This document shows, piece after piece, positions 1-64,000 of a stretch of 64,000 bases of DNA (positions within the stretch are counted from its first letter, which is position 1; every line of letters starts with the position of its first letter). The notes below the pieces were generated by a model. That model made no database searches. It saw only the letters and a program-made list of their open reading frames with translations, and had not been told where the DNA came from. The DNA is taken from assembly GCA_963696295.1 (NCBI GenBank), contig CAVOJR010000001.1:960001-1024000 (forward strand), written 5' to 3'. This stretch comes from an uncultured Chlamydiae bacterium. Its GTDB lineage: Bacteria > Chlamydiota > Chlamydiia > Chlamydiales > JAJFMB01. Both the position numbers and the translations under genes were made by a program.

Positions 1-124
1 TTGAAAAACCTGACAGCCTGACCCAACAAATGAACCAATTTCCGGAACAATTCACTCCCTGGTTCAAATTGGAGTGGGAACGTTTAAACCGAGAGTTTTC
101 TTCACATCTGAAAGCATACACAAT

Positions 125-1093
125 ATGAAAGACTATCAAACAGAAGCTTTACAAGGGGTTTCCAGAACTTTCGCGCTGACCATCCCGCAGCTCCCCCCGC
201 CGTTACGTTTGGTCGTGACCAATTTCTATTTATTATGCCGCATGGCCGATACGATTGAAGATGACATCAATCTCACTTTGGCGCAAAAAACAGCCTATCT
301 GGAGGCGTTCAAAGCAGTAGTCTGTGAAGGGAAGTCCTCAAAAAGCCTATCAGATGACTTATACCCAAGGCTTTCGCCCGCCACTTTGCCAAGCGAGCGG
401 GAATTAATAAAAAATAGCGAATTAATCCTTGCCTGCACGCGAAGCTTGAATCTGAAGCAAACCGCTGCGATAAAGAGGTGCATCACTTTGATGACAGAGA
501 ATATGCCGCGGCTCAACGCGCCTCGTTCCGGATTAAAAACCACCCGGGAAATGGGTGATTATTGTTATTTTGTCGCTGGTGTGGTAGGGGAAGCGTTAAC
601 CGAACTCTTTTGCGACTACTCCCCTAAGATGCGGGAAAATTATACCCAGCTGATGGAAAAAAGCAAATCCTTCGGGCAAGGGTTGCAGATGACGAATATC
701 CTCAAAGATCTTTGGGAGGATCTCGAGCGCGGCGTGTGCTGGCTGCCGCAGGATCAATTCCAATTTCCCTTGGGAGAGCTTTCCAAAAATAATCATCCCA
801 AGGCATTTCAGGAAGGCTTGCATCGTTTGATTTCGATAGCGCACCATCATTTGCATCAAGCCCTGGAATATGTTTTATTGATTCCTAAGGAAGAAGCGGG
901 CATGCGCCGTTTCTGTTTGTGGTCGATCGGCTTTGCCTTGCTGACGCTAAAAAAAATCTCTAAAAACCCCGGTTTTACGGATAGCTCCCAAGTGAAAATA
1001 TCGCGAAAATCGGTGCAAGTGTCGAAAACGATCCTGAGCCTGAGCTGCCGCTATGACAAGGCCTTACGCTGGTTGTTTCAGCAAGCTATTTAA
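125..1093 (+). CDS. Squalene/phytoene synthase family protein (squalene synthase-like)
   Basis: Motifs VSRTFALTI, CRMADTIEDD (first Asp-rich motif), YCYFVAGVVG and GLQMTNILKDLWED (second Asp-rich motif). ATG at 125 is preferred over GTG at 74. Confidence 0.85.
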   Translation: MKDYQTEALQGVSRTFALTIPQLPPPLRLVVTNFYLLCRMADTIEDDINLTLAQKTAYLEAFKAVVCEGKSSKSLSDDLYPRLSPATLPSERELIKNSELILACTRSLNLKQTAAIKRCITLMTENMPRLNAPRSGLKTTREMGDYCYFVAGVVGEALTELFCDYSPKMRENYTQLMEKSKSFGQGLQMTNILKDLWEDLERGVCWLPQDQFQFPLGELSKNNHPKAFQEGLHRLISIAHHHLHQALEYVLLIPKEEAGMRRFCLWSIGFALLTLKKISKNPGFTDSSQVKISRKSVQVSKTILSLSCRYDKALRWLFQQAI

Positions 1094-1139
1094 ACCTCCG
1101 TGGCCATCCTTCTGATAAATATGCCTCGAAGGATTTATT

Positions 1140-2126
1140 TCAATCGTCGAAGGCCGTTTTCAACCAAATGGCAAAAAGGGGATCGTCAAAAATAACCGTC
1201 CCTCTGCCTGTCTGCTCCTCATCCAATATCTGCTTCTCTTTGAGCGCATTGATGGCCGATGACAAAGCGGCTCCACTCGAAATCTCATAATTGCTCAGAT
1301 GCTCCTTAGCAAAAATTTGTTTCCCTTCTTTTGCGGCCAGTCTTAAAGTTCTTTGTTGGATTGGAGTTAGGGTGCTGAGCAGTGCCTGGTAGGCATATGC
1401 GTTTTGTTGGACGACAATTTTCAAGGCTTCATCGACCTCTTCGACAGTGATATTCTCTTTACCAAGAGCTACAAGATGAAAACAAACCATTTGTACATAA
1501 TTTGGGGTATCCTGAACTTTCTTTCTCAAATGTTCTATAGCTTCGTGGCTGCATTTTACTCCCACATTCTTAAATCTTTTAACAACCCAGTCTGTAAATT
1601 CTGATCCAAATGCAGGAAATTCCATGGATTGACAAAATCTATATAAAGGCCGTACGGGAATAAAAGAGGTATTTCTCAATTGTTGCATTTGGGTTCTTAA
1701 GGTTGCCTCTAACCATCCCCCATCGTCAATTTCAGAGACTTTTTGAAATTCATCAATGGCAAGTATTAAACCATCCCCCAATTTTCCCAATCCTGAAAGC
1801 ACATCTTGAATCATCTCCTTAATATCGGTTTCTGAGGAGCTATCCAATGTAAAATCAAACGATGGCTGGCCAGTATGTGCGTCTATTTGAGTAGAAATCT
1901 TTGGTCGAATTTTAAGTATAGTTGCGAACATTGGGCCTCTTAGTAATTGGTGGAGAAAGTCTTTATGAGAAGTAATATTGAATATATCCACAAAGATGTA
2001 AGAATGGGATTCTTTGCTCGGTTGATTGAGCAAATTTATCAAAAATGAGGTTTTCCCAAAACGGCGAGGTCCAATTAAAACCACATGAATTCTATTAGTA
2101 AGAAATTGGGAAACGAAATTTTCCAA
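1140..2126 (-). pseudogene. AAA+/archaeal-type ATPase with C-terminal wHTH-like region, probably internally deleted
   Basis: Walker A GPRRFGKTS and Walker B LAIDEFQ. The xSGS segment expected after 'SFI' appears missing (SFIPVRPLYR), and the N-terminus is short. Confidence 0.55.
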
Positions 2127-2173
2127 ATTCGGCCTGTTTCGCGCTTAGCCGCATGGGGTAATACGATCAAAAC

Positions 2174-2353
2174 ATTAAACGGTTGGACGTCAAAATCTTG
2201 CATCATCTGCTGACAAGCAGTTTGTAAACTCCGGCTAGATGCCCGCCAATAATTAACAAATTTGTTAGCTGACGGTGCTTGCCAATATTAAGCGGTTGGA
2301 CGTTAAAAGATTGCGTCAGATGCCGGCAATGAGTTTGTAAACTCCGGCTAGAT
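2174..2353. repeat. Two 67-bp imperfect direct repeats (2174-2240, 2287-2353) flanking a perfect 14-bp palindrome TAACAAATTTGTTA (2254-2267)
   Basis: Manual alignment gives 56/67 identity. The last 22 nt (AGTTTGTAAACTCCGGCTAGAT) are identical. Confidence 0.85.
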
Positions 2354-2926
2354 CAAACTGAAGAAATACTGGTGGATAGCGGGGTCGTTCGTCAGCTCGG
2401 GATGAAAGGCGGAGCAAAGATGCCTCCCCTGCTGCACTAAGACGGGTGCGTCGTTATAGGTAGCTAATACTGAGACACCTGCGCCGCACTGGTTGATCCT
2501 GGGAGCGCGGATAAAACTGCAGGGATAGAGTTTGGAGGATTTTTTGAGCTGGATCTTCAGCTTGGTCAAAAAGGAGTCGTACTGCCGCCCATAGGCGTTC
2601 CGCTCAACGGCAATATCCACGAGGCCTAAAGGGGTGATCGTGCGGCCCGCCTCTTCGCGCGCCATCAAAATCATGCCGGCGCAGGTGCCAAACACGGGCT
2701 TCTTTGCGGCAAATTCGAGCAGGGCTTCCCGAAAGTGAAAGGTCTCCATCTGCCGCTGCATTGTCGTCGATTCTCCGCCTGGAAGGATCAGGGCGTCCAA
2801 TTGTCCAAGCTGAGCGGGAAAGCGGACGGCAGTCCCTCTGGCTCCCAAGGATGAAATCATCTCAAGATGCTTAGCAAATGCGCCTTGCAAAGCCAAAACG
2901 CCGATGTGTAAAGTTTTACTTACCAT
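2348..2926 (-). CDS. pdxT: PLP synthase glutaminase subunit
   Basis: [21 protein letters not shown] and FHPELT motifs; overlaps the pdxS stop. Confidence 0.95.
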
Positions 2927-3819
2927 CCCCGCTGAGCCATTTGTTCTTCATCTTTCATCTGTAGGGTGTCAATCCCTTTCATGGCGTCCAGAAGGCCCAT
3001 GGAAAGTTTCGAGAGAACTTCAGGATCCTCAAAATAGGTCACGGCGCCCACGATCGCCTTCGCTCTTTTAGGGGCGTCTTTAGCAGTGAAAATGCCCGAT
3101 CCGACAAAGACGCTCTCGGCGCCAAGCTGCATCATCAGAGCAGCGTCGGCCGGAGTGGCTATGCCGCCGGCAGCGAAGTTAGGCACGGGGAGCTTCCCTT
3201 CTTTGGCGACCATTTGCACCAAATGAAAGGGGGCTTCCATTCTCTTGGCTTCGGCCATCAGTTCGGAAGCTTCCATATTGACCAGGCGCCTGATCTCGCG
3301 CATGATCGTACGCATATGACGCACGGCCTCTACGATATTTCCCGTCCCCGCTTCCCCTTTAGTCCGGATCAGGGCGGCCCCTTCACCAATACGCCTTAAA
3401 GCCTCGCCCAAATCGCGGCAGCCGCACACAAAAGGAATTTTGAACGCGTGTTTGTCGATATGATTCTCCTCGTCAGCCGGCGTCAGGACTTCGCTTTCAT
3501 CGATAAAGTCGACAAAGAGCGCTTCTAAAATTTGCGCCTCGACAAAGTGGCCGATGCGGCATTTCGCCATAACGGGAATGGAAACGGCTTCCTGAATTTT
3601 TTGTATGAGTTCGGGAGAAGACATCCTGGCGACGCCCCCTTCAGCGCGAATTTCAGAAGGAATCCGCTCCAGCGCCATCACAGCTACAGCTCCAGCCTCT
3701 TCGGCAATCTTAGCCTGTTCGGGATTGGTCACATCCATGATAACCCCCCCTTTTAGCATCTCTGCCAAGCCTACTTTAACATCGTAGGATGCTTTATCGG
3801 TATGTAACTCCTTCGCCAT
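2920..3819 (-). CDS. pdxS: PLP synthase lyase subunit
   Basis: [31 protein letters not shown] and [18 protein letters not shown] motifs. Confidence 0.97.
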
Positions 3820-3832
3820 AACTCTCCCTAGC

Positions 3833-4582
3833 TTACAGATTTTGAAAGGGATTAGCGACTTGCGAAAATTGATTCCCTTTTTTTCGTCTGTTTATTTCTG
3901 TTCTTATCGTAAACAACAAATCTTGGTCAAAGTCTTTGTTTGCCGCCCAATGCAAATAATCTATTGGCACTTCACGGATCGGTCTGCCTTTGTGTTTGCC
4001 AAAGGGAATTTCTTTTAACATAATGGGTTTGGAAAGAACTTTGAAGATCTGTTCGGTAGTGGTAAATTTCTGGGACAAAAACTTAAAAACTTCAATGTTC
4101 ATGATCACATCGGTCATAGCCCGGTGCGCCCCGTCAAAAGGGATATTGAAATGTTTACAGAGCTGCTCAAGAGAGTTTTGAGGGCTTTCTCCGTATAATC
4201 GCGCCAGGCGCAGGGTATCGAAATAGCGGTTGCTGCGAATTTTGCTGGGAATGCCGGCTCTGTCTGCCGCCGAGGCGATCAGTTCCATGTCAAAGAGCAC
4301 TCCATGCCCGACAATGATATGATTCCCCACCATCTTCAATATTTCACTCAGAACCGTATCGATCGTCGGCATATTCTTGACCATTTCATCTGTAATGTTA
4401 TGAATCGCCATCGATTCGGCAGGAATGAGAATACCCGGATTGATGAGAAATTCACACTTCTCATAGGTTTTCTGAAAATCAAACTTAACGACAGCGACCT
4501 CTATGATCCGGTCCGCCTTGGGGTCTAATCCGGTCGATTCACAGTCAATGCAAATAAATACTTCTTTTTCCAGACTAGGCAT
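3833..4582 (-). CDS. dnaQ: DEDDh 3'-5' exonuclease (DNA polymerase III epsilon-like) with C-terminal PFGKHKG domain
   Basis: [15 protein letters not shown] and AHRAMTD motifs; chlamydial synteny with tsaE. Confidence 0.85.
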
Positions 4583-5165
4583 AATCGAAAATCTTCTTCA
4601 GTAATTGGTCTTTGCCAATGTTAGTTTTAATAGAATAGTACACATAATGTAAGTTATCAACATTAAATGCTTTAAGAATCTTCTGGGTATTGCTCTTTTT
4701 TTCCCCTTCCTTAACCTTGTCGACCTTCGTCACCACCAAGATTAAAGGGATCCGATTGTGAATGGCCCAATTAATCATCTGCATGTCATCTTCGTTGGGA
4801 ATCCGGCGAATGTCTAATAAAAGGAGCATGAGCTTCAACTGCGCCCGATTTTGAAGGTACGACTCCATCATCGGACCCCATTGCTTCCGCACTTCCTGGG
4901 GAACTTTGGCATACCCATACCCCGGCAGATCGACAAACACCACTTCATCGTTCACAGAAAAGAAATTAATCATCTGCGTTTTTCCGGGAGTCGATGAGGT
5001 CTTAACCAAATCCTTGACGCCAAACAGGTGATTGAGCAGGCTAGACTTTCCGACATTAGACCGCCCGGCTACGGCAATTTCAGGCAGCAAATGCCCTTGA
5101 ACCGACTTGATCTCGGGAAAATCCTTTACGGCAGATTTAACAAACTTGGCATTTTTGAGTTTCAT
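4575..5165 (-). CDS. engB: Ribosome biogenesis GTPase YihA/YsxC
   Basis: GRSNVGKSS, DLPGYGYAKV and TKVD motifs. Confidence 0.95.
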   Translation of the reverse strand: MKLKNAKFVKSAVKDFPEIKSVQGHLLPEIAVAGRSNVGKSSLLNHLFGVKDLVKTSSTPGKTQMINFFSVNDEVVFVDLPGYGYAKVPQEVRKQWGPMMESYLQNRAQLKLMLLLLDIRRIPNEDDMQMINWAIHNRIPLILVVTKVDKVKEGEKKSNTQKILKAFNVDNLHYVYYSIKTNIGKDQLLKKIFDYA

Positions 5166-5574
5166 AAATTTTTATCTTTCTTGACGACACATCAAGCGGC
5201 ACAAATTCAATGTGCATACAATGCTTCGGCAAATATTTTTCAATGCGCTCCGACCACTCGATACAGCAAATCCCATTGGAAAACAGGTATTCATCAAATC
5301 CCATGTGGAGAAAGTCATCCGGATCGTTTAAGCGGTAGAGATCGAAATGGTAGACCGGTCTTAGCCCATCGTAAATGTTGAGGAAGATAAAAGTCGGGCT
5401 GTTAACTTCATCTTCCCGGTAATCCCCAAATCCCTTAGCGACCCCTTTCACAAAAGTCGTTTTACCTGCTGCCAAATCCCCCTTCAGGCATAGGATCGCC
5501 CCGGGCTTTAACCCCTTTCCTATCTTAACACCTAAGGCGATTGTCTCGTCCCGAGAAGAGGAAAGGTATTCCAT
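5137..5574 (-). CDS. tsaE: t6A biosynthesis ATPase
   Basis: GDLAAGKTT, SPTF, HFDLYRL and IEW motifs. Confidence 0.95.
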   Translation of the reverse strand: MEYLSSSRDETIALGVKIGKGLKPGAILCLKGDLAAGKTTFVKGVAKGFGDYREDEVNSPTFIFLNIYDGLRPVYHFDLYRLNDPDDFLHMGFDEYLFSNGICCIEWSERIEKYLPKHCMHIEFVPLDVSSRKIKIYETQKCQVC

Positions 5575-5577
5575 AAA

Positions 5578-6303
5578 TTAAGAAAGCCACCGCTCTATTT
5601 GGGAGGAAAATTCGGGACTTTCCGCTAAGGCTTCCACAAAAGAGCTCACTTTGTCCTCGACAAGCTGACTTTGGATAAAAGTTAAAAATTTCTCCTCAAT
5701 TTGGAAGCGGTTTTGATTCTGCACTTCCACTAAGGTGAGGGATCGCAAATAATTTTTCCTAAAATCATTAACCACAGCGTCTTTGCTATTAAAAAGCTTG
5801 CCGCTCAGCGCCGAGGAATAAACCACTTTTGTGATCGGTTTTTTTGCTGGAACCGCCTTTTGGATATAGTTTTCTATCACGGCGGGATCTTCGGACACGA
5901 AAAACCGCTTCACGCGCAAACCCCCTACGCGCTCGGTATTTTCGGGGCACTTGGAGACCCAGTCGTAAATCGCGTCTTGAGGATTGGGATGGGTATTATC
6001 TCCGAAAACCTTGCCGGTAAAGGGGCATATATAAATCTTTTTTGTCTGTTCGTTGACGCTTTGCTTGCCAAAACCGATTTTGATCTCAGTCTCGCTCCAG
6101 AGCTTACCCTCTTTCTCAACGGCGCGGACGGCATCCTCTGCGCTTTGATAAATCAATTTTTCTTTTGGATATAAGACTGGTTGAAGATTAAACTTTTTTT
6201 GGATAAAGAAAAGATAGGTATTAACAAGTTCGGCATCGGGATTTTCGCTAAGAAATTGTTGGATCGCTTTCTTAACTCCTTCAGAAATAACAATTGTTGC
6301 CAT
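5578..6303 (-). CDS. Chlamydiae-conserved protein (DUF2709-like)
   Basis: KIYICPFTGKVFGDN and DAIYDWVSKCPEN resemble the chlamydial DUF2709 family; position next to tsaE matches Chlamydia. Confidence 0.75.
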   Translation of the reverse strand: MATIVISEGVKKAIQQFLSENPDAELVNTYLFFIQKKFNLQPVLYPKEKLIYQSAEDAVRAVEKEGKLWSETEIKIGFGKQSVNEQTKKIYICPFTGKVFGDNTHPNPQDAIYDWVSKCPENTERVGGLRVKRFFVSEDPAVIENYIQKAVPAKKPITKVVYSSALSGKLFNSKDAVVNDFRKNYLRSLTLVEVQNQNRFQIEEKFLTFIQSQLVEDKVSSFVEALAESPEFSSQIERWLS

Positions 6304-6377
6304 AAGATCCTCGTTTTGAATATAACTGGGTGTAAGCCTAACTTGTTAGGCATTAATAATCAAGAGTTTTTTTACTT

Positions 6378-7454
6378 ATGCTCTCTATAAAATCGATTCC
6401 TGTGCCAGGCTATGAAAAAGTGATCAGCGTCACGGATCCTCAAATCCCCTTAACCGGATTCATCGCCCTGCACAACTGCTCGCTCGGCCCGGCTCTTGGA
6501 GGCCTGAGGATTTACCCGTATAAATCTGAGGATGATGCCCTTACAGACGCCTTACGCCTCGCAAAAGCCATGACGTACAAATCCGCTCTTTGCGAAACGG
6601 GGCTCGGAGGCGGCAAAAGCGTCATCATCGCCGACCCGAAAGCATCCGTCAAAGAGCTGCTTCTCGCCTTCGCCGAAGGGATCAACTTCTTGGACGGAAG
6701 CTATATCGCGGCGGAAGACATCGGCACCAGCGTCGAAGACATGCTCATCCTCAAAACAAAAACCCCCTATGTCGCCGCTCTCCCCTCGCGGAGCAGCAGC
6801 GGCGACCCCAGCCGTTTTACCGCCTGGGGCATTTTCCACGGCCTCTCGGCTGTAGCCGAAACTCTATGGAAAACCGGCTCTATCAGAGGGAAAACCGTTG
6901 CCATCCAAGGGCTTGGCCATGTCGGAAGCAAACTCGCCGACCTGCTCTTTTGGGAGGAGGCAAACCTCATCCTCACCGATTCCGATCAGCAAAGAACCAA
7001 AGATTTGGCCGCCCTCTACGGAGCGATAGCCATGGAGCCGGATGATATTTACGCGGCGGAAGCCGACATCTTCGCCCCTTGCGCCATCGGAGGGGTCATC
7101 AACCCCGGAACTATCTCCAGGATGAAATGCCGGGCTGTAGCCGGATCGGCTAACAACCAGCTGCTGCGGGATGAAGACGGCATCCTGCTCCAGGAAAAAA
7201 ATATCCTCTACGCCCCAGATTATGTGATCAATTCGGGCGGACTGATCAATGCCGCCGCGGAATTCGAACCCGGCGGCTACCATCCTAAAACCAGCAGGGA
7301 GCGGGTCAAACACATTTATGACACCCTTGTGCTGATCTTCAAATTATCCAAAGAGCAGAACAAGCCGACCAGCCAGGTCGCTGACGAACTGGCGGAATAC
7401 AAGTTAAGCCACGGCATCGGGCGCCGCCGCACTCCCATCTGCTTTACAAAATAG
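6378..7454 (+). CDS. ldh: Glu/Leu/Phe/Val dehydrogenase (leucine dehydrogenase)
   Basis: GPALGGLR, MTYKSA, GGGKSVI, QGLGHVG, GSANNQL and YAPDYVINSGG motifs. Confidence 0.9.
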   Translation: MLSIKSIPVPGYEKVISVTDPQIPLTGFIALHNCSLGPALGGLRIYPYKSEDDALTDALRLAKAMTYKSALCETGLGGGKSVIIADPKASVKELLLAFAEGINFLDGSYIAAEDIGTSVEDMLILKTKTPYVAALPSRSSSGDPSRFTAWGIFHGLSAVAETLWKTGSIRGKTVAIQGLGHVGSKLADLLFWEEANLILTDSDQQRTKDLAALYGAIAMEPDDIYAAEADIFAPCAIGGVINPGTISRMKCRAVAGSANNQLLRDEDGILLQEKNILYAPDYVINSGGLINAAAEFEPGGYHPKTSRERVKHIYDTLVLIFKLSKEQNKPTSQVADELAEYKLSHGIGRRRTPICFTK

Positions 7455-7499
7455 CCGCTCCTTTGCTACACTTATCTTCATTCAACTAGGAGCAGACCC

Positions 7500-8108
7500 A
7501 TGAATAAATCCCATTTCACTTGGTTTCTAAGCAGCAAACTCGCCAGTTTTTTAAAAATGAGTTTTATCGTGGGGTCTCACACGGCTTTCTTTTCCGCAGT
7601 CAATATCGCAAATCCTTTGATCGGGGCTTTCAACACACGCAAGCAAACCATGCTGATTTTCTGCGCGCTGTTCCTGAGCAGATTCCTCTTTTGCGGAACG
7701 ATCGACCTCCACTTTTTGGCTTTCATAGTTCCCGGCCTGTTCGCCGCCCTCTACTGGAATGTGCAGGGTCCCGCCATCCGTTTGCTGGCGCCGCTGCTCT
7801 GCTTCGCTCTGTTTCTCGCGCATCCGACGGGACTTGCAGCCGCTCCCTACGCCGCTTTTTGGCTGATCCCGATCGCCCTCTATTTCAAAAAGGACAAGCC
7901 GCTATTTTTTCATGCGCTTAGCAGCACGCTGATCGCCCATGCGGTCGGTTCCGTTATCTGGCTTTACACCGTTCCGATGAGTTCCACAGCGTGGCTCGCC
8001 CTGATACCGATCGTCTGCCTCGAGCGGTTCACTTTTGCCTCAGGCATCGCCCTGGCGCACAGCTTCCTCTCTCAAAAAGTTCCAAACCTCGTTAAGCAGT
8101 ATTCATGA
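7500..8108 (+). CDS. Uncharacterised multi-pass membrane protein
   Basis: About six hydrophobic segments; stop overlaps the argS start. Confidence 0.7.
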   Translation: MNKSHFTWFLSSKLASFLKMSFIVGSHTAFFSAVNIANPLIGAFNTRKQTMLIFCALFLSRFLFCGTIDLHFLAFIVPGLFAALYWNVQGPAIRLLAPLLCFALFLAHPTGLAAAPYAAFWLIPIALYFKKDKPLFFHALSSTLIAHAVGSVIWLYTVPMSSTAWLALIPIVCLERFTFASGIALAHSFLSQKVPNLVKQYS

Positions 8109-9838
8109 AAACGCCGCTTGCCCTTTTACAAGAAAAGTTCCAAAAAGCAGCCAAAGCCGCCTATCCGCAACTGACTGACGTGCCGATGGAAATCACGGAG
8201 AGCACGCAAGAAAAGTTTGGCCATTACCAATGCAATTCAGCGATGAAGCTGACCAAAGAGCTCGGACAAAATCCCCGAAAAATCGCCGAAGAAATTGTCG
8301 CCCGCTTTGATAAAGAGAATGTGATCTCCCTGCTGGAGGTGGCGGGCCCCGGGTTTATTAATATCGCCTTCCATCCGGACTATATCAGCCGTTTTGTCAC
8401 TTCCATCGCCTCCGATCCCCACCTGGCCATCGACTTTCCGGTCAAAAAAGAAAAAGTGATCGTCGAATTATCCTCCCCCAACACCGCCAAAGAGCTGCAC
8501 GTAGGGCACCTGCGCTCCACCATCATCGGCGACAGCCTGGCGCGCCTGTTTGAATTTTTAGGCCATGATGTCTTGCGGCTCAATCACGTGGGCGACTGGG
8601 GCACCTCCTTCGGCATGCTGATCGCCTATATGAAAAAATGCGCTCCCGAAGTTTTGAAAGGGGAACAATCCACCGACCTCTCCCACCTCGTCGCCTGGTA
8701 TAAGCAGTCCAAGAAGCAGTTCGACGAAGATCCCGCCTTTAAAAAAGCCTCCCAGTTAGAAGTCGTGGCCCTGCAAGGGGGCAATCCCGAATCGCTGAAG
8801 GCTTGGCATGTGATCTGCGAAATTTCCCGCAAAGCCTATCAGGAGATCTACGACCTGCTGGACGTCCACCTGCAGGAAAGAGGCGAGTCGTACTACAACC
8901 CCATGCTCGGCCCCGTTGTCGAAGAGCTGAAGCAAAAAGGGCTTGTCCAAATATCCGACGGCGCCACGTGCCTCTTCGTGGAAGGGTTTCAAAGCCGGGA
9001 AGGGACAAACCTGCCCCTCATGCTGCAAAAATCGGACGGCGGCTACACCTACGACACGACCGACATGGCCGCCATAAAACAACGTATTGAGGTGGAAAAG
9101 GCCGATCGGATCATTTATGTGGTCGATGTGGGTCAGAGCACCCATTTCCAGATGGTTTTCAAAGCTGCTGAAATGGCCGGCTGGCTCGACCCGAAAAAAG
9201 TCAAAGCATCGCACGTGCCCTTCGGCCTGGTCCTCGGTCCTGACGGCAAGAAATTCCGCACCCGTTCGGGCGACACGGAAAAGCTGATCGATCTCCTCAA
9301 CGCCGCCGTCGAGCACGCCGACGCCCTGCTGCAAGAGCGCTCCCCCGAGATGGACGCCGCCGAAAGAAAGAAGCTCGCGCATGCCTTAGGGATAAGCGCG
9401 ATCAAATATTCCGACCTCTCATGCCACCGCCTGAGCGACTACTCTTTCAGTTATGAGCGTATGCTTAAATTTGAGGGGAATACCGCCGCCTTTTTGATGT
9501 ACGCCTACGTGCGCGTGGCAGGGATCAAGCGCAAAATCAACGCCGATATTCAGAAGATTCAAGAGCCGATAAAGCTTCAGCATCCCTCAGAGATCGCCTT
9601 AGGGCTCCATCTGATCCGTTTCGAGGAGGCCCTGCAGCAGGTCGTGCGGGATCTCGCACCGAACCGCCTGACCGAATATCTCTACAACCTCGCCGAGAAA
9701 TTCAACGCCTTTTACCGCGACTGCAAAGTGGAAGGGGTACCGGAGCAAAACTCCCGCCTGCTTCTTTGCGAGGCGGTGGCCCATACAATGAAGCAGGGGC
9801 TCCACATACTCGGCGTCGAGACCGTCGAGAGGATGTAG
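8105..9838 (+). CDS. argS: Arginine--tRNA ligase
   Basis: SSPNTAKELHVGHLRSTIIGD (HIGH-like), NHVGDWG, KFRTRSG and C-terminal ERM. Confidence 0.97.
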   Translation: MKTPLALLQEKFQKAAKAAYPQLTDVPMEITESTQEKFGHYQCNSAMKLTKELGQNPRKIAEEIVARFDKENVISLLEVAGPGFINIAFHPDYISRFVTSIASDPHLAIDFPVKKEKVIVELSSPNTAKELHVGHLRSTIIGDSLARLFEFLGHDVLRLNHVGDWGTSFGMLIAYMKKCAPEVLKGEQSTDLSHLVAWYKQSKKQFDEDPAFKKASQLEVVALQGGNPESLKAWHVICEISRKAYQEIYDLLDVHLQERGESYYNPMLGPVVEELKQKGLVQISDGATCLFVEGFQSREGTNLPLMLQKSDGGYTYDTTDMAAIKQRIEVEKADRIIYVVDVGQSTHFQMVFKAAEMAGWLDPKKVKASHVPFGLVLGPDGKKFRTRSGDTEKLIDLLNAAVEHADALLQERSPEMDAAERKKLAHALGISAIKYSDLSCHRLSDYSFSYERMLKFEGNTAAFLMYAYVRVAGIKRKINADIQKIQEPIKLQHPSEIALGLHLIRFEEALQQVVRDLAPNRLTEYLYNLAEKFNAFYRDCKVEGVPEQNSRLLLCEAVAHTMKQGLHILGVETVERM

Positions 9839-9937
9839 CAACTGATTTCAGTTGCTATAAAGGATTTCCTTAAACTGATCTTAAGAATTGGCGAGAGGGA
9901 CTCAAATGGAAAAATTTACCCCATTACCATCCAATAT

Positions 9938-10804
9938 CTAATCTAATGTCCAGGCTACGATGCGGCTTGTTTTTTGCCCTTGACCCATCTCGATTGTTCT
10001 AACCTCTGAAGGCTTTACCCTGTCTAATGCCTTATAAATAATTGGCAGGGTGCTCGCCTTTGAGACTAGAGTGGTGAACCATTTGCAGTCAACTTCAGGG
10101 CTCTCTTCAATCATCCGCGTGATAAAGGCTGCTTCACCGCCCGGGCACCAAAGCTCGTGGCTTTGCCCTCCAAAATTTAAAGAGCTTGTTTTTACTTTTA
10201 AATTTTTCCATTTTCGCCTCGTACCGGCCTCTGCTTCGCGCGGGGAAGAGTGAAAAGGAGGATTACATAGGGAAATATCGAAAGATTCCTTGATCACCCC
10301 TTTGAAGATATGTTGAGGGAATTTTTGTAAGCGAATTTCGATGACTTCCGTAAGTCCATTTTGTTTGATTATTTTGTCGGCATTTGAAATGGCCGCCGGA
10401 TCGATTTCAGTCCCCACGAAACGCCATCCATACTCCCGGTGACCAATCAGGGGATAGATGCAATTGGCCCCAACGCCTATATCTAAAACATTTTTCCCTC
10501 CCTCAAGAGGCAGCAAGTCGGCCACGTAATGAATGTAATCGGCGCGGCCGGGAATGGGAGGACACAAAAAGTTGTCCGGAATATCCCAAATAATATCGTA
10601 AAAGGATTTAAGAATCGCCTTATTGAGAGCTTTGACAGCCGCCGGATTCGCAAAGTCAATCGATTCATTGCCATAAATATTGGGGGCGACAAATTTGGCT
10701 AATTCGGGACAACCAATTATTAATTTTTTGAAGTCATAAAGATCTCTATGGGGATTTCTTGGATGCAACTTATTTTTAGTCATTTTTAGCGGCGATCCGC
10801 GCAA
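9938..10804 (-). CDS. rlmF: 23S rRNA m6A1618 methyltransferase
   Basis: [36 protein letters not shown] and MGQGQKTSR motifs. Confidence 0.93.
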
Positions 10805-10988
10805 AATCCCGAATTTCCGCTGAAATCCTTTGCATTTCCAAAACTATTTCATCAGTTGGAGCTAAGCGTTTGCATAATTTTCGCAGCCTGGTGCTCATTC
10901 TATACAAACTCTGCTTAGCAGAAGAGTATTCTTGCAATTTCTGATTCAGGCTGGCAATTTTCTGCTGCAATTCCGCAATTTCATCCAT
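10776..10988 (-). CDS. Small coiled-coil hypothetical protein
   Basis: 70-aa ORF with heptad-like pattern, co-oriented with rlmF. Confidence 0.45.
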
Positions 10989-11057
10989 GACTTGATCCTT
11001 TTTAGTTAATAAATTTTACCTTTTTAATGACTAAAAGTCACGGAAGTTCTGGAGAGA

Positions 11058-11195
11058 TGTAAGCCCAACATGATAATGTCACCTATATGACAATGTTGAA
11101 ATGTCACCTGATAACAAATATTTAGTTTCTGTTATCCTAATTGGTAAAATATTCATATTAAAGGATTTACCAATGAGGACAATAATGTAACGAGA
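11058..11195 (+). mobile_element. IS481/ISNCY-like element end remnant
   Basis: Begins TGTAAG and has two AATGTCACCT repeats (about 11075 and 11100), followed by an RBS-like sequence and an ATG that aborts quickly. This resembles TGT-terminal IS ends. Confidence 0.45.
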
Positions 11196-11247
11196 ATTTT
11201 CCTTTATGTCACAGCTGTTACAGACGTCACATAAGAAAAAGAGAAGG

Positions 11248-12199
11248 CTAGACTGTCCGTTCCATTTTGAAATTTGTTAGTTCAACACCCTTTCTGACGA
11301 TCGTTTGTTGAGTTACTACTCTAAACCCCCATTTTTCAAAAAATGGCTTTGCTGTGATGCTTACTTCAGCATAAATGAGGTGAATATGATGGTTCTTTGC
11401 TCTTTGAAGGATTTCTTTCATAAGGGCTGATCCAACACCTTTCCCAATCCATTCGTGGTGACAATAAACAATCGATATGGCCATTTGGCTCGAATTCAGC
11501 AAATCCAACGATCTCATCCCCGACAGTGGCAACAATTGGCTTGGTTCTAGGAAATTTTTTTGCCCATCCTTCTGTTTCTAAGCTTGTAGTTGGAGCCCAA
11601 ACATCAACCTGTTCTTCTGTGTAGTGTTGAATATTGATTCTGTGAATCGTATTGTAGTAGATATTGGCAAGGGCTTGTACATCTTCTGGGCGGTAGTCTC
11701 TTATAGAGATTTCTTTTTTCATGGTTTTACGGAGTTGAGATATTTGATTATTAAATTGCTGACAAACTGACAACCCCCATGGAGGATTTTCTATGTGCGT
11801 TTCAGTATAATTTCCGTTGGTGTATTCGCCAATTACTCTTCTCCAAAATTTTGTTGCCGCTTCAGAGCCTGGAATTTGCCTTACTCGCCATGGCCCAGGA
11901 TGTTTATTAAAAACAGCAAAAGCCATGTTTTTACCAACCATTTTCTTTCTGTAAGCAGGAACAACATAAAAGTCTACGATCTCAGAATACCCATCAATAG
12001 GCTCAATAATAGAAAAGCCAACTATCTTGGAGCCTTCTTTCCAATAGTAACCAACATTGGGAGTGCGCCAATCGACATCTATAGAGTATTTCCTATCTTG
12101 ATTTTTCTTTTTTCCCGAGGTAGGGGAAAATTCATCTTCATAATTCTGAGCTAATTCATCGAAAATATAAGAATTCGATTCGTTAATCAGTTCTAACAT
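11248..12199 (-). pseudogene. Tandem GNAT acetyltransferase(s); the second domain (YafP-like) is frameshifted
   Basis: First GNAT has FYVVPAYRKKMVG. The second runs GFAEFEPNGHIDC and continues YCHHEWIGKGVG...EVSITAKPFFEKWGF in another frame; the shift is in a T-run near 11466. Confidence 0.75.
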
Positions 12200-12206
12200 A
12201 TATCCT

Positions 12207-12728
12207 CTATGAAAAGATCAGCATCTTTTTGGTTTCTGAAGATAAGAAAATCAGTCTGAGGATATTTTCTCTGAGTTCTTCGATTCGGGCTCTTTTTTCT
12301 TTATCAAAGTTCCAGGTGTATTTTAAGAGTTCCCAGGTGATAGCTCGTAAGCCTCCAAAATCTCTTTTGTAGTTAAACAACCTTTTGAAAAGCCTCCAGA
12401 AACAGACGAGGCGGGAAAAGTGGAAATATATTAGAACATCAGCCCTAGCGAATCTCATTTCAAAAGTCGAAAACGAACATCCTTCAACCACCCAGGCTGT
12501 TTCATCAAGCATAGCCTTTTGAATTTCTATGAATTCCTGCTTATCTCTTTTCTTTCCTCCAGGCTCAAACATGTGCCTGTCCAGGTGGTGAACTGGGATG
12601 TCCAAGATTGTACCAAGCTTAGAGGCAAATGTAGACTTTCCACTTCCAGGGAGACCAATCAGTGCAAACTTTTTAGGGTGAGTATTTTTCATAACAGCTT
12701 GTCCACGTGAATCATTCTCTAGTCTCAA
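12207..12728 (-). CDS. FlaR/topology-modulation P-loop kinase-like protein, C-terminus probably frameshifted
   Basis: IGLPGSGKST, HHLD and WVVEG motifs. Adding one A near 12266 would give the more typical ending REKYPQTDFLIFRNQKDADLF. Confidence 0.75.
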   Translation of the reverse strand: MRLENDSRGQAVMKNTHPKKFALIGLPGSGKSTFASKLGTILDIPVHHLDRHMFEPGGKKRDKQEFIEIQKAMLDETAWVVEGCSFSTFEMRFARADVLIYFHFSRLVCFWRLFKRLFNYKRDFGGLRAITWELLKYTWNFDKEKRARIEELRENILRLIFLSSETKKMLIFS

Positions 12729-13761
12729 GCTCTTGTTCTATTTGCTCAATGCTTGGTAAAGACCCTTTTAACTCATCAGGAAGAGATTCTATGATCTTTG
12801 CTTCATACTGAGATATGCCGATGGGTTTATTGACATCTCGCAGGGCATACTCGGCAACGACTTTGTTTTTTCCTTTGCAAAGCAAAAGCCCTATGGTGGA
12901 TTTATCGTCTGGATTTCTCATTTTGTCATCTACAGCAGAAAGATAGAAGTTCATCTTCCCTACAAATTCTGGCTTGAAATCTGTTGCCTTTAGCTCAACC
13001 ACGATAAAGCATCTAAGCTTGTAATGATAGAAGAGCAAATCGATATAAAAATCTTGTCCTCCCACTTCCAGGTGAACCTGACGTCCTACCAAAGAAAAAC
13101 CTGTTCCAAGCTCGAGTAAAAATCTTTGGACGTGATCCAATAACCCTGATTCTAGTTCTTGCTCATCGTGCTTATCTCTTAGAGTTAAAAAATCAAAGCA
13201 ATAGGGGTCTTTTAATGCTTGATGAGCCAAGTCAGATTGAGGAGAGGGGAGAGTTATTTGAAAATTAGTGATGGCCTTTCCTTCTCGTTTATGAAGGCCA
13301 CTATCTAGCCAGTGCAATAAGACATTTCGACTCCATCCATGTTCGATCGTTTTATGGGCATACCAGATTCTATCTTGAAGAGTTTCAAGCTTTTGAAGGA
13401 GAAGGATGTTATGACCCCATGGAATTTGGCCAACAACCTGTTGGCTAATTGCAAATTCCGGATATTCCTTTGCGAATTGAACCATGTACTTGATATTTGT
13501 TAGAGAGAAGCCCTTCATCTCAGGAAAGGTGGATTTTAGGTCTTTGGCCAGATTTTCGATAGTTTTAGCGCCCCAGCCTTCATCCTTCTGTTTGAGATGG
13601 ATTTTAGAGCCTATTTCCCAATAAAGATTAATGAGTTCGTGGTTAATGGCTAAAGCAGCTTTTACCTGAGAAGTTAAGATTTTTTCTTTAATCTCTTTGA
13701 AGAATGCTTTGTATTCTTTGAGGTCTTTGGTCTGAACTTTCTCGAGTGTATTAGATGACAT
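12712..13761 (-). CDS. DUF1016/YhcG family PD-(D/E)XK nuclease-domain protein
   Basis: LYWEIG, IPWGHN, LKDPYCFDFL, FLLELGTGF, IDLLFYH, VELK and GKMNFYL motifs. Confidence 0.92.
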   Translation of the reverse strand: MSSNTLEKVQTKDLKEYKAFFKEIKEKILTSQVKAALAINHELINLYWEIGSKIHLKQKDEGWGAKTIENLAKDLKSTFPEMKGFSLTNIKYMVQFAKEYPEFAISQQVVGQIPWGHNILLLQKLETLQDRIWYAHKTIEHGWSRNVLLHWLDSGLHKREGKAITNFQITLPSPQSDLAHQALKDPYCFDFLTLRDKHDEQELESGLLDHVQRFLLELGTGFSLVGRQVHLEVGGQDFYIDLLFYHYKLRCFIVVELKATDFKPEFVGKMNFYLSAVDDKMRNPDDKSTIGLLLCKGKNKVVAEYALRDVNKPIGISQYEAKIIESLPDELKGSLPSIEQIEQELETRE

Positions 13762-13924
13762 TTTGCTCTCTTAGTGTAAGTCGGAGAGTGTAGCAGGAAA
13801 GAGCGAAAAATTAAATAGTTTTTACTGCAGTTTCATCCAGTCTAGTGCGTAAAATTTGCGTAATTGAGCTTTACTCAGTGAAAATTTTCGGTGTGAATTT
13901 TGTGTTGTATGTCACTAAAAACAA

Positions 13925-13952
13925 AAGGCTTCAGTCGTTAAACTGAAGCCTT
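13925..13952. terminator. Hairpin AAGGCTTCAG-TCGTTAAA-CTGAAGCCTT downstream of the tmRNA fragment
   Basis: Perfect 10-bp stem followed by a T-rich tract on the minus strand. Confidence 0.7.
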
Positions 13953-13961
13953 AATTTTGGT

Positions 13962-14090
13962 TGGAGGTGGAGAGAATCGAACTCTCGCCCTAAGCAAACT
14001 CCATACTAATCTCTACATGCTTAATGCCCAATAATTTCATTGCCGCCGACGTAGGGCACCTTTGAATTTCCTCTTATTTTAAGGTCCAGA
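13962..14090 (-). ncRNA. ssrA: tmRNA (ssrA) 3' fragment only
   Basis: Minus strand reads AAGCATGTAGAGATTAGTATGGAGTTTGCTTAGGGCGAGAGTTCGATTCTCTCCACCTCCA, matching the chlamydial tmRNA T-arm and acceptor end. No 5' GGGGGTG end is found upstream. The 5' limit is approximate. Confidence 0.75.
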
Positions 14091-14145
14091 CTATTGTCTG
14101 GGAATTCTCTTTAAAATTAGCGGGGAATAGGGTACTATTTCTTGT

Positions 14146-14238
14146 ATGATCGAAATCATTAAAGCCTCTAAAGTTTATAAGCAGGCGGGCAAGCTCGTTC
14201 GAGCTATTTGCGATATCTCCCTGACCATCGAAAAAGGA
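14146..14238 (+). pseudogene. N-terminal fragment of a MetN-like ABC ATPase
   Basis: MIEIIKASKVYKQAGKLVRAICDISLTIEKG stops just before the Walker A, at the palindrome. Confidence 0.6.
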
Positions 14239-14316
14239 AGGATAGGAAATTCAAGAGTGGTCTGTTCTGCGAACCGAGGGAATGCAGACCAGACCACTCT
14301 TGAATTTCCTATCCTT
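14238..14316. repeat. 79-bp palindromic element, copy 1 (33-bp arms, 13-nt loop)
   Basis: AAGGATAGGAAATTCAAGAGTGGTCTGTTCTGC / GCAGACCAGACCACTCTTGAATTTCCTATCCTT, one mismatch between arms. Confidence 0.95.
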
Positions 14317-14456
14317 TGGGCATTGCTCACGCCATCGACTTTTACGGTGATTGGGCCGTTGCGCACCAAGGTTCCAGAAAGCCATTCAGGAATTTCCCCT
14401 GTGAGAGAAAGAGGGGCGTTTTCCATTTCTTGATCGAGTTCGGCAGAAGATGTCAT
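14317..14456 (-). pseudogene. N-terminal fragment of a carotenoid oxygenase (RPE65/CCD family)
   Basis: LTGEIPEWLSGTLVRNGP motif; cut off by the palindrome just before the expected HWFDG. Confidence 0.7.
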
Positions 14457-14651
14457 GATGATTGAAAAATAACATCTTTTAGAAATTAGAACTATGGATT
14501 AAATATCCTTGAAGAGTCATACCCAGGAATCGAGATTCAACGTTGCGAAACCAAAAGTGAAGAGGGAAATTCTTCTCTCTCATGTGGTTTTTTTAGACTA
14601 TCCCATGCTTGTGGAAGGGCCAAAACACGGATTTTGTGATGTTATTGAAAA

Positions 14652-15527
14652 GTGTTGCTTAATCAAAAATATTTTAGCTTGATCATTAATATACATATAC
14701 CAATAATATTTCAAATGAACATAAGATTATGTAACTATCCTGCCATAAATCAGATAATCAAAGAAGAGGCGCCTGCGCTCGCCCTTATCGCGGCTTCCTG
14801 CGTTCTTTCAAGCACCCACGCTATCGCTTTATCCGCACTCTATGTCGGCTACAAATGGCTCTCACGCCCTGTTTCCGTAACCAAAATCTATTCCCTGCTA
14901 ACAAGAGGGAACCTCGCTCCTTACGCTGAAAAAGTAGATCAGCTCAGAGGCCGATCTGATGTCCTGGGGATTGCGTTCCTTCCCCATAAAAAAGTTATTT
15001 ATTTGACAAAACGCCTATTTGAGGGCTGTACAGTGTATCGCGCCTTCGACCTTACAACCTGTAAAGAAGTGGGAGAGGCTATAACCAACTCTACACTTTC
15101 GCTCTACGAGGGTCGTATCATACCCTCACGCGTAATCCATATCGACCACATTGAAAACCTTGCCCCTGAAACGCATAAAAATGTAGGTTCTGTGCTCATC
15201 AAAACCATTCTGCAGGATACATGGAATAAACATGAGGGGCGATTGCAGCTATTTTCCTTCGGAGTGGCGCACCGGTTCTACCTCAAATTAGGATTCTACC
15301 CCACTCTGTTAAGCTTTGACATTTTTGACATCTTCACTAGAAGGTCAATAGAGTGGATAAACCATTCCTATTCAGGCGGATGGATGTACCTACCGGCAGA
15401 AGCGAGAGAGCTCTGGCGTAGGGAGATTGAGCAAAATCCGATTAACAAAAAGGAAAACAGCATGAAGAAAAGATCTACGGAAGAACAAATAACATCTCTT
15501 TTGAGCAAATTTTATGAATTCAGTTAG
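14652..15527 (+). CDS. Hypothetical protein with GNAT-like C-terminal domain (start uncertain)
   Basis: N-terminal hydrophobic segment; HIDHIEN...NVGSVLIK...AHRFYLKLGF fits GNAT motifs A and B. Confidence 0.55.
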   Translation: MLLNQKYFSLIINIHIPIIFQMNIRLCNYPAINQIIKEEAPALALIAASCVLSSTHAIALSALYVGYKWLSRPVSVTKIYSLLTRGNLAPYAEKVDQLRGRSDVLGIAFLPHKKVIYLTKRLFEGCTVYRAFDLTTCKEVGEAITNSTLSLYEGRIIPSRVIHIDHIENLAPETHKNVGSVLIKTILQDTWNKHEGRLQLFSFGVAHRFYLKLGFYPTLLSFDIFDIFTRRSIEWINHSYSGGWMYLPAEARELWRREIEQNPINKKENSMKKRSTEEQITSLLSKFYEFS

Positions 15528-16605
15528 ATCTCTGTCTCTGTTATCTTCATCAGTCGCTTCATCAATCACCATTTGCCACTTTGGAACCTCGCCAACCTCT
15601 TTATCAAGTGCTCCCTTGCCAAAGATAATAAGACCTACCTCTGAACCTATCCAAAACCTCTGCAGTAAAATCCTCTCCCTTCCTTCCATTAGTAAAAAAC
15701 AGACCGCTCTTATCTTTGATAGTGAAACTGAGAACAACATCGATTTTTTGAGAGAGAAGGTGAAGGGGAATGCTCCCATTGGTAAACTCGAACCTTACAT
15801 ACGCGCCCTTGGATCCCTCCTTTTCCAGAATCATCCCAATCATCCCAATCATCCCAATCATTCCAATCATCCCGATTATTCCGATAAAACAGAAATTAAA
15901 AACTGGCTGCGTCTTCACAAAGCCCAGCTACGCAAGCCAAACTCCTTTCTGGATTCTCTAACTCAGGAACAGAAAGAAGCACTCTGCAATCCGTCTAAGC
16001 CCATAACCGCCATTGCCGGACCTCTCCATGAACTTGGGGGAGGGGCACGGGGTGTAGTTTATCGGGCGCAGGTGGGCGGTCGGACTTTGGCATTAAAAGT
16101 GGGTGAAGTGAAGGACGATTATTGGCGAGGAGAAGGACTTGTCCATCAGCGTATTGTTGAGGTTTTGACGATGGTGGAGAAGGAAAAAAACGATTTCCTC
16201 TTTATGGAATATGTTCACGGTGAAACTTTTGGAGAAATCCTGGAACATATAGAGCCGAGGGAGATGCTTCGCTATGCGGCGCAGGCGGCCGGGGTTTTTT
16301 CCGATCTGCAGGGGATGGGTCTGTATTATTCGGAATTTCATGACAATAATGTGATGAGGTGCAACGGTTCGCTGAAGCTTATTGATGCTGGTTCTTTAGT
16401 TAGAGTTGTCGAAAACTCTAAAATTGTAGATGTGGCGGCAGATATTCGCGCGTTGCTATTCCGCTACCTCGATAGGCGCAGTCACCCGCTTAAAAGCGAT
16501 ACGGAAAAGCAACTTGAAAGCTTCAGAAAAAGACTCGTTTGGAAAGGGGACGATGAGGAAATTAGGAAGGCCGTGGAAGAGCTTGCACACCTTGAGGGTT
16601 GTTAA
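15514..16605 (+). CDS. Protein kinase-like protein with a Ser-rich N-terminus
   Basis: LGGGARGVVY glycine loop, ALK, FMEYVHG, YSEFHDNN catalytic loop and LIDAG. Confidence 0.7.
   Translation: MNSVRSLSLLSSSVASSITICHFGTSPTSLSSAPLPKIIRPTSEPIQNLCSKILSLPSISKKQTALIFDSETENNIDFLREKVKGNAPIGKLEPYIRALGSLLFQNHPNHPNHPNHSNHPDYSDKTEIKNWLRLHKAQLRKPNSFLDSLTQEQKEALCNPSKPITAIAGPLHELGGGARGVVYRAQVGGRTLALKVGEVKDDYWRGEGLVHQRIVEVLTMVEKEKNDFLFMEYVHGETFGEILEHIEPREMLRYAAQAAGVFSDLQGMGLYYSEFHDNNVMRCNGSLKLIDAGSLVRVVENSKIVDVAADIRALLFRYLDRRSHPLKSDTEKQLESFRKRLVWKGDDEEIRKAVEELAHLEGC
15829..15885 (+). repeat. 9-bp tandem repeat (AATCATCCC)n encoding NHP repeats
   Basis: About five to six imperfect units, in frame in the kinase-like ORF. 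Confidence 0.9.
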
Positions 16606-16874
16606 TCTGTGTTAGTCTCGGCCGCAAGCGGGAGTGATCGGGGTCATTTGATGCTGCATGCGATTTACGCTGGTTTAGGGGGAATGTGTGTTTTAACCGC
16701 CTGTGTCGATCTTCAAAATCCATACGGAAACGTTAGTATGCAGGCGAGGGTTGTGCGGGCCAGCTCAAAGCTTTTAGATAATTAAATATTAAGTTTTGCT
16801 GTCGCGGGAAGTAATTCTGATGATCTGCACTCGAAAGTGTAGCGTCATAATCCTTATAGAATTATAATACACAC

Positions 16875-17771
16875 ATGCAAATTTATCCCTTTTTACGGGC
16901 AAGAAAAGTGAAGCCCAACGCTCACGACGGCTACTTTGCCGAGCCGAAATCTCTCGGAGAGGCGGGCCTGAGCGCTATCCTCGACCAAGGGAAAGCGTGG
17001 AACAAGCAGCTGCAGCGCACGTTGCAAAATGGGGGCGCGGTCCTGTTTCCCCATACTTTCTTAAGCAAGTGCGGGTATCAGATCGCGGCTGCGGTACACG
17101 CCATTTTGGATAGTGGAGCGGATCAAGCTCTGCTGCTGGGCGTTTTACACCCGATGTCTGAATCCTTAATGGCCGCGCGCACCAAAGAGCTGAATAATGA
17201 GGACATCTCGTCCGAAATTTCCAGAGGGGTATTTGAGCCGGGCCATGAATGTCTCAATAAGGAATTTTCGCTGGCCCTTTTCCATATCCTCTTTGACTTT
17301 GAAGTGAAGCGGAGGGGGATAAAGCCGCCCAGGCTGATCGAACGCTACCCGAGTCTGGTAAATAAAGACCCGAGTACGCTGCCGGGGATCAAAGAGCTGC
17401 AGGTGATCGCCAAGGATTCTGTAATCGTTGCCACTGATGACATGTGCCACCATGGCGTTGGCTATGGCGTTCCTGAGGAGAAAGCGCTTCCCATGAATGC
17501 AGAGGGGCTCCTTTTTGCGCGAAAGATGATCGAAGAGGGCTATGCGCTGCTGCAAAAAAACGATTTTTACGGCTATTTCTATCACTGGATGAATCCGCTC
17601 GCCATCGGCGACCCGACAGACACGGCGATTGTTTTAAAGTACCTTCTCGGCGCTGTTTCACCGAAGATCATAGACTTGAAACTCGTTGACGTTTCGCCTC
17701 TTTTCGAAAATGAGATCTCCCCTAGTTGGGTGGCGACCACCCTTGTCGCCTTCGAAAAAGTTAAATCTTAA
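16875..17771 (+). CDS. Distant MEMO1/AmmeMemoRadiSam-B-like (LigB-fold) protein
   Basis: FPHT, LLGVLH, EFSL and ATDDMCHHGVGYG resemble the MEMO motifs PHAG, GxxH, EHS and SSDxxHYG. Confidence 0.5.
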   Translation: MQIYPFLRARKVKPNAHDGYFAEPKSLGEAGLSAILDQGKAWNKQLQRTLQNGGAVLFPHTFLSKCGYQIAAAVHAILDSGADQALLLGVLHPMSESLMAARTKELNNEDISSEISRGVFEPGHECLNKEFSLALFHILFDFEVKRRGIKPPRLIERYPSLVNKDPSTLPGIKELQVIAKDSVIVATDDMCHHGVGYGVPEEKALPMNAEGLLFARKMIEEGYALLQKNDFYGYFYHWMNPLAIGDPTDTAIVLKYLLGAVSPKIIDLKLVDVSPLFENEISPSWVATTLVAFEKVKS

Positions 17772-17794
17772 CTTTGTGAAATCCCCTGCGCTCT

Positions 17795-18045
17795 TTCAAC
17801 TCATGGAGTTTTCAGCACTGAAGGGGGGCAATTATTGTTTCACGAAGCCTGTCTAACTCCGGATGACATAGCAGATACTCAAGACGGCATACAGAAACGA
17901 GTTCTTAAATATTTTGGCAAAAGAAATTTTTTTGACAAAGAAACGATTGAAAGGATGCTATCTTATGAAAACAGCGGTTTTTCTCTAAATGCCAATGTAC
18001 GCATTCCATCATGGGATCGAGAAGGATTTGAACGATTGATAAGGG
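17795..18045 (+). mobile_element. IS91-family (Y2/HUH) transposase fragment
   Basis: GVFS...IQKRVLKYF...SGFSLNANVRIPSWDREGFERLIR is the region just before the Y2 motif. The DNA recurs near-identically at about 24630-24760. Confidence 0.75.
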
Positions 18046-18062
18046 GAGAAAGGGCCTTGTCT

Positions 18063-18736
18063 ACCATTTTTTATAAAAGAAACATACCACTCGATGGTCT
18101 TTTCCAGGCCTTCAGTGATGGAGTGGTCGGGTCGCCAGCCGATCTCTTTAGTGATTTTGGCATGGTCGATCGCATAGCGCGCATCGTGATCGTGCCCGGG
18201 GCGGTCTCGCACAAATGTGATGAGATGCTCGAGTGAGGGGAAGGCTAGGCGTAGGATTTCTTTGACTAAGTCGATATTTTTCCACTCTTGATCGCCCCCG
18301 ATGGCGTAGGTTTATTTGCCGCAGAGGAGGAGGAGGTAGAGGGCTTTCCGTGATCCTCGACAAAGAGCCAGTCGCGCACATTTTGGCCATTGCCGTAGAT
18401 GGGAATTGGCTTTTCTTCGAGGCAGCAGCTGATGGTCAGCGGAATGAGTTTTTCCCTGTGTTGGCAGGGGCCGTAATTGTTGCTGCAGTGGGAAATGCAG
18501 GTGGAGAGGTTATAGGTGTGGCCGTGGGCGCGCACGAGATGATCGGAAGCGGCTTTGGAAGCGGAGTAGGGGGAATTGGGGCGGTAGGGGGAGGATTCGT
18601 TAAACTTGCCAAAGAGAATTGAACCATACACTTCATCCGTTGAAACGTGGTGGAAGTGGATATGGGGATTTCTTCTCACCACTTCCAAAAGGTGAAAGGT
18701 ACCGTTTACGTTGGTCTCGATGAAGGCAAGCCCCAA
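18063..18736 (-). pseudogene. rfbB: dTDP-glucose 4,6-dehydratase fragment (no N-terminus, frameshifted)
   Basis: [25 protein letters not shown] and [15 protein letters not shown]...RYAID lies in another frame. Confidence 0.85.
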
Positions 18737-18811
18737 TATTAATATTTTTTTAAGATTTTTACAAAATAATTATCTTCCATATATTTAAAATAATGTTTTA
18801 TAATATGAGTA

Positions 18812-19207
18812 ATGATTTATAATCCTATTACCAGGAGGTATTTTATGGAAGCAAAAGGACTTGGCCCTTCATCTTCATTCAATCACTGGGATACCCTTTC
18901 GGTAGGAGTTGCCTTAAGAATGGACAGGAGTAAAGTGAGTTCATTATTGGAAAAAGAGGACTCTGCGCTTCGAGCACCCCTCCAGGAACTTTCTTATGCT
19001 TACGAAGCCCAACATGATGGTGGTATGAATCAAGCCAGATCTGATAAAGCTCAGGAGGCAGGGGCAGAAAAAGTTTATACGGTGCTTAAAGAAAAGGGAT
19101 ATGACAACATTGTGGAAGCGATAAACAAGTTAGGGGTTGACGGGATAAAAGAGATAGTCCTTAAAGAAGGAGCGATGGGAATGAGAGATTTTTATAAAAC
19201 GCATTGA
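18812..19207 (+). CDS. Hypothetical protein
   Basis: Open ORF; AGGAGG RBS precedes an internal ATG at about 18845. Confidence 0.55.
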   Translation: MIYNPITRRYFMEAKGLGPSSSFNHWDTLSVGVALRMDRSKVSSLLEKEDSALRAPLQELSYAYEAQHDGGMNQARSDKAQEAGAEKVYTVLKEKGYDNIVEAINKLGVDGIKEIVLKEGAMGMRDFYKTH

Positions 19208-19924
19208 AGCACAACAAGCTTTGCAGGAAAGTTAATCATCGTTAATGGTATGCAACTAAAAACTGAAGTCGATGTTCCCGCAAAATAACAGGCGCCGTCG
19301 ATATCAAGATGCCTGATATGATGATGGTATTGGTTGGAGATGCGGATCTGCCCTCCAAAAGTGCGCCCTAAATGCAGATTGATCTTACACCCCGGACGCC
19401 ACTGATAATTTAGGGCAAATTCAGGGCGATACTAGCACTGGATGATCTCGAAAATCCCGATCTCTCCTCACGCGAAGCTAAGGTGCTCTCTTGCTGAAGT
19501 CGGCCGAATTTCTCTTTCTGGAAGCAGGAAAAAATGAGATCAAGAAAGAAAGAGTGCCAAATTGGGAAAACACCCGGAGATCGCGGATTTTCCAGAGTTA
19601 AAATCGCTTATAGAGGAAAGGTTAAAGCAGTGACTTTCGCTTGTCGACCTGCAATTTTTCGCTGATGAGCTGCTGAATCGTCTCCAAAACTTGGGCTTGC
19701 GTCAGACTGCCTGAGGAGTACGCATCTGGTCTCTCGACGTTCAGGGGAAATGTTAAATCTCTTTTTCAGCTTTAAAACAACATAATCAATTTTCTCAGAA
19801 TTAAGGGGATAATTGATATTTGCTTTAATCGCTTTCAATTCTCTTGGGGTATATTCAAAAAATTTCTCCTCAAGATGGGCATAGATATGTGATCGACGTC
19901 GATACTGCCATATTCTATATCCTT

Positions 19925-20560
19925 TTAATTCATTCCCTATCCACGGCGTCACCGACGACATTATCATGGCATTTTCGCTCCCAACTCCCCAGTAAGAAAA
20001 AAGATTGTGATAAAAAAGCCGCGAATCAACCCACCTCAGCATGTTCGAGAAATAGTGGAGAAGGTAGAAAAAGTATCATTCAATTGGAGTAAACTGATTG
20101 CCCTGTATTTATGAAACTAATCCGCTAATTTGCGGCTGGCAGGGAGATTAAAATTACCGGCTTTGTCACAAACTCTCTTGATATCCGGCGTATTTTAAGC
20201 GGCGGCCGACTCAAATCCCGGAGTTTGATCCACCTTACAACTTTTCTGATAAAGAGATCTGCCAGTTAATACCGGGAACTGCGGATGGATTCCCCGAAGA
20301 GGCCTTCTATTTTCTGGAAGAGCGAGGCTCCCTTCTTAGAAATATACGATCCTCCCCACTCTGAGGATAGCTGCGAACCACCACTCTGGATTGATTAAAC
20401 TTTAAGAGAAAATGACCACTATCAGCAGTGGAATAGAACTCTCTATTTCAAAAATAATTGCTTTTCCAAAAATAACACCTCCAAACGGCTAATTTGCATC
20501 AAAAACGGTAGAGATTTGGCGAATTTATAATGTATTTGTAACAAAAAAGGGCGCAAAGGG
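19925..20560 (+). mobile_element. Degenerate IS91-family transposase C-terminus plus downstream non-coding end
   Basis: Across frames: IPYPRRHRRHYHGIFAPNSP, WSKLI..IYETNPLICG, IKITGFVT and PEFDPP; ends in palindrome copy 2. Confidence 0.75.
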
Positions 20561-20633
20561 AGGAAATTCAAGAGTGGTCTGGTCTGCGAACCGAGGGAAT
20601 GCAGACCAGATCACTCTTGAATTTCCTATCCTT
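20561..20633. repeat. Palindromic element, copy 2
   Basis: AGGAAATTCAAGAGTGGTCTGGTCTGC-GAACCGAGGGAAT-GCAGACCAGATCACTCTTGAATTTCCTATCCTT. Confidence 0.95.
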
Positions 20634-20959
20634 TCGAGGATATCCTCGATGCGGCGAGCGGCGCTGGCGCCAATTCGATCGGAGATATCCACTTCACCCT
20701 CAAAGATCCGCGCGAATTTCGCAAGGAAGCGATTACAAAAGCCGCTCAAAACGCGATGCAAGATGCCAAGAGTCTCGCCGAGGCCGCCGGCGTCAAACGC
20801 GGCCGCATCTCCTCAATATCTCTAGATCAGGCCGAGATCCGTCCGTTTTATAAAGCGGCGATGATGGGGGAGGGGGTACCCATTCAAGCCGGCGATGTCG
20901 ATGTCAACGCCAGCGTGAATGTCACTTATGAGTTAACGAAGCCGTTAAGGATTCAATGA
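20633..20959 (+). pseudogene. C-terminal fragment of a SIMPL (DUF541) domain protein
   Basis: In-frame FEDILDAASGAGANSIGDIHF...AITKAAQNAMQDAKSLAEAAGVKRGRISSIS...ASVNVTYEL; begins at the palindrome. Confidence 0.75.
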
Positions 20960-22274
20960 GGACTTGCTTCATTTTTTCAATCAAGATAATCAGGTCCCCT
21001 TTTCTTTTAACGCGGAGCACACCGAGAAGATGATCCAACTGGGTTGTTAATTTTTCAGTTTTGTATACTTCTTTTAAAGTATCGGTTTGTTTTTTATAAC
21101 CAGCCTCTATGTTTTGGATCAAGGTTGCGATTTCAGGCGGGTTCGGATTCCACATGCTGTCGACAGCCTGAATGAAGGCAGTCAAAAGCTCATGAACCGC
21201 TTGAATATACTTCTTTTCCCCCTCATCGATGAGTGTGTTTAGATTATTTTGAAATTTCACATACTCCGGGCGGATCAGATTCCACTGTTCTTGCGTCATA
21301 TTTTGTGTGGAGCGGTGAGAATTTATTTGGTTTAAAGTCTCCAACCCCAGCTGCTCTAAGCGGCGCATTTTGTCAACTTCGTTACAGATCTGTTGTATAG
21401 ATTCTGAATGATTGAGATAGACCGCAAGAGAGCCATAGTTTTGCTCCTTATTAAAAATCAGGAATCGCCATGATGTTGATTCAGCTTCGACAAGGGCTTT
21501 CTTAAGAGGATCTTGAGCATATCTGATATTGATCTGCTTTAGGGTCTCAATCACTTTATAGGCGAGGTCCATCTTAATCCCTGTTTGAACTATATCGCTA
21601 ATATCGATCAACAAAGCGTCGGAAAGGATTTTTTTATAACACTCATTATAACTCTCTACATTCTCATACTTTAAAGATCCTTCAACAAATTGGGAAATCT
21701 CCTCCCCGGACAGAATTTTACTCTTTAACTTTAACTTTATGGCGTGATTGATCAACTCAACCGCATCAGGAGTACTGAGACGGCGCAGCAGAGGCTGCAC
21801 CTCTTCCCAAGGGGCGCCCGCATTAATTTTTTGATTGATTGCCTTAAAATAGTCGGTGTAGCAATCTGTTCTATTGACTATATCGGGTCTGGCATTGATC
21901 TTTTCAATAGCTTGATCAAATTGACTCTTTTTCACGGCGCTTTGGAATTCTCTAATGACATCCCAAGTCTGTTGCGATTGCTCGTTTACAATTTTTGCTT
22001 CCCACTTCCAGGGTAATGAGGCCATTTTGAGTAAAAGGGCGGCTGAAGAGACAATCGCCACCGGGGATATTAAAATTGAGAAGAAGAGCGTCATCACTTT
22101 CATGGGCGTAGACATGGGATCGCCGTAGGTTTGGGCTAAAACATCGATATCCCTTCCTCCGAGGATCCTGCGGCAGGGAGTTGAGAACCAGTCTAGGCTT
22201 GATAAAATGGAGGACTTATTTTCATAATTGTAACAATTAAATACAGAGTAATTGCCTGCTATATTGTAAGACAT
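20922..22274 (-). CDS. Hypothetical helical protein with N-terminal hydrophobic segment (effector-like)
   Basis: 450-aa ORF with a hydrophobic stretch at about aa 58-85 and an alpha-helical remainder. Confidence 0.7.
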   Translation of the reverse strand: MSYNIAGNYSVFNCYNYENKSSILSSLDWFSTPCRRILGGRDIDVLAQTYGDPMSTPMKVMTLFFSILISPVAIVSSAALLLKMASLPWKWEAKIVNEQSQQTWDVIREFQSAVKKSQFDQAIEKINARPDIVNRTDCYTDYFKAINQKINAGAPWEEVQPLLRRLSTPDAVELINHAIKLKLKSKILSGEEISQFVEGSLKYENVESYNECYKKILSDALLIDISDIVQTGIKMDLAYKVIETLKQINIRYAQDPLKKALVEAESTSWRFLIFNKEQNYGSLAVYLNHSESIQQICNEVDKMRRLEQLGLETLNQINSHRSTQNMTQEQWNLIRPEYVKFQNNLNTLIDEGEKKYIQAVHELLTAFIQAVDSMWNPNPPEIATLIQNIEAGYKKQTDTLKEVYKTEKLTTQLDHLLGVLRVKRKGDLIILIEKMKQVLIESLTASLTHK

Positions 22275-22343
22275 GAACGCACCTAAAATTTTTTAGGCAT
22301 TATATATGAATTAAAAAAATCAAGCAAGTTATTTAGCAGCGAG

Positions 22344-22552
22344 TGTAGGCGCTAAATAGAAATGTCCTATTGACAAATAGATATTTTATTTATCAAGCGG
22401 CTAACCCCTAAGAGGAGGTTAGTATGATTAGGGAGCAAATATCTTTTCAGAGATAAGTCGAAAGAAAATCACTCAAGCTAAAGCCGCTGAAATTTTTGGG
22501 CTATCGCAGAGACATTTAAGGCGATTGTAGGCTGAGTACAAAAATTATGGGT
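22344..22552 (+). mobile_element. ISNCY/IS481-like left end and broken HTH transposase start
   Basis: TGTAGGCGCTAAATAGAAATGTCC end and AGGAGG RBS, then KITQAKAAEIFGLSQRHLRRL* with in-frame stops. Confidence 0.6.
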
Positions 22553-22561
22553 ATGTCCTCC

Positions 22562-22716
22562 CAAAAAAGATTGTGATAAAAAAGCCGCAAATCAACCCAC
22601 CTCAGCATGTTCGAGAAATTGTGGAGAAGGTAGAAAAAGTATCATTCAATAACTGATTGCTCGTATTCCGCTAATTTGCGGCTGTGGCAGGAAGATTAAA
22701 ATTACCGGCTTTGTCC
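22562..22716 (+). mobile_element. Short IS91-family fragment
   Basis: Near-identical to about 19997-20167, with small deletions. Confidence 0.8.
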
Positions 22717-22741
22717 TATCCTTAGGGCGCTTTGCTTTTGA

Positions 22742-24463
22742 TTACGGAACTTTTTTAACCTTCTCTTTTTCTGCTATAAATGTTTCACAATATGATCTTG
22801 GAACATCCTTAAAATCATATGCAGCTCGAGCGGCCATCTCTTCGATGATTTTGTTATTGCTCTCCTGAGGCTCGTCCTTCTCCAAACGGATAGTTTTAAC
22901 AAAACTGGCTTTTTTTGCTTTCTTAAGCAAATCATCTAAAGAAAGGGAAGGATCATCGCACCGCTCCTTGAGCTTATTCAAATTGATTTTCTTGCCTATA
23001 GTACTCCAAATGGACCTCATGTCATTCTTCCCGATATTATTATGAGGTTTGTCTCCTGAGCCATGTTCAAGGGACTGGTAAACGACAACCGAGGCAAAGA
23101 TAAATTTGTAGTCGGGATTGAAAGCAATCACAAGATCTGCCGCTGTCTGGATCTTTCCCTCTAACAGCCCATTTTCCACCCTCTCGATCCTCTCCTGCAT
23201 AGCCTTCAATGAGGCGTCGACATCCAGCCAGTAGGGAGGAAGCTTTTTCACAATCTCTGTTATTTGCGGTGATTTTAAAAAACTCTGAACCTGATGCATT
23301 TTCTCTTTCACTGAGGCTACCTGGGATTTTAGTGCATCCAACTCAGCGGGAGATAATGATAGATGCGCATCTGGCAGATCGAGCAGCGCACAGCGGTAAG
23401 CGGGTATAATATGGTCAAAGGTATTGATGCAGCTGTTAGAGTTGGGCATACTGCGCGTGTTATCGAAATATTTGATTTTATTGTCCGGTGTGATGAAGAT
23501 ATTTCTATGATGTGCATCAAACATGCCAAAAATGATGCTGATCAAAATCGCCTTTGCTATTTCCTCTTTGGGTATATTGAGATCATCATCAGCATCTTCT
23601 AGAACTATTCCCTCTTGAACCGGCTGAATCCCGCCGAGCTGTTGCTTCAAGACCATTTTCCCAGTGGCCACAAACGACTCTTCTAAGCCCAAAATTACCG
23701 CGATATCCCAAATCAATTTTTCCATTCTGGCACCTGACGGCTCTCCTCCCAAACCTACTTTAAAATATGCGGCAACAATCTCAGGTTCCAAGCTTTTGAA
23801 GAGTTTATGCACTTGATTGAAGGAGCCAAACATTTCACTTTGAAGTTGGGGTTGCAGATTAGCCCATTTTTTTCCCTCTATCATGGCCTCAAACAAAGCA
23901 GCCTGATACTGCAGGGCTTTGGCCGTCACCGCCTGCCCTTTTCGTTCTAACTCCCTGAGGTCTCTCTTTGACTCTGTCTTTATTTTGTTCAGTTCTGCGC
24001 GCAAATCCTGCGGCATCGTCGTGAGTTGCATCAGAGCGGTCTCATCATCGCTATCCTGGATCGTATCCGCTATAAGATTTGATAATTTAACAAGATCTGG
24101 CAATGATTCTTTTGTGAGATTTTCTAATGCCGCTTGAATCAAAGGATATTGGCGCGCTTGCGCGCGGATTTGCTCTACTTTCTCTTGAGGCAGATTCATA
24201 ATGCCCGCGTCCTCAAACAAGGCGCAATAAGCGGCGATGCGCGTTTCATACTCTTTTTGCCAGGCGGTATCTTGCGTGATCGTCCGTTCTGCGAGATCCA
24301 AAAAAACGGTGTCATTTATTTTTGGATAGACAATATTTGATTTTGCCGCAATTTCTTTTCCGAGCTGCACTTTCACCATCCGCCTGCCAATGGCTAAATA
24401 CCCCTCTCCCTTATCCGGTCTGCCGGCTTCCCATATATTTGTGCTAATTGGTTCAATGTTCAT
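22742..24463 (-). CDS. PI3/PI4-kinase-like domain protein (candidate effector)
   Basis: YFK, E-helix (MEKLIWDIA), GGIQP, DAHHRN catalytic loop and FDN. Confidence 0.6.
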   Translation of the reverse strand: MNIEPISTNIWEAGRPDKGEGYLAIGRRMVKVQLGKEIAAKSNIVYPKINDTVFLDLAERTITQDTAWQKEYETRIAAYCALFEDAGIMNLPQEKVEQIRAQARQYPLIQAALENLTKESLPDLVKLSNLIADTIQDSDDETALMQLTTMPQDLRAELNKIKTESKRDLRELERKGQAVTAKALQYQAALFEAMIEGKKWANLQPQLQSEMFGSFNQVHKLFKSLEPEIVAAYFKVGLGGEPSGARMEKLIWDIAVILGLEESFVATGKMVLKQQLGGIQPVQEGIVLEDADDDLNIPKEEIAKAILISIIFGMFDAHHRNIFITPDNKIKYFDNTRSMPNSNSCINTFDHIIPAYRCALLDLPDAHLSLSPAELDALKSQVASVKEKMHQVQSFLKSPQITEIVKKLPPYWLDVDASLKAMQERIERVENGLLEGKIQTAADLVIAFNPDYKFIFASVVVYQSLEHGSGDKPHNNIGKNDMRSIWSTIGKKINLNKLKERCDDPSLSLDDLLKKAKKASFVKTIRLEKDEPQESNNKIIEEMAARAAYDFKDVPRSYCETFIAEKEKVKKVP

Positions 24464-24589
24464 AATGCTAATTATAACAATTAAAATAATTAAATAATTA
24501 TAAATATTAAAAATTTTCTCAATAAATTGGAGGAGGGTTTGCCTTGGGCGCCAAAATAGACTGGGCTTAAGAGATTTACACCCTCGTCC

Positions 24590-25104
24590 AAGACTGAGGA
24601 CGCTCTACTGGAAGCTTGCCCCGATGGAGTCCGGATGACATAGCAGATACTCAAGACGGCATACAGAAAGGAGTTCTTAAATATTTTGACAAGAGAAATA
24701 ACAAAGAAACGATTGAAAGGATGCTATCTAACGCCAATGTACGCATTCCATCATGGGATCTAGCGATTGTAAGATAATGTGCCAGGCGAAAATTTACGCT
24801 GGAATGGACCATGGATTAACTATCGTCTTCCCAAGCCGACTCGTGAGGGTAAAAGATTTATTCAGATTGAGCCTTTAAAACTCATCACACCCTATCCAAC
24901 CGACGACATTATCATGGCTCTCAACCCACCTCAGCATGTTCAAATCTGGATTGATTAAACTTTAAGAGAAAATGATCACTATGTGGAATAGAACTCTCTA
25001 TTTCAAAAATAATTGCCTTTCCAAAAATAACACCTCCAAACGGCTAAGAATCAAAAACGGTAGAGATTTGGCTCGCAGACCAGACCACTCTTGAATTTAT
25101 CCTT
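24590..25104 (+). mobile_element. Multiply deleted IS91-family copy ending in half of the palindrome (25073-25104)
   Basis: Collinear mosaic of sequence seen at about 17855-18020 and 19935-20520; ends TCGCAGACCAGACCACTCTTGAATTTATCCTT. Confidence 0.8.
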
Positions 25105-26093
25105 TAGCAAAGGGAAGCTTTATAGGGCTTGCCAGGAATTTCCCGGACATACTTGGGGACGGCATAGCCGGGCAGCAAAATGCGCAAGCTTTGCATCAGC
25201 TGCCGCCCTTTCTCTTCCGGAACCTCGAAATGGGCGGCCCCCTGCACGCGGTCGAGCTGATGCAGGTAGTAGGGCAAAATATTGTTTTCGATCAATCGCT
25301 CGCAGAGAGTCTGCAGGGTCTCCACATCGTCGTTGACGCCCCGCAAGAGAACCGACTGATTCAAGAGATTGATACCTTTACTCCGGAGCAAGGAGAGATG
25401 ATGCAGCACCTCCTCGTCGAGCTCTTTGGCGTGATTGCAATGGATCACAAACCAAAGGGACTTAGTCACCCCTTCGAAAATCGCGAGGAAGGACTCGTCT
25501 ATCCGCTCAGGAATGCCTATCGGAAATCTGGAATGGATGCGGATATGCTTCACATGGGGGATTTCCTGCAGCCGGCTCACCAGCATTTTTAAAATCCGGT
25601 CATCCAAAGAGAGGGGATCCCCTCCGCTCAAAATCACCTCTTTGATCGAAGAGTCCTGCGTAAGCAGCTCGATTTCTTTGTCAAAAGTCTTGTCCTGGCA
25701 ATCATAGGGAAAATGTTGCATGTAACAGTAGCGGCAATGCATGGCGCAGGCGCTGGTGCAACGCAAAAGGGCCCGTCCATGATACTTATGCACGAGCTTT
25801 GCCTCCCTGCGGCAGCCGATATGCGCTACGGGATCGGAGCTGAAACCCTCATGGATTTCCCGCTCTTTTGCGAGGGGCAAAAATTGACACAGGATAGGAT
25901 CGTCCAATGTCCCCTTTTCGATCTTTTCAGCCAGCCGGTAGGGGAGATTGAGGGGAAAGCGCATCGATTCCAAAACAGAGCTTTTTTGCTCTTCATTCCA
26001 ATGCAAAAAATTAGCCAGCGCTTCCCAATGGGTGAAATTTTCCCGCAGAATCTTTTTCCAGCTTGAAACGGAAGTTTGAGAGAGTGCCAGCAC
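25104..26093 (-). CDS. epmB: KamA-family radical SAM protein (EF-P beta-lysylation EpmB-like)
   Basis: HKYHGRAL, CAMHCRYC, ILSGGDPL, NQSVLLRGVND and PYYLHQLD motifs; GTG start at 26093 inferred. Confidence 0.85.
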   Translation of the reverse strand: MLALSQTSVSSWKKILRENFTHWEALANFLHWNEEQKSSVLESMRFPLNLPYRLAEKIEKGTLDDPILCQFLPLAKEREIHEGFSSDPVAHIGCRREAKLVHKYHGRALLRCTSACAMHCRYCYMQHFPYDCQDKTFDKEIELLTQDSSIKEVILSGGDPLSLDDRILKMLVSRLQEIPHVKHIRIHSRFPIGIPERIDESFLAIFEGVTKSLWFVIHCNHAKELDEEVLHHLSLLRSKGINLLNQSVLLRGVNDDVETLQTLCERLIENNILPYYLHQLDRVQGAAHFEVPEEKGRQLMQSLRILLPGYAVPKYVREIPGKPYKASLC

Positions 26094-26190
26094 GAAATTC
26101 CTTATGTTTGATTTAAATATTATACCTCTAATCCCATTAAAACGGAAGTTCCACTTTACAGCCCCCGCTTCCCTGGCATATAACAGGGGA

Positions 26191-27459
26191 ATGTTCACCA
26201 ATATTTTATTTGTCATCCTCGTCCTCATTTTGATCAACTTCACGCTGGAAATTCCCATCCAGCCCTGGATCGCCGCACCTTGGGAGGGCTTTGCGGCAGG
26301 CCTCGCACTCTACGCACTTATCCTCGCCCTGATCTATCTGCAAAATAAAATATTCAACCGCAAAATGCTTATTCTAACAAACTTAGAACTAATTATTTTC
26401 CTGTGTTGCTTTATTTTTATCTTTGGCGGGCAACGGGTATTAGAATGGCCCTCGCAAGCGCTCCTCAGCCTTCTGGCTCTCAGTTTCTACCTGTTCGGCC
26501 TCTGGTTTTTTCACTACACGAGCGCGCGCGGCAAAAAATGGATCGAGTCCCCTTGCGCCGAAGCAACCCTTGAAATGCGCATGGTAATCCCTTTTATGCT
26601 CCCCTTCCTAATTTTTACTATACTCATCGATCTTTTCAGCCTCATTCCCGGCATAGAAATAGAAAATGAATGGCTGGCCTCGGCGATTATTTTCCTGGTC
26701 AGCCTTTTGAGCCTGGCCGCCATGATGATCTTTTTCCCTCCCGTTTTGCAGTGGATCTGGCAGTGCCGTCCCTTGCCAAAGAGCGAATTGAGCAGCCGTC
26801 TGGAAGCGCTTTGCGAGAAAGCGAAATTCAGACACGCCGGAATGCGCACCTGGACGGTCATGGCATACGCCTCAACAGCCGCCATCATCGGCTTCGTGCC
26901 GCGCTTTCGCTATGTGATGTTCACAGACCGGTTATTGAAGGAACTGACACCCGAATCGGTCGAAGCCGTGCTCGCCCATGAAATCGGCCACAGCTACCAC
27001 CGCCATCTGATCCTCTACCCGTTCATTATTTTCGGCATGCTGGCTTGCGTAAGTCTTTTTTCCTACTTTTGCGAGGATGCCTTAAGGGCCTATTTTGCTC
27101 CTGCTTTCTCGCCCTTTTTAATATTTGCCGCCTACGCCCTGATTATCGCTCTTTATTTTCGCCTGGTCTTTGGGTTTTTCTCCCGTCAGTTCGAAAGGCA
27201 GGCCGATCTGCATGTCTTCCAATTGGGCGTGCCGGCTGAGGCGATGAAAGAGGCGTTATTGTCGGTCGCAAGAGGGGCTGGCACTTCCCCTTCCACTCCG
27301 AGCTGGCACCACTACAGCATACAGGAACGGGTCGACTTCCTCGATAGAGCTTCTAAAGACCAAACGCTTATATCCCGGCACCACCGGAGGGTAAAAATCT
27401 ATTTCACCCTCTACTTGGTTATTTTAGCAGCCACTTTCGGCTATCTGATGTTGACATAA
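26191..27459 (+). CDS. M48 family membrane metallopeptidase
   Basis: Multiple TM segments, AHEIGH, FERQAD and HYSIQERV. Confidence 0.88.
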   Translation: MFTNILFVILVLILINFTLEIPIQPWIAAPWEGFAAGLALYALILALIYLQNKIFNRKMLILTNLELIIFLCCFIFIFGGQRVLEWPSQALLSLLALSFYLFGLWFFHYTSARGKKWIESPCAEATLEMRMVIPFMLPFLIFTILIDLFSLIPGIEIENEWLASAIIFLVSLLSLAAMMIFFPPVLQWIWQCRPLPKSELSSRLEALCEKAKFRHAGMRTWTVMAYASTAAIIGFVPRFRYVMFTDRLLKELTPESVEAVLAHEIGHSYHRHLILYPFIIFGMLACVSLFSYFCEDALRAYFAPAFSPFLIFAAYALIIALYFRLVFGFFSRQFERQADLHVFQLGVPAEAMKEALLSVARGAGTSPSTPSWHHYSIQERVDFLDRASKDQTLISRHHRRVKIYFTLYLVILAATFGYLMLT

Positions 27460-27466
27460 AAATCTC

Positions 27467-28843
27467 TTGGAAGAGAAAATGGATTCCATGAACTACAAAG
27501 AGTACTACAAAAAAAACAAAGCTCAGATCGAAAAAGAGTTTTTGACTTTTCTCAGCTTCCCAAGCGTGAGTACGGAAAAAGAACACGCCAAAGATGTCAG
27601 AGCCTGCGCCGAATGGCTCGCTCATTATATCAAAGGCATCGGCTTTCAGACAGAGCTTTGGGAAACCTCTGGCCATCCCGTCATCTTCGCCTCCAACCTT
27701 GAGGCCGGCCCTGATAAGCCTACTTTACTGATCTATAACCACTACGACGTGCAGCCGGTCGACCCGCTCGAGGAGTGGGAAACGCCTCCCTTTCAGCCCA
27801 CCATAAAAGAGGGCGTCGTCTACGCGCGAGGCGCCCAGGACAATAAAGGGCAGTGCTTCTATGTGATTCAAGCTCTCAAAGCCATATTCACGCTGGAAAA
27901 AAAATTCCCCGTCAACATCAAGTTGTGCATCGAAGGGGAAGAGGAGTGCTCCAGCACCGGATTATCGGAGATTCTCCCCTCCAAACAAAAAGAGCTGAAG
28001 GCCGACTATCTGGCTATCGTCGATTTGGGCATAAAAGATGAAAACCACCCCGCCATTACCCTTGGAGTGAGGGGGATTTTGTCGATGGATCTCGAAATCG
28101 AGGATTCCTCAACCGACCTGCACTCAGGCAGTCATGGAGGCATCGCCTACAACCCGATCCACGCCCTCGTAGGGCTTCTGGCCAAATTGCGGGATGAGAA
28201 TGGAAAAATTGCCGTACCCCACTTTTACGACGATGTCAAAACAATAAGCCCTGAGGAAAAAAAGCAGCTGAATTTCGATTTTGACGAGAAAGAATATGAA
28301 CGAACTTTCGGCACCCATCCTCTTGGCGGCGAGAAAGGGTATACCCCCTTTGAGCGCTCATGGCTCCGCCCCACCATCGAAATCAACGGCATTGCCGGAG
28401 GATATGCGGGGAGCGGTTTTAAGACGGTCATTCCGGCCAAAGCGCGCACCAAGATCTCCTGCCGCCTGGTTCCCGATCAGGACCCGAATAAGATCGGCGA
28501 TCTGGTCTCCCGCTTTTTGAAAGAGCAGGCCCCTAAAGGGATGAAAGTCTCGGTACACATCCATAAAGGCACCGGCAAAGCCTTGCGCTCCAATCCGAAC
28601 TCAAAAGCGGTCAAAGCCTTTGCCAAAGGCTATGAAGCCGTTTACCAAAAACCGTGCGAATTTATCTTGCAGGGGGGGTCGATCCCGGTCGTGACCGAGC
28701 TGGCCGACGCCTGTCAGGGAGAACCGGTTTTGCTTGGCCTCGGACTTCCCGGCGACCGGATTCACGCCCCGAACGAGCACTTCAGCCTCGACCGTTTAGA
28801 GAAGGGATTTCTGATCATGGTTGAAGCCCTGCACGCGTTATAA
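27467..28843 (+). CDS. M20 family dipeptidase (ArgE/DapE-like)
   Basis: YNHYDVQP, ARGAQDNKGQ, EGEEE, DLHSG and HAPNE motifs. Confidence 0.92.
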   Translation: MEEKMDSMNYKEYYKKNKAQIEKEFLTFLSFPSVSTEKEHAKDVRACAEWLAHYIKGIGFQTELWETSGHPVIFASNLEAGPDKPTLLIYNHYDVQPVDPLEEWETPPFQPTIKEGVVYARGAQDNKGQCFYVIQALKAIFTLEKKFPVNIKLCIEGEEECSSTGLSEILPSKQKELKADYLAIVDLGIKDENHPAITLGVRGILSMDLEIEDSSTDLHSGSHGGIAYNPIHALVGLLAKLRDENGKIAVPHFYDDVKTISPEEKKQLNFDFDEKEYERTFGTHPLGGEKGYTPFERSWLRPTIEINGIAGGYAGSGFKTVIPAKARTKISCRLVPDQDPNKIGDLVSRFLKEQAPKGMKVSVHIHKGTGKALRSNPNSKAVKAFAKGYEAVYQKPCEFILQGGSIPVVTELADACQGEPVLLGLGLPGDRIHAPNEHFSLDRLEKGFLIMVEALHAL

Positions 28844-28847
28844 ATTC

Positions 28848-29321
28848 TCATATCTTCCAAATCTCATAGATATTCAGTTTCTGATAATCCTCTACATCTA
28901 TTCCGAGTGCTGACAAGGTATTGTGGAGGCATATATATTTTTCAGCTATAGATTTATCTGGGAACAGCAAATTCTCGTTTAATAAGTCTTTAAAATCAGT
29001 CAACTCTTTAAGCTTACCGAATAAAATTTCATTAAATATGGAAGAATATGTGGTTTCTTCTTCACAAACTCCAACATCATAACCTACTTTAATTGCTGGA
29101 TTATTTAAAAATGAGGGTAAGAATTCGCCGGAAAAAACATGCAAAATATTGTTCGAGTTTTTTATTTCTTCTTTGATCGGTAAAATATCAATCAATTCCC
29201 CCTCAAACCCTTGATACGTATCTAATATTTGCAATACGGATAATTCATTTTTCTTTCTTATTAAATTTGGCCAGCAAAAACTGGAAGGACCGTATTTTTT
29301 AATTATTACATTCATATTCAA
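28848..29321 (-). CDS. Second AT-rich small ORF after the Rhs toxin; candidate (orphan) immunity protein
   Basis: Co-oriented, 10 nt downstream of the first candidate immunity gene. Confidence 0.55.
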   Translation of the reverse strand: MNMNVIIKKYGPSSFCWPNLIRKKNELSVLQILDTYQGFEGELIDILPIKEEIKNSNNILHVFSGEFLPSFLNNPAIKVGYDVGVCEEETTYSSIFNEILFGKLKELTDFKDLLNENLLFPDKSIAEKYICLHNTLSALGIDVEDYQKLNIYEIWKI

Positions 29322-29331
29322 CCCATGAATT

Positions 29332-29787
29332 TTATTTTAGAAAGTCGGATTCTAAAAATTCGACCTCCTTGAACTTTGCTGCAAGTCTATTAATCATACT
29401 CTCATCTTTTGAAAACACCTCCCAAAAAGAACTATCAAACATTTCAATCACAATATCGCATGTTTCGTACATTTCCTTATCATCTTTATAACGGACTAAT
29501 AGTTTTTCATCAAAACAGCCTATGAGAATAATATTTATTATCTGTGTGAATTGTGTTGAAAGGATGTTGAGGATATCCCATTTTATAAAAAATCCTTTTT
29601 CGGAATTGTAAATTTGTTGCTCGAATTCAGGGAGTGATTTTCCTTCTCCCAAGTCCCCAACTGCATCTAAAAATAAAATAGACCAATTCATTAACATTCC
29701 ATTGTAAATTTCATTGAGAATATCTGGAAGTTGGACATATATAATGCCGTTTCTTTTATCTTTTATTCTTATTCCTTTAGTTTTCAT
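29332..29787 (-). CDS. Candidate cognate immunity protein
   Basis: Start overlaps the Rhs stop (ATGA); small, acidic and AT-rich. Confidence 0.7.
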   Translation of the reverse strand: MKTKGIRIKDKRNGIIYVQLPDILNEIYNGMLMNWSILFLDAVGDLGEGKSLPEFEQQIYNSEKGFFIKWDILNILSTQFTQIINIILIGCFDEKLLVRYKDDKEMYETCDIVIEMFDSSFWEVFSKDESMINRLAAKFKEVEFLESDFLK

Positions 29788-32700
29788 TCATAGCTCCATC
29801 CATCTACCGGTTCAGCTTCGGCTCTTTGCTTTGTTCCTCCGGTCGGATTTTCTTTATACCTATGTTGATGAGGATTGGTATGATTATGAGGTCTTCCATG
29901 GTCAGTGAAATCAATATCTCTGACAGGTTGACCATTTTCATCAAACTCTCTGGCCTGTGTGTACTTGCCTTTGCTACCACTCTCTTTTCCTAATTGGGTA
30001 TGTGGAGCATCTGTGTCAGGAGTTTTTACACCATGCTGATCTTGTGGCAATGGCCTATCTGGAGCATACATATCAGTATTTTTCAACAAATATGTATTAT
30101 GATACTGCGAATGCTCCCAGCAATTGTAGGCCTTCACTCCTTCATTAATGACTAAAGCCGTTGCAATAGTATAAGCAGTTGCCAGCACAGCCTCCGTAGA
30201 AATTGCTGCAAGGGCCACTTCCGCTCCCCAAACTAAAAGAGGAATGGCAAATACTACTGCTTCACCTGTAGGATCACTATAACGCAGAGGATTATTAAAG
30301 ACATACTGATAAAGGTTAGTGCTGTCGATGAAGCCGGCCGGATCCTTCGTAAGCCACCTGCCAACTTGGGGATTGTAAAACCGCTTTCCAATGTGTACAA
30401 AACCAGTCTCTGGTTCAACCCGCCTGCCGGCATAGCGCCAGGGACTTATTTTGCCTTCTGAAAGCTCCTCGCCAAATGCTGTGTAGGCATACTCTTCTGT
30501 AAGTTTTCCTGAAGAAATGTCTATCAGTGAGAGAACGCTGCCTGCCATATCGCAAAGGGGGGTGTACACCTGATCTTCTTTCTCGATGGCAACGATGTGG
30601 TTAAGCTCTTTATGAGGCTCTAAAATACGGCATTCAATCATTTTGTTTGAGGTGACTGTGCCAATTTCATAACGGCCGTCATATAGGTAAAGCTCATTAT
30701 TCTTTGAAAGGCGCCGGCCGGAAAAATCATACATGTATTTGTAAACTTCATTTTCTTTGGTCACTTTTATAAGACGGTCAAGAGCATCGTATGAGAAAGA
30801 TGATCCGTTGAGTCCGCTTAGACGCCCGCAAAGGTCATAGCGATATGAGCTGTTTCCATCATCTAAAACTTGATTGAGGTTGTTTATCTCGTAAGAGTTG
30901 TTATCTTTAGCGGTGCGGTTGTAAAGGGAATCGTTTTGATAGGTATGATGGGGTTCTTTTATAAGCTGATCTAAGTAATCATAGGCGTATTCTTTACACA
31001 TGCCATTGGATATTAGTCTTTTAACATTTCCGCTGATGTCGTATTCGATTGTTTGTGTCAAAGCGGGGTGAGATTGTGCGGTGATCCGATTCATGGGATC
31101 GAAGGCGTATGTGAGGGTGCCTGCTTTCCCCGGAAGCTTTTTGCTTAAAGGATTTCCCTTAAGATCGGATTGAATTTCTTGAGTGTATTTCTCTTCTCCA
31201 GCAGAGATGCGCGTGACTTTTGTCAGGTTTACAGGGTCGTAGACGTAGCAAACCAAAGAACCATCCGGCAGCTCTGTAGCGATCACTCTTCCCCTGGCAT
31301 CATAAGTGCGGCGAATAACAAGGCCATTTCCCAATTTTTCTTTAATGACTTTCCCCAGCTGATCATAGGATTTTTCCGTTGTGGTTTTATGAATCAAATC
31401 ATCAACTTTTACGAGATGGTCATTGCGATTATAACTATAGCAGTAAGCAATGGTGTGATCGGAAGAGGTCATAGAACTAAGACGCCCCTTTCCATCATAC
31501 TCGTAGGTAATGGTGGTGCCATCGGGTTTAACGAGGGCTTCTTTTTCACCAAAGCGGTTGTAACGATAACAGGTGGTTTTTTGATCGGCAGTGTTGCGGG
31601 CCTCAATCACTCTTAGGAGTTGATTTAAGGCATTATATTCCCACTTTGTTTCAACGGAGGTATTTTTGATCCAATCTCTTTGCAGTTGAATATTGCCAAG
31701 GGGATCGTAGAATAGCTCCTTTTTCGAGATGAGTTTTCCAAATGGATCCCGTTTTTCAATAAGGCTTTCCTGATTAAGGGCATTCAACGTGGTGCTGGTT
31801 TGGATGCCGGAAGGATCTGTTTTGATAATTTTTGTGACCGAGCTGTATTCATAGGAAAAACGGGTGATATTCCCTAAAGCATCAGTGATTTTTAAGGGTT
31901 TTCCAAGCGGGTTATACTCTGTAACGGTTTGCCCGTCGGAGCGAATTTCATGGGTTCTATTGCCGTTTGAGTCATAAACATAATTGACTTTTCTGTAAAT
32001 AATTCCATCATGGTCTTCTATTCTCTCTTCAATGAGTCGATCGAGAAGATCGTACTCTTTGACGGTAATCGCATCTGCCTCTTTAGTTTTATGTACTCTG
32101 CCGAGGGAATCATACTCGTAGGTGATGAGGCTGTTTGCTTTGGAGCGGGAAATCAGACGCCCTGCGCCATCATACTTATAATAGGTCGTAATTCCTTCCG
32201 GATCCGTTTCAGATGTTAAGTGAAAGGCGTTATAAGTATATGTTTTGACAGAAAATTCGTCTTCTTCTTTTAAAACCCTCTTGAGGGGGTCGGTTGTGTA
32301 GGTGGTGATTTTTGCGTTTTTAGCTGTGGCTTCTTTTAGAGTTCCATCAGGGTTATAAACGAAAGACTCTTTAGTCCCGTCAGGATACTCGATTTGAAGA
32401 GGCTTGCCGTGTATGTTATAAACTTTTTTTGTGGAATCCCCTCTTTGATCTGTGTAGAGGGTGACATTGTTAAAGATGTCATACTCCTGATTTACCGAAG
32501 TTTTTTTGAGAGTTCCCCTTGGAGTTTGAGTTGGGGGATAGATAGTTTGTATCAATCTGCCAAGTGTATCATATTTGTAGGTCGTTTCATTGCCGCAATG
32601 ATCTATGGAGGCAATTTTTTGATTGAGGTGATTATATCGATAACTCGTTGTCAGTACATTATTTTCAAAAAGAAGAGTTTCTGTAATACAGCGGTTAGAA

Positions 32701-34445
32701 TAATCGTAGGTGTATTTTTTTTGATGCGTCGGCCACTCTTCAGAGATAAGATTGTCATTAGCATCATAGACCCGGCGAATCTGCTCGCCTAAGGCATTTG
32801 TTTCACAAGTGATATTGCCATGGGAATCGTATTCCCAATTAAGAGCATAACGATAGCTGTCATTGCTGTCGTAATGCTCTTCCTGGAGAAGTTTTCCAAC
32901 GGGAGAGTAGCGTTTAATTACTTTGCTGATGAGCTGCAAGGTATTTTCAGGAGTGAGGTATTTCTCTTCGATGATTTCAGGCAGCCCTATCGGCATTGAT
33001 TTTGTTGGGGTGATTGAGGTGATTCTTTTAATGCCATCCCCCTCAATGACCTCCCCAATTAATACCGAAGTTGAATCGTAGGAATAAGTGTGTTTTTTGA
33101 TCAATTTCGAATGACAATAAATCTCTTTGGTGAGCAGTCTTTGCTTTCGGTCGTAGGAATAGCGTAGTTCCAGACCATTATCCTCTTTCTCATGGGTGAG
33201 CAAATGATCGCTGGAGTAGGTATATCGCTTTGTGTAGCTTTGATCTCCTGTCAGGGTCTCGGATGAAATATTGCCGAAAGCATCGTATTGAAAGGAACGG
33301 GTTTTTTGGATCTCTTTACCAGTAAAGGTATGGGTAAGCAATTCCCCAAAATCATTCCAGGTGAACTTCTCTTTAGAGTAACGAGTAGAATTGAGATAAC
33401 GGGTGATGCCGGTTAAACGCTTATTATCGTCGTAGGTGTATTTTGTAGGATGATGATAAGCATCAAAAACTATAGTTTTTCCGTGAGAATAACTGAAGGT
33501 ATGGGTGACTATCGGAGTTGCATCGGAACCGACCGGACTTGCAATCGACTTAACTTTGTTTACAGGCTCACCTTCTTCATAATAGGCAATTAACCGCGTT
33601 CGCTGATCCGGTAAACTCCGCTTGCAGATATGTTCGTTATTAACGTGATGGCTTAACATGGCGTATTCATACTTGATCGTTGGAGCATCGGAAGGGACAA
33701 CCTCAGTGATGTGTACGAACGGTTTTTCACGATGGGCGCTTTTCCTAAATTTCTTCAGATGGTAGGTAATCTTTCTGCCATCGCTGCTGTTAAGAATCAG
33801 TTGATCGTCAAGCTTTTTCAACTCAATTTCGCAGTGGGTTTTCGAGTCGCGGTCAGTGGATACGATGCGGGTAAGAGATCCTTCATCATCGCGATAATAA
33901 AGGGTTTGATTGCCGTTGGGGAGCACTTCTTTTGTGAGAAGATTTTGTTGTTCCACAGAAGAAAAATCCCTGATGGTGCCCGAGCCTGAAATAGCCTGCA
34001 ATCCGCTTTTTCTTTGGATCAAGGCGATGTTTTTCAAGTTGTTTCTCGCGCTGATCTCGCCAAATCCACAGTTGGTAAAGCCTTGACCTGACTTCTCTTT
34101 ACAGAAAGATCCATTTTTATATATTGCTGTTCTGCCGGATCGTTCGATATAGCAGGCCATTTCCTTTTTCCTAATGATGGAACTGTCATGATTGTGGCGC
34201 CACCCCCAAAATAGGGAGTGTGTGTCATAGTCAGAGCTTGAATAAAACCTTTCAAAAGATATAGGATTGGGACTTTGAATGTACAGATCCAGTCCGCTTT
34301 CGACATAGTCGCCTGTGATAACATTAACGCAATTCCCTGCAAGCGTGGGGAGTCCTCTTTCCACATCGGAAAATGGGAGACTGTTTTCGAAATCTTCTCC
34401 CCACAATGAGGAGAACAAAATCAGGAGAGAGATCAGGCGCTTCAT
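29784..34445 (-). CDS. Rhs/YD-repeat polymorphic toxin with signal peptide and His-rich C-terminal toxin (Ntox24-like)
   Basis: Signal peptide MKRLISLLILFSSLWG; DUF6531-like CVNVITGDY; many YD repeats; core RFYNPQVGRWLTKDP...NPLRYSDPTG; tail RDIDFTDHGRPHNHTNPHQH. Confidence 0.9.
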   Translation of the reverse strand: MKRLISLLILFSSLWGEDFENSLPFSDVERGLPTLAGNCVNVITGDYVESGLDLYIQSPNPISFERFYSSSDYDTHSLFWGWRHNHDSSIIRKKEMACYIERSGRTAIYKNGSFCKEKSGQGFTNCGFGEISARNNLKNIALIQRKSGLQAISGSGTIRDFSSVEQQNLLTKEVLPNGNQTLYYRDDEGSLTRIVSTDRDSKTHCEIELKKLDDQLILNSSDGRKITYHLKKFRKSAHREKPFVHITEVVPSDAPTIKYEYAMLSHHVNNEHICKRSLPDQRTRLIAYYEEGEPVNKVKSIASPVGSDATPIVTHTFSYSHGKTIVFDAYHHPTKYTYDDNKRLTGITRYLNSTRYSKEKFTWNDFGELLTHTFTGKEIQKTRSFQYDAFGNISSETLTGDQSYTKRYTYSSDHLLTHEKEDNGLELRYSYDRKQRLLTKEIYCHSKLIKKHTYSYDSTSVLIGEVIEGDGIKRITSITPTKSMPIGLPEIIEEKYLTPENTLQLISKVIKRYSPVGKLLQEEHYDSNDSYRYALNWEYDSHGNITCETNALGEQIRRVYDANDNLISEEWPTHQKKYTYDYSNRCITETLLFENNVLTTSYRYNHLNQKIASIDHCGNETTYKYDTLGRLIQTIYPPTQTPRGTLKKTSVNQEYDIFNNVTLYTDQRGDSTKKVYNIHGKPLQIEYPDGTKESFVYNPDGTLKEATAKNAKITTYTTDPLKRVLKEEDEFSVKTYTYNAFHLTSETDPEGITTYYKYDGAGRLISRSKANSLITYEYDSLGRVHKTKEADAITVKEYDLLDRLIEERIEDHDGIIYRKVNYVYDSNGNRTHEIRSDGQTVTEYNPLGKPLKITDALGNITRFSYEYSSVTKIIKTDPSGIQTSTTLNALNQESLIEKRDPFGKLISKKELFYDPLGNIQLQRDWIKNTSVETKWEYNALNQLLRVIEARNTADQKTTCYRYNRFGEKEALVKPDGTTITYEYDGKGRLSSMTSSDHTIAYCYSYNRNDHLVKVDDLIHKTTTEKSYDQLGKVIKEKLGNGLVIRRTYDARGRVIATELPDGSLVCYVYDPVNLTKVTRISAGEEKYTQEIQSDLKGNPLSKKLPGKAGTLTYAFDPMNRITAQSHPALTQTIEYDISGNVKRLISNGMCKEYAYDYLDQLIKEPHHTYQNDSLYNRTAKDNNSYEINNLNQVLDDGNSSYRYDLCGRLSGLNGSSFSYDALDRLIKVTKENEVYKYMYDFSGRRLSKNNELYLYDGRYEIGTVTSNKMIECRILEPHKELNHIVAIEKEDQVYTPLCDMAGSVLSLIDISSGKLTEEYAYTAFGEELSEGKISPWRYAGRRVEPETGFVHIGKRFYNPQVGRWLTKDPAGFIDSTNLYQYVFNNPLRYSDPTGEAVVFAIPLLVWGAEVALAAISTEAVLATAYTIATALVINEGVKAYNCWEHSQYHNTYLLKNTDMYAPDRPLPQDQHGVKTPDTDAPHTQLGKESGSKGKYTQAREFDENGQPVRDIDFTDHGRPHNHTNPHQHRYKENPTGGTKQRAEAEPVDGWSYE

Positions 34446-34517
34446 AAATAGACCCCAAAATTAAAATTTCACAGAATATTCTGCCTAATCTACCATGTTG
34501 TCAAGAAAAAAAGGCTA

Positions 34518-35225
34518 TTAGGGAGTCTGCACGCGTTGTAACATTTTGGCCTCCTCATCTGATAAAAGTCTGTTGTTAAGCATATAGTATCTGAACTCAA
34601 AAACACCAAGTTCATAGGATTGAGGGGTGAAAGCCGCTTCGCAGCCAGTATAGTGAAAAGTTTTGACTTCTTTATGTTCTTTAAAAACAGCAGTAAAATT
34701 TTCGACATTATTACGATTGTCGTCTGCAAACAAAATCACATCTGGTTCTAACCTCATCTGATGCAGATGTTTAATGTATGCTTCCCCCTTATTTTTTTCA
34801 TCGGTCAAGATCAAATGGGAATAATTGATATTCACAGATCGCAGAAGCTTAGTTGTCGCCTCTTTTGCATACGCGGGGCGTGCTGTTAATATATCGACCT
34901 CGACTCCCATGTCTAAAAGAGAATTTAGTCTTTCAGGAATTTCCTCTTCTGTCAAACGCATGGGCGCTTCAGACATCGCCCTCATAACTTTCGACTTCAC
35001 ATAAATTTTAATGAGTTTAGATATTGCTGCTTTAAAAAAGTTTGATTGTGAAGACTTTTCATGCATTAACGATAGAAAGCGGTCATTCGGAAAAATAGAT
35101 GTGGCAGTGACCAAAGTACTATCAATATCAAAAACTGCCCGGACCTTTTTCCCAACTTTGGCTTGCTTCACAGCCTCCAAAAAAAGACTTTCAAGTTTTT
35201 GAGTCTCTATAATTTTAGGTGACAT
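34518..35225 (-). CDS. HAD-like protein (DUF2608-like)
   Basis: FDIDSTL, LTAR, NKG and FADD motifs. Confidence 0.7.
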   Translation of the reverse strand: MSPKIIETQKLESLFLEAVKQAKVGKKVRAVFDIDSTLVTATSIFPNDRFLSLMHEKSSQSNFFKAAISKLIKIYVKSKVMRAMSEAPMRLTEEEIPERLNSLLDMGVEVDILTARPAYAKEATTKLLRSVNINYSHLILTDEKNKGEAYIKHLHQMRLEPDVILFADDNRNNVENFTAVFKEHKEVKTFHYTGCEAAFTPQSYELGVFEFRYYMLNNRLLSDEEAKMLQRVQTP

Positions 35226-35343
35226 GTACTTCTTTTTATCAAATTGATGAAATATTGTAAAAAGTTCGTTGCAATCCCCTTGTCACTTATTATCAAATCC
35301 CCTAAAATAGGTCTTCCCTAAAACCAGAATCACGGAGAATATA

Positions 35344-36717
35344 ATGAAAAAACTTTTATTATCGCTTTCTTTGATTTTCATCGCTTCCAATTGTTCCGCA
35401 CAAATAGAAACCAAACCGAAAAGCTTTACCGAAATCGCAAAAAAATCAATACCCGCCGTGGTATCTATTAAAGTGAAAGGCAAAAAGGGAGACGGGGATC
35501 AATACGATCAGCTGAATCAGGATCTATGGCAATATTTTTTTGGAATTCCAAGGCAACCCTCCCCACAGCAACCGCCCATGCCGGAAATCGGCCAGGCCAC
35601 CGGCTTTATCGTCTCGCCTGACGGCTATATCCTGACCAATGACCACGTCGTGCGAGGGGCCGATGAGATCTTCGTCACCCTCAATGACAATAGAGAATTT
35701 AAAGGAAAAATCGTAGGACAGGACCCGCATACTGACTTGGCTGTGGTTAAGATCGACGCGCACAATCTCCCTTTCTTAAAGCTGGGGGATTCCGATAAGC
35801 TCGAGCCGGCGGAGCCGGTGATGGCCGTTGGCAACCCCTTTGGCCTGCAGGCGTCTGTCAGCGTCGGCGTGGTGAGCGCGAAAGGGCGGAATAATATAGA
35901 CAACTCCAACCTGGACTTTATTCAGACCGACGCGGCTATCAACCGCGGCAACTCAGGCGGCCCTCTTATCAACGAGGAGGGGGAAGTCGTGGGCATTAAC
36001 AGCGCCATCATCACCAGCGGCGCTGCCGGCGGGTGCGTCGGGGTCGGCCTCGCCATCCCCAGCAACGTCGCACAGCACATCATGGAGCAGCTAATCTCCA
36101 CCGGCGGCGTGACCCGCGGCTTTATGGGCGTGACGCTGCAGCAAGTCGACCAGGATCTAGCGATCGCTTTTGGCCTCGACAGAGCCGAGGGCGCTTTAGT
36201 GGCTGACGTCGCCAAGGGCTCGCCTGCCGAAAAAGCGGGATTGAGGCAAGGGGACATCATCACCCAATACAACAGCCAAAAAGCGGTCAACATCACAGCG
36301 CTTCGCAATGCCATCTCTTTGATGAAACCGGGCACAAAAGTGAATTTGACCGTCTTGCGCCACGGCAAAAACCTGACGATTCCGATTGAGATCGGCTCTT
36401 TCCCAACCTCGCAAACCTTTGTGGCCAACAGGGAGAATAAACTGGGCTTCGAGGTGGAAAACCTCACCCCCGATATCACCCGCAACTTAGGGCTTCTGGG
36501 CGAGCAGGGAGTTGTGATCAGCAAAGTGGAACCGGGCAGTCCGGCCGCCTGGGCAGGCATCAAAAAAGGGGCGTTGCTCATTGCGATCAACCAGAAACAG
36601 GTGCAATCGATCGACGATGTGAACGACGCTTTAAGCAAAGCGGAGAGCGGCAAGCCCGTGCTTCTTCTGGTGAAGCAAGGGGAAGCCACCCGGTTTGTCT
36701 CCCTCAAGGTCAACTAG
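35344..36717 (+). CDS. htrA: DegP/HtrA serine protease with two PDZ domains
   Basis: Signal peptide, TNDHVV, DLAVVK and DAAINRGNSGGPL. Confidence 0.95.
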   Translation: MKKLLLSLSLIFIASNCSAQIETKPKSFTEIAKKSIPAVVSIKVKGKKGDGDQYDQLNQDLWQYFFGIPRQPSPQQPPMPEIGQATGFIVSPDGYILTNDHVVRGADEIFVTLNDNREFKGKIVGQDPHTDLAVVKIDAHNLPFLKLGDSDKLEPAEPVMAVGNPFGLQASVSVGVVSAKGRNNIDNSNLDFIQTDAAINRGNSGGPLINEEGEVVGINSAIITSGAAGGCVGVGLAIPSNVAQHIMEQLISTGGVTRGFMGVTLQQVDQDLAIAFGLDRAEGALVADVAKGSPAEKAGLRQGDIITQYNSQKAVNITALRNAISLMKPGTKVNLTVLRHGKNLTIPIEIGSFPTSQTFVANRENKLGFEVENLTPDITRNLGLLGEQGVVISKVEPGSPAAWAGIKKGALLIAINQKQVQSIDDVNDALSKAESGKPVLLLVKQGEATRFVSLKVN

Positions 36718-36719
36718 TT

Positions 36720-36745
36720 AAATGCCCACTCAAATGTGGGCATTT
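36720..36745. terminator. Hairpin between convergent genes
   Basis: AAATGCCCAC-TCAAAT-GTGGGCATTT. Confidence 0.65.
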
Positions 36746-38300
36746 ACCTCGATTTTTTATCAATCCAGGCCGTTCCGATCAGCAAAAGTCCGGTAGCGAC
36801 GAATGTCAGAATGCGGATCACTATCGGCATTTCCCATAATTCCACAAGAAAAAGGCGGCCTAAAACAAAAACAATCAGGGCCATTCCAGCTAAGCGCAGC
36901 TTTTTTAATATCAACCCTTCGGCGGCGATGATATAGAGGACGAGGGCTGTGCCGCGGGCGGCGTAGCTGTTCGCCAGGGTCTGATGGCAGATATTCCAGA
37001 TCAGGGCCATCAGGGATAAACCTGTAAGGACCCCCAAGCCGGCTGAAACGGCTCTCTGCAGCCGGCCGGGCTGCATAGGATACACGATCCAGGCAGAGGC
37101 GGCCAATGAGCCGGCGGCCGTAACCAGGGTGGCAAAATCCACGCTGTTAAAGGGCGCGTACAAAATACCCGGCCATTTGTCGTACAGGAGAGCCAGCGGG
37201 ATGAGAAAGAAAAAGGCCAGTCCGGAAGCGGCTACCGGCGCCTGAAAAGCAAAGCGCGCCACCCCAATCGCCAGCGCGATTGGAATCATATAGCTGATGA
37301 TATCGGGCCAATTGGTGGAATTAACCGTCATTAAAATAAAGGTCATCGCATTAAAAACGAGAATAGATCCAATCGTGTAATTATTTTCCCATTTGCAGCA
37401 GATATATAAGGAGAGGAGCGCCGCCGCGGAATAAGCGAGGTAATCCCACTGAAAGGGAACAAAAAGGGTCATCCAGGCAATCAAGGCAAAGGTTGAAGTA
37501 AGCAATATAAATGCTCCCGATTGCTTTTTAATGGCAAAGAAAGCGGAAGGGAGAAAAAAAAGCAGATAAAATAGGGCGGCATATAAAGAAACAAGGCCCC
37601 TATCGATCTCAAAAAAGGAAAACGAGTAATAGAGTGTCGCAACCCATGCCGCGAGAAATACCGTTTCCCAGCTGCGGGTGAGGTACATAAAAAGCGCCGC
37701 CAGATCGATCAACAGAACGTAATTGATGACAAAAAGAGGCGTGTGTTTTCCGATTAAAAAGGGGATGACAGAGGCTGCGATTACCGAAGCGAAACTCAAA
37801 CCCGCAAAGTTATAAAAGACCCCGATCCCCGCCGTGATGGCCGCTGTGGCAAACAAGAGCAGAAATACCCCGTTTTCCGGGAGCAGGGCATACCATTCAT
37901 AGCCGGCGTAGAGGGACATGAAGATGACAGCCTCTCCTAAAAGGAGCAATATCTGCCCCTTCACAGCCTCTTTTTTTAGCAGGACAAAACCGTAGAGATA
38001 GACTGCCGACCCGGCCGCGAGACAGGAATAAACCCTTGCGGCTTCCCCCATCCACTGGTTGGCATAACCGATGAACCAGGTTCCCGCCAGAATCACGAGA
38101 AGTATGCCAATGGCTGAAAGCCAGTTTTCTTTCAGCCACAGTTGAAGAGAGGAGGGTACCTTGGGGATGGGAGGTAAAGGCCGAGGTAAAGGACGTTCCA
38201 GGCCGAGCCTTTGCTCTATGGCTGCAAGCCTTGCCTCGATTTTATTCAAACGATCCTCGTCCATAGACGAATTTTGGCTCAAATGGGGCCTATCTAGCAA
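36744..38300 (-). CDS. DUF2339-like multi-pass membrane protein
   Basis: IEARLAAIE and ENWLSAIGI at the start; many TM segments; ends RILTFVATGLLL. Confidence 0.7.
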   Translation of the reverse strand: MLDRPHLSQNSSMDEDRLNKIEARLAAIEQRLGLERPLPRPLPPIPKVPSSLQLWLKENWLSAIGILLVILAGTWFIGYANQWMGEAARVYSCLAAGSAVYLYGFVLLKKEAVKGQILLLLGEAVIFMSLYAGYEWYALLPENGVFLLLFATAAITAGIGVFYNFAGLSFASVIAASVIPFLIGKHTPLFVINYVLLIDLAALFMYLTRSWETVFLAAWVATLYYSFSFFEIDRGLVSLYAALFYLLFFLPSAFFAIKKQSGAFILLTSTFALIAWMTLFVPFQWDYLAYSAAALLSLYICCKWENNYTIGSILVFNAMTFILMTVNSTNWPDIISYMIPIALAIGVARFAFQAPVAASGLAFFFLIPLALLYDKWPGILYAPFNSVDFATLVTAAGSLAASAWIVYPMQPGRLQRAVSAGLGVLTGLSLMALIWNICHQTLANSYAARGTALVLYIIAAEGLILKKLRLAGMALIVFVLGRLFLVELWEMPIVIRILTFVATGLLLIGTAWIDKKSR

Positions 38301-38355
38301 GAAAATTATTCAGAACTTTACGTAAAGACAATATTTAAAATCTATAATTATTAGT

Positions 38356-39207
38356 ATGCATGCTAATTATAATCTATCTTTTTACACCCCACCAGAAAGC
38401 CCCAAGACGAGCGAGCCTCAGACCCTCCTCTTCATTCACGGGGCGCAGGGCTCGAAAAAAGGCTGGGAGGGGGTTATCAACCAGCTGAAAGACAATTACC
38501 GGGTTTATGCCATCGATTTGCGCGGGTGGGGGGAGTCGCCGCTCGGAAATGAAGACTATACCTTAGAACTTCTGGCGGATGATGTTGACAAATTCGTAAA
38601 GGATCATCATCTGGGACCGCTGGTTATAGTCGGACACTCCATGGGAGCTAGGGTTGGCGTCGCCTATGCCGCTCTACATCCTGAGAATGTGCGCGGCCTG
38701 GTGATGGAAGACCAGGATCTCGAAAAAGGTAAAGTCTATATCCCCGATCCGAACCAGTTATCGCAAGCGAAAGATTTACACCCCCTGCACAACAGCCGTG
38801 AAAGAGCTGAGGCTGAACTCAGCAAACTCACCGCTTTTTCAACAGAAGAGATCAAAAATTGGAAAAAGGATGAGATCAAGCAGATAGATGAGAATAAGTG
38901 GTTTATCAGCGTCCGTCCCTATACCTGGTACCTCGCCTCAAAAGCCTGCTACGGGAATGAAAAAGCAAAAACCCTGTTTGGGAATCTAAAAAATATACCC
39001 GTTATGTTGATGAAGGCAGAGAAGGGAGCCGGTGCCACTGAAACAGGTATTGCAGAATTGCAAAGATTGAAGCCTGACATGGAAATCAGACGCGTCGACG
39101 GCGCTACACATAACATTCACAAGTCAAAGACCGGACAATTTACCCAAAACTTGACTGAGTTTTTAGAAAAAATCAATTGCAAAACAAATATAATTGCTTC
39201 TTTATAG
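38356..39207 (+). CDS. Alpha/beta hydrolase
   Basis: FIHG, DLRGWGES, GHSMG and C-terminal His. Confidence 0.9.
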   Translation: MHANYNLSFYTPPESPKTSEPQTLLFIHGAQGSKKGWEGVINQLKDNYRVYAIDLRGWGESPLGNEDYTLELLADDVDKFVKDHHLGPLVIVGHSMGARVGVAYAALHPENVRGLVMEDQDLEKGKVYIPDPNQLSQAKDLHPLHNSRERAEAELSKLTAFSTEEIKNWKKDEIKQIDENKWFISVRPYTWYLASKACYGNEKAKTLFGNLKNIPVMLMKAEKGAGATETGIAELQRLKPDMEIRRVDGATHNIHKSKTGQFTQNLTEFLEKINCKTNIIASL

Positions 39208-39230
39208 AATGAAAAACGCTTTAAACAAAG

Positions 39231-39773
39231 ATGAGAAGCCATTTTGTAGACCCTGTCAACGGCATTGATATGACTGTCAGTGAGTTAGCCGCTATGATTC
39301 CAGCGGATGCCGCACTTGAGCAGCCTCATATCGATACGTGTTCCTGGGGAAAAACTATCTCCACCTATCTTGGAAAGCAAACAGTCACCGGTGGGAAGGG
39401 GCAGCGGGGAGATGTGGTTTTGCTGCCGGACAGGGAAGCGGTTCCCTGGAATTGGGCCTGGCAAACACCTGTCATGAATCACGACGGCTCCGAAGGGGGG
39501 CGTTTGTTGAATCTTGATGACATACGCCATTATATCGTGGAGCCCTGTCAAGGAAACATCCCTTCCGTCATTATCCTCACTATGGGGAGAGGCTATCAGG
39601 ATCTGGAAAACGATCCTGGAGTTTTAAAAATACAAAGCAGTTTGCCAGATCAGATTGAAGAAAGTTTCGGCGTGAAGGTTCTTGTTTTGAAAACGCAAAA
39701 AGCCGTGCCAAAGTATAACGATCTAGTGGCAAAAGGGATCTCGGTCGCAGCCATGATCCACACAACCTGCTAG
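39231..39773 (+). CDS. Mth938/AAMDC-like domain protein
   Basis: SWG, WNW, TQKAVPKYN and terminal IHTTC. Confidence 0.65.
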   Translation: MRSHFVDPVNGIDMTVSELAAMIPADAALEQPHIDTCSWGKTISTYLGKQTVTGGKGQRGDVVLLPDREAVPWNWAWQTPVMNHDGSEGGRLLNLDDIRHYIVEPCQGNIPSVIILTMGRGYQDLENDPGVLKIQSSLPDQIEESFGVKVLVLKTQKAVPKYNDLVAKGISVAAMIHTTC

Positions 39774-40012
39774 ACGTATAAAGAGCGGTCCTAGGCGATC
39801 TCGGATATTTCTCTGAAACGACCAGGCTTCCATCATTTTCCCTCTAGAGTTTACTCCAGCCTCTGACTGGTCCCATAAAACTGTTCTGAGTTCATCAAAA
39901 AATTTCATTTTATTCCCCTTTAGATAATTACCTGTCGACTGAGAAATAGTCATAGATTTTTATTACACAATTTTCTATATTATCCCTCTCCGGTTCTAAA
40001 AAAATAATTTTT

Positions 40013-40831
40013 TTGAGGTTATCAATGACAACGACATTTAAAACAATATCACCCGTTATCGCTTCCAAAAGTGAATCATTTTACATTTATCAAGGGAACG
40101 TAGACATCAAAATATTGAAACACAAACAGACAACAACCGCCTTTGTCCAAGGCGTGGCAGAGAATCTTCTTCTGGAAAGCTTTCAGGGAACGCATAACGA
40201 AAAGTTACAAAGTCTGTTTGGACGAACCGTAGTCGTCGAGCGGCGAGAAATAGAGGACCTGACAGCTATTTTTGACGCAAATTTTGCGGCAGAGCAGCTG
40301 AGAAAGGACACCACAAAAACCTGTCTTGGGATCTTATTTTCGGGTTATGCCCTCATTGAAAAGAAGACGCAAACAATTATTGGACGCCTTTCCTTTGAAG
40401 CCGGCTCGGAACCTGGCGAATCGGTATGCACCCTGGTTATTGGTGAGGCCCACCGCAAAAAGGGGTATGGCAAAGAAGCCATGGCCTTGGCTGCCGGTTT
40501 AGGGCTCGCCTTATGCTCGCAAAACGCAGAAATCGGGAGCTTCGGGAATAGAGCGCCTGTCAAGAGATTTACGGCATCTGTTTTGGAAAGCGATGAAAAA
40601 GCTAACAGCTGGTTAACGTCAATGGGATTCTCACTCATGCGCTTCTATAAAAATGAAGAGGGTCAGTCCTTGTGTCTGTATGGCGTTGAATCAAGGGAGT
40701 TTTCTGAAATGAATAAAATCATGGATCTGACAAAGATCAACTGGAACATAAATTATATTAGCCAAAGTCCGGTTCTCAAGGGAAAATCCCCCTCGCCCGT
40801 CAGCAGCGGCAGTTCCAGCAATTCCAAATAA
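40013..40831 (+). CDS. GNAT (RimJ/RimL-like) domain protein
   Basis: HRKKGYGKEA acetyl-CoA motif and LTSMGF. Confidence 0.7.
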   Translation: MRLSMTTTFKTISPVIASKSESFYIYQGNVDIKILKHKQTTTAFVQGVAENLLLESFQGTHNEKLQSLFGRTVVVERREIEDLTAIFDANFAAEQLRKDTTKTCLGILFSGYALIEKKTQTIIGRLSFEAGSEPGESVCTLVIGEAHRKKGYGKEAMALAAGLGLALCSQNAEIGSFGNRAPVKRFTASVLESDEKANSWLTSMGFSLMRFYKNEEGQSLCLYGVESREFSEMNKIMDLTKINWNINYISQSPVLKGKSPSPVSSGSSSNSK

Positions 40832-40839
40832 GATTTGCT

Positions 40840-41979
40840 TTATGAATTATAAAGCGACTGAAAGCGGGAGTCCTGACGGATGTTGTTGAATTCGGGACGG
40901 TGGAGCACGACGTGGATGTTCGGCAGGCCGTCGCGGATGGAGCATTTCAGCCATTCGATGGCCGGATCAGCCTCCCCTAACATCGAGTAGCTGTAGGCAT
41001 TCAGCAGGGCGGTGTCGTAGCCTGGCGAAGAGCGGTAGATGCGGTTGCCAAGAGCAATGGCGTTTTTCCAGTCGTTGTTGCGGTAGGCCAGCTGATGCAG
41101 GAGATGCAGGTGCTCGGGGTCGAGCTGCTTTTGCAGTGGGGACAGAAGCTCGTAGGCCTCGGCAAAGCGCTGCTCGGCGGCCATGAGGATGGCCATGTAT
41201 TGCGTCGCCTTGATATGAATCATCCCTTCTTTGGTCAGGCGGCGGATTTCGGTCAATCTATTCCAGGCCTCCTCATGGTGCCCTTGCCGCAAATCCTCCT
41301 CGGCATCCTTCAGGAGCTGCTGGAGTGATTCGTCCCGGTCGGAAGGCATGAGAGGCAAGGTGCTGTGCCAGGTCTGAAAGCTCTCATAAGTGAAGAGCAG
41401 GAACAGAGAGCCCATCAAGAGATTGCCGTTGATAAAGAACCAGATGCTGATGAGAATCGACAGGAGCACACTTAAGAAAAGGGCGATTTTCAGGCCGGTC
41501 AAGCCAAACATTCCCTCTAAGATGATGCTGAGCAGGCGGCCGCCGTCAAGCGGCTGGATCGGAAGAAGGTTTATGATCGTCCAGTAAAAATTCACATAGA
41601 GCGAGCAGGTCAAAATATAGCGCCAAATCACCGAAGTTTCCTGACTCGCCATTCTTAAAAAGAGAAAGGTGAGCCCAAAAAGGATAAATCCGGCTAAGGG
41701 TCCGTTGAAAACGACAAAAAACTCCTGCCAGAATTTCAGCTGCGGGCCTCTTCTCTGGGTCTCGCCCCCTAGCGCGACGAGGTTAATCTCGGCTTTCTGC
41801 CCGAAAAGAGTGGCGGTCAGCGCGTGGCCAAACTCATGCACAAGGACGGAAAAAAAGATCACTATACCCCACAAAAACGTGCCGAGCGCACTCTGGGAAG
41901 CGAGCCATCCGATCAGCCCTGCGATCACCCAAAAAAGAGGGTGGATCCGAATCAATATCTTTCCGGGGATGGTCAGCAT
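40840..41979 (-). CDS. M50 site-2 protease with TPR-like C-terminus
   Basis: HEFGH and [11 protein letters not shown]; start taken at MLTIPG. Confidence 0.88.
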
Positions 41980-42845
41980 AAAGCCTCTTTGATTGAGCGT
42001 CCCATGTCGGCCGGCGTTTCCGCTACCCGAACTCCTGCCTTCTTCAAGGCCAATATCTTGCTTTGAGCCGTTCCGCTGCCCCCGGAGACAATAGCGCCTG
42101 CGTGCCCCATTCTCCTTCCGGGAGGGGCTGTCAGGCCGGCGACGAAGGCGGCTACCGGCTTGGAGCAATTGTTCTGAATCCACTCCGCAGCCATCTCTTC
42201 CGCATCCCCTCCGATCTCCCCGATCATCAATATTCCTTTGGTCTCGGGATCTTTTTCAAAGAGTTGCAAAACATCGATAAAGTTGGTGCCGTTCAAGGGG
42301 TCCCCTCCGATACCGACGCAAGTGGATTGCCCGAGGCCCATCTGAGTAGTCTGCCAGACAGCTTCATACGTGAGCGTGCCGGAGCGGGAGACGATGCCAA
42401 TGCTGCCGCGGCGATGGATGTAGCCGGGCATAATGCCGATTTTACAGGCGTCAGGTGTTATCACTCCGGGGCAGTTCGGTCCGATCAGGCGGCTGGTTTT
42501 GCTGTGGCGCATCACTTGGCTCACCTCAAGCATGTCGCGCACGGGTATCCCTTCGGTAATGCAGATAATCAGCGGGACACCCGCCTCTTCCGCCTCCAAA
42601 ATCGCCTCAGCTGCGTAAGGAGCGGGTACAAAAATCATGGTTGCGTCGCAGGCTGTCGCCTCTTTGGCTTCTTTGACGGTGTCGAAAACGGGCAAATCAA
42701 GCAGAGTCTGTCCTCCTTTGCCGGGCGTCACGCCTCCCACAAAGCGGCTGCCATAGGCCAGGCACTGTTCAGTGTGAAAGCGGCCCGCTTTACCAGTAAT
42801 ACCCTGGGTGATGACCTTGGTCTGTTTATTCACTAAAATTGCCAT
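41973..42845 (-). CDS. sucD: Succinyl-CoA ligase alpha subunit
   Basis: [21 protein letters not shown] and RMGHAGA motifs. Confidence 0.97.
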
Positions 42846-42846
42846 G

Positions 42847-44013
42847 CTACTTCCCGCCTTGTTTGGCTAATTTCACAACTGTTTCGGCCGCTTCTGACAA
42901 ATCCTCTACGTTGACGATATTCAAGCCGGAGTCCACCAATATCTTCCTCCCCTTTTCCACATTCGTCCCTTCCATGCGGACGACCAGAGGCACTGAGACT
43001 TCCAACTCACTCGCCGCTGAAACAATACCCGCGGCCAGGGTAACGCAGTTCATAATGCCGCCAAAGATATTGACCAGAATGGCTTTAACTTTCGTGTCGG
43101 AGAGCAAAATCTTAAATCCTTCAGCGACTTTGTCTTGTGAAGCCCCGCCGCCGACATCCAAAAAGTTGGCCGGCGATCCCCCATGATGGTAAATCAAATC
43201 CATGGTGGCCATCGCAAGACCGGCGCCATTGACCATGCAGCCGATTTCCCCATCCAGGGCAACGTAGGCCAGGTCATACTTTTTGGCCTCCGATTCAAAG
43301 TGAGGGATTTGCGTCAGATCGTAAAACTCCGCAATTCTAGGCTGACGGAACAGGGCGTTTTCATCAACGCTTAATTTCGCATCCAAAGCGACGAGATCCC
43401 CTTCCGCAGTCTCCACTAAAGGATTGATCTCCAAAAGAGAAGCATCGTTATCGATGAACGCCTGGGCCAGGGCTTTGGCAATATTCATCCCCTGCTCCCG
43501 ATTTTTCCATCCCATAAAATTGGCGATCTGCCAGAGATGATAGCCTCGCAACACGCCATTCAACGGAATCGGCACTTTAAGGATTTTTTCGGGCGTTTTG
43601 GCGGCGACCTCTTCAATTTCCACGCCGCCTTCAGGCGAGGCGATCAGTATGGCTTTCCCAATGTGCCGGTCGATTATGGCGCCAAGATAGAACTCTTTGA
43701 CAAAATTTGTGATCGGGGTAATCAGCAATTGATGAGCGACAACACCTTCCGGCCCGGTCTGCTGGTTAACCATCCGCATGTGCATCATCTGCTTGGCCAA
43801 TGAAAGAATTTCTTCACGCGTCCTGGCTAACTTTACCCCCCCGGCTTTGCCCCGTCCGCCGGCGTGCACCTGGATTTTTACAACGGCGCTGTCCAGGGCC
43901 ATCTCCTCTATTGCCTGCCGCACTTCCTCTAAATCAGAGACTACGGCAAAGTCCGGAATAGGAATATTGTATTTCCTCAAAATAATTTTCGCTTGATATT
44001 CGTGTGTGTTCAT
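42847..44013 (-). CDS. sucC: Succinyl-CoA ligase beta subunit
   Basis: [24 protein letters not shown] and NIFGGI motifs. Confidence 0.97.
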
Positions 44014-44092
44014 GGCACCTGCTGGATTACCTCTACCCTACAAAACACCTTATGTGCTAGATTGTTTATTCAAATCAACCAAAATTAGATCT

Positions 44093-45022
44093 ATGATACT
44101 GAAATTTCTTAAAACCGGTTATCAAAAAATAAAAAACGCTTTTGCCAAAACGGGAGCCATGCTCGGCAAAAAAATGCGTTCCCTTTTTGCCGAAGAGATT
44201 GATGAAGCGACGCTTGAAAAGCTGGAACAGCTTTTTTACGAATCGGATCTCGGCGTGCAAACCTCGATGGAACTCACCGAATTGGTTAGAGATATTCATT
44301 ATAAAAATCCAAAAATCGACGCGGAAGGAATTATCGGCGAGTTGCGCAAGGAGATTGTCAGCCGGCTGGCAAAATTGCCTTCTACATTAGTTCAAATACC
44401 TGACAGTCAATTACCTATGGTAATTTTAATCGTTGGCGTCAATGGAAATGGGAAAACGACCTCGGTTGCCAAACTTGCGAAATGCTTTAAAGATCAGGGC
44501 AAAAAAGTGCTGATCGCCGCCGCCGACACCTTCAGAGCCGCTGCAACAGAACAGCTTGAGACTTGGGCCAAACGCCTGGAAATAGATTTAGTCAAAGGGG
44601 TGCATGGCAGCGATCCGGCAGCCGTTACTTTCGACGCCATCACGGCGGCGAAGGCGAGGGGAGCCGATGTGCTGATCATCGACACGGCGGGGCGCCTGCA
44701 CACAAAAACGCATCTGATGCAGGAATTGGAAAAAATTAAGCGCTCCTGCCAAAAAGTGCATCCATCCAGCCCTCATGAAACCCTGCTCGTTTTGGATGCC
44801 ACGACCGGCCAGAATGCCGTAGACCAGGCGAAGATCTTCCATGAATTCACCCCTGTCAGCGGCTTGATCCTGACCAAACTGGATGGAACGGCCAAAGGGG
44901 GCATTGTGGTCAGCATTCAGCAGCAGCTCAAAATCCCGGTTAAATTCATAGGCCTCGGGGAAAAAGTAGAAGACTTTGAACCCTTTGATTCTGAAAGTTT
45001 TGTAGAAGCCCTCTTCGAATAA
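44093..45022 (+). CDS. ftsY: SRP receptor
   Basis: [21 protein letters not shown] and [10 protein letters not shown] motifs. Confidence 0.95.
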
Positions 45023-45155
45023 TAACGTCTGATAATTTATACATAAATTATTTTATTGCTCTATTTAATTATTTAACCTTATAATTAGTTTTGAGTGAGA
45101 TAGAAGAGAGTTGATTTCCCACTAATCACTAAGAAAATAATAAAAGGGGGTTATT

Positions 45156-45500
45156 ATGAATAAGATCCTAACAGCCGGATTATTAGCATTAGCTTTTACG
45201 ATGAGCCCGATTTCGGCTCAAATGTGGGGTAGTTCTGCAGCTGACACATCAGCTGAAAAACCACCCGTAGATACTTCAAAAGTTGAGAATAAACCAGCTC
45301 CTGCTGTAGTTCCAGCGACAGTTAAAGATGAGACACCACCTGTGGTCACACCAAAAGCCGATGAGACAGCGCCTGTGGTCACAACACCAAAATCTGATGA
45401 AGCCAAAGATGATACTGGAGCTGTAAAAGCAACTACCGAAAAGAAAGATGACAGTGGCTGCCCAGCTGCTGCAGCTGCAGGGGTAGATCAAGCAAAATAA
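45156..45500 (+). CDS. Small secreted low-complexity protein (P/T/A/K/D-rich)
   Basis: GGGG RBS, signal peptide and repeated DETxPVVTP(K). Confidence 0.75.
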   Translation: MNKILTAGLLALAFTMSPISAQMWGSSAADTSAEKPPVDTSKVENKPAPAVVPATVKDETPPVVTPKADETAPVVTTPKSDEAKDDTGAVKATTEKKDDSGCPAAAAAGVDQAK

Positions 45501-45513
45501 CTTTTGAGGAATT

Positions 45514-45903
45514 ATGCGTTATCTTATTGCAGGCATTGCCTTATCGCTAATGATGCTGTCTACTTCGGTAGGCAGCATCGCGGCGGCTCAATCCAGCGAA
45601 ACCCGGATATCTGAAAATCAACAAATTGCGCAAAATTACGGATATGGATATGGATACGGCAGGTATGGATATAACAGAGGTTATGGCAGGGGGTATGGCT
45701 ATTATGGTAATGGGGGATATTACGGCGGTTATTATAATAGTCCTAGCTATTATAATTACACATACCCTTACAAGCCCTATTACCGCGGCTATTATAACAC
45801 TCCATACTATGCACCCTACTACAACTATGGAACTCCTTACGTCAACCCTTATTACAACGGCTATTACACAAATCCTTACAACAACTACTACTACTATCAA
45901 TAG
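45514..45903 (+). CDS. Small secreted Tyr/Gly/Asn-rich protein
   Basis: GAGG RBS and signal peptide; about 38 Tyr in the last 89 or so residues. Confidence 0.75.
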   Translation: MRYLIAGIALSLMMLSTSVGSIAAAQSSETRISENQQIAQNYGYGYGYGRYGYNRGYGRGYGYYGNGGYYGGYYNSPSYYNYTYPYKPYYRGYYNTPYYAPYYNYGTPYVNPYYNGYYTNPYNNYYYYQ

Positions 45904-45938
45904 AGCGGCTATAACACCACAAGTGGTGAAGCAATTCG

Positions 45939-45972
45939 GGCTTTAGATTTTATAATCTAAAGCCTTTTTTTT
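45939..45972 (+). terminator. Rho-independent terminator
   Basis: GGCTTTAGATT-TTAT-AATCTAAAGCC followed by a T8 run. Confidence 0.8.
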
Positions 45973-47167
45973 ATGCAAATTTGCCGAAAATAATGCTCAG
46001 CTCGCAAAATAACTCAAACAAGACAAAAAGGGCGAGAATGATGAGGAGGATTTTGCCTCCCGGCAGCATGATGGGATGTTTTTGCTGCATGATATAGCGC
46101 CCCGACCAAACCATCAAAATAGGCAAGAGCCCCAAAAGCAGCGATGAACCAAATCCCCCGGCATAATCGAGGGCAGTTAAAAATACATGGGGATTGGCGA
46201 TGCCGAAAATGAGCGGGGGCAAATAAACCAGGGCACATAAAAATAAGCGTCCCTGCGTGCTCTTTTTGACTCCCAGGCCGTCCGCTAAAAAATCGAGCAT
46301 ACCGAGCGTCACCCCGAAAAAGGAGGTGGCGAGGGCAAAGAAGGCAAAAAACTGGCCGATGATATAAACCCTTTGATCCTGAAGAAAGTTCTTCAGCGGA
46401 TAAACGGCGTCGCTGCCGTTTTTAAGCGCTTCCGCTAATCCGCCTGCTCCATAGGTCGGAACGATCCCCAAGATCAGCCACTGCCAGATCACGTAAGTTA
46501 TAAAGGGTATGGCGCTGCCGATCAGAATGGCTTTCCGGAGCTTCTTCACATCGTAATTCATATAATGGACCAGCGTCGGGATAATCCCCTGATAGCCAAA
46601 AGCGGCAAAGGCCACCGGCAAAGCGAGTATGGAAAGGGACCAGTTCATCGGGATGAAATGATCGTAATTGACATGGCTATATCCCATAAAAACAAACAGG
46701 GCGAATGAAAGGACGAGTCCGAACATCAGAAAGAGATTCACTTTTTCCACAAGCCAGGCTCCTGCAAAGACAAAAGGAGCAAACAGGGCGCCGAAAAGGA
46801 TCATCCCCGACCAATTTTGGATGACGCCCGGGAAAAGCTCGGCGAACAAGTTGCCTCCTCCGACAAAATAGGCTAACGTCACGCAATAGAAGAAGAAAAG
46901 ATAGAGAAGCCAGGCAAAGCTCTTGCCGTAAAATCCCAAAGAGTGATTGGCCATCGAGATGATATTGGTTTCCTCTTTCATCCACATGCAGGCTTCTAAA
47001 AAGAGCAGGCCTGTGCAAGCCATAAAAACCCAAGTCGCGAGATAAAGAACCATTGAGGGGACAAATCCTCCCAGGCTGGTCAATACGGGCAAAGCGAGCA
47101 TCCCTCCGCCGATCGAAGTTCCGGCAATGAGCATCGCTCCGCCGAACACGCCTCCATGTTTATTCAT
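45971..47167 (-). CDS. tyrP: Aromatic amino acid permease (TyrP/Mtr family)
   Basis: LIAGTSIGGGMLALP, FGYQGIIP and TSFFGVTLG; chlamydial synteny with glmS. Confidence 0.85.
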   Translation of the reverse strand: MNKHGGVFGGAMLIAGTSIGGGMLALPVLTSLGGFVPSMVLYLATWVFMACTGLLFLEACMWMKEETNIISMANHSLGFYGKSFAWLLYLFFFYCVTLAYFVGGGNLFAELFPGVIQNWSGMILFGALFAPFVFAGAWLVEKVNLFLMFGLVLSFALFVFMGYSHVNYDHFIPMNWSLSILALPVAFAAFGYQGIIPTLVHYMNYDVKKLRKAILIGSAIPFITYVIWQWLILGIVPTYGAGGLAEALKNGSDAVYPLKNFLQDQRVYIIGQFFAFFALATSFFGVTLGMLDFLADGLGVKKSTQGRLFLCALVYLPPLIFGIANPHVFLTALDYAGGFGSSLLLGLLPILMVWSGRYIMQQKHPIMLPGGKILLIILALFVLFELFCELSIIFGKFA

Positions 47168-47170
47168 AAG

Positions 47171-49000
47171 TTATTCCACAGTTACAGATTTAGCCAGGTT
47201 GCGGGGTTTGTCAATATCGGTTCCTCTCTCCAAAGCCACGTAATAGGCAAATAATTGCGCCGCTATGGAAGTGGGGATGCAGGCCAGCTCGTCGGAAGTC
47301 TCGGGCACCCAAATAATGGCATCCGCGATTTCCGCCAATTCTCCGTCGGTGCCCTCTTCCGCAATGGCGATGATGGGGCCGCCCCGCGCTTTGATTTCCC
47401 TCAAATTACTCAGCATCTTGCCATACGTCTGCTTGTTGGCGCACATGGCCACTGAGGGGCATTGTTCGGTAATGAGCGCTATGGGGCCGTGCTTTAATTC
47501 TCCCGCGGGATAGCCGTTGGCATTGATATAAGAGATCTCTTTCAGTTTTAAAGCGCCTTCCAAAGAGGTGGGATACATATATCTTCGCCCTACGTAGAAA
47601 AAATTATTATAGTGAGCGAAGCGCTTGGCGATTTCATGAATTTGATCCGCACGGTCCAGCACTTCCTGAATCTGCAGGGAGAGCTGTTTCACGGGATATA
47701 AGTATTCCTGTCCTTCATTGCGGTTGAGATGCCTCATCCTGGCCAGCATGACGGTCAAGAGATAAAGCACGACCACCTGGTTCGTGAAAGCTTTGGTCGA
47801 ACAGACGCCTATTTCTGTTCCGGCCCTCAAATAGATGCAGGAATCGGCCTCCCGGTCAAGCGTGGAGCCATGGACATTGCAGAGGGCGAGCACCTTGGCT
47901 CCCTTGGCCTGCAGTTCTCTGGTGGCCGCCAGCGTATCCGCGGTCTCTCCCGACTGACTGATAGCTATCACGAAAGTGCCGTGCGGGACAATGGGGTTTT
48001 TATACCGGTATTCCGATGAGATCTCCACTTGAACAGGTATGCGGGCGATATCTTCCAGCATATATTCACCGAGATAACCGGCATGCCATGAGGTTCCGCA
48101 GCCGAGAATTAAGATCCGCTCAATCGAGGAAAAATCGTTGATGTCCATACTTAATTCATCGAATTTTACGGTTCCGAACTCTTCGTTGATGCGCCCGGCG
48201 AGCGCGTTATCCAATACAGCCGGCTGGTCAAAAATCTCTTTTAAAGTGAAGTGCTCAAAAGTCCCCTTAACGCTATCATCAGCTCTGATTTCAATCCGGT
48301 GCAGCCCTTTCTTTATCTGCGACTGATTTTGGTCATACACTTCGTATGATCCGGCCCGTACCACGGCGATTTCAGCGGCGGAGAGGAAGAGGACATCGCG
48401 CGTGTAGGCGGCAAAGGCATGGGAATCGGAGGAGATAAAGCTTTCATTAGATCCGACGCCGATGGCTAAGGGTGATTCTTTGGCCACAGCTATGAGGCAA
48501 TCGGGAAAATCGCGGTGGATAATGGCCAGCGCAAAAGCGCCTTTAAGCATGGAAACCACGGTTCTTACCGCTTCTAATAAATTTCCCTTGTAATAGTGCG
48601 CAATGAGATGGGGTATCACCTCGGTATCCGTTTCCGATTTAAAGGTAACGCCGTGCTGCTTCAACATCCGGCGGAGCTCCTGGTCGTTCTCAATGATTCC
48701 GTTATGCACAACCGCCACGCTCAAAGCTTCATCAAAATGAGGATGGGCATTTACAGAGCTCGGCCTGCCATGCGTCGCCCACCTTGTGTGTCCGATGGCC
48801 AAATCGAGCTCTAAATGGGCGGCTTTGATCTCTTCTTCCAGCTTTTCGATTTTCCCCACTTCTTTTCTGTAAAAAATTTCCCCGCCCCGGATACCGGCTA
48901 TCCCGGAGGAATCATAGCCGCGGTACTCCAATTTTTTCAGCCCGGATAAAACGACCTGGACAGCGTTTTGCGGCCCGATATAACCAAAAATCCCACACAT
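47171..49000 (-). CDS. glmS: Glucosamine-6-phosphate synthase
   Basis: MCGIFG, GHTRWATHG, SQSGETADT and PRNLAKSVTVE motifs. Confidence 0.98.
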   Translation of the reverse strand: MCGIFGYIGPQNAVQVVLSGLKKLEYRGYDSSGIAGIRGGEIFYRKEVGKIEKLEEEIKAAHLELDLAIGHTRWATHGRPSSVNAHPHFDEALSVAVVHNGIIENDQELRRMLKQHGVTFKSETDTEVIPHLIAHYYKGNLLEAVRTVVSMLKGAFALAIIHRDFPDCLIAVAKESPLAIGVGSNESFISSDSHAFAAYTRDVLFLSAAEIAVVRAGSYEVYDQNQSQIKKGLHRIEIRADDSVKGTFEHFTLKEIFDQPAVLDNALAGRINEEFGTVKFDELSMDINDFSSIERILILGCGTSWHAGYLGEYMLEDIARIPVQVEISSEYRYKNPIVPHGTFVIAISQSGETADTLAATRELQAKGAKVLALCNVHGSTLDREADSCIYLRAGTEIGVCSTKAFTNQVVVLYLLTVMLARMRHLNRNEGQEYLYPVKQLSLQIQEVLDRADQIHEIAKRFAHYNNFFYVGRRYMYPTSLEGALKLKEISYINANGYPAGELKHGPIALITEQCPSVAMCANKQTYGKMLSNLREIKARGGPIIAIAEEGTDGELAEIADAIIWVPETSDELACIPTSIAAQLFAYYVALERGTDIDKPRNLAKSVTVE

Positions 49001-49003
49001 AAA

Positions 49004-50392
49004 TCACTGTTCTCCTATATTGCCCTGTATCGCTTTTGCAATTTTATTCGCCAAATCCTGAATGTGTTTTAGAACAGGACCCTCTACCATGACCCGGCAA
49101 ATCATCTCTGTGCCGGAATAGCGCACCAACACTCTGCCCGAAGATCCCAGTTCCTGTTCCACTTCGCGGATCTCTTTTTGAACGAAACTCATCGTATGCA
49201 GAGGGGGTTTTTCGCTCACTTTGACGTTGACTAACACTTGAGGAAAGCGCTCTACCAATTTGGTGAGGTCGGAAAGTTTGCTGTCGGTCTCGATCATGAT
49301 GCGCAGCACCTGCAAAGCGGAGACGAGGCCGTCGCCGGTGGTGTTCTTATCCAGAAAAATCAGATGACCGCTCTGTTCACCGCCCAAATTAGCTTCATTA
49401 TTAATCATTTCCTGAATGACATAGCGGTCGCCCACTTGCGAGCTGATCACCTGTATGCCCAGTTTTTCCATGGCCTTGAGGAAGCCGAAATTGCTCATTA
49501 CCGTGCCGACGACGATGTTGTTGCGCAGCATCCCCCGCTCTTTCATATCTTTGGCGCAAATCGCAAGAAGGGTATCCCCGTCGACGATCTGGGCATTTTC
49601 ATCGATCATGATCACTCTGTCGGCATCCCCGTCGAGGGCAATCCCGACATCGGCGTGGTGGTCGATCACCCCTTTTTGCACCGTCTCCAGATGCAGCGCG
49701 CCGCAATCGTCATTGATATTCCATCCATTCGGCGCATTGCCGAAAACGACCACCTCGGCGTCCAACTCGTTAAAGACTAAAGGAGCCACTTTATAGCCGG
49801 CGCCGTTTGCGCAATCTAAAACAATTTTTAAGTTTTTCAAAGAGAGCTGCCGGGGAAAAGTCGCCTTGACAAACTCGATATACCTGCCGTCTGCGTCGTG
49901 AACCCGGGCATTTCTGCCGATCTCTCTGTAGGAGGGCAAACTATCCTGGAAATCGCGATGGGCGACGAGCTCCTCCATCTTCCTTTCCCAGCTGTCGGGA
50001 AATTTAAAGCCGTTATAATCAAAAAATTTGATGCCATTGTCATAAAAAGGATTATGAGAGGCGGAAATGACGATGCCGGCATCGGCCCTGTAAGCTCTGG
50101 TGATAAAGGCTACACCGGGAGTCGGCAAGGGCCCCACCATCAAGGTGTCCACCCCCATCGAGCAGAGACCGGCGATCAGGGCGTTTTCAAACATGTAGCA
50201 GGAAAGGCGCGTGTCCTTTCCGATCACCACACGGTGTTTGCCGTCGTGCAGACGCAGCATTTTCCCGGCTGCGCGCCCGAGAGCGAGAGCGGTTTCCACT
50301 TCCATTGGCGGGATGTTGGCAAGCCCGCGCACTCCATCTGTTCCAAAAAGTCTTGGTATTTCTTCCGTTTCAATTGTCATTTTTTTTTTCAT
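49004..50392 (-). CDS. glmM: Phosphoglucosamine mutase
   Basis: FGTDGVRG, SASHNP, DGDADR, GGEQSGH and RYSGTE motifs. Confidence 0.97.
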   Translation of the reverse strand: MKKKMTIETEEIPRLFGTDGVRGLANIPPMEVETALALGRAAGKMLRLHDGKHRVVIGKDTRLSCYMFENALIAGLCSMGVDTLMVGPLPTPGVAFITRAYRADAGIVISASHNPFYDNGIKFFDYNGFKFPDSWERKMEELVAHRDFQDSLPSYREIGRNARVHDADGRYIEFVKATFPRQLSLKNLKIVLDCANGAGYKVAPLVFNELDAEVVVFGNAPNGWNINDDCGALHLETVQKGVIDHHADVGIALDGDADRVIMIDENAQIVDGDTLLAICAKDMKERGMLRNNIVVGTVMSNFGFLKAMEKLGIQVISSQVGDRYVIQEMINNEANLGGEQSGHLIFLDKNTTGDGLVSALQVLRIMIETDSKLSDLTKLVERFPQVLVNVKVSEKPPLHTMSFVQKEIREVEQELGSSGRVLVRYSGTEMICRVMVEGPVLKHIQDLANKIAKAIQGNIGEQ

Positions 50393-50527
50393 TATGCGTG
50401 CTCAAGCTAATATCGAAGTCGAGGTTACCTCAATCAAATCGTGCTTTTCAAGCAAAATTCACGAGACTCTTGTTTTTTTCGAGATAATCCGCTATCATGT
50501 GCATGACTTCTTTCCAGTATTTAACGA

Positions 50528-51778
50528 TTGAGATTTGTGCAGCCAAAAATTTACACATCCGACAAACATGAAATTGACATTGGACAAGTCGATCCAAATG
50601 CTCTCTATGTGATCGAAAAGCTTCAAGCGGCAGGCTTTATCGCTTATCTGGTAGGCGGCAGCGTCCGCGACCTGCTCTGCAATAAAACCCCCAAGGACTT
50701 CGACATCTCCACCTCGGCTAAACCTGAGGAAATCAAACATATTTTTAAAAGGAAGTGCCTCCTCATCGGGCGCCGCTTCCGGCTCGCGCACATACGCTTC
50801 GGCAAAAAGGTGATCGAGGTCTCCACTTTCCGCTCCGGCTTCAATGAAGGGGAGCTGATCCTGCACGATAATATCTGGGGAACCGAAGAGGAAGATGTCC
50901 TGCGAAGAGATTTCACTATCAACGGACTTTTTTACAATCCCACCGATCAGACTGTTATCGATTACATCGGCGGGCTGGAAGATATCCATAAAGGGGTAAT
51001 CACTACCATCGGCGATCCTGCCGTTCGTTTCAAACAAGACCCTGTCCGGATGATCCGCCTGCTCAAATTCCGGGCGCGCTTCGGGTTTAAAATAGATCCG
51101 GCCACCAAAAAAGCGCTCATCCAATGCCGCGAGGAGATCACCAAAAGCTCCCCGGCCCGCATCCTGGAAGAAATTTACCGCATGCTGGAATCGGGCGCAG
51201 CCGCTCCCTTCTTCCAGTTAATGACCGAGTCCTGGATGCTTGAGCTGCTTTTGCCCGAATTGACCCGCTTTATCAAAAGCGAAAAAGGGCCGATCATCTA
51301 CCATTATTTATCTGTCGCCGATCAATTCAATCAAAAGCATCCCGAGCCTTTGCATCGCGCCATTCTGACCGCCTGCCTCCTCTATCCCCTGCTGGACACT
51401 TATATCGCCAAAGATTTTACAGCCAAGGGGCTGACGCCTAACATGGGAGATATTATTTTACACACCAATGATATCATGAGGAGCATCGTCACGACCTCTT
51501 TCTCCCATTTTCCAAGGCGCTTAGTGCTCACCACAAACTTTATTTTGCACACTCAGTTCCGGTTTTCGCCCCTCTCTAAAAAACATTCTTTAAAGCCCAA
51601 CATGTTCCAATACAAGGAATTTCCGCTGGCTATGCAATTTTTTAAAATCCGCGCCGCTGTGGACCCTGCCATGCGGGACACCTACCTGCATTGGAATGAG
51701 CATTACCTGAATCACCGCAAAACCGCGCATCATCAACACCACCATCACCGCAGAAAAAGACAAAACGCCAACGCCTGA
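50528..51778 (+). CDS. pcnB: Poly(A) polymerase (PcnB-type nucleotidyltransferase)
   Basis: VGGSVRD, KDFD, LIGRRFRLAHI (PAP signature) and RRDFTING. Confidence 0.9.
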   Translation: MRFVQPKIYTSDKHEIDIGQVDPNALYVIEKLQAAGFIAYLVGGSVRDLLCNKTPKDFDISTSAKPEEIKHIFKRKCLLIGRRFRLAHIRFGKKVIEVSTFRSGFNEGELILHDNIWGTEEEDVLRRDFTINGLFYNPTDQTVIDYIGGLEDIHKGVITTIGDPAVRFKQDPVRMIRLLKFRARFGFKIDPATKKALIQCREEITKSSPARILEEIYRMLESGAAAPFFQLMTESWMLELLLPELTRFIKSEKGPIIYHYLSVADQFNQKHPEPLHRAILTACLLYPLLDTYIAKDFTAKGLTPNMGDIILHTNDIMRSIVTTSFSHFPRRLVLTTNFILHTQFRFSPLSKKHSLKPNMFQYKEFPLAMQFFKIRAAVDPAMRDTYLHWNEHYLNHRKTAHHQHHHHRRKRQNANA

Positions 51779-52458
51779 TGAATCCACTCATTTTTAAAGG
51801 CCCCCCGTTTTCAGAAGGCATCATGCCGGCCGTCTTTTACTTCGCCCTTTCCGCTGAAGAGAGCCTGTCGCTCGACCCATACAACCAGCCGGTCAAAATG
51901 CTCGAAGAGAAACGGGTCAGAATTTTTTCCGCCACCCTCCCTTTCCACGGCCCCGAATGGGACAATAAAGAGGCGATGAAACATTGGGCAGAGAATCCCA
52001 ATTCTCTTATCCCTTTTATTAATGAAACGCATAAAGAAATCCTGGAACTGATAATAAAGGGCGTTATCGACCCCGGCCGCATGGCCGCTATGGGTCTTTC
52101 GAGAGGCGCTTTTGCCGCCGCCCACCTCGCGGCCAAAGAGCCGCGCATCGATACCCTGCTCGGCTTCGCCCCCTTAATATCTCTTGATAAAGAGCACGCT
52201 CTTTCGCTGGAAAATATCGCCGCAACACTTATTGGAAAAAACGTCCGCTTCTACATCGGTAATCGCGATCAGCGCGTCGGCACCGACCAGTGCTTTTCCT
52301 TCATTCACCACCTCGCCGACCTCTCCTATCACGCCGGCTACCGCTCGCCGCCCGTCGAACTTATCATCTCCCCTTCAATCGGCCACAAAGGGCATGGGAC
52401 GGCGCCGCAAATTTTCCAGGACGGCATAAACTGGTTAACAAATAAATTGAATATTTGA
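51778..52458 (+). CDS. Alpha/beta-hydrolase-fold hypothetical protein
   Basis: GLSRG nucleophile elbow, D and GH motifs. Confidence 0.7.
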   Translation: MNPLIFKGPPFSEGIMPAVFYFALSAEESLSLDPYNQPVKMLEEKRVRIFSATLPFHGPEWDNKEAMKHWAENPNSLIPFINETHKEILELIIKGVIDPGRMAAMGLSRGAFAAAHLAAKEPRIDTLLGFAPLISLDKEHALSLENIAATLIGKNVRFYIGNRDQRVGTDQCFSFIHHLADLSYHAGYRSPPVELIISPSIGHKGHGTAPQIFQDGINWLTNKLNI

Positions 52459-52573
52459 TCTCTCTTTGACTTTCGTCTATAATCTCGACTTTGTGCAATT
52501 TTTGAACAAAGATTTCGAGATGAGTTCAAAACATACAGTCGAGATAATATATTGAAACGAAGGAAAAACCCGC

Positions 52574-53275
52574 ATGGAATATTCGGTTGTCATTCCGTTA
52601 AAAGATGAAGAAGAAAACATTGAACCTCTGATTGAAGAGCTGGAAAGCGCCATGCAGAAAGTGACAACCTCATGGGAGCTGATTTGCGTCGATGACGGTT
52701 CGCAAGACAAGACCCTGCCCCTCCTGCAAAAAATGCAATTGACCAGGCCCCACCTCAAAATCGTCGCCTTCGACCGCAATTACGGTCAATCGAGCGCCTT
52801 CGATATCGGCTTCAAAACCTCGCGCGGCGAGTATATCATCACCCTCGACGGGGATAGGCAAAACGACCCCTCCGACATCCCTAAGCTGATTGCGGCCAAA
52901 GGGACTTACGACCTGGTCTGCGGAAGAAGGCTCAAGCGGCAGGATTCTCTCTTAAAAAAGTTTCTCTCCTTTATCGCCAACCACGTGCGCAGCCGTTTGT
53001 GCGGCGACGGGATTATGGACACGGGGTGTTCGCTCAAAATCTACCGGGCGGAATGTTTGAGGCAAGTGAAGCTCTTTCACGGCATGCACCGCTTTTTGCC
53101 CGCCCTCTTTCTGATCGAAGGCTACAGCGTGAAAGAGGTCCCTGTGAACCATCGCAAACGGGAGAAAGGGCACACCAAGTACAACTTTTTCAACCGCTCT
53201 TTAAACACAATCGCCGACATGTTCGCCGTCCGCTGGATGCGCAAGCGACGGCTGCAATATAAGGTAAAAGGATGA
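52574..53275 (+). CDS. GT2 polyprenol-phosphate glycosyltransferase (DPM1-like)
   Basis: VIPLKDEE, VDDGS, NYGQS, LDGDRQNDP, DTGCSLK and MHRFLP motifs. Confidence 0.9.
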   Translation: MEYSVVIPLKDEEENIEPLIEELESAMQKVTTSWELICVDDGSQDKTLPLLQKMQLTRPHLKIVAFDRNYGQSSAFDIGFKTSRGEYIITLDGDRQNDPSDIPKLIAAKGTYDLVCGRRLKRQDSLLKKFLSFIANHVRSRLCGDGIMDTGCSLKIYRAECLRQVKLFHGMHRFLPALFLIEGYSVKEVPVNHRKREKGHTKYNFFNRSLNTIADMFAVRWMRKRRLQYKVKG

Positions 53276-53949
53276 TTGAACACTGGCGCGAAATTCTCTA
53301 CCCTTTGGGCTACATAGCCAACCTGACTTTTGGCGTGCGCTTTTTCTGGCAATGGATTTCCAGCGAAATAGAGAAAAAAAGCCTTGCCGGCCAGCCGTTC
53401 TGGCGCCTTTCGATGATTGGCAATTTTCTGTTATGCCTCCACGCCCTGATCCAGACGCAATACCACGTCTGCCTCATTCAGGCCGGCAACGCGATCATCT
53501 CCTGGCGAAATCTCGATCTATTTAAAAGCAGCGAAAGGCAGGTAAAACGGCGCACGGTCTACCTTTATCTTTTGGGCGCCTCTTTCTCCATTACAGCCTT
53601 ATTTTTCCTCCAAAGCATCCTCACAAACGATTTTGACTGGTTTCGCGTTCCCGCTAACGCCTGGAAGCACACCGCCGAGCTGCCCTCCATCTGGCACCTG
53701 ATCGGATTTCTCGCCGTCATCCTATTCTCGAGCCGTTTCTGGGTGCAGTGGTGGTTGAATGAAAAGCATAAAACGAGTCAATTGAGCCTCCCCTTCTGGT
53801 GGCTCACCTTTGCCGGCAACGTCGCCTGCCTCATCTATTTTTACAGGATCGGCGATCCGGCCAATTTCATCGGACCCGCTTTTAACTTTATTCCCACCAT
53901 ACGAAACCTCATGTTAATTTACCGACATCAGAAACCGGCGGAAACATGA
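53272..53949 (+). CDS. Lipid A biosynthesis N-terminal (LAB_N) double-domain membrane protein
   Basis: Two F(G/S)xRFxxQWxxxE...PFW repeats; overlaps the lpxB start. Confidence 0.8.
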   Translation: MIEHWREILYPLGYIANLTFGVRFFWQWISSEIEKKSLAGQPFWRLSMIGNFLLCLHALIQTQYHVCLIQAGNAIISWRNLDLFKSSERQVKRRTVYLYLLGASFSITALFFLQSILTNDFDWFRVPANAWKHTAELPSIWHLIGFLAVILFSSRFWVQWWLNEKHKTSQLSLPFWWLTFAGNVACLIYFYRIGDPANFIGPAFNFIPTIRNLMLIYRHQKPAET

Positions 53950-55097
53950 CCAAGCTCTTTATCTTTGCCGGTGAAAAAAGCGGCGACCTGCACGGCTACC
54001 ACCTCATCCAATCGCTGAACCGGCACATGCCGGGGTGTGCGATCACAAGCGTCGCCGGACCTGAGATGCGCAGCCTGAACACCGCTGTCGCCATGCCCAT
54101 GGAAGAGTTTGAAGTGATGGGCTTTTCCGACGTCATTTGCTCATTTCGCAAAATCATCAGACAGTTTCGTCAAATCCGCGACACCATTCTCGCTTCCAAT
54201 CCGGACGCCGTGATCTTCATCGATTATCCCGGATTCAATCTGCGCATGGCCAAACATTTGCGAAAAAGGGGCTACAAAGGGAAGCTGATCCAATACATAG
54301 CCCCAACCTTTTGGGCCTGGGGGCGCTCCCGCGTCCGCCATATGATACAGACTCTCGATCTCCTGCTGACCATCTACCCCTTCGAGAACAAAACCTTTGA
54401 AAACACCCCATTGAACGTCAAATACGTCGGCAATCCCGTGCAGGAGAGCATCCGCCACCACCGCTACCATGAGCAGTGGGCGGAAATTTTAGGCATCCGC
54501 GATACAAAAAATCTGATCGCCCTGTTTCCTGGCAGCCGCCGCTCCGAAGTGCGGCGCAACTTGCCCCTGCAGCTGCAGGCGGCCGCGCTCTACAAGAAAG
54601 AAAATCCGGACGCCTGTTTCGCCATCTCTTGCGCCCATCCCGAAATCATGCCCATGATGCAAGAAATCCTCGAAACCAATCCGCTGCATCTCAATGAAGA
54701 CCTCTATTTCGTGCCCAAGCGCTTTGCCTATGAGCTAATGAGGGACTGCCAAAGCGCGATAGCCAAGTCGGGCACGGTCACGCTGGAGCTCGCCCTCCAC
54801 AAATGCCCAACCGTGGTGATGTATGAGGTCTCCTCACTTAACTACTTCATAGTCAAGTATCTCTTGCGCCTCAAACTGCCCCATTTTTGCATGGCGAACA
54901 TCCTCTATGGCAAGGAGGTTTTCCCCGAACTGATCAAAGGGGGCAGCTCGCCGCAAAAGCTCTACCAAAGCCTTACAAAACTCAACAAAAACCGCGAGCC
55001 GTGCATTTCAGCCTGCCATGAGATCGACCATCTGCTGCAAAACCATAACACCAGCGAAGAAGCCGCCCTGGCCATCAAAACTCTGCTTGCCAAATAA
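53946..55097 (+). CDS. lpxB: Lipid-A-disaccharide synthase
   Basis: AGEKSGD, IDYPGFN, FPGSRRSE and KSGTVTLE motifs. Confidence 0.95.
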   Translation: MTKLFIFAGEKSGDLHGYHLIQSLNRHMPGCAITSVAGPEMRSLNTAVAMPMEEFEVMGFSDVICSFRKIIRQFRQIRDTILASNPDAVIFIDYPGFNLRMAKHLRKRGYKGKLIQYIAPTFWAWGRSRVRHMIQTLDLLLTIYPFENKTFENTPLNVKYVGNPVQESIRHHRYHEQWAEILGIRDTKNLIALFPGSRRSEVRRNLPLQLQAAALYKKENPDACFAISCAHPEIMPMMQEILETNPLHLNEDLYFVPKRFAYELMRDCQSAIAKSGTVTLELALHKCPTVVMYEVSSLNYFIVKYLLRLKLPHFCMANILYGKEVFPELIKGGSSPQKLYQSLTKLNKNREPCISACHEIDHLLQNHNTSEEAALAIKTLLAK

Positions 55098-55145
55098 AAT
55101 TCCTATCGAGTAAAAGAATTTTTTTACTCACGCATAGGTGTACTT

Positions 55146-55913
55146 ATGAATTTGAAAGGAAAAACAGCGATTGTGACCGGAGGCAACAGCGGCATCGGCG
55201 CTGCCATCGTGCTGGAACTTGCGCGTCAAGGAGCGAACATCGTCATCGACTACATCTCCCACCCCGAGGCGACAGACGCTTTGGAAAAACAGGTGGCCAA
55301 GCTCGGCGACCAGGCCATCGGCGTTGATGCCGATGTCAGCAAAATAGCTGATTTGCAAAAGCTGGTCGACAGCGCTGTGAAAAAGTTCGGCAAATTGGAT
55401 GTGATGATCAACAATGCCGGCGTTGAAACCAGAACCTCCATTCTCGATACGACCGAAGCCCAATATGAGAAAGTGCTCGCCATCAATTTGAAAAGCGCTT
55501 TTTTTGGCACGCAAATCGCTGCCAAGCAAATGATCAAACAGGGCAAAGGGGGCAGGATCATCAACATCTCCTCCGTGCATGAAGATTGGCCGATGCCAGG
55601 CAATATCCCCTACTGCATCTCCAAAGGGGGAATCCGGATGCTCACCCGCACCGCCGGCGTGGAGCTCGGGCCTCACAATGTGCTCGTCGTGGGCGTGGGC
55701 CCCGGCGCTGTAGCCACCCCAATCAATATTAAGACCATGAAAGATCCCGCCCTCATGAAAAAACTCGACGCCGCCATCCCGTTAGGAAGAATGGCGAAGC
55801 CGGAAGAGATCGCAAGCGTAGTCGCCTTCCTGTCCAGCGACGGTGCCTCCTATATCACTGGGGCCACCTACTTTGTCGACGGAGGCATGATGATCCAAAG
55901 CCCAGGACTTTAA
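55146..55913 (+). CDS. SDR oxidoreductase (glucose 1-dehydrogenase-like)
   Basis: TGGNSGIG, NNAG, SSVHE, YCISK and TPIN motifs. Confidence 0.88.
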   Translation: MNLKGKTAIVTGGNSGIGAAIVLELARQGANIVIDYISHPEATDALEKQVAKLGDQAIGVDADVSKIADLQKLVDSAVKKFGKLDVMINNAGVETRTSILDTTEAQYEKVLAINLKSAFFGTQIAAKQMIKQGKGGRIINISSVHEDWPMPGNIPYCISKGGIRMLTRTAGVELGPHNVLVVGVGPGAVATPINIKTMKDPALMKKLDAAIPLGRMAKPEEIASVVAFLSSDGASYITGATYFVDGGMMIQSPGL

Positions 55914-55915
55914 AC

Positions 55916-57463
55916 ATGAATTACGATCTCATTATAATTGGAAGCGGAGCCGGAGGAGGAACTTTAGCCCATCACCTCGCGCCTACAGGAAAAAAAATCC
56001 TTCTCCTTGAGAGAGGCGATTGGCTGAAGCGGGAAGCCAAGAACTGGGACGTCAAAGCCGTTTTCGTCGATAACCGCTATATCTCCCAAGAAACCTGGTA
56101 CGATAAAGATGGGAAAGCGTTCCAGCCTCAAGTCCACTATTATGTCGGCGGTGCGACAAAGATGTATGGAGCAGCGCTTTACCGAATGAGAAAAGAGGAC
56201 TTTGGCGAGTTGAAACACTATGACGGAATCTCTCCTGCCTGGCCTATACCCTACGAAGAGTTTGAGCCCTATTACACCAAAGCCGAGCAGCTCTATCAGG
56301 TGCATGGGTTGCGGGGAGCCGATCCGACCGAGCCCAAAGCGAGCGCTCCCTACCCTCGTCCCCCTGTTTCCAATGAACCGCGCATACAAAAACTCTATGA
56401 CGATTTGAAAGCGGCCGGCTACCATCCCTTTCCCGCCCCCTGCGGCGTCATGATCAATGAAAAAGACATGGCCTACAGCCCCTGCGTCCGCTGCCGCACC
56501 TGCGACGGCTTTCCCTGCCTCGTCCGGGCGAAATCGGACGCCGAAGAGATCGCGGTCAGGCCCGCCCTCACACACCCCAACGTCACCCTGCTCAGAAACG
56601 CCCAAGTTCTAAAATTAAACACCAACAGTGCAGGCACCTCTGTCACCGAAGTCCAGGCCCTCGTAGATGGAAAACAGGAAACCTTTAAAGGGAACGTCGT
56701 CGTCGTCTCTTGCGGCGCGGCCAATACCGCCAAGCTATTGCTCATGTCCGCGAACAGCAAACATCCAAATGGGCTTGCCAACGGCTCCGACCAGGTCGGG
56801 CGCAACTACATGTTTCACAACAGCCAGGCCCTGCTCGCCATCTCCAAAGAGCCGAACCCCACCTTTTTCCAAAAGACCCTTGCCTTAAACGACTTTTACT
56901 TCGGCATGGAAGGCTTTCCCTACCCTATGGGCAACATTCAGATGATCGGCAAATCGCAAGGGGAAATGTTTAAAGGGGAAAAGCCGCTGGAAACCGCCCT
57001 CGTCCCGTTAGGCCTCCTCGACAAGATCGCCGATCACGCCGTCGACTTTTGGCTCTCCACGGAAGATTTGCCCGATCCGAACAACCGGGTCACCGTCGAC
57101 AAGGAGGGCAAGCTGACCCTCAACTACACCTTTAACAACCAGGTCCCGAAGCAAAAGCTCTATGAAAAGCTCAAATCGCTCCTCAACCACCTCGGCATGC
57201 ATCCGGGCTACCTGCTTCCCCGCAACGCCTACCTCAAGACCGACATACCGATCGCAGGCGTAGCGCACCAGGCTGGCACTTGCCGTTTCGGCAAAGACCC
57301 CAAATCATCCGTCCTTGACACCAACTGCAAGGCGCATGAACTCGACAACCTCTACGTCGTCGACACGAGCTTTTTCCCGAGCATCAGCGCTGTGAATCCC
57401 TCGCTCACGGCCATGGCCAACGCTATTCGCGTCGGCGACCACCTCAAAAAGGTCCTGGGATAA
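55916..57463 (+). CDS. GMC family flavoprotein oxidoreductase
   Basis: GSGAGG, VGGATKMYG, HQAGTCRFG and NPSLT motifs. Confidence 0.9.
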   Translation: MNYDLIIIGSGAGGGTLAHHLAPTGKKILLLERGDWLKREAKNWDVKAVFVDNRYISQETWYDKDGKAFQPQVHYYVGGATKMYGAALYRMRKEDFGELKHYDGISPAWPIPYEEFEPYYTKAEQLYQVHGLRGADPTEPKASAPYPRPPVSNEPRIQKLYDDLKAAGYHPFPAPCGVMINEKDMAYSPCVRCRTCDGFPCLVRAKSDAEEIAVRPALTHPNVTLLRNAQVLKLNTNSAGTSVTEVQALVDGKQETFKGNVVVVSCGAANTAKLLLMSANSKHPNGLANGSDQVGRNYMFHNSQALLAISKEPNPTFFQKTLALNDFYFGMEGFPYPMGNIQMIGKSQGEMFKGEKPLETALVPLGLLDKIADHAVDFWLSTEDLPDPNNRVTVDKEGKLTLNYTFNNQVPKQKLYEKLKSLLNHLGMHPGYLLPRNAYLKTDIPIAGVAHQAGTCRFGKDPKSSVLDTNCKAHELDNLYVVDTSFFPSISAVNPSLTAMANAIRVGDHLKKVLG

Positions 57464-58759
57464 TTAGAAGCCGATGCCCAAAGAAAGATTCACGCCATCG
57501 AAGCACAAATCACCGACGCTGCCGATGTGATTAAATCCGACATAGCGGTGATGCTCTACGCCCAACTGATGGATGAGGGTGATATCTCGGCATAGGGTTT
57601 GCTCCCATCTGACACCCAAGATAATATCGATAAATAATTGGCTGGCCTGTTCCCTTCTTTTTTCGCAGCATATGCATTTTTGATCAAGTTCTGTAAAGGT
57701 ATCGGCGCCATAGGATTTCAATTGGTGATTGCCATACAGCAATCCCAAATCAAAATTGCCAAAAAAGCTAAAACAGCGGCTTAACTTATAATCTGCGCCA
57801 ACTCCAACTAAAGGGCCCACAGCTTTGAAATTCGCCTTATCTTTGCGTTCCTTGGTAAATGAGAAGTTATCCGATACGCATTTCGACTCTATATTACAGA
57901 CCGAAAATATATTTTGCCGGATATACGCACCTCTTATTCCCCAGAAAGGACTGATATTCAGGCATGAATTTAAATGCAGCGCTCCGGTAAAAAGGGCATC
58001 GATGGTATCGTAGCGAAGTTTCCAATGGTCGCCGCACTCCTCTTTACATCCATGATGAGGGTATTGCTGATAATGTGTCCAAACCAAATCTCCCTGACAG
58101 TCTGAACAAATCGATTGGCAGCCCACGCCCAGGCGGCAACCCGCGCTCCAATGATGATTTTTCCATTCTGAACTGCAATCGCAATCGCTCTGACCGCCTT
58201 CCTCAAGAGCCCTCCAATAAAGAAACTCTCCTAAAAATTTCAGCCTGTATTGTCTTCTGGGTTTACAATCTCCGGAATTGACCAGCAATGGAAGCGCCAT
58301 TATGCGGTCCGCACAAATGTTCTGTCCCTCAGGAGCGACAGGAGGAGTGTATATGCAGCTTTCCTCTCCCAGGCATGAACCCTCCGCCTTAGAAGGGGCG
58401 TTTATGGGGCTCTCCTCACAGATCTCAGGAGCCTTAGAAGGGGCGCTTATGCGGCTTTCTTCGCAGATCCCAGGAGCCAGAGACACTATTATGCTTTCCT
58501 CACAAATGCTTGATTCCTCAGGAACCAGAGAAGCTATTAGGCTATTTTCCACACAAACGCATGCATCCTCAGGAGCCAGAGACACTACTATACTTTCCTC
58601 ACAAACGCCTGATACCTCAGGATTTAGAACCGAAATTATGCAGCGCTCCTCTTCCACAATATTTTGTTCGAAGGAAATCTCTGGTTCAGCAAAAACCTGC
58701 CCGCTCAATAAAAGGGTTAATAAAGCACTTAAACACTTTGATTTCAAAGAGATAAACAT
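57464..58759 (-). CDS. Cys-rich outer-membrane beta-barrel protein (Lpg1974/Legionella MOMP-like) with N-terminal repeats
   Basis: Signal peptide, GEFLYWRA, GCRLGVG, PFWGIRGAYI, GDLCFDG and terminal F; repeated EESxIxSxAP units. Confidence 0.7.
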   Translation of the reverse strand: MFISLKSKCLSALLTLLLSGQVFAEPEISFEQNIVEEERCIISVLNPEVSGVCEESIVVSLAPEDACVCVENSLIASLVPEESSICEESIIVSLAPGICEESRISAPSKAPEICEESPINAPSKAEGSCLGEESCIYTPPVAPEGQNICADRIMALPLLVNSGDCKPRRQYRLKFLGEFLYWRALEEGGQSDCDCSSEWKNHHWSAGCRLGVGCQSICSDCQGDLVWTHYQQYPHHGCKEECGDHWKLRYDTIDALFTGALHLNSCLNISPFWGIRGAYIRQNIFSVCNIESKCVSDNFSFTKERKDKANFKAVGPLVGVGADYKLSRCFSFFGNFDLGLLYGNHQLKSYGADTFTELDQKCICCEKRREQASQLFIDIILGVRWEQTLCRDITLIHQLGVEHHRYVGFNHIGSVGDLCFDGVNLSLGIGF

Positions 58760-59337
58760 AAACCAGTCCTTATAGTAAATTACATAGCCCATCAGGGTAG
58801 GCGTTTGACAGAGTATTAAAATTACATTTAATGGGCAAATAGTTTCTTCTCGCTCACCCCTTATGGAGCAATTAGGCAAAGCTCTATCTGACAGATTGGA
58901 TGTTGAAATTCTGATTGAGATAGAAAAACTAAAGGACCCGCGCCCTGAAATTGAAAAAAATTACACCTGTCATCCCAACAATACTCACTCTCTAGTATAA
59001 TTTTTCCATTCATTTCCTGACGCTGCTTGAAGTCCCGATTGAAATGATATTTCATTTTCCATCGGAATGAACAAAGTATCCTTTTTTGTAACGCGTGAAT
59101 AGCCGAAAAGAGAATAGAGTGAAAGGGTCATCCAACATAAGCAAGCATTATGCTGAGAATGATACAGACTATGTCTTCACATCACACATTAAGATTAGCC
59201 CGACTGAGCAATTGATGATCGGAAAAATTAACCCAATAAGAACTTTGATAATTCAAAAATTCAGGGGGTTCTATTACCCCCTGACCATACCATTTTTATA
59301 AATTAACCGAACAATTCTACAAAACCTTAATCTAATA

Positions 59338-62300
59338 TTATTGCAGTTGTAGAATATTGAAATATGCAGCAACGGGAGTGGGACCTGTTGCTCCCAATGC
59401 TCCTGTACCGCCGGAGCCCAAATTATTAATGCTCACCGTTGCACCAGTAGCACCCATAAAACAATAGGTTTGAGAATAAGCAAAGGGCTTAGATGGTAGA
59501 CCTATTATGCTATTATTTTGCAAAGCACCATTTATATAGACAGCATATCCATATGATTGATCATTATCATTTATCAATACTCCAAAATCGATCTCATAAA
59601 TGCCCGCAGTTGGTAATGTGAAAGAGTAATTAGTAAAACCCATCGAGCCTGTCACGATCGGTGATGAATCAAATGGAATTGCTGCCCCTGGATTTACCAA
59701 TTGGTTACTGGATACCAGGTTTACAAACCCACTAGAAAGTAAACCACCAGTTCCCGGAGAACCTGTGGCTCCGTCAACGCCTGTAGCTCCGTTAGAACCA
59801 GTTGCACCATCAGAACCTGTAGCTCCGTTAGAACCAGTTGCACCATCAGAACCTGTCGCTCCACCAGCTCCGGTAGCACCCGCAGCACCCGTGGCTCCAT
59901 CATTACCTGTAGCGCCCGCAGAGCCTGTGGCTCCACCAGCTCCGGTAGCACCCGCAGCACCCGTGGCTCCACCAGCTCCAGTAGCACCTGCGGCACCAGT
60001 TGCTCCGTCATTACCTGTAGCGCCCGCAGAGCCTGTAGCTCCACCAGCTCCAGTAGCACCTGCGGAACCTGTAGCACCTGCGGAACCTGTGGCTCCACCA
60101 GCCCCGGTAGCACCTGCGGAACCTGTAGCTCCGTCATTACCTGTAGCTCCTACAGCACCCGTAGCTCCTACAGCACCCGTTGCACCATCAGATCCTGTAG
60201 CTCCATTAGAACCCGTTGCACCATCAGATCCTGTGGCTCCGTTAGAACCAGTTGCACCATCAGATCCTGTAGCTCCATTAGAACCCGTTGCACCATTAGA
60301 TCCTGTAGCTCCATTAGAACCCGTTGCACCATTAGATCCTGTAGCTCCGTTAGAACCAGTTGCACCATCAGATCCTGTGGCTCCGTTAGAACCCGTTGCA
60401 CCATTAGATCCTGTAGCTCCATTAGAACCCGTTGCACCATTAGATCCTGTAGCTCCGTTAGAACCAGTTGCACCATCAGATCCTGTAGCTCCATTAGAAC
60501 CCGTTGCACCATTAGATCCTGTAGCTCCTACAGCACCCGTAGCTCCTACAGCACCCGTTGCACCATCAGATCCTGTAGCTCCGTTAGAACCAGTTGCACC
60601 ATTAGATCCTGAAGCTCCGTTAGAACCAGTTGCACCATTAGATCCTGTAGCTCCGTTAGAACCAGTTGCACCATCAGATCCTGTAGCTCCGTTAGAACCA
60701 GTTGCACCATTAGATCCTGTAGCTCCGTTAGAACCAGTTGCACCATCAGATCCTGTAGCTCCATTAGAACCCGTTGCACCATTAGATCCTGTAGCTCCTA
60801 CAGCACCCGTAGCTCCTACAGCACCCGTTGCACCATCAGATCCTGTAGCTCCGTTAGAACCAGTTGCACCATTAGATCCTGTAGCTCCGTTAGAACCAGT
60901 TGCACCATTAGATCCTGTGGCTCCGTTAGAACCAGTTGCACCATTAGATCCTGTAGCTCCGTTAGAACCAGTTGCACCATTAGATCCTGTGGCTCCGTTA
61001 GAACCAGTTGCACCATCAGATCCTGTAGCTCCATTAGAACCCGTTGCACCATTAGATCCTGTAGCTCCTACAGCACCCGTAGCTCCTACAGCACCCGTTG
61101 CACCATCAGATCCTGTAGCTCCATTAGAACCCGTTGCACCATTAGATCCTGTAGCTCCATTAGAACCCGTTGCACCATTAGATCCTGTAGCTCCATTAGA
61201 ACCCGTTGCACCATTAGATCCTGTGGCTCCGTTAGAACCAGTTGCACCATTAGATCCTGTAGCTCCTACAGCACCCGTTGCACCATCAGATCCTGTAGCT
61301 CCATTAGAACCAGTTGCACCATCAGATCCTGTGGCTCCGTTAGAACCAGTTGCACCATCAGATCCTGTAGCTCCATTAGAACCCGTTGCACCATTAGATC
61401 CTGTAGCTCCATTAGAACCCGTTGCACCATTAGATCCTGTAGCTCCATTAGATCCTGTAGCTCCGTTAGAACCAGTTGCACCATCAGATCCTGTGGCTCC
61501 GTTAGAACCCGTTGCACCATTAGATCCTGTAGCTCCATTAGAACCCGTTGCACCATTAGATCCTGTAGCTCCGTTAGAACCAGTTGCACCATCAGATCCT
61601 GTAGCTCCATTAGAACCAGTTGCACCATTAGATCCTGTAGCTCCGTTAGAACCAGTTGCACCATTAGATCCTGTAGCTCCGTTAGAACCAGTTGCACCAT
61701 TAGATCCTGTAGCTCCTACAGCACCCGTAGCTCCTACAGCACCCGTAGCTCCTACAGCACCCGTAGCTCCTACAGCACCCGTAGCTCCTACAGCACCCGT
61801 TGCACCATCAGATCCTGTAGCTCCGTTAGAACCAGTTGCACCATCAGATCCTGTAGCTCCATTAGAACCCGTTGCACCATTAGATCCTGTAGCTCCGTTA
61901 GAACCAGTTGCACCATTAGATCCTGTGGCTCCGTTAGAACCAGTTGCACCATTAGATCCTGTAGCTCCGTTAGAACCAGTTGCACCATTAGATCCTGTGG
62001 CTCCGTTAGAACCAGTTGCACCATCAGATCCTGTAGCTCCATTAGAACCCGTTGCACCATTAGATCCTGTAGCTCCTACAGCACCCGTAGCTCCTACAGC
62101 ACCCGTAGCACCATCAGATCCTGTGGCTCCGTTAGAACCAGTTGCACCATCAGATCCTGTGGCTCCGTTAGAACCCGTTGCACCATTAGATCCTGTAGCT
62201 CCTACAGCACCCGTAGCTCCTACAGCACCCGTAGCTCCTACAGCACCCGTAGCTCCTACAGCACCCGTAGCTCCTACAGCACCCGTAGCTCCTACAGCAC

Positions 62301-64000
62301 CTGTGGCTCCGTTCAAGCCGTTAGCACCCGTAGCACCTGTAGCTCCCGGATCCCCCTTAGCTCCAGGATCCCCTTTGTCCCCTTTCGCTCCCGTAGCGCC
62401 GTTGGCTCCCGGAGGCCCGCGGTTAATCGGATTGCAGCTGAACTCATCGCCTTTTAAGGCTTCTTCAAACTCGCTGACAATGAGATCGTCGCTAAAGTTG
62501 ACTTTTTTCTTCAGATGTCCTTTATCATAGATCTCTTGCTTGAGAAGATTGCTCGTGCCGGGCTGATAATAGTTGTAAACCTGCAAGCCATTAGAATCTT
62601 GCGTGCTGACGAGCAGATTTAACCCATCCTCGGAATAGACCGAAGTTTTCACTGTGCAAAGTTCATTGTGAGCAAACAGCAACTCGCCGTCTTCATCAAT
62701 TTGGATGACGCTGTCTTCTGCACCCGCAGGCACTTCATAAAGTTTCTCTTCTATCACATTGCCAAAGGAGTCATACTTGAAAGTTTGATAGAGCTGGATA
62801 TCGCCCTTTCCATCGGCAATCGCTTTGGCCTGCAACAGTCCTACATCATGGGGATTATTCCCCCAATAGAAGCGCTCAATCTGCTGAAAAGAAGGTTCGT
62901 TTCTGACGATTTCGGTCAGCTGATGGCGATCATCAAAGGCATAATGTGTCTCTGATCCCAAGTCGGTAGTAACATCGGTGGACCCTTCATTATATTTGAA
63001 GAAATATTCCCTGTCGGAGAGCTTCAGGCTTCCAACTTTTCCTTGCGGATCATAATTGATGTGGAGTTCGTCATTTTTTTTCACCAGCAGACAAAGATTA
63101 TCCCTCACCTCATATTCATAGGTACAAGAGGGCAATTTGGAACCGCTCACTCTCGTCAATGCCTGTGTTCCATTCATCGCTGTAAATTGGTACTCGACCG
63201 AGCAATCATCCGACTTTAAAGTGATGCGGTAATCCTTGTCAAAATTGTAGGCAAAGTCAATATTGTCGAGTGTTTTATCCCCGTTCTTTAGCTCGACCGA
63301 GCTCAAATACCCCTCAGCGTCATAGGAATACAAAAGGTGATTCCCATTCGGCAGCGTCTCTTCGCTCAAACAGTAATATTCCGGATTGGCAATTTCTGCA
63401 CTTAACTGGGGTATCAACTCTTCACAGCCGATCAGTCGGGGCAATTTCTCCACTTTCTGATAGATCTTTTTCGTTCCATCCCCTAAAACTGCTTTACAGG
63501 TCTTTCCCATATAAAAGAGTTCATTGTTCTGATGATTATTCCGGCCGCTGATCTCTTTTAACGAAGTATTGACAATGCCGACTCCGTCATTCAACAAATC
63601 CACTTTTAAAGAAAGGGGTTCGACGCCGTCGTATTTCCCTTTGCCGCTATAGGTCAATATGGCGCCTGAGCGCTCGCCCGCAAAGGCGTAAATTTTATCG
63701 GTTGACTGGCGTAAAAATCGTTGGAAAAATGAAGAACCCTCTTTCCCAACAACCATATAGGTTGTCGGCAAGATCCTCCAGCCGCCTTTTTGCTGGCCGG
63801 TCATGTAATTCTTTACATTGAAAAACCTCTGTATGGAAAAGTCATCGGACAGTGCAAGATCGACAGATCTTTCGCAATAATCACCCGTGATGACATTGAC
63901 GCAATCCGCAACAAAACTGTTCGGATCGGATTCTGTAGAGGGCAGAAGTACTGCTGACCGCCCGGCAAACAGGTTTAAAGGAACAAAAAACAATAGGAAA
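59338..64000 (-). CDS. Rhs N-terminal module fused to a long collagen-like helix and a BclA/C1q-like C-terminal domain (5' end beyond the window)
   Basis: Frame is open to the window edge (signal-like [12 protein letters not shown]). CVNVITGDY and YD-like repeats to about aa 500, then Gly-X-Y repeats, then a beta-rich tail (AIPFD...GIYEIDF...VYING...FNILQLQ). Confidence 0.85.
59746..62418 (-). repeat. About 297 Gly-X-Y triplets built from 18-bp units ([24 protein letters not shown])
   Basis: 2673 nt of near-identical tandem units with higher-order blocks. Confidence 0.97.

Follow-up and report, generated by a model that had tools for sequence, protein, structure and literature searches.

The window analysed, a stretch of 64,000 nucleotides of a chlamydial genome (G000), ends in a minus-strand gene (59338..64000) in which a part of an Rhs protein is joined to a collagen. 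The earlier note on this DNA had given these limits for the gene; the open frame is real and uninterrupted, but the ATG, taken from the genome sequence, lies at 64017, 17 bases outside the window. The protein of 1559 aa, whose stop codon is at 59338, begins with a predicted Sec signal peptide (aa 1-18, in-window part 63964..64000, cleavage site placed by eye), which is the most hydrophobic 19-residue stretch of the chain. No lipobox was seen in the signal peptide, and no other hydrophobic stretch was found in the chain. Next come an Rhs-derived cup of about 490 aa (aa 19-506, 62500..63963), comprising the plug and, of the beta-spiral shell, approximately the initial third or about one turn, and a neck (aa 507-533, 62419..62499) with Cys528 six residues N-terminal of the collagen.

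The collagen stalk (aa 534-1427, 59737..62418) contains 298 Gly-X-Y triplets, an exact number that is soft because of identical repeats, as long as 236 nt, in its DNA. The long in-frame collagen had been recognised earlier, with about 297 triplets and somewhat different borders (aa 526-1416). Its units are mostly (GAT-GSN/GSD/GAV), GAT making up 144 of the triplets, and it includes 145 Thr, 109 Ser and just 5 Pro. At 0.286 nm per residue, the computed length is about 256 nm; roughly 250 nm had been estimated before. The C-terminal tip (59341..59736) had been described as BclA/C1q-like, and BclA_C (PF18573) was the sole match in a Pfam scan, with an E-value of 2.1e-7 but a score of 31.3 bits, below the curated cut-off of 38. 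A terminator-like hairpin (59261..59284, minus strand; 9 pairs, 6 of them G-C, and a T tail) directly follows the stop codon; it is a consensus match of a kind found at five sites, compared with 6.0 in shuffled sequences. The hairpin and about 580 nt separate the fusion gene from a minus-strand gene of a PF05150 (Legionella MOMP-like) outer-membrane barrel (57464..58879, probable start 58759, E 5.9e-18).

The AlphaFold model of the cup (pLDDT 91.9) matched residues 360-743 of the Salmonella bongori Rhs protein (8qjd_B, Z 24.3 over 357 residues) and residues 270-709 of RhsA (7q97, Z 22.0), so the plug and the early beta-spiral, a hallmark of Rhs polymorphic toxins, are common to the fusion and the Rhs/YD-shell proteins at Z 22-24. 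The beta-propeller identity considered for the cup was dropped after this fold search. As modelled, the cup is the plug and the first part of the Rhs shell itself, not the separate platform domain that the earlier note had supposed. The profile searches proposed there matched RHS_repeat (36 bits, cut-off 22), collagen, BclA_C below its cut-off and, merely faintly, DUF6531 (E 0.076), and an Atlas search with the cup returned Rhs-type clusters only. The cup corresponds to columns 8-527 of the profile of the parent Rhs proteins (~1850 aa), after which the collagen follows in frame. Its nearest relatives are the chlamydial DUF687-tipped Rhs proteins, which are of this length and share about 40% identity with it. 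The intact Rhs gene of the window (29784..34445, minus strand), chosen earlier for comparison, is homologous (BLASTP with aa 1-534: 27% over 521 columns, E 2e-28), and the five shared motifs (CVNVITGDY, ERSG, EISARNN/EISGRNN, LPNGN and YDAFGN/YDSFGN) are all found in both proteins; it is, however, a distant paralogue and not the parent.

Where an Rhs protein continues with the other two thirds of its shell, a core protease and a toxin tip, the fusion carries collagen instead. The absence of the Rhs core and of the PxxxxDPxG autoprotease motif, reported earlier, was borne out by the NCBIfam core profiles and a motif scan; the complete shell is absent, and the lone DPxG (aa 323) belongs to a YD-repeat turn. 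Neither a toxin tip nor an immunity gene occurs at the fusion, where the C-terminus is BclA_C-like and the next gene encodes a barrel.

Fusions of this kind, which the earlier note had proposed to look for in Chlamydiae, were detected by a HMMER scan of proteins, on the basis of the best 150 of 3895 matches. Collagen fusions occur in at least nine of 432 chlamydial genomes from four families and in six further protein records. Word-index protein searches found no fusions (0/42 and 0/7 matches), and pattern scans of genomes and metagenomes (24 and 13 loci) gave nothing new except three loci of a kind already seen. The cultured species Parachlamydia acanthamoebae carries such fusions; database labels for its members read only 'BclA C-terminal domain' or 'collagen-like'. 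G000 itself has a second copy with a 95% identical module, a stalk of 337 triplets and an unrelated tip, for which the clusters listed by an Atlas search were for the most part viral and without a name, C1q ranking 12th. Tips vary among the fusions, being BclA_C-like (75.5 bits, above the cut-off, in one fusion of genome G023), a repeat head with a terminal S74 chaperone (P0059, P0159), or FN3 plus GH75, a non-collagen payload of the module in genome G358. The idea that the Rhs N-terminal module is a reused base for non-toxin payloads is thus supported both by this payload and by the recurrent collagen fusions. Of 19 fusions, 19 have a Cys among the 25 residues that precede the collagen.

Two points could speak for a misassembly in G000, or for an accidental fusion of recent date: the stalk consists largely of repeats, and no read set of the same strain was found when looked for. 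This explanation is contradicted by the junction common to the two diverged copies, by the presence of the fusion in at least eight other genomes and by a soil-metagenome contig that spans the junction (window positions 62383-62549) with three letters different, although this is one contig of depth 3.4. The contig came from one of four soil runs, all with small shares, the others covering short pieces. Both events, named in the earlier note as what would overturn its reading, are therefore very improbable. Judging from the sequences, the fusion is not accidental; it is old and recurrent.

The phylogenetic analysis placed the 14 fusion-type modules in one clade among 41 rows (bootstrap 97, SH-aLRT 90), and a FastTree analysis of 94 rows supported it at 98. 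The clade is nested in one Rhs subfamily; the member of this subfamily in G000 lies outside it and is not its sister, which also speaks against an artefact of assembly. The fusion branches are long (0.5-2.2), several-fold longer than those of full Rhs proteins, and their clustering may partly be an artefact. In a tree restricted to 180 early columns, the fusions no longer formed one group (5 changes), and sub-region trees did not place the short remnants firmly. Since the modules form one clade, a single ancestral event seems likely, in which a DUF687-tipped Rhs gene with a signal peptide contributed its 5' third and this became attached to a collagen-fibre gene at its neck.

The fate of the cup after this event can be read in different ways. 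It may be a hitch-hiker, the fusion having provided a promoter and a signal peptide while the Rhs part is being lost everywhere. This reading, which is improbable, agrees with a stepwise erosion across the family, with the long fusion branches and with a dN/dS of 0.89 between two copies in genome G248, a value based on 19 differences only, with one copy frameshifted. It does not fit the near-full cups, with 36-41% identity, that persist in three or more families, nor the selection on the G000 module. Between the G000 copies, the dN/dS of the module is 0.10 (488 codons, 61.5 synonymous and 25.5 non-synonymous changes), with 0.05-0.12 across each third, and that of the neck is 0.035 (28 codons); gene conversion between the copies may blur the module value.

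The cup might also be an export or anchoring signal common to toxin-bearing Rhs proteins and fibres, as the earlier note had suggested. In favour of this are the low dN/dS in G000, the near-identical end point of 10 of 14 fusions (parent columns 524-566), the signal peptides of the parent Rhs proteins and the non-collagen payload; in addition, RHS-family proteins are listed in predicted chlamydial outer-membrane clusters in a part of PMC2811131. Yet complete genes of relatives hold non-overlapping remnants of the module, columns 82-256 in genome G115 (dN/dS 0.54-0.61) and 372-550 in genome G118, and no stretch is common to all members. The module is absent from all 29 barrel-linked loci and from seven short collagens of G000. 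In the genomes compared, module-less collagens are far commoner than module-bearing ones. Given that these remnants do not overlap and that the majority of barrel-linked collagens do without the module, it is, so far as these comparisons go, not a fixed docking signal. A secretion or anchoring role is accordingly disfavoured, the barrel and not the module following the fibres, and the common export signal is about as doubtful as the hitch-hiker.

The neighbouring barrel belongs to the PF05150 MOMP-like barrels known from Legionella and environmental chlamydiae and falls in a clade that is gene-linked to collagen fibres, in contrast to the control branch, composed mostly of tandem barrel arrays without collagen. 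A collagen gene adjoins 23 of its 29 closest homologues versus 0/29 for the control paralogue, a count free of circularity; the tip profile matched near 26 of the 29, a partly circular figure, as 17 of those tips had built the profile. The tip of the fusion can be aligned to those of the barrel-linked collagens. NCBIfam has no name for barrel or tip. Among the fusions, the barrel is at most two genes away in 5 of 14 genes (two of nine genomes). The barrel was also considered as a partner of the Rhs part and rejected after a scan of 63 loci, in which it was present only in fusion loci and one full-Rhs locus (L056). By gene linkage, the PF05150 barrel, not the Rhs module, is the constant partner of the fibres. 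That such fibres come with an outer-membrane barrel gene dedicated to them points to an undescribed route of mounting fibres on the cell.

The best structural matches of the barrel are narrow and 10-stranded (9nh1, Z 28.5; OpcA, Z 20.8; OmpT, Z 19.0). Retention domains of some large adhesins keep the chain from slipping out, and by analogy the cup might act as a periplasmic stopper for a neck and stalk threaded through the barrel. This would account for different fragments sufficing while the fold is still conserved, and for the existence of a dedicated barrel clade. Narrow 10-stranded barrels are, however, unlikely to pass a glycosylated triple helix, and a bulky N-terminal domain is missing from the majority of barrel-linked collagens, which makes the stopper improbable. 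A predicted complex of cup, tip and barrel, computed without the stalk and the trimeric neck, scored 0.00 twice, the mark being 0.32, which speaks neither for nor against a contact.

Candidate genes for glycosylation and export are also present. Each of the three GT2-TPR paralogues in G000 has a collagen gene as its neighbour. In G023, a close homologue (E 4e-146) is located two genes away from a fusion; no GT2-TPR gene adjoins the fusion copy described here. Among type II genes of G000, a secretin gene adjoins gspF. With the BclA-type collagens of Bacillus and Clostridioides spores, the fusion shares the long Thr-rich Gly-X-Thr stalk, GT2-TPR genes near collagen genes and, with a score below the cut-off, a BclA_C-like tip, but it differs in the Gram-negative host, the Sec signal, the Rhs foot, the barrel partner and the X position, which is Ala/Ser instead of Pro. 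To our knowledge, Chlamydiae form no endospores, and the exosporium location does not apply to a chlamydial host. According to a part of PMC7157674, the gene for the GT-TPR enzyme SgtA lies immediately upstream of bclA3, and the enzyme attaches O-glycans to Thr residues of the repeats.

The Legionella Lcl protein, as presented in passages of PMC11162425, reaches the outside via the type II system, and its N-terminal region keeps it on the surface. Lcl resembles the fusion in its signal peptide, collagen stalk and trimeric tip (the fusion is presumed to be a trimer), but its anchor is a short amphipathic helix and its tip is DUF1566, not matched in the fusion; those passages mention neither an Rhs part nor a dedicated barrel. 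The mosaic adhesive trimer fibres of Bdellovibrio, as described in a part of PMC10769870, are surface trimers with exchangeable tips, some S74-ended or TNF/C1q-like. Exchangeable tips and S74 recur among the relatives of the fusion, whereas 'collagen', 'Rhs' and 'barrel' are nowhere present in that part of the text. Trimeric autotransporters carry a C-terminal membrane anchor in the same chain, which is absent from the fusion.

Taken together, the best explanation of the fusion protein (probability roughly 0.55) is that it is the long representative of a family of glycosylated trimeric collagen fibres that chlamydiae secrete and mount on the surface via a dedicated barrel, the Rhs cup being a foot that some of them have. 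The chain, bearing a Sec signal, would cross the inner membrane by the Sec route, and three chains would zip from the C1q-like tip, as the biology of BclA and C1q suggests. The Thr/Ser-rich, proline-poor stalk is probably O-glycosylated by a GT2-TPR enzyme, given the gene positions and the SgtA precedent. The fibre would probably leave through the type II system and be held by or beside the gene-linked 10-stranded barrel, a contact that we propose. The tip, swapped between copies, may bind host or matrix about 250 nm from the cell. The cup, with no toxin and incapable of self-cutting, would remain as an optional folded foot at the end nearest the cell; its use would be sufficient for conservation in G000, whereas other genomes trim it freely. 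The strong purifying selection on the entire G000 cup exceeds the needs of a mere spacer and counts against this explanation. So do the small share of fusion genes with a barrel nearby, the hairpin and gap between the barrel gene and this fusion, the missing GT2-TPR neighbour and the long fusion branches.

A more specific proposal, possible but less likely, is an undescribed two-partner display in which glycosylated collagen fibres are mounted by a 10-stranded MOMP-like barrel dedicated to them, the Rhs lid and first ring having been captured in one branch as a structural foot or stopper. If true, a toxin container would now serve as the base on which an adhesin with interchangeable tips stands. 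Rhs shells are known to form closed containers or, in the case of teneurins, scaffolds that are whole but empty, and literature searches found no case in which a stable partial Rhs shell has been reused as a foot for collagen. The family can be tested now, since it is present in cultured P. acanthamoebae. Environmental chlamydiae have many MOMP-like proteins; the barrel linkage would give one branch of them a concrete job, and it offers a candidate for the way in which these bacteria reach amoebae or other hosts.

The frame of the fusion gene is genuine and starts at an ATG at position 64017, slightly beyond the window edge, from which it runs on the reverse strand to 59338. Its product of 1559 aa comprises a hydrophobic N-terminal signal, a part homologous to Rhs proteins up to about aa 506, a neck of 27 aa containing Cys528, a collagen stalk spanning aa 534-1427 (298 Gly-X-Y triplets) and a C-terminal tip of 132 aa. 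In the Pfam search, the RHS repeat exceeded the cut-off and collagen was also matched; DUF6531 was only faint, and the BclA_C match (E 2.1e-7) was under the cut-off. All five motifs that the earlier note had named as common to the fusion and the Rhs at 29784-34445 (reverse strand) were found, the two proteins being 27% identical across 521 columns, and a search of the sequence confirmed the reported absence of the autoprotease motif from the fusion. In the stretch 28848-34445 (reverse strand), the intact Rhs has a weak Ntox24 tip (E 8.7e-5, slightly below the cut-off) and is followed by two small genes (151 and 157 aa), which are immunity candidates.

The genome containing the window (G000; 3.43 Mb, two contigs) carries a second fusion of 1789 aa at 2565003-2570372 of the same contig (C1), which shares the junction but has another stalk (337 triplets) and an exchanged tip unrelated to that of the window copy; a Pfam search of this tip gave no match and an Atlas search only a C1q lead. 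This copy argues against an artefact, as does a single soil-run contig (depth 3.4, three differing letters, the run possibly not being independent of the assembly) that reads through window 62383-62549 from the Rhs part via the neck into the collagen. The misassembly contemplated earlier was not borne out, and an artefact is highly improbable.

The earlier note had proposed looking for the same fusion in other Chlamydiae, and the fusion does recur. The search covered 432 distinct genomes (401 of the phylum, 73 of one family and 31 relatives), where most matches were full Rhs proteins; the top loci and 34 more regions picked for short or odd frames were inspected. Frames joining the Rhs-derived module to collagen were found as at least 14 genes in at least nine genomes of four families, a lower bound, because scoring was limited to a few candidates in each genome and not every match was inspected: three in G248 (one frameshifted), two each in G000, G023 and G115, and one each in G127, G177, G422, G321 and G118. 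The named records with fusions bear the family names Parachlamydiaceae (L073) and Waddliaceae (L075). A HMMER scan against cluster representatives yielded six further fusions (P0059, P0062, P0073, P0091, P0131 and P0159) among its 150 best matches. For P0066 and P0052, the sources of the clusters give the name Parachlamydia acanthamoebae, with labels of the type 'BclA C-terminal domain-containing protein' (WP_059359759.1). After removal of near-duplicates, 254 module-bearing rows included 14 with collagen, 186 with an Rhs shell and 54 with neither, a count that predates five fusion genes found later.

Payloads differ between members: some carry BclA_C-like tips, others a repeat head with a terminal S74 chaperone, and one FN3 plus GH75. 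In a locus of G115 (L127) and in P0059, P0062 and P0159, a G-x-x-N-T-A-x-G repeat head follows a collagen of short or medium length; P0059 and P0159 terminate in the S74 chaperone, as in phage and MAT fibres. At L046:3823-6687 (forward strand; G358), an eroded cup is joined without collagen to FN3 and a GH75 chitosanase-like payload, in the collagen-fusion clade. In P0194 (729 aa), the Rhs N-terminal part nearly abuts an end judged by eye to be DUF687-like, most of the shell being missing.

The closest full-length relatives are Rhs proteins of about 1850 aa with a DUF687 end (identity about 40%). In a FastTree phylogeny of 94 rows, one clade (support 98) united 12 collagen fusions with the GH75 fusion and with two proteins ending after the module, and a mixture-model IQ-TREE analysis of 41 rows (27 selected Rhs and 14 fusion-type) recovered a fusion clade with support 97/90, the long branches of its rows being a caveat; in trees from 160-180 columns only, the grouping was weakly supported or unsupported. 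The fusion is not a recent derivative of the parent-subfamily Rhs of G000, since the latter groups in another clade. That DUF687-tipped Rhs (L003; C1:1546380-1551889, reverse strand) is broken into a frame of 1301 residues and one of 570, with a frame that looks transposase-like by eye about 0.7 kb upstream.

The AlphaFold model of the module is all-beta (pLDDT 91.9, pTM 0.90) and matches the beginning of the Rhs shell in 8qjd_B (residues 360-743; Z 24.3, rmsd 2.8, 357 aligned) and RhsA (270-709; Z 22.0, rmsd 3.5, 370 aligned). As the plug of RhsA comprises residues 268-386 (PMC8765631), the module corresponds to the plug and about a third of the shell, forming an open cup that, judging from this fraction, would span about 'one turn' of the shell. 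Rhs homology ends at columns 524-566 of the parent profile in 10 of 14 fusions. The remainder are eroded, and because intact genes retain disjoint pieces (columns 82-256 in G115, 372-550 in G118), no cup segment is required by every member. The mature modules of the two G000 copies are under selection, with a dN/dS of 0.10 (488 codons; 61.5 synonymous against 25.5 non-synonymous changes); gene conversion may contribute, because identity peaks at the 5' end. For the G115 remnant, dN/dS is 0.54-0.61. It seems unlikely that the cup is an export or anchor signal, and just as unlikely that it is a hitch-hiking relic; a role as a periplasmic stopper is more doubtful still.

All 19 fusions compared have a Cys at most 25 residues ahead of the collagen, as do six of the seven short collagens of G000; in 17 of 20 barrel-linked collagens (signal cut roughly), a Cys sits between the signal and the stalk. 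This distribution suggests that the fusion acquired the neck of a pre-existing fibre gene. All three GT2-TPR paralogues of G000 adjoin collagen genes, one immediately after the second fusion; SgtA, a GT-TPR enzyme adjoining bclA3, glycosylates Thr of collagen repeats (PMC7157674). A secretin gene adjoins gspF in G000, and the collagen trimer Lcl of Legionella is able to use the type II route and remain surface-bound (PMC11162425). At L004 (G000:C1:719781-731887), seven short collagens with signal peptides and C1q/BclA-like tips, three of them with 28 triplets, accompany two GT2-TPR genes; no barrel gene was found near this cluster.

Near-identical PF05150 barrel genes adjoin both G000 fusions, and the other eight of ten barrel paralogues lie at least 14.9 kb from the nearest collagen gene. 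The window's barrel (57464-58879, reverse strand) carries about 130 aa of additional N-terminal sequence with Cys/Glu-rich 'CEES' repeats, which an 84% identical paralogue at C1:2563482 lacks. Its predicted fold is confident (pLDDT 86.7) and matches 9nh1 (Z 28.5), OpcA (Z 20.8) and OmpT (Z 19.0), which are narrow, 10-stranded barrels. At the best loci of its homologues in 29 other genomes, a gene with at least eight triplets was present within 1.5 kb in 23, mostly immediately upstream on the same strand, against 0/29 for a control paralogue; this comparison is not a statistical test, because the genomes are related to one another and the two sets were drawn from different families. Four more loci have a BclA-like tip gene, and the Rhs module was found at none of the 29. 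Collagen-linked barrels and the G248 pair form one tree branch (support 96, 27 of 33 rows). A widespread gene pair in several chlamydial families (L138-L166) consists of a PF05150 barrel and, directly upstream, a short collagen whose BclA-like tip is conserved and whose neck is often Cys-rich and helical. Against a tight link speak a hairpin 3' of the window fusion gene and the presence of a barrel at most two genes away for just 5 of 14 fusion genes.

The reading we favour, at a probability of roughly 0.55, is that of a glycosylated fibre on the cell surface for which the cup serves as an optional foot. The protein would be exported by Sec and then a type II system, its chains would form a trimer, the fibre would be glycosylated and mounted on the neighbouring barrel, and its tip may mediate adhesion. 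It would work in a manner like BclA, Lcl or MAT fibres, and it does not belong among the Rhs toxins. No description of the fusion or of chlamydial collagens was found in the literature searched (main texts, few subscription papers); 'collagen' is absent from the first 300,000 characters of PMC3482391, whose listing counts one occurrence, and from PMC2811131 and PMC10769870. The mounting of the fibre on the barrel is a hypothesis open to testing, and the fusion itself is genuine, a variant of the surface collagen fibre with a surprising Rhs-derived foot.
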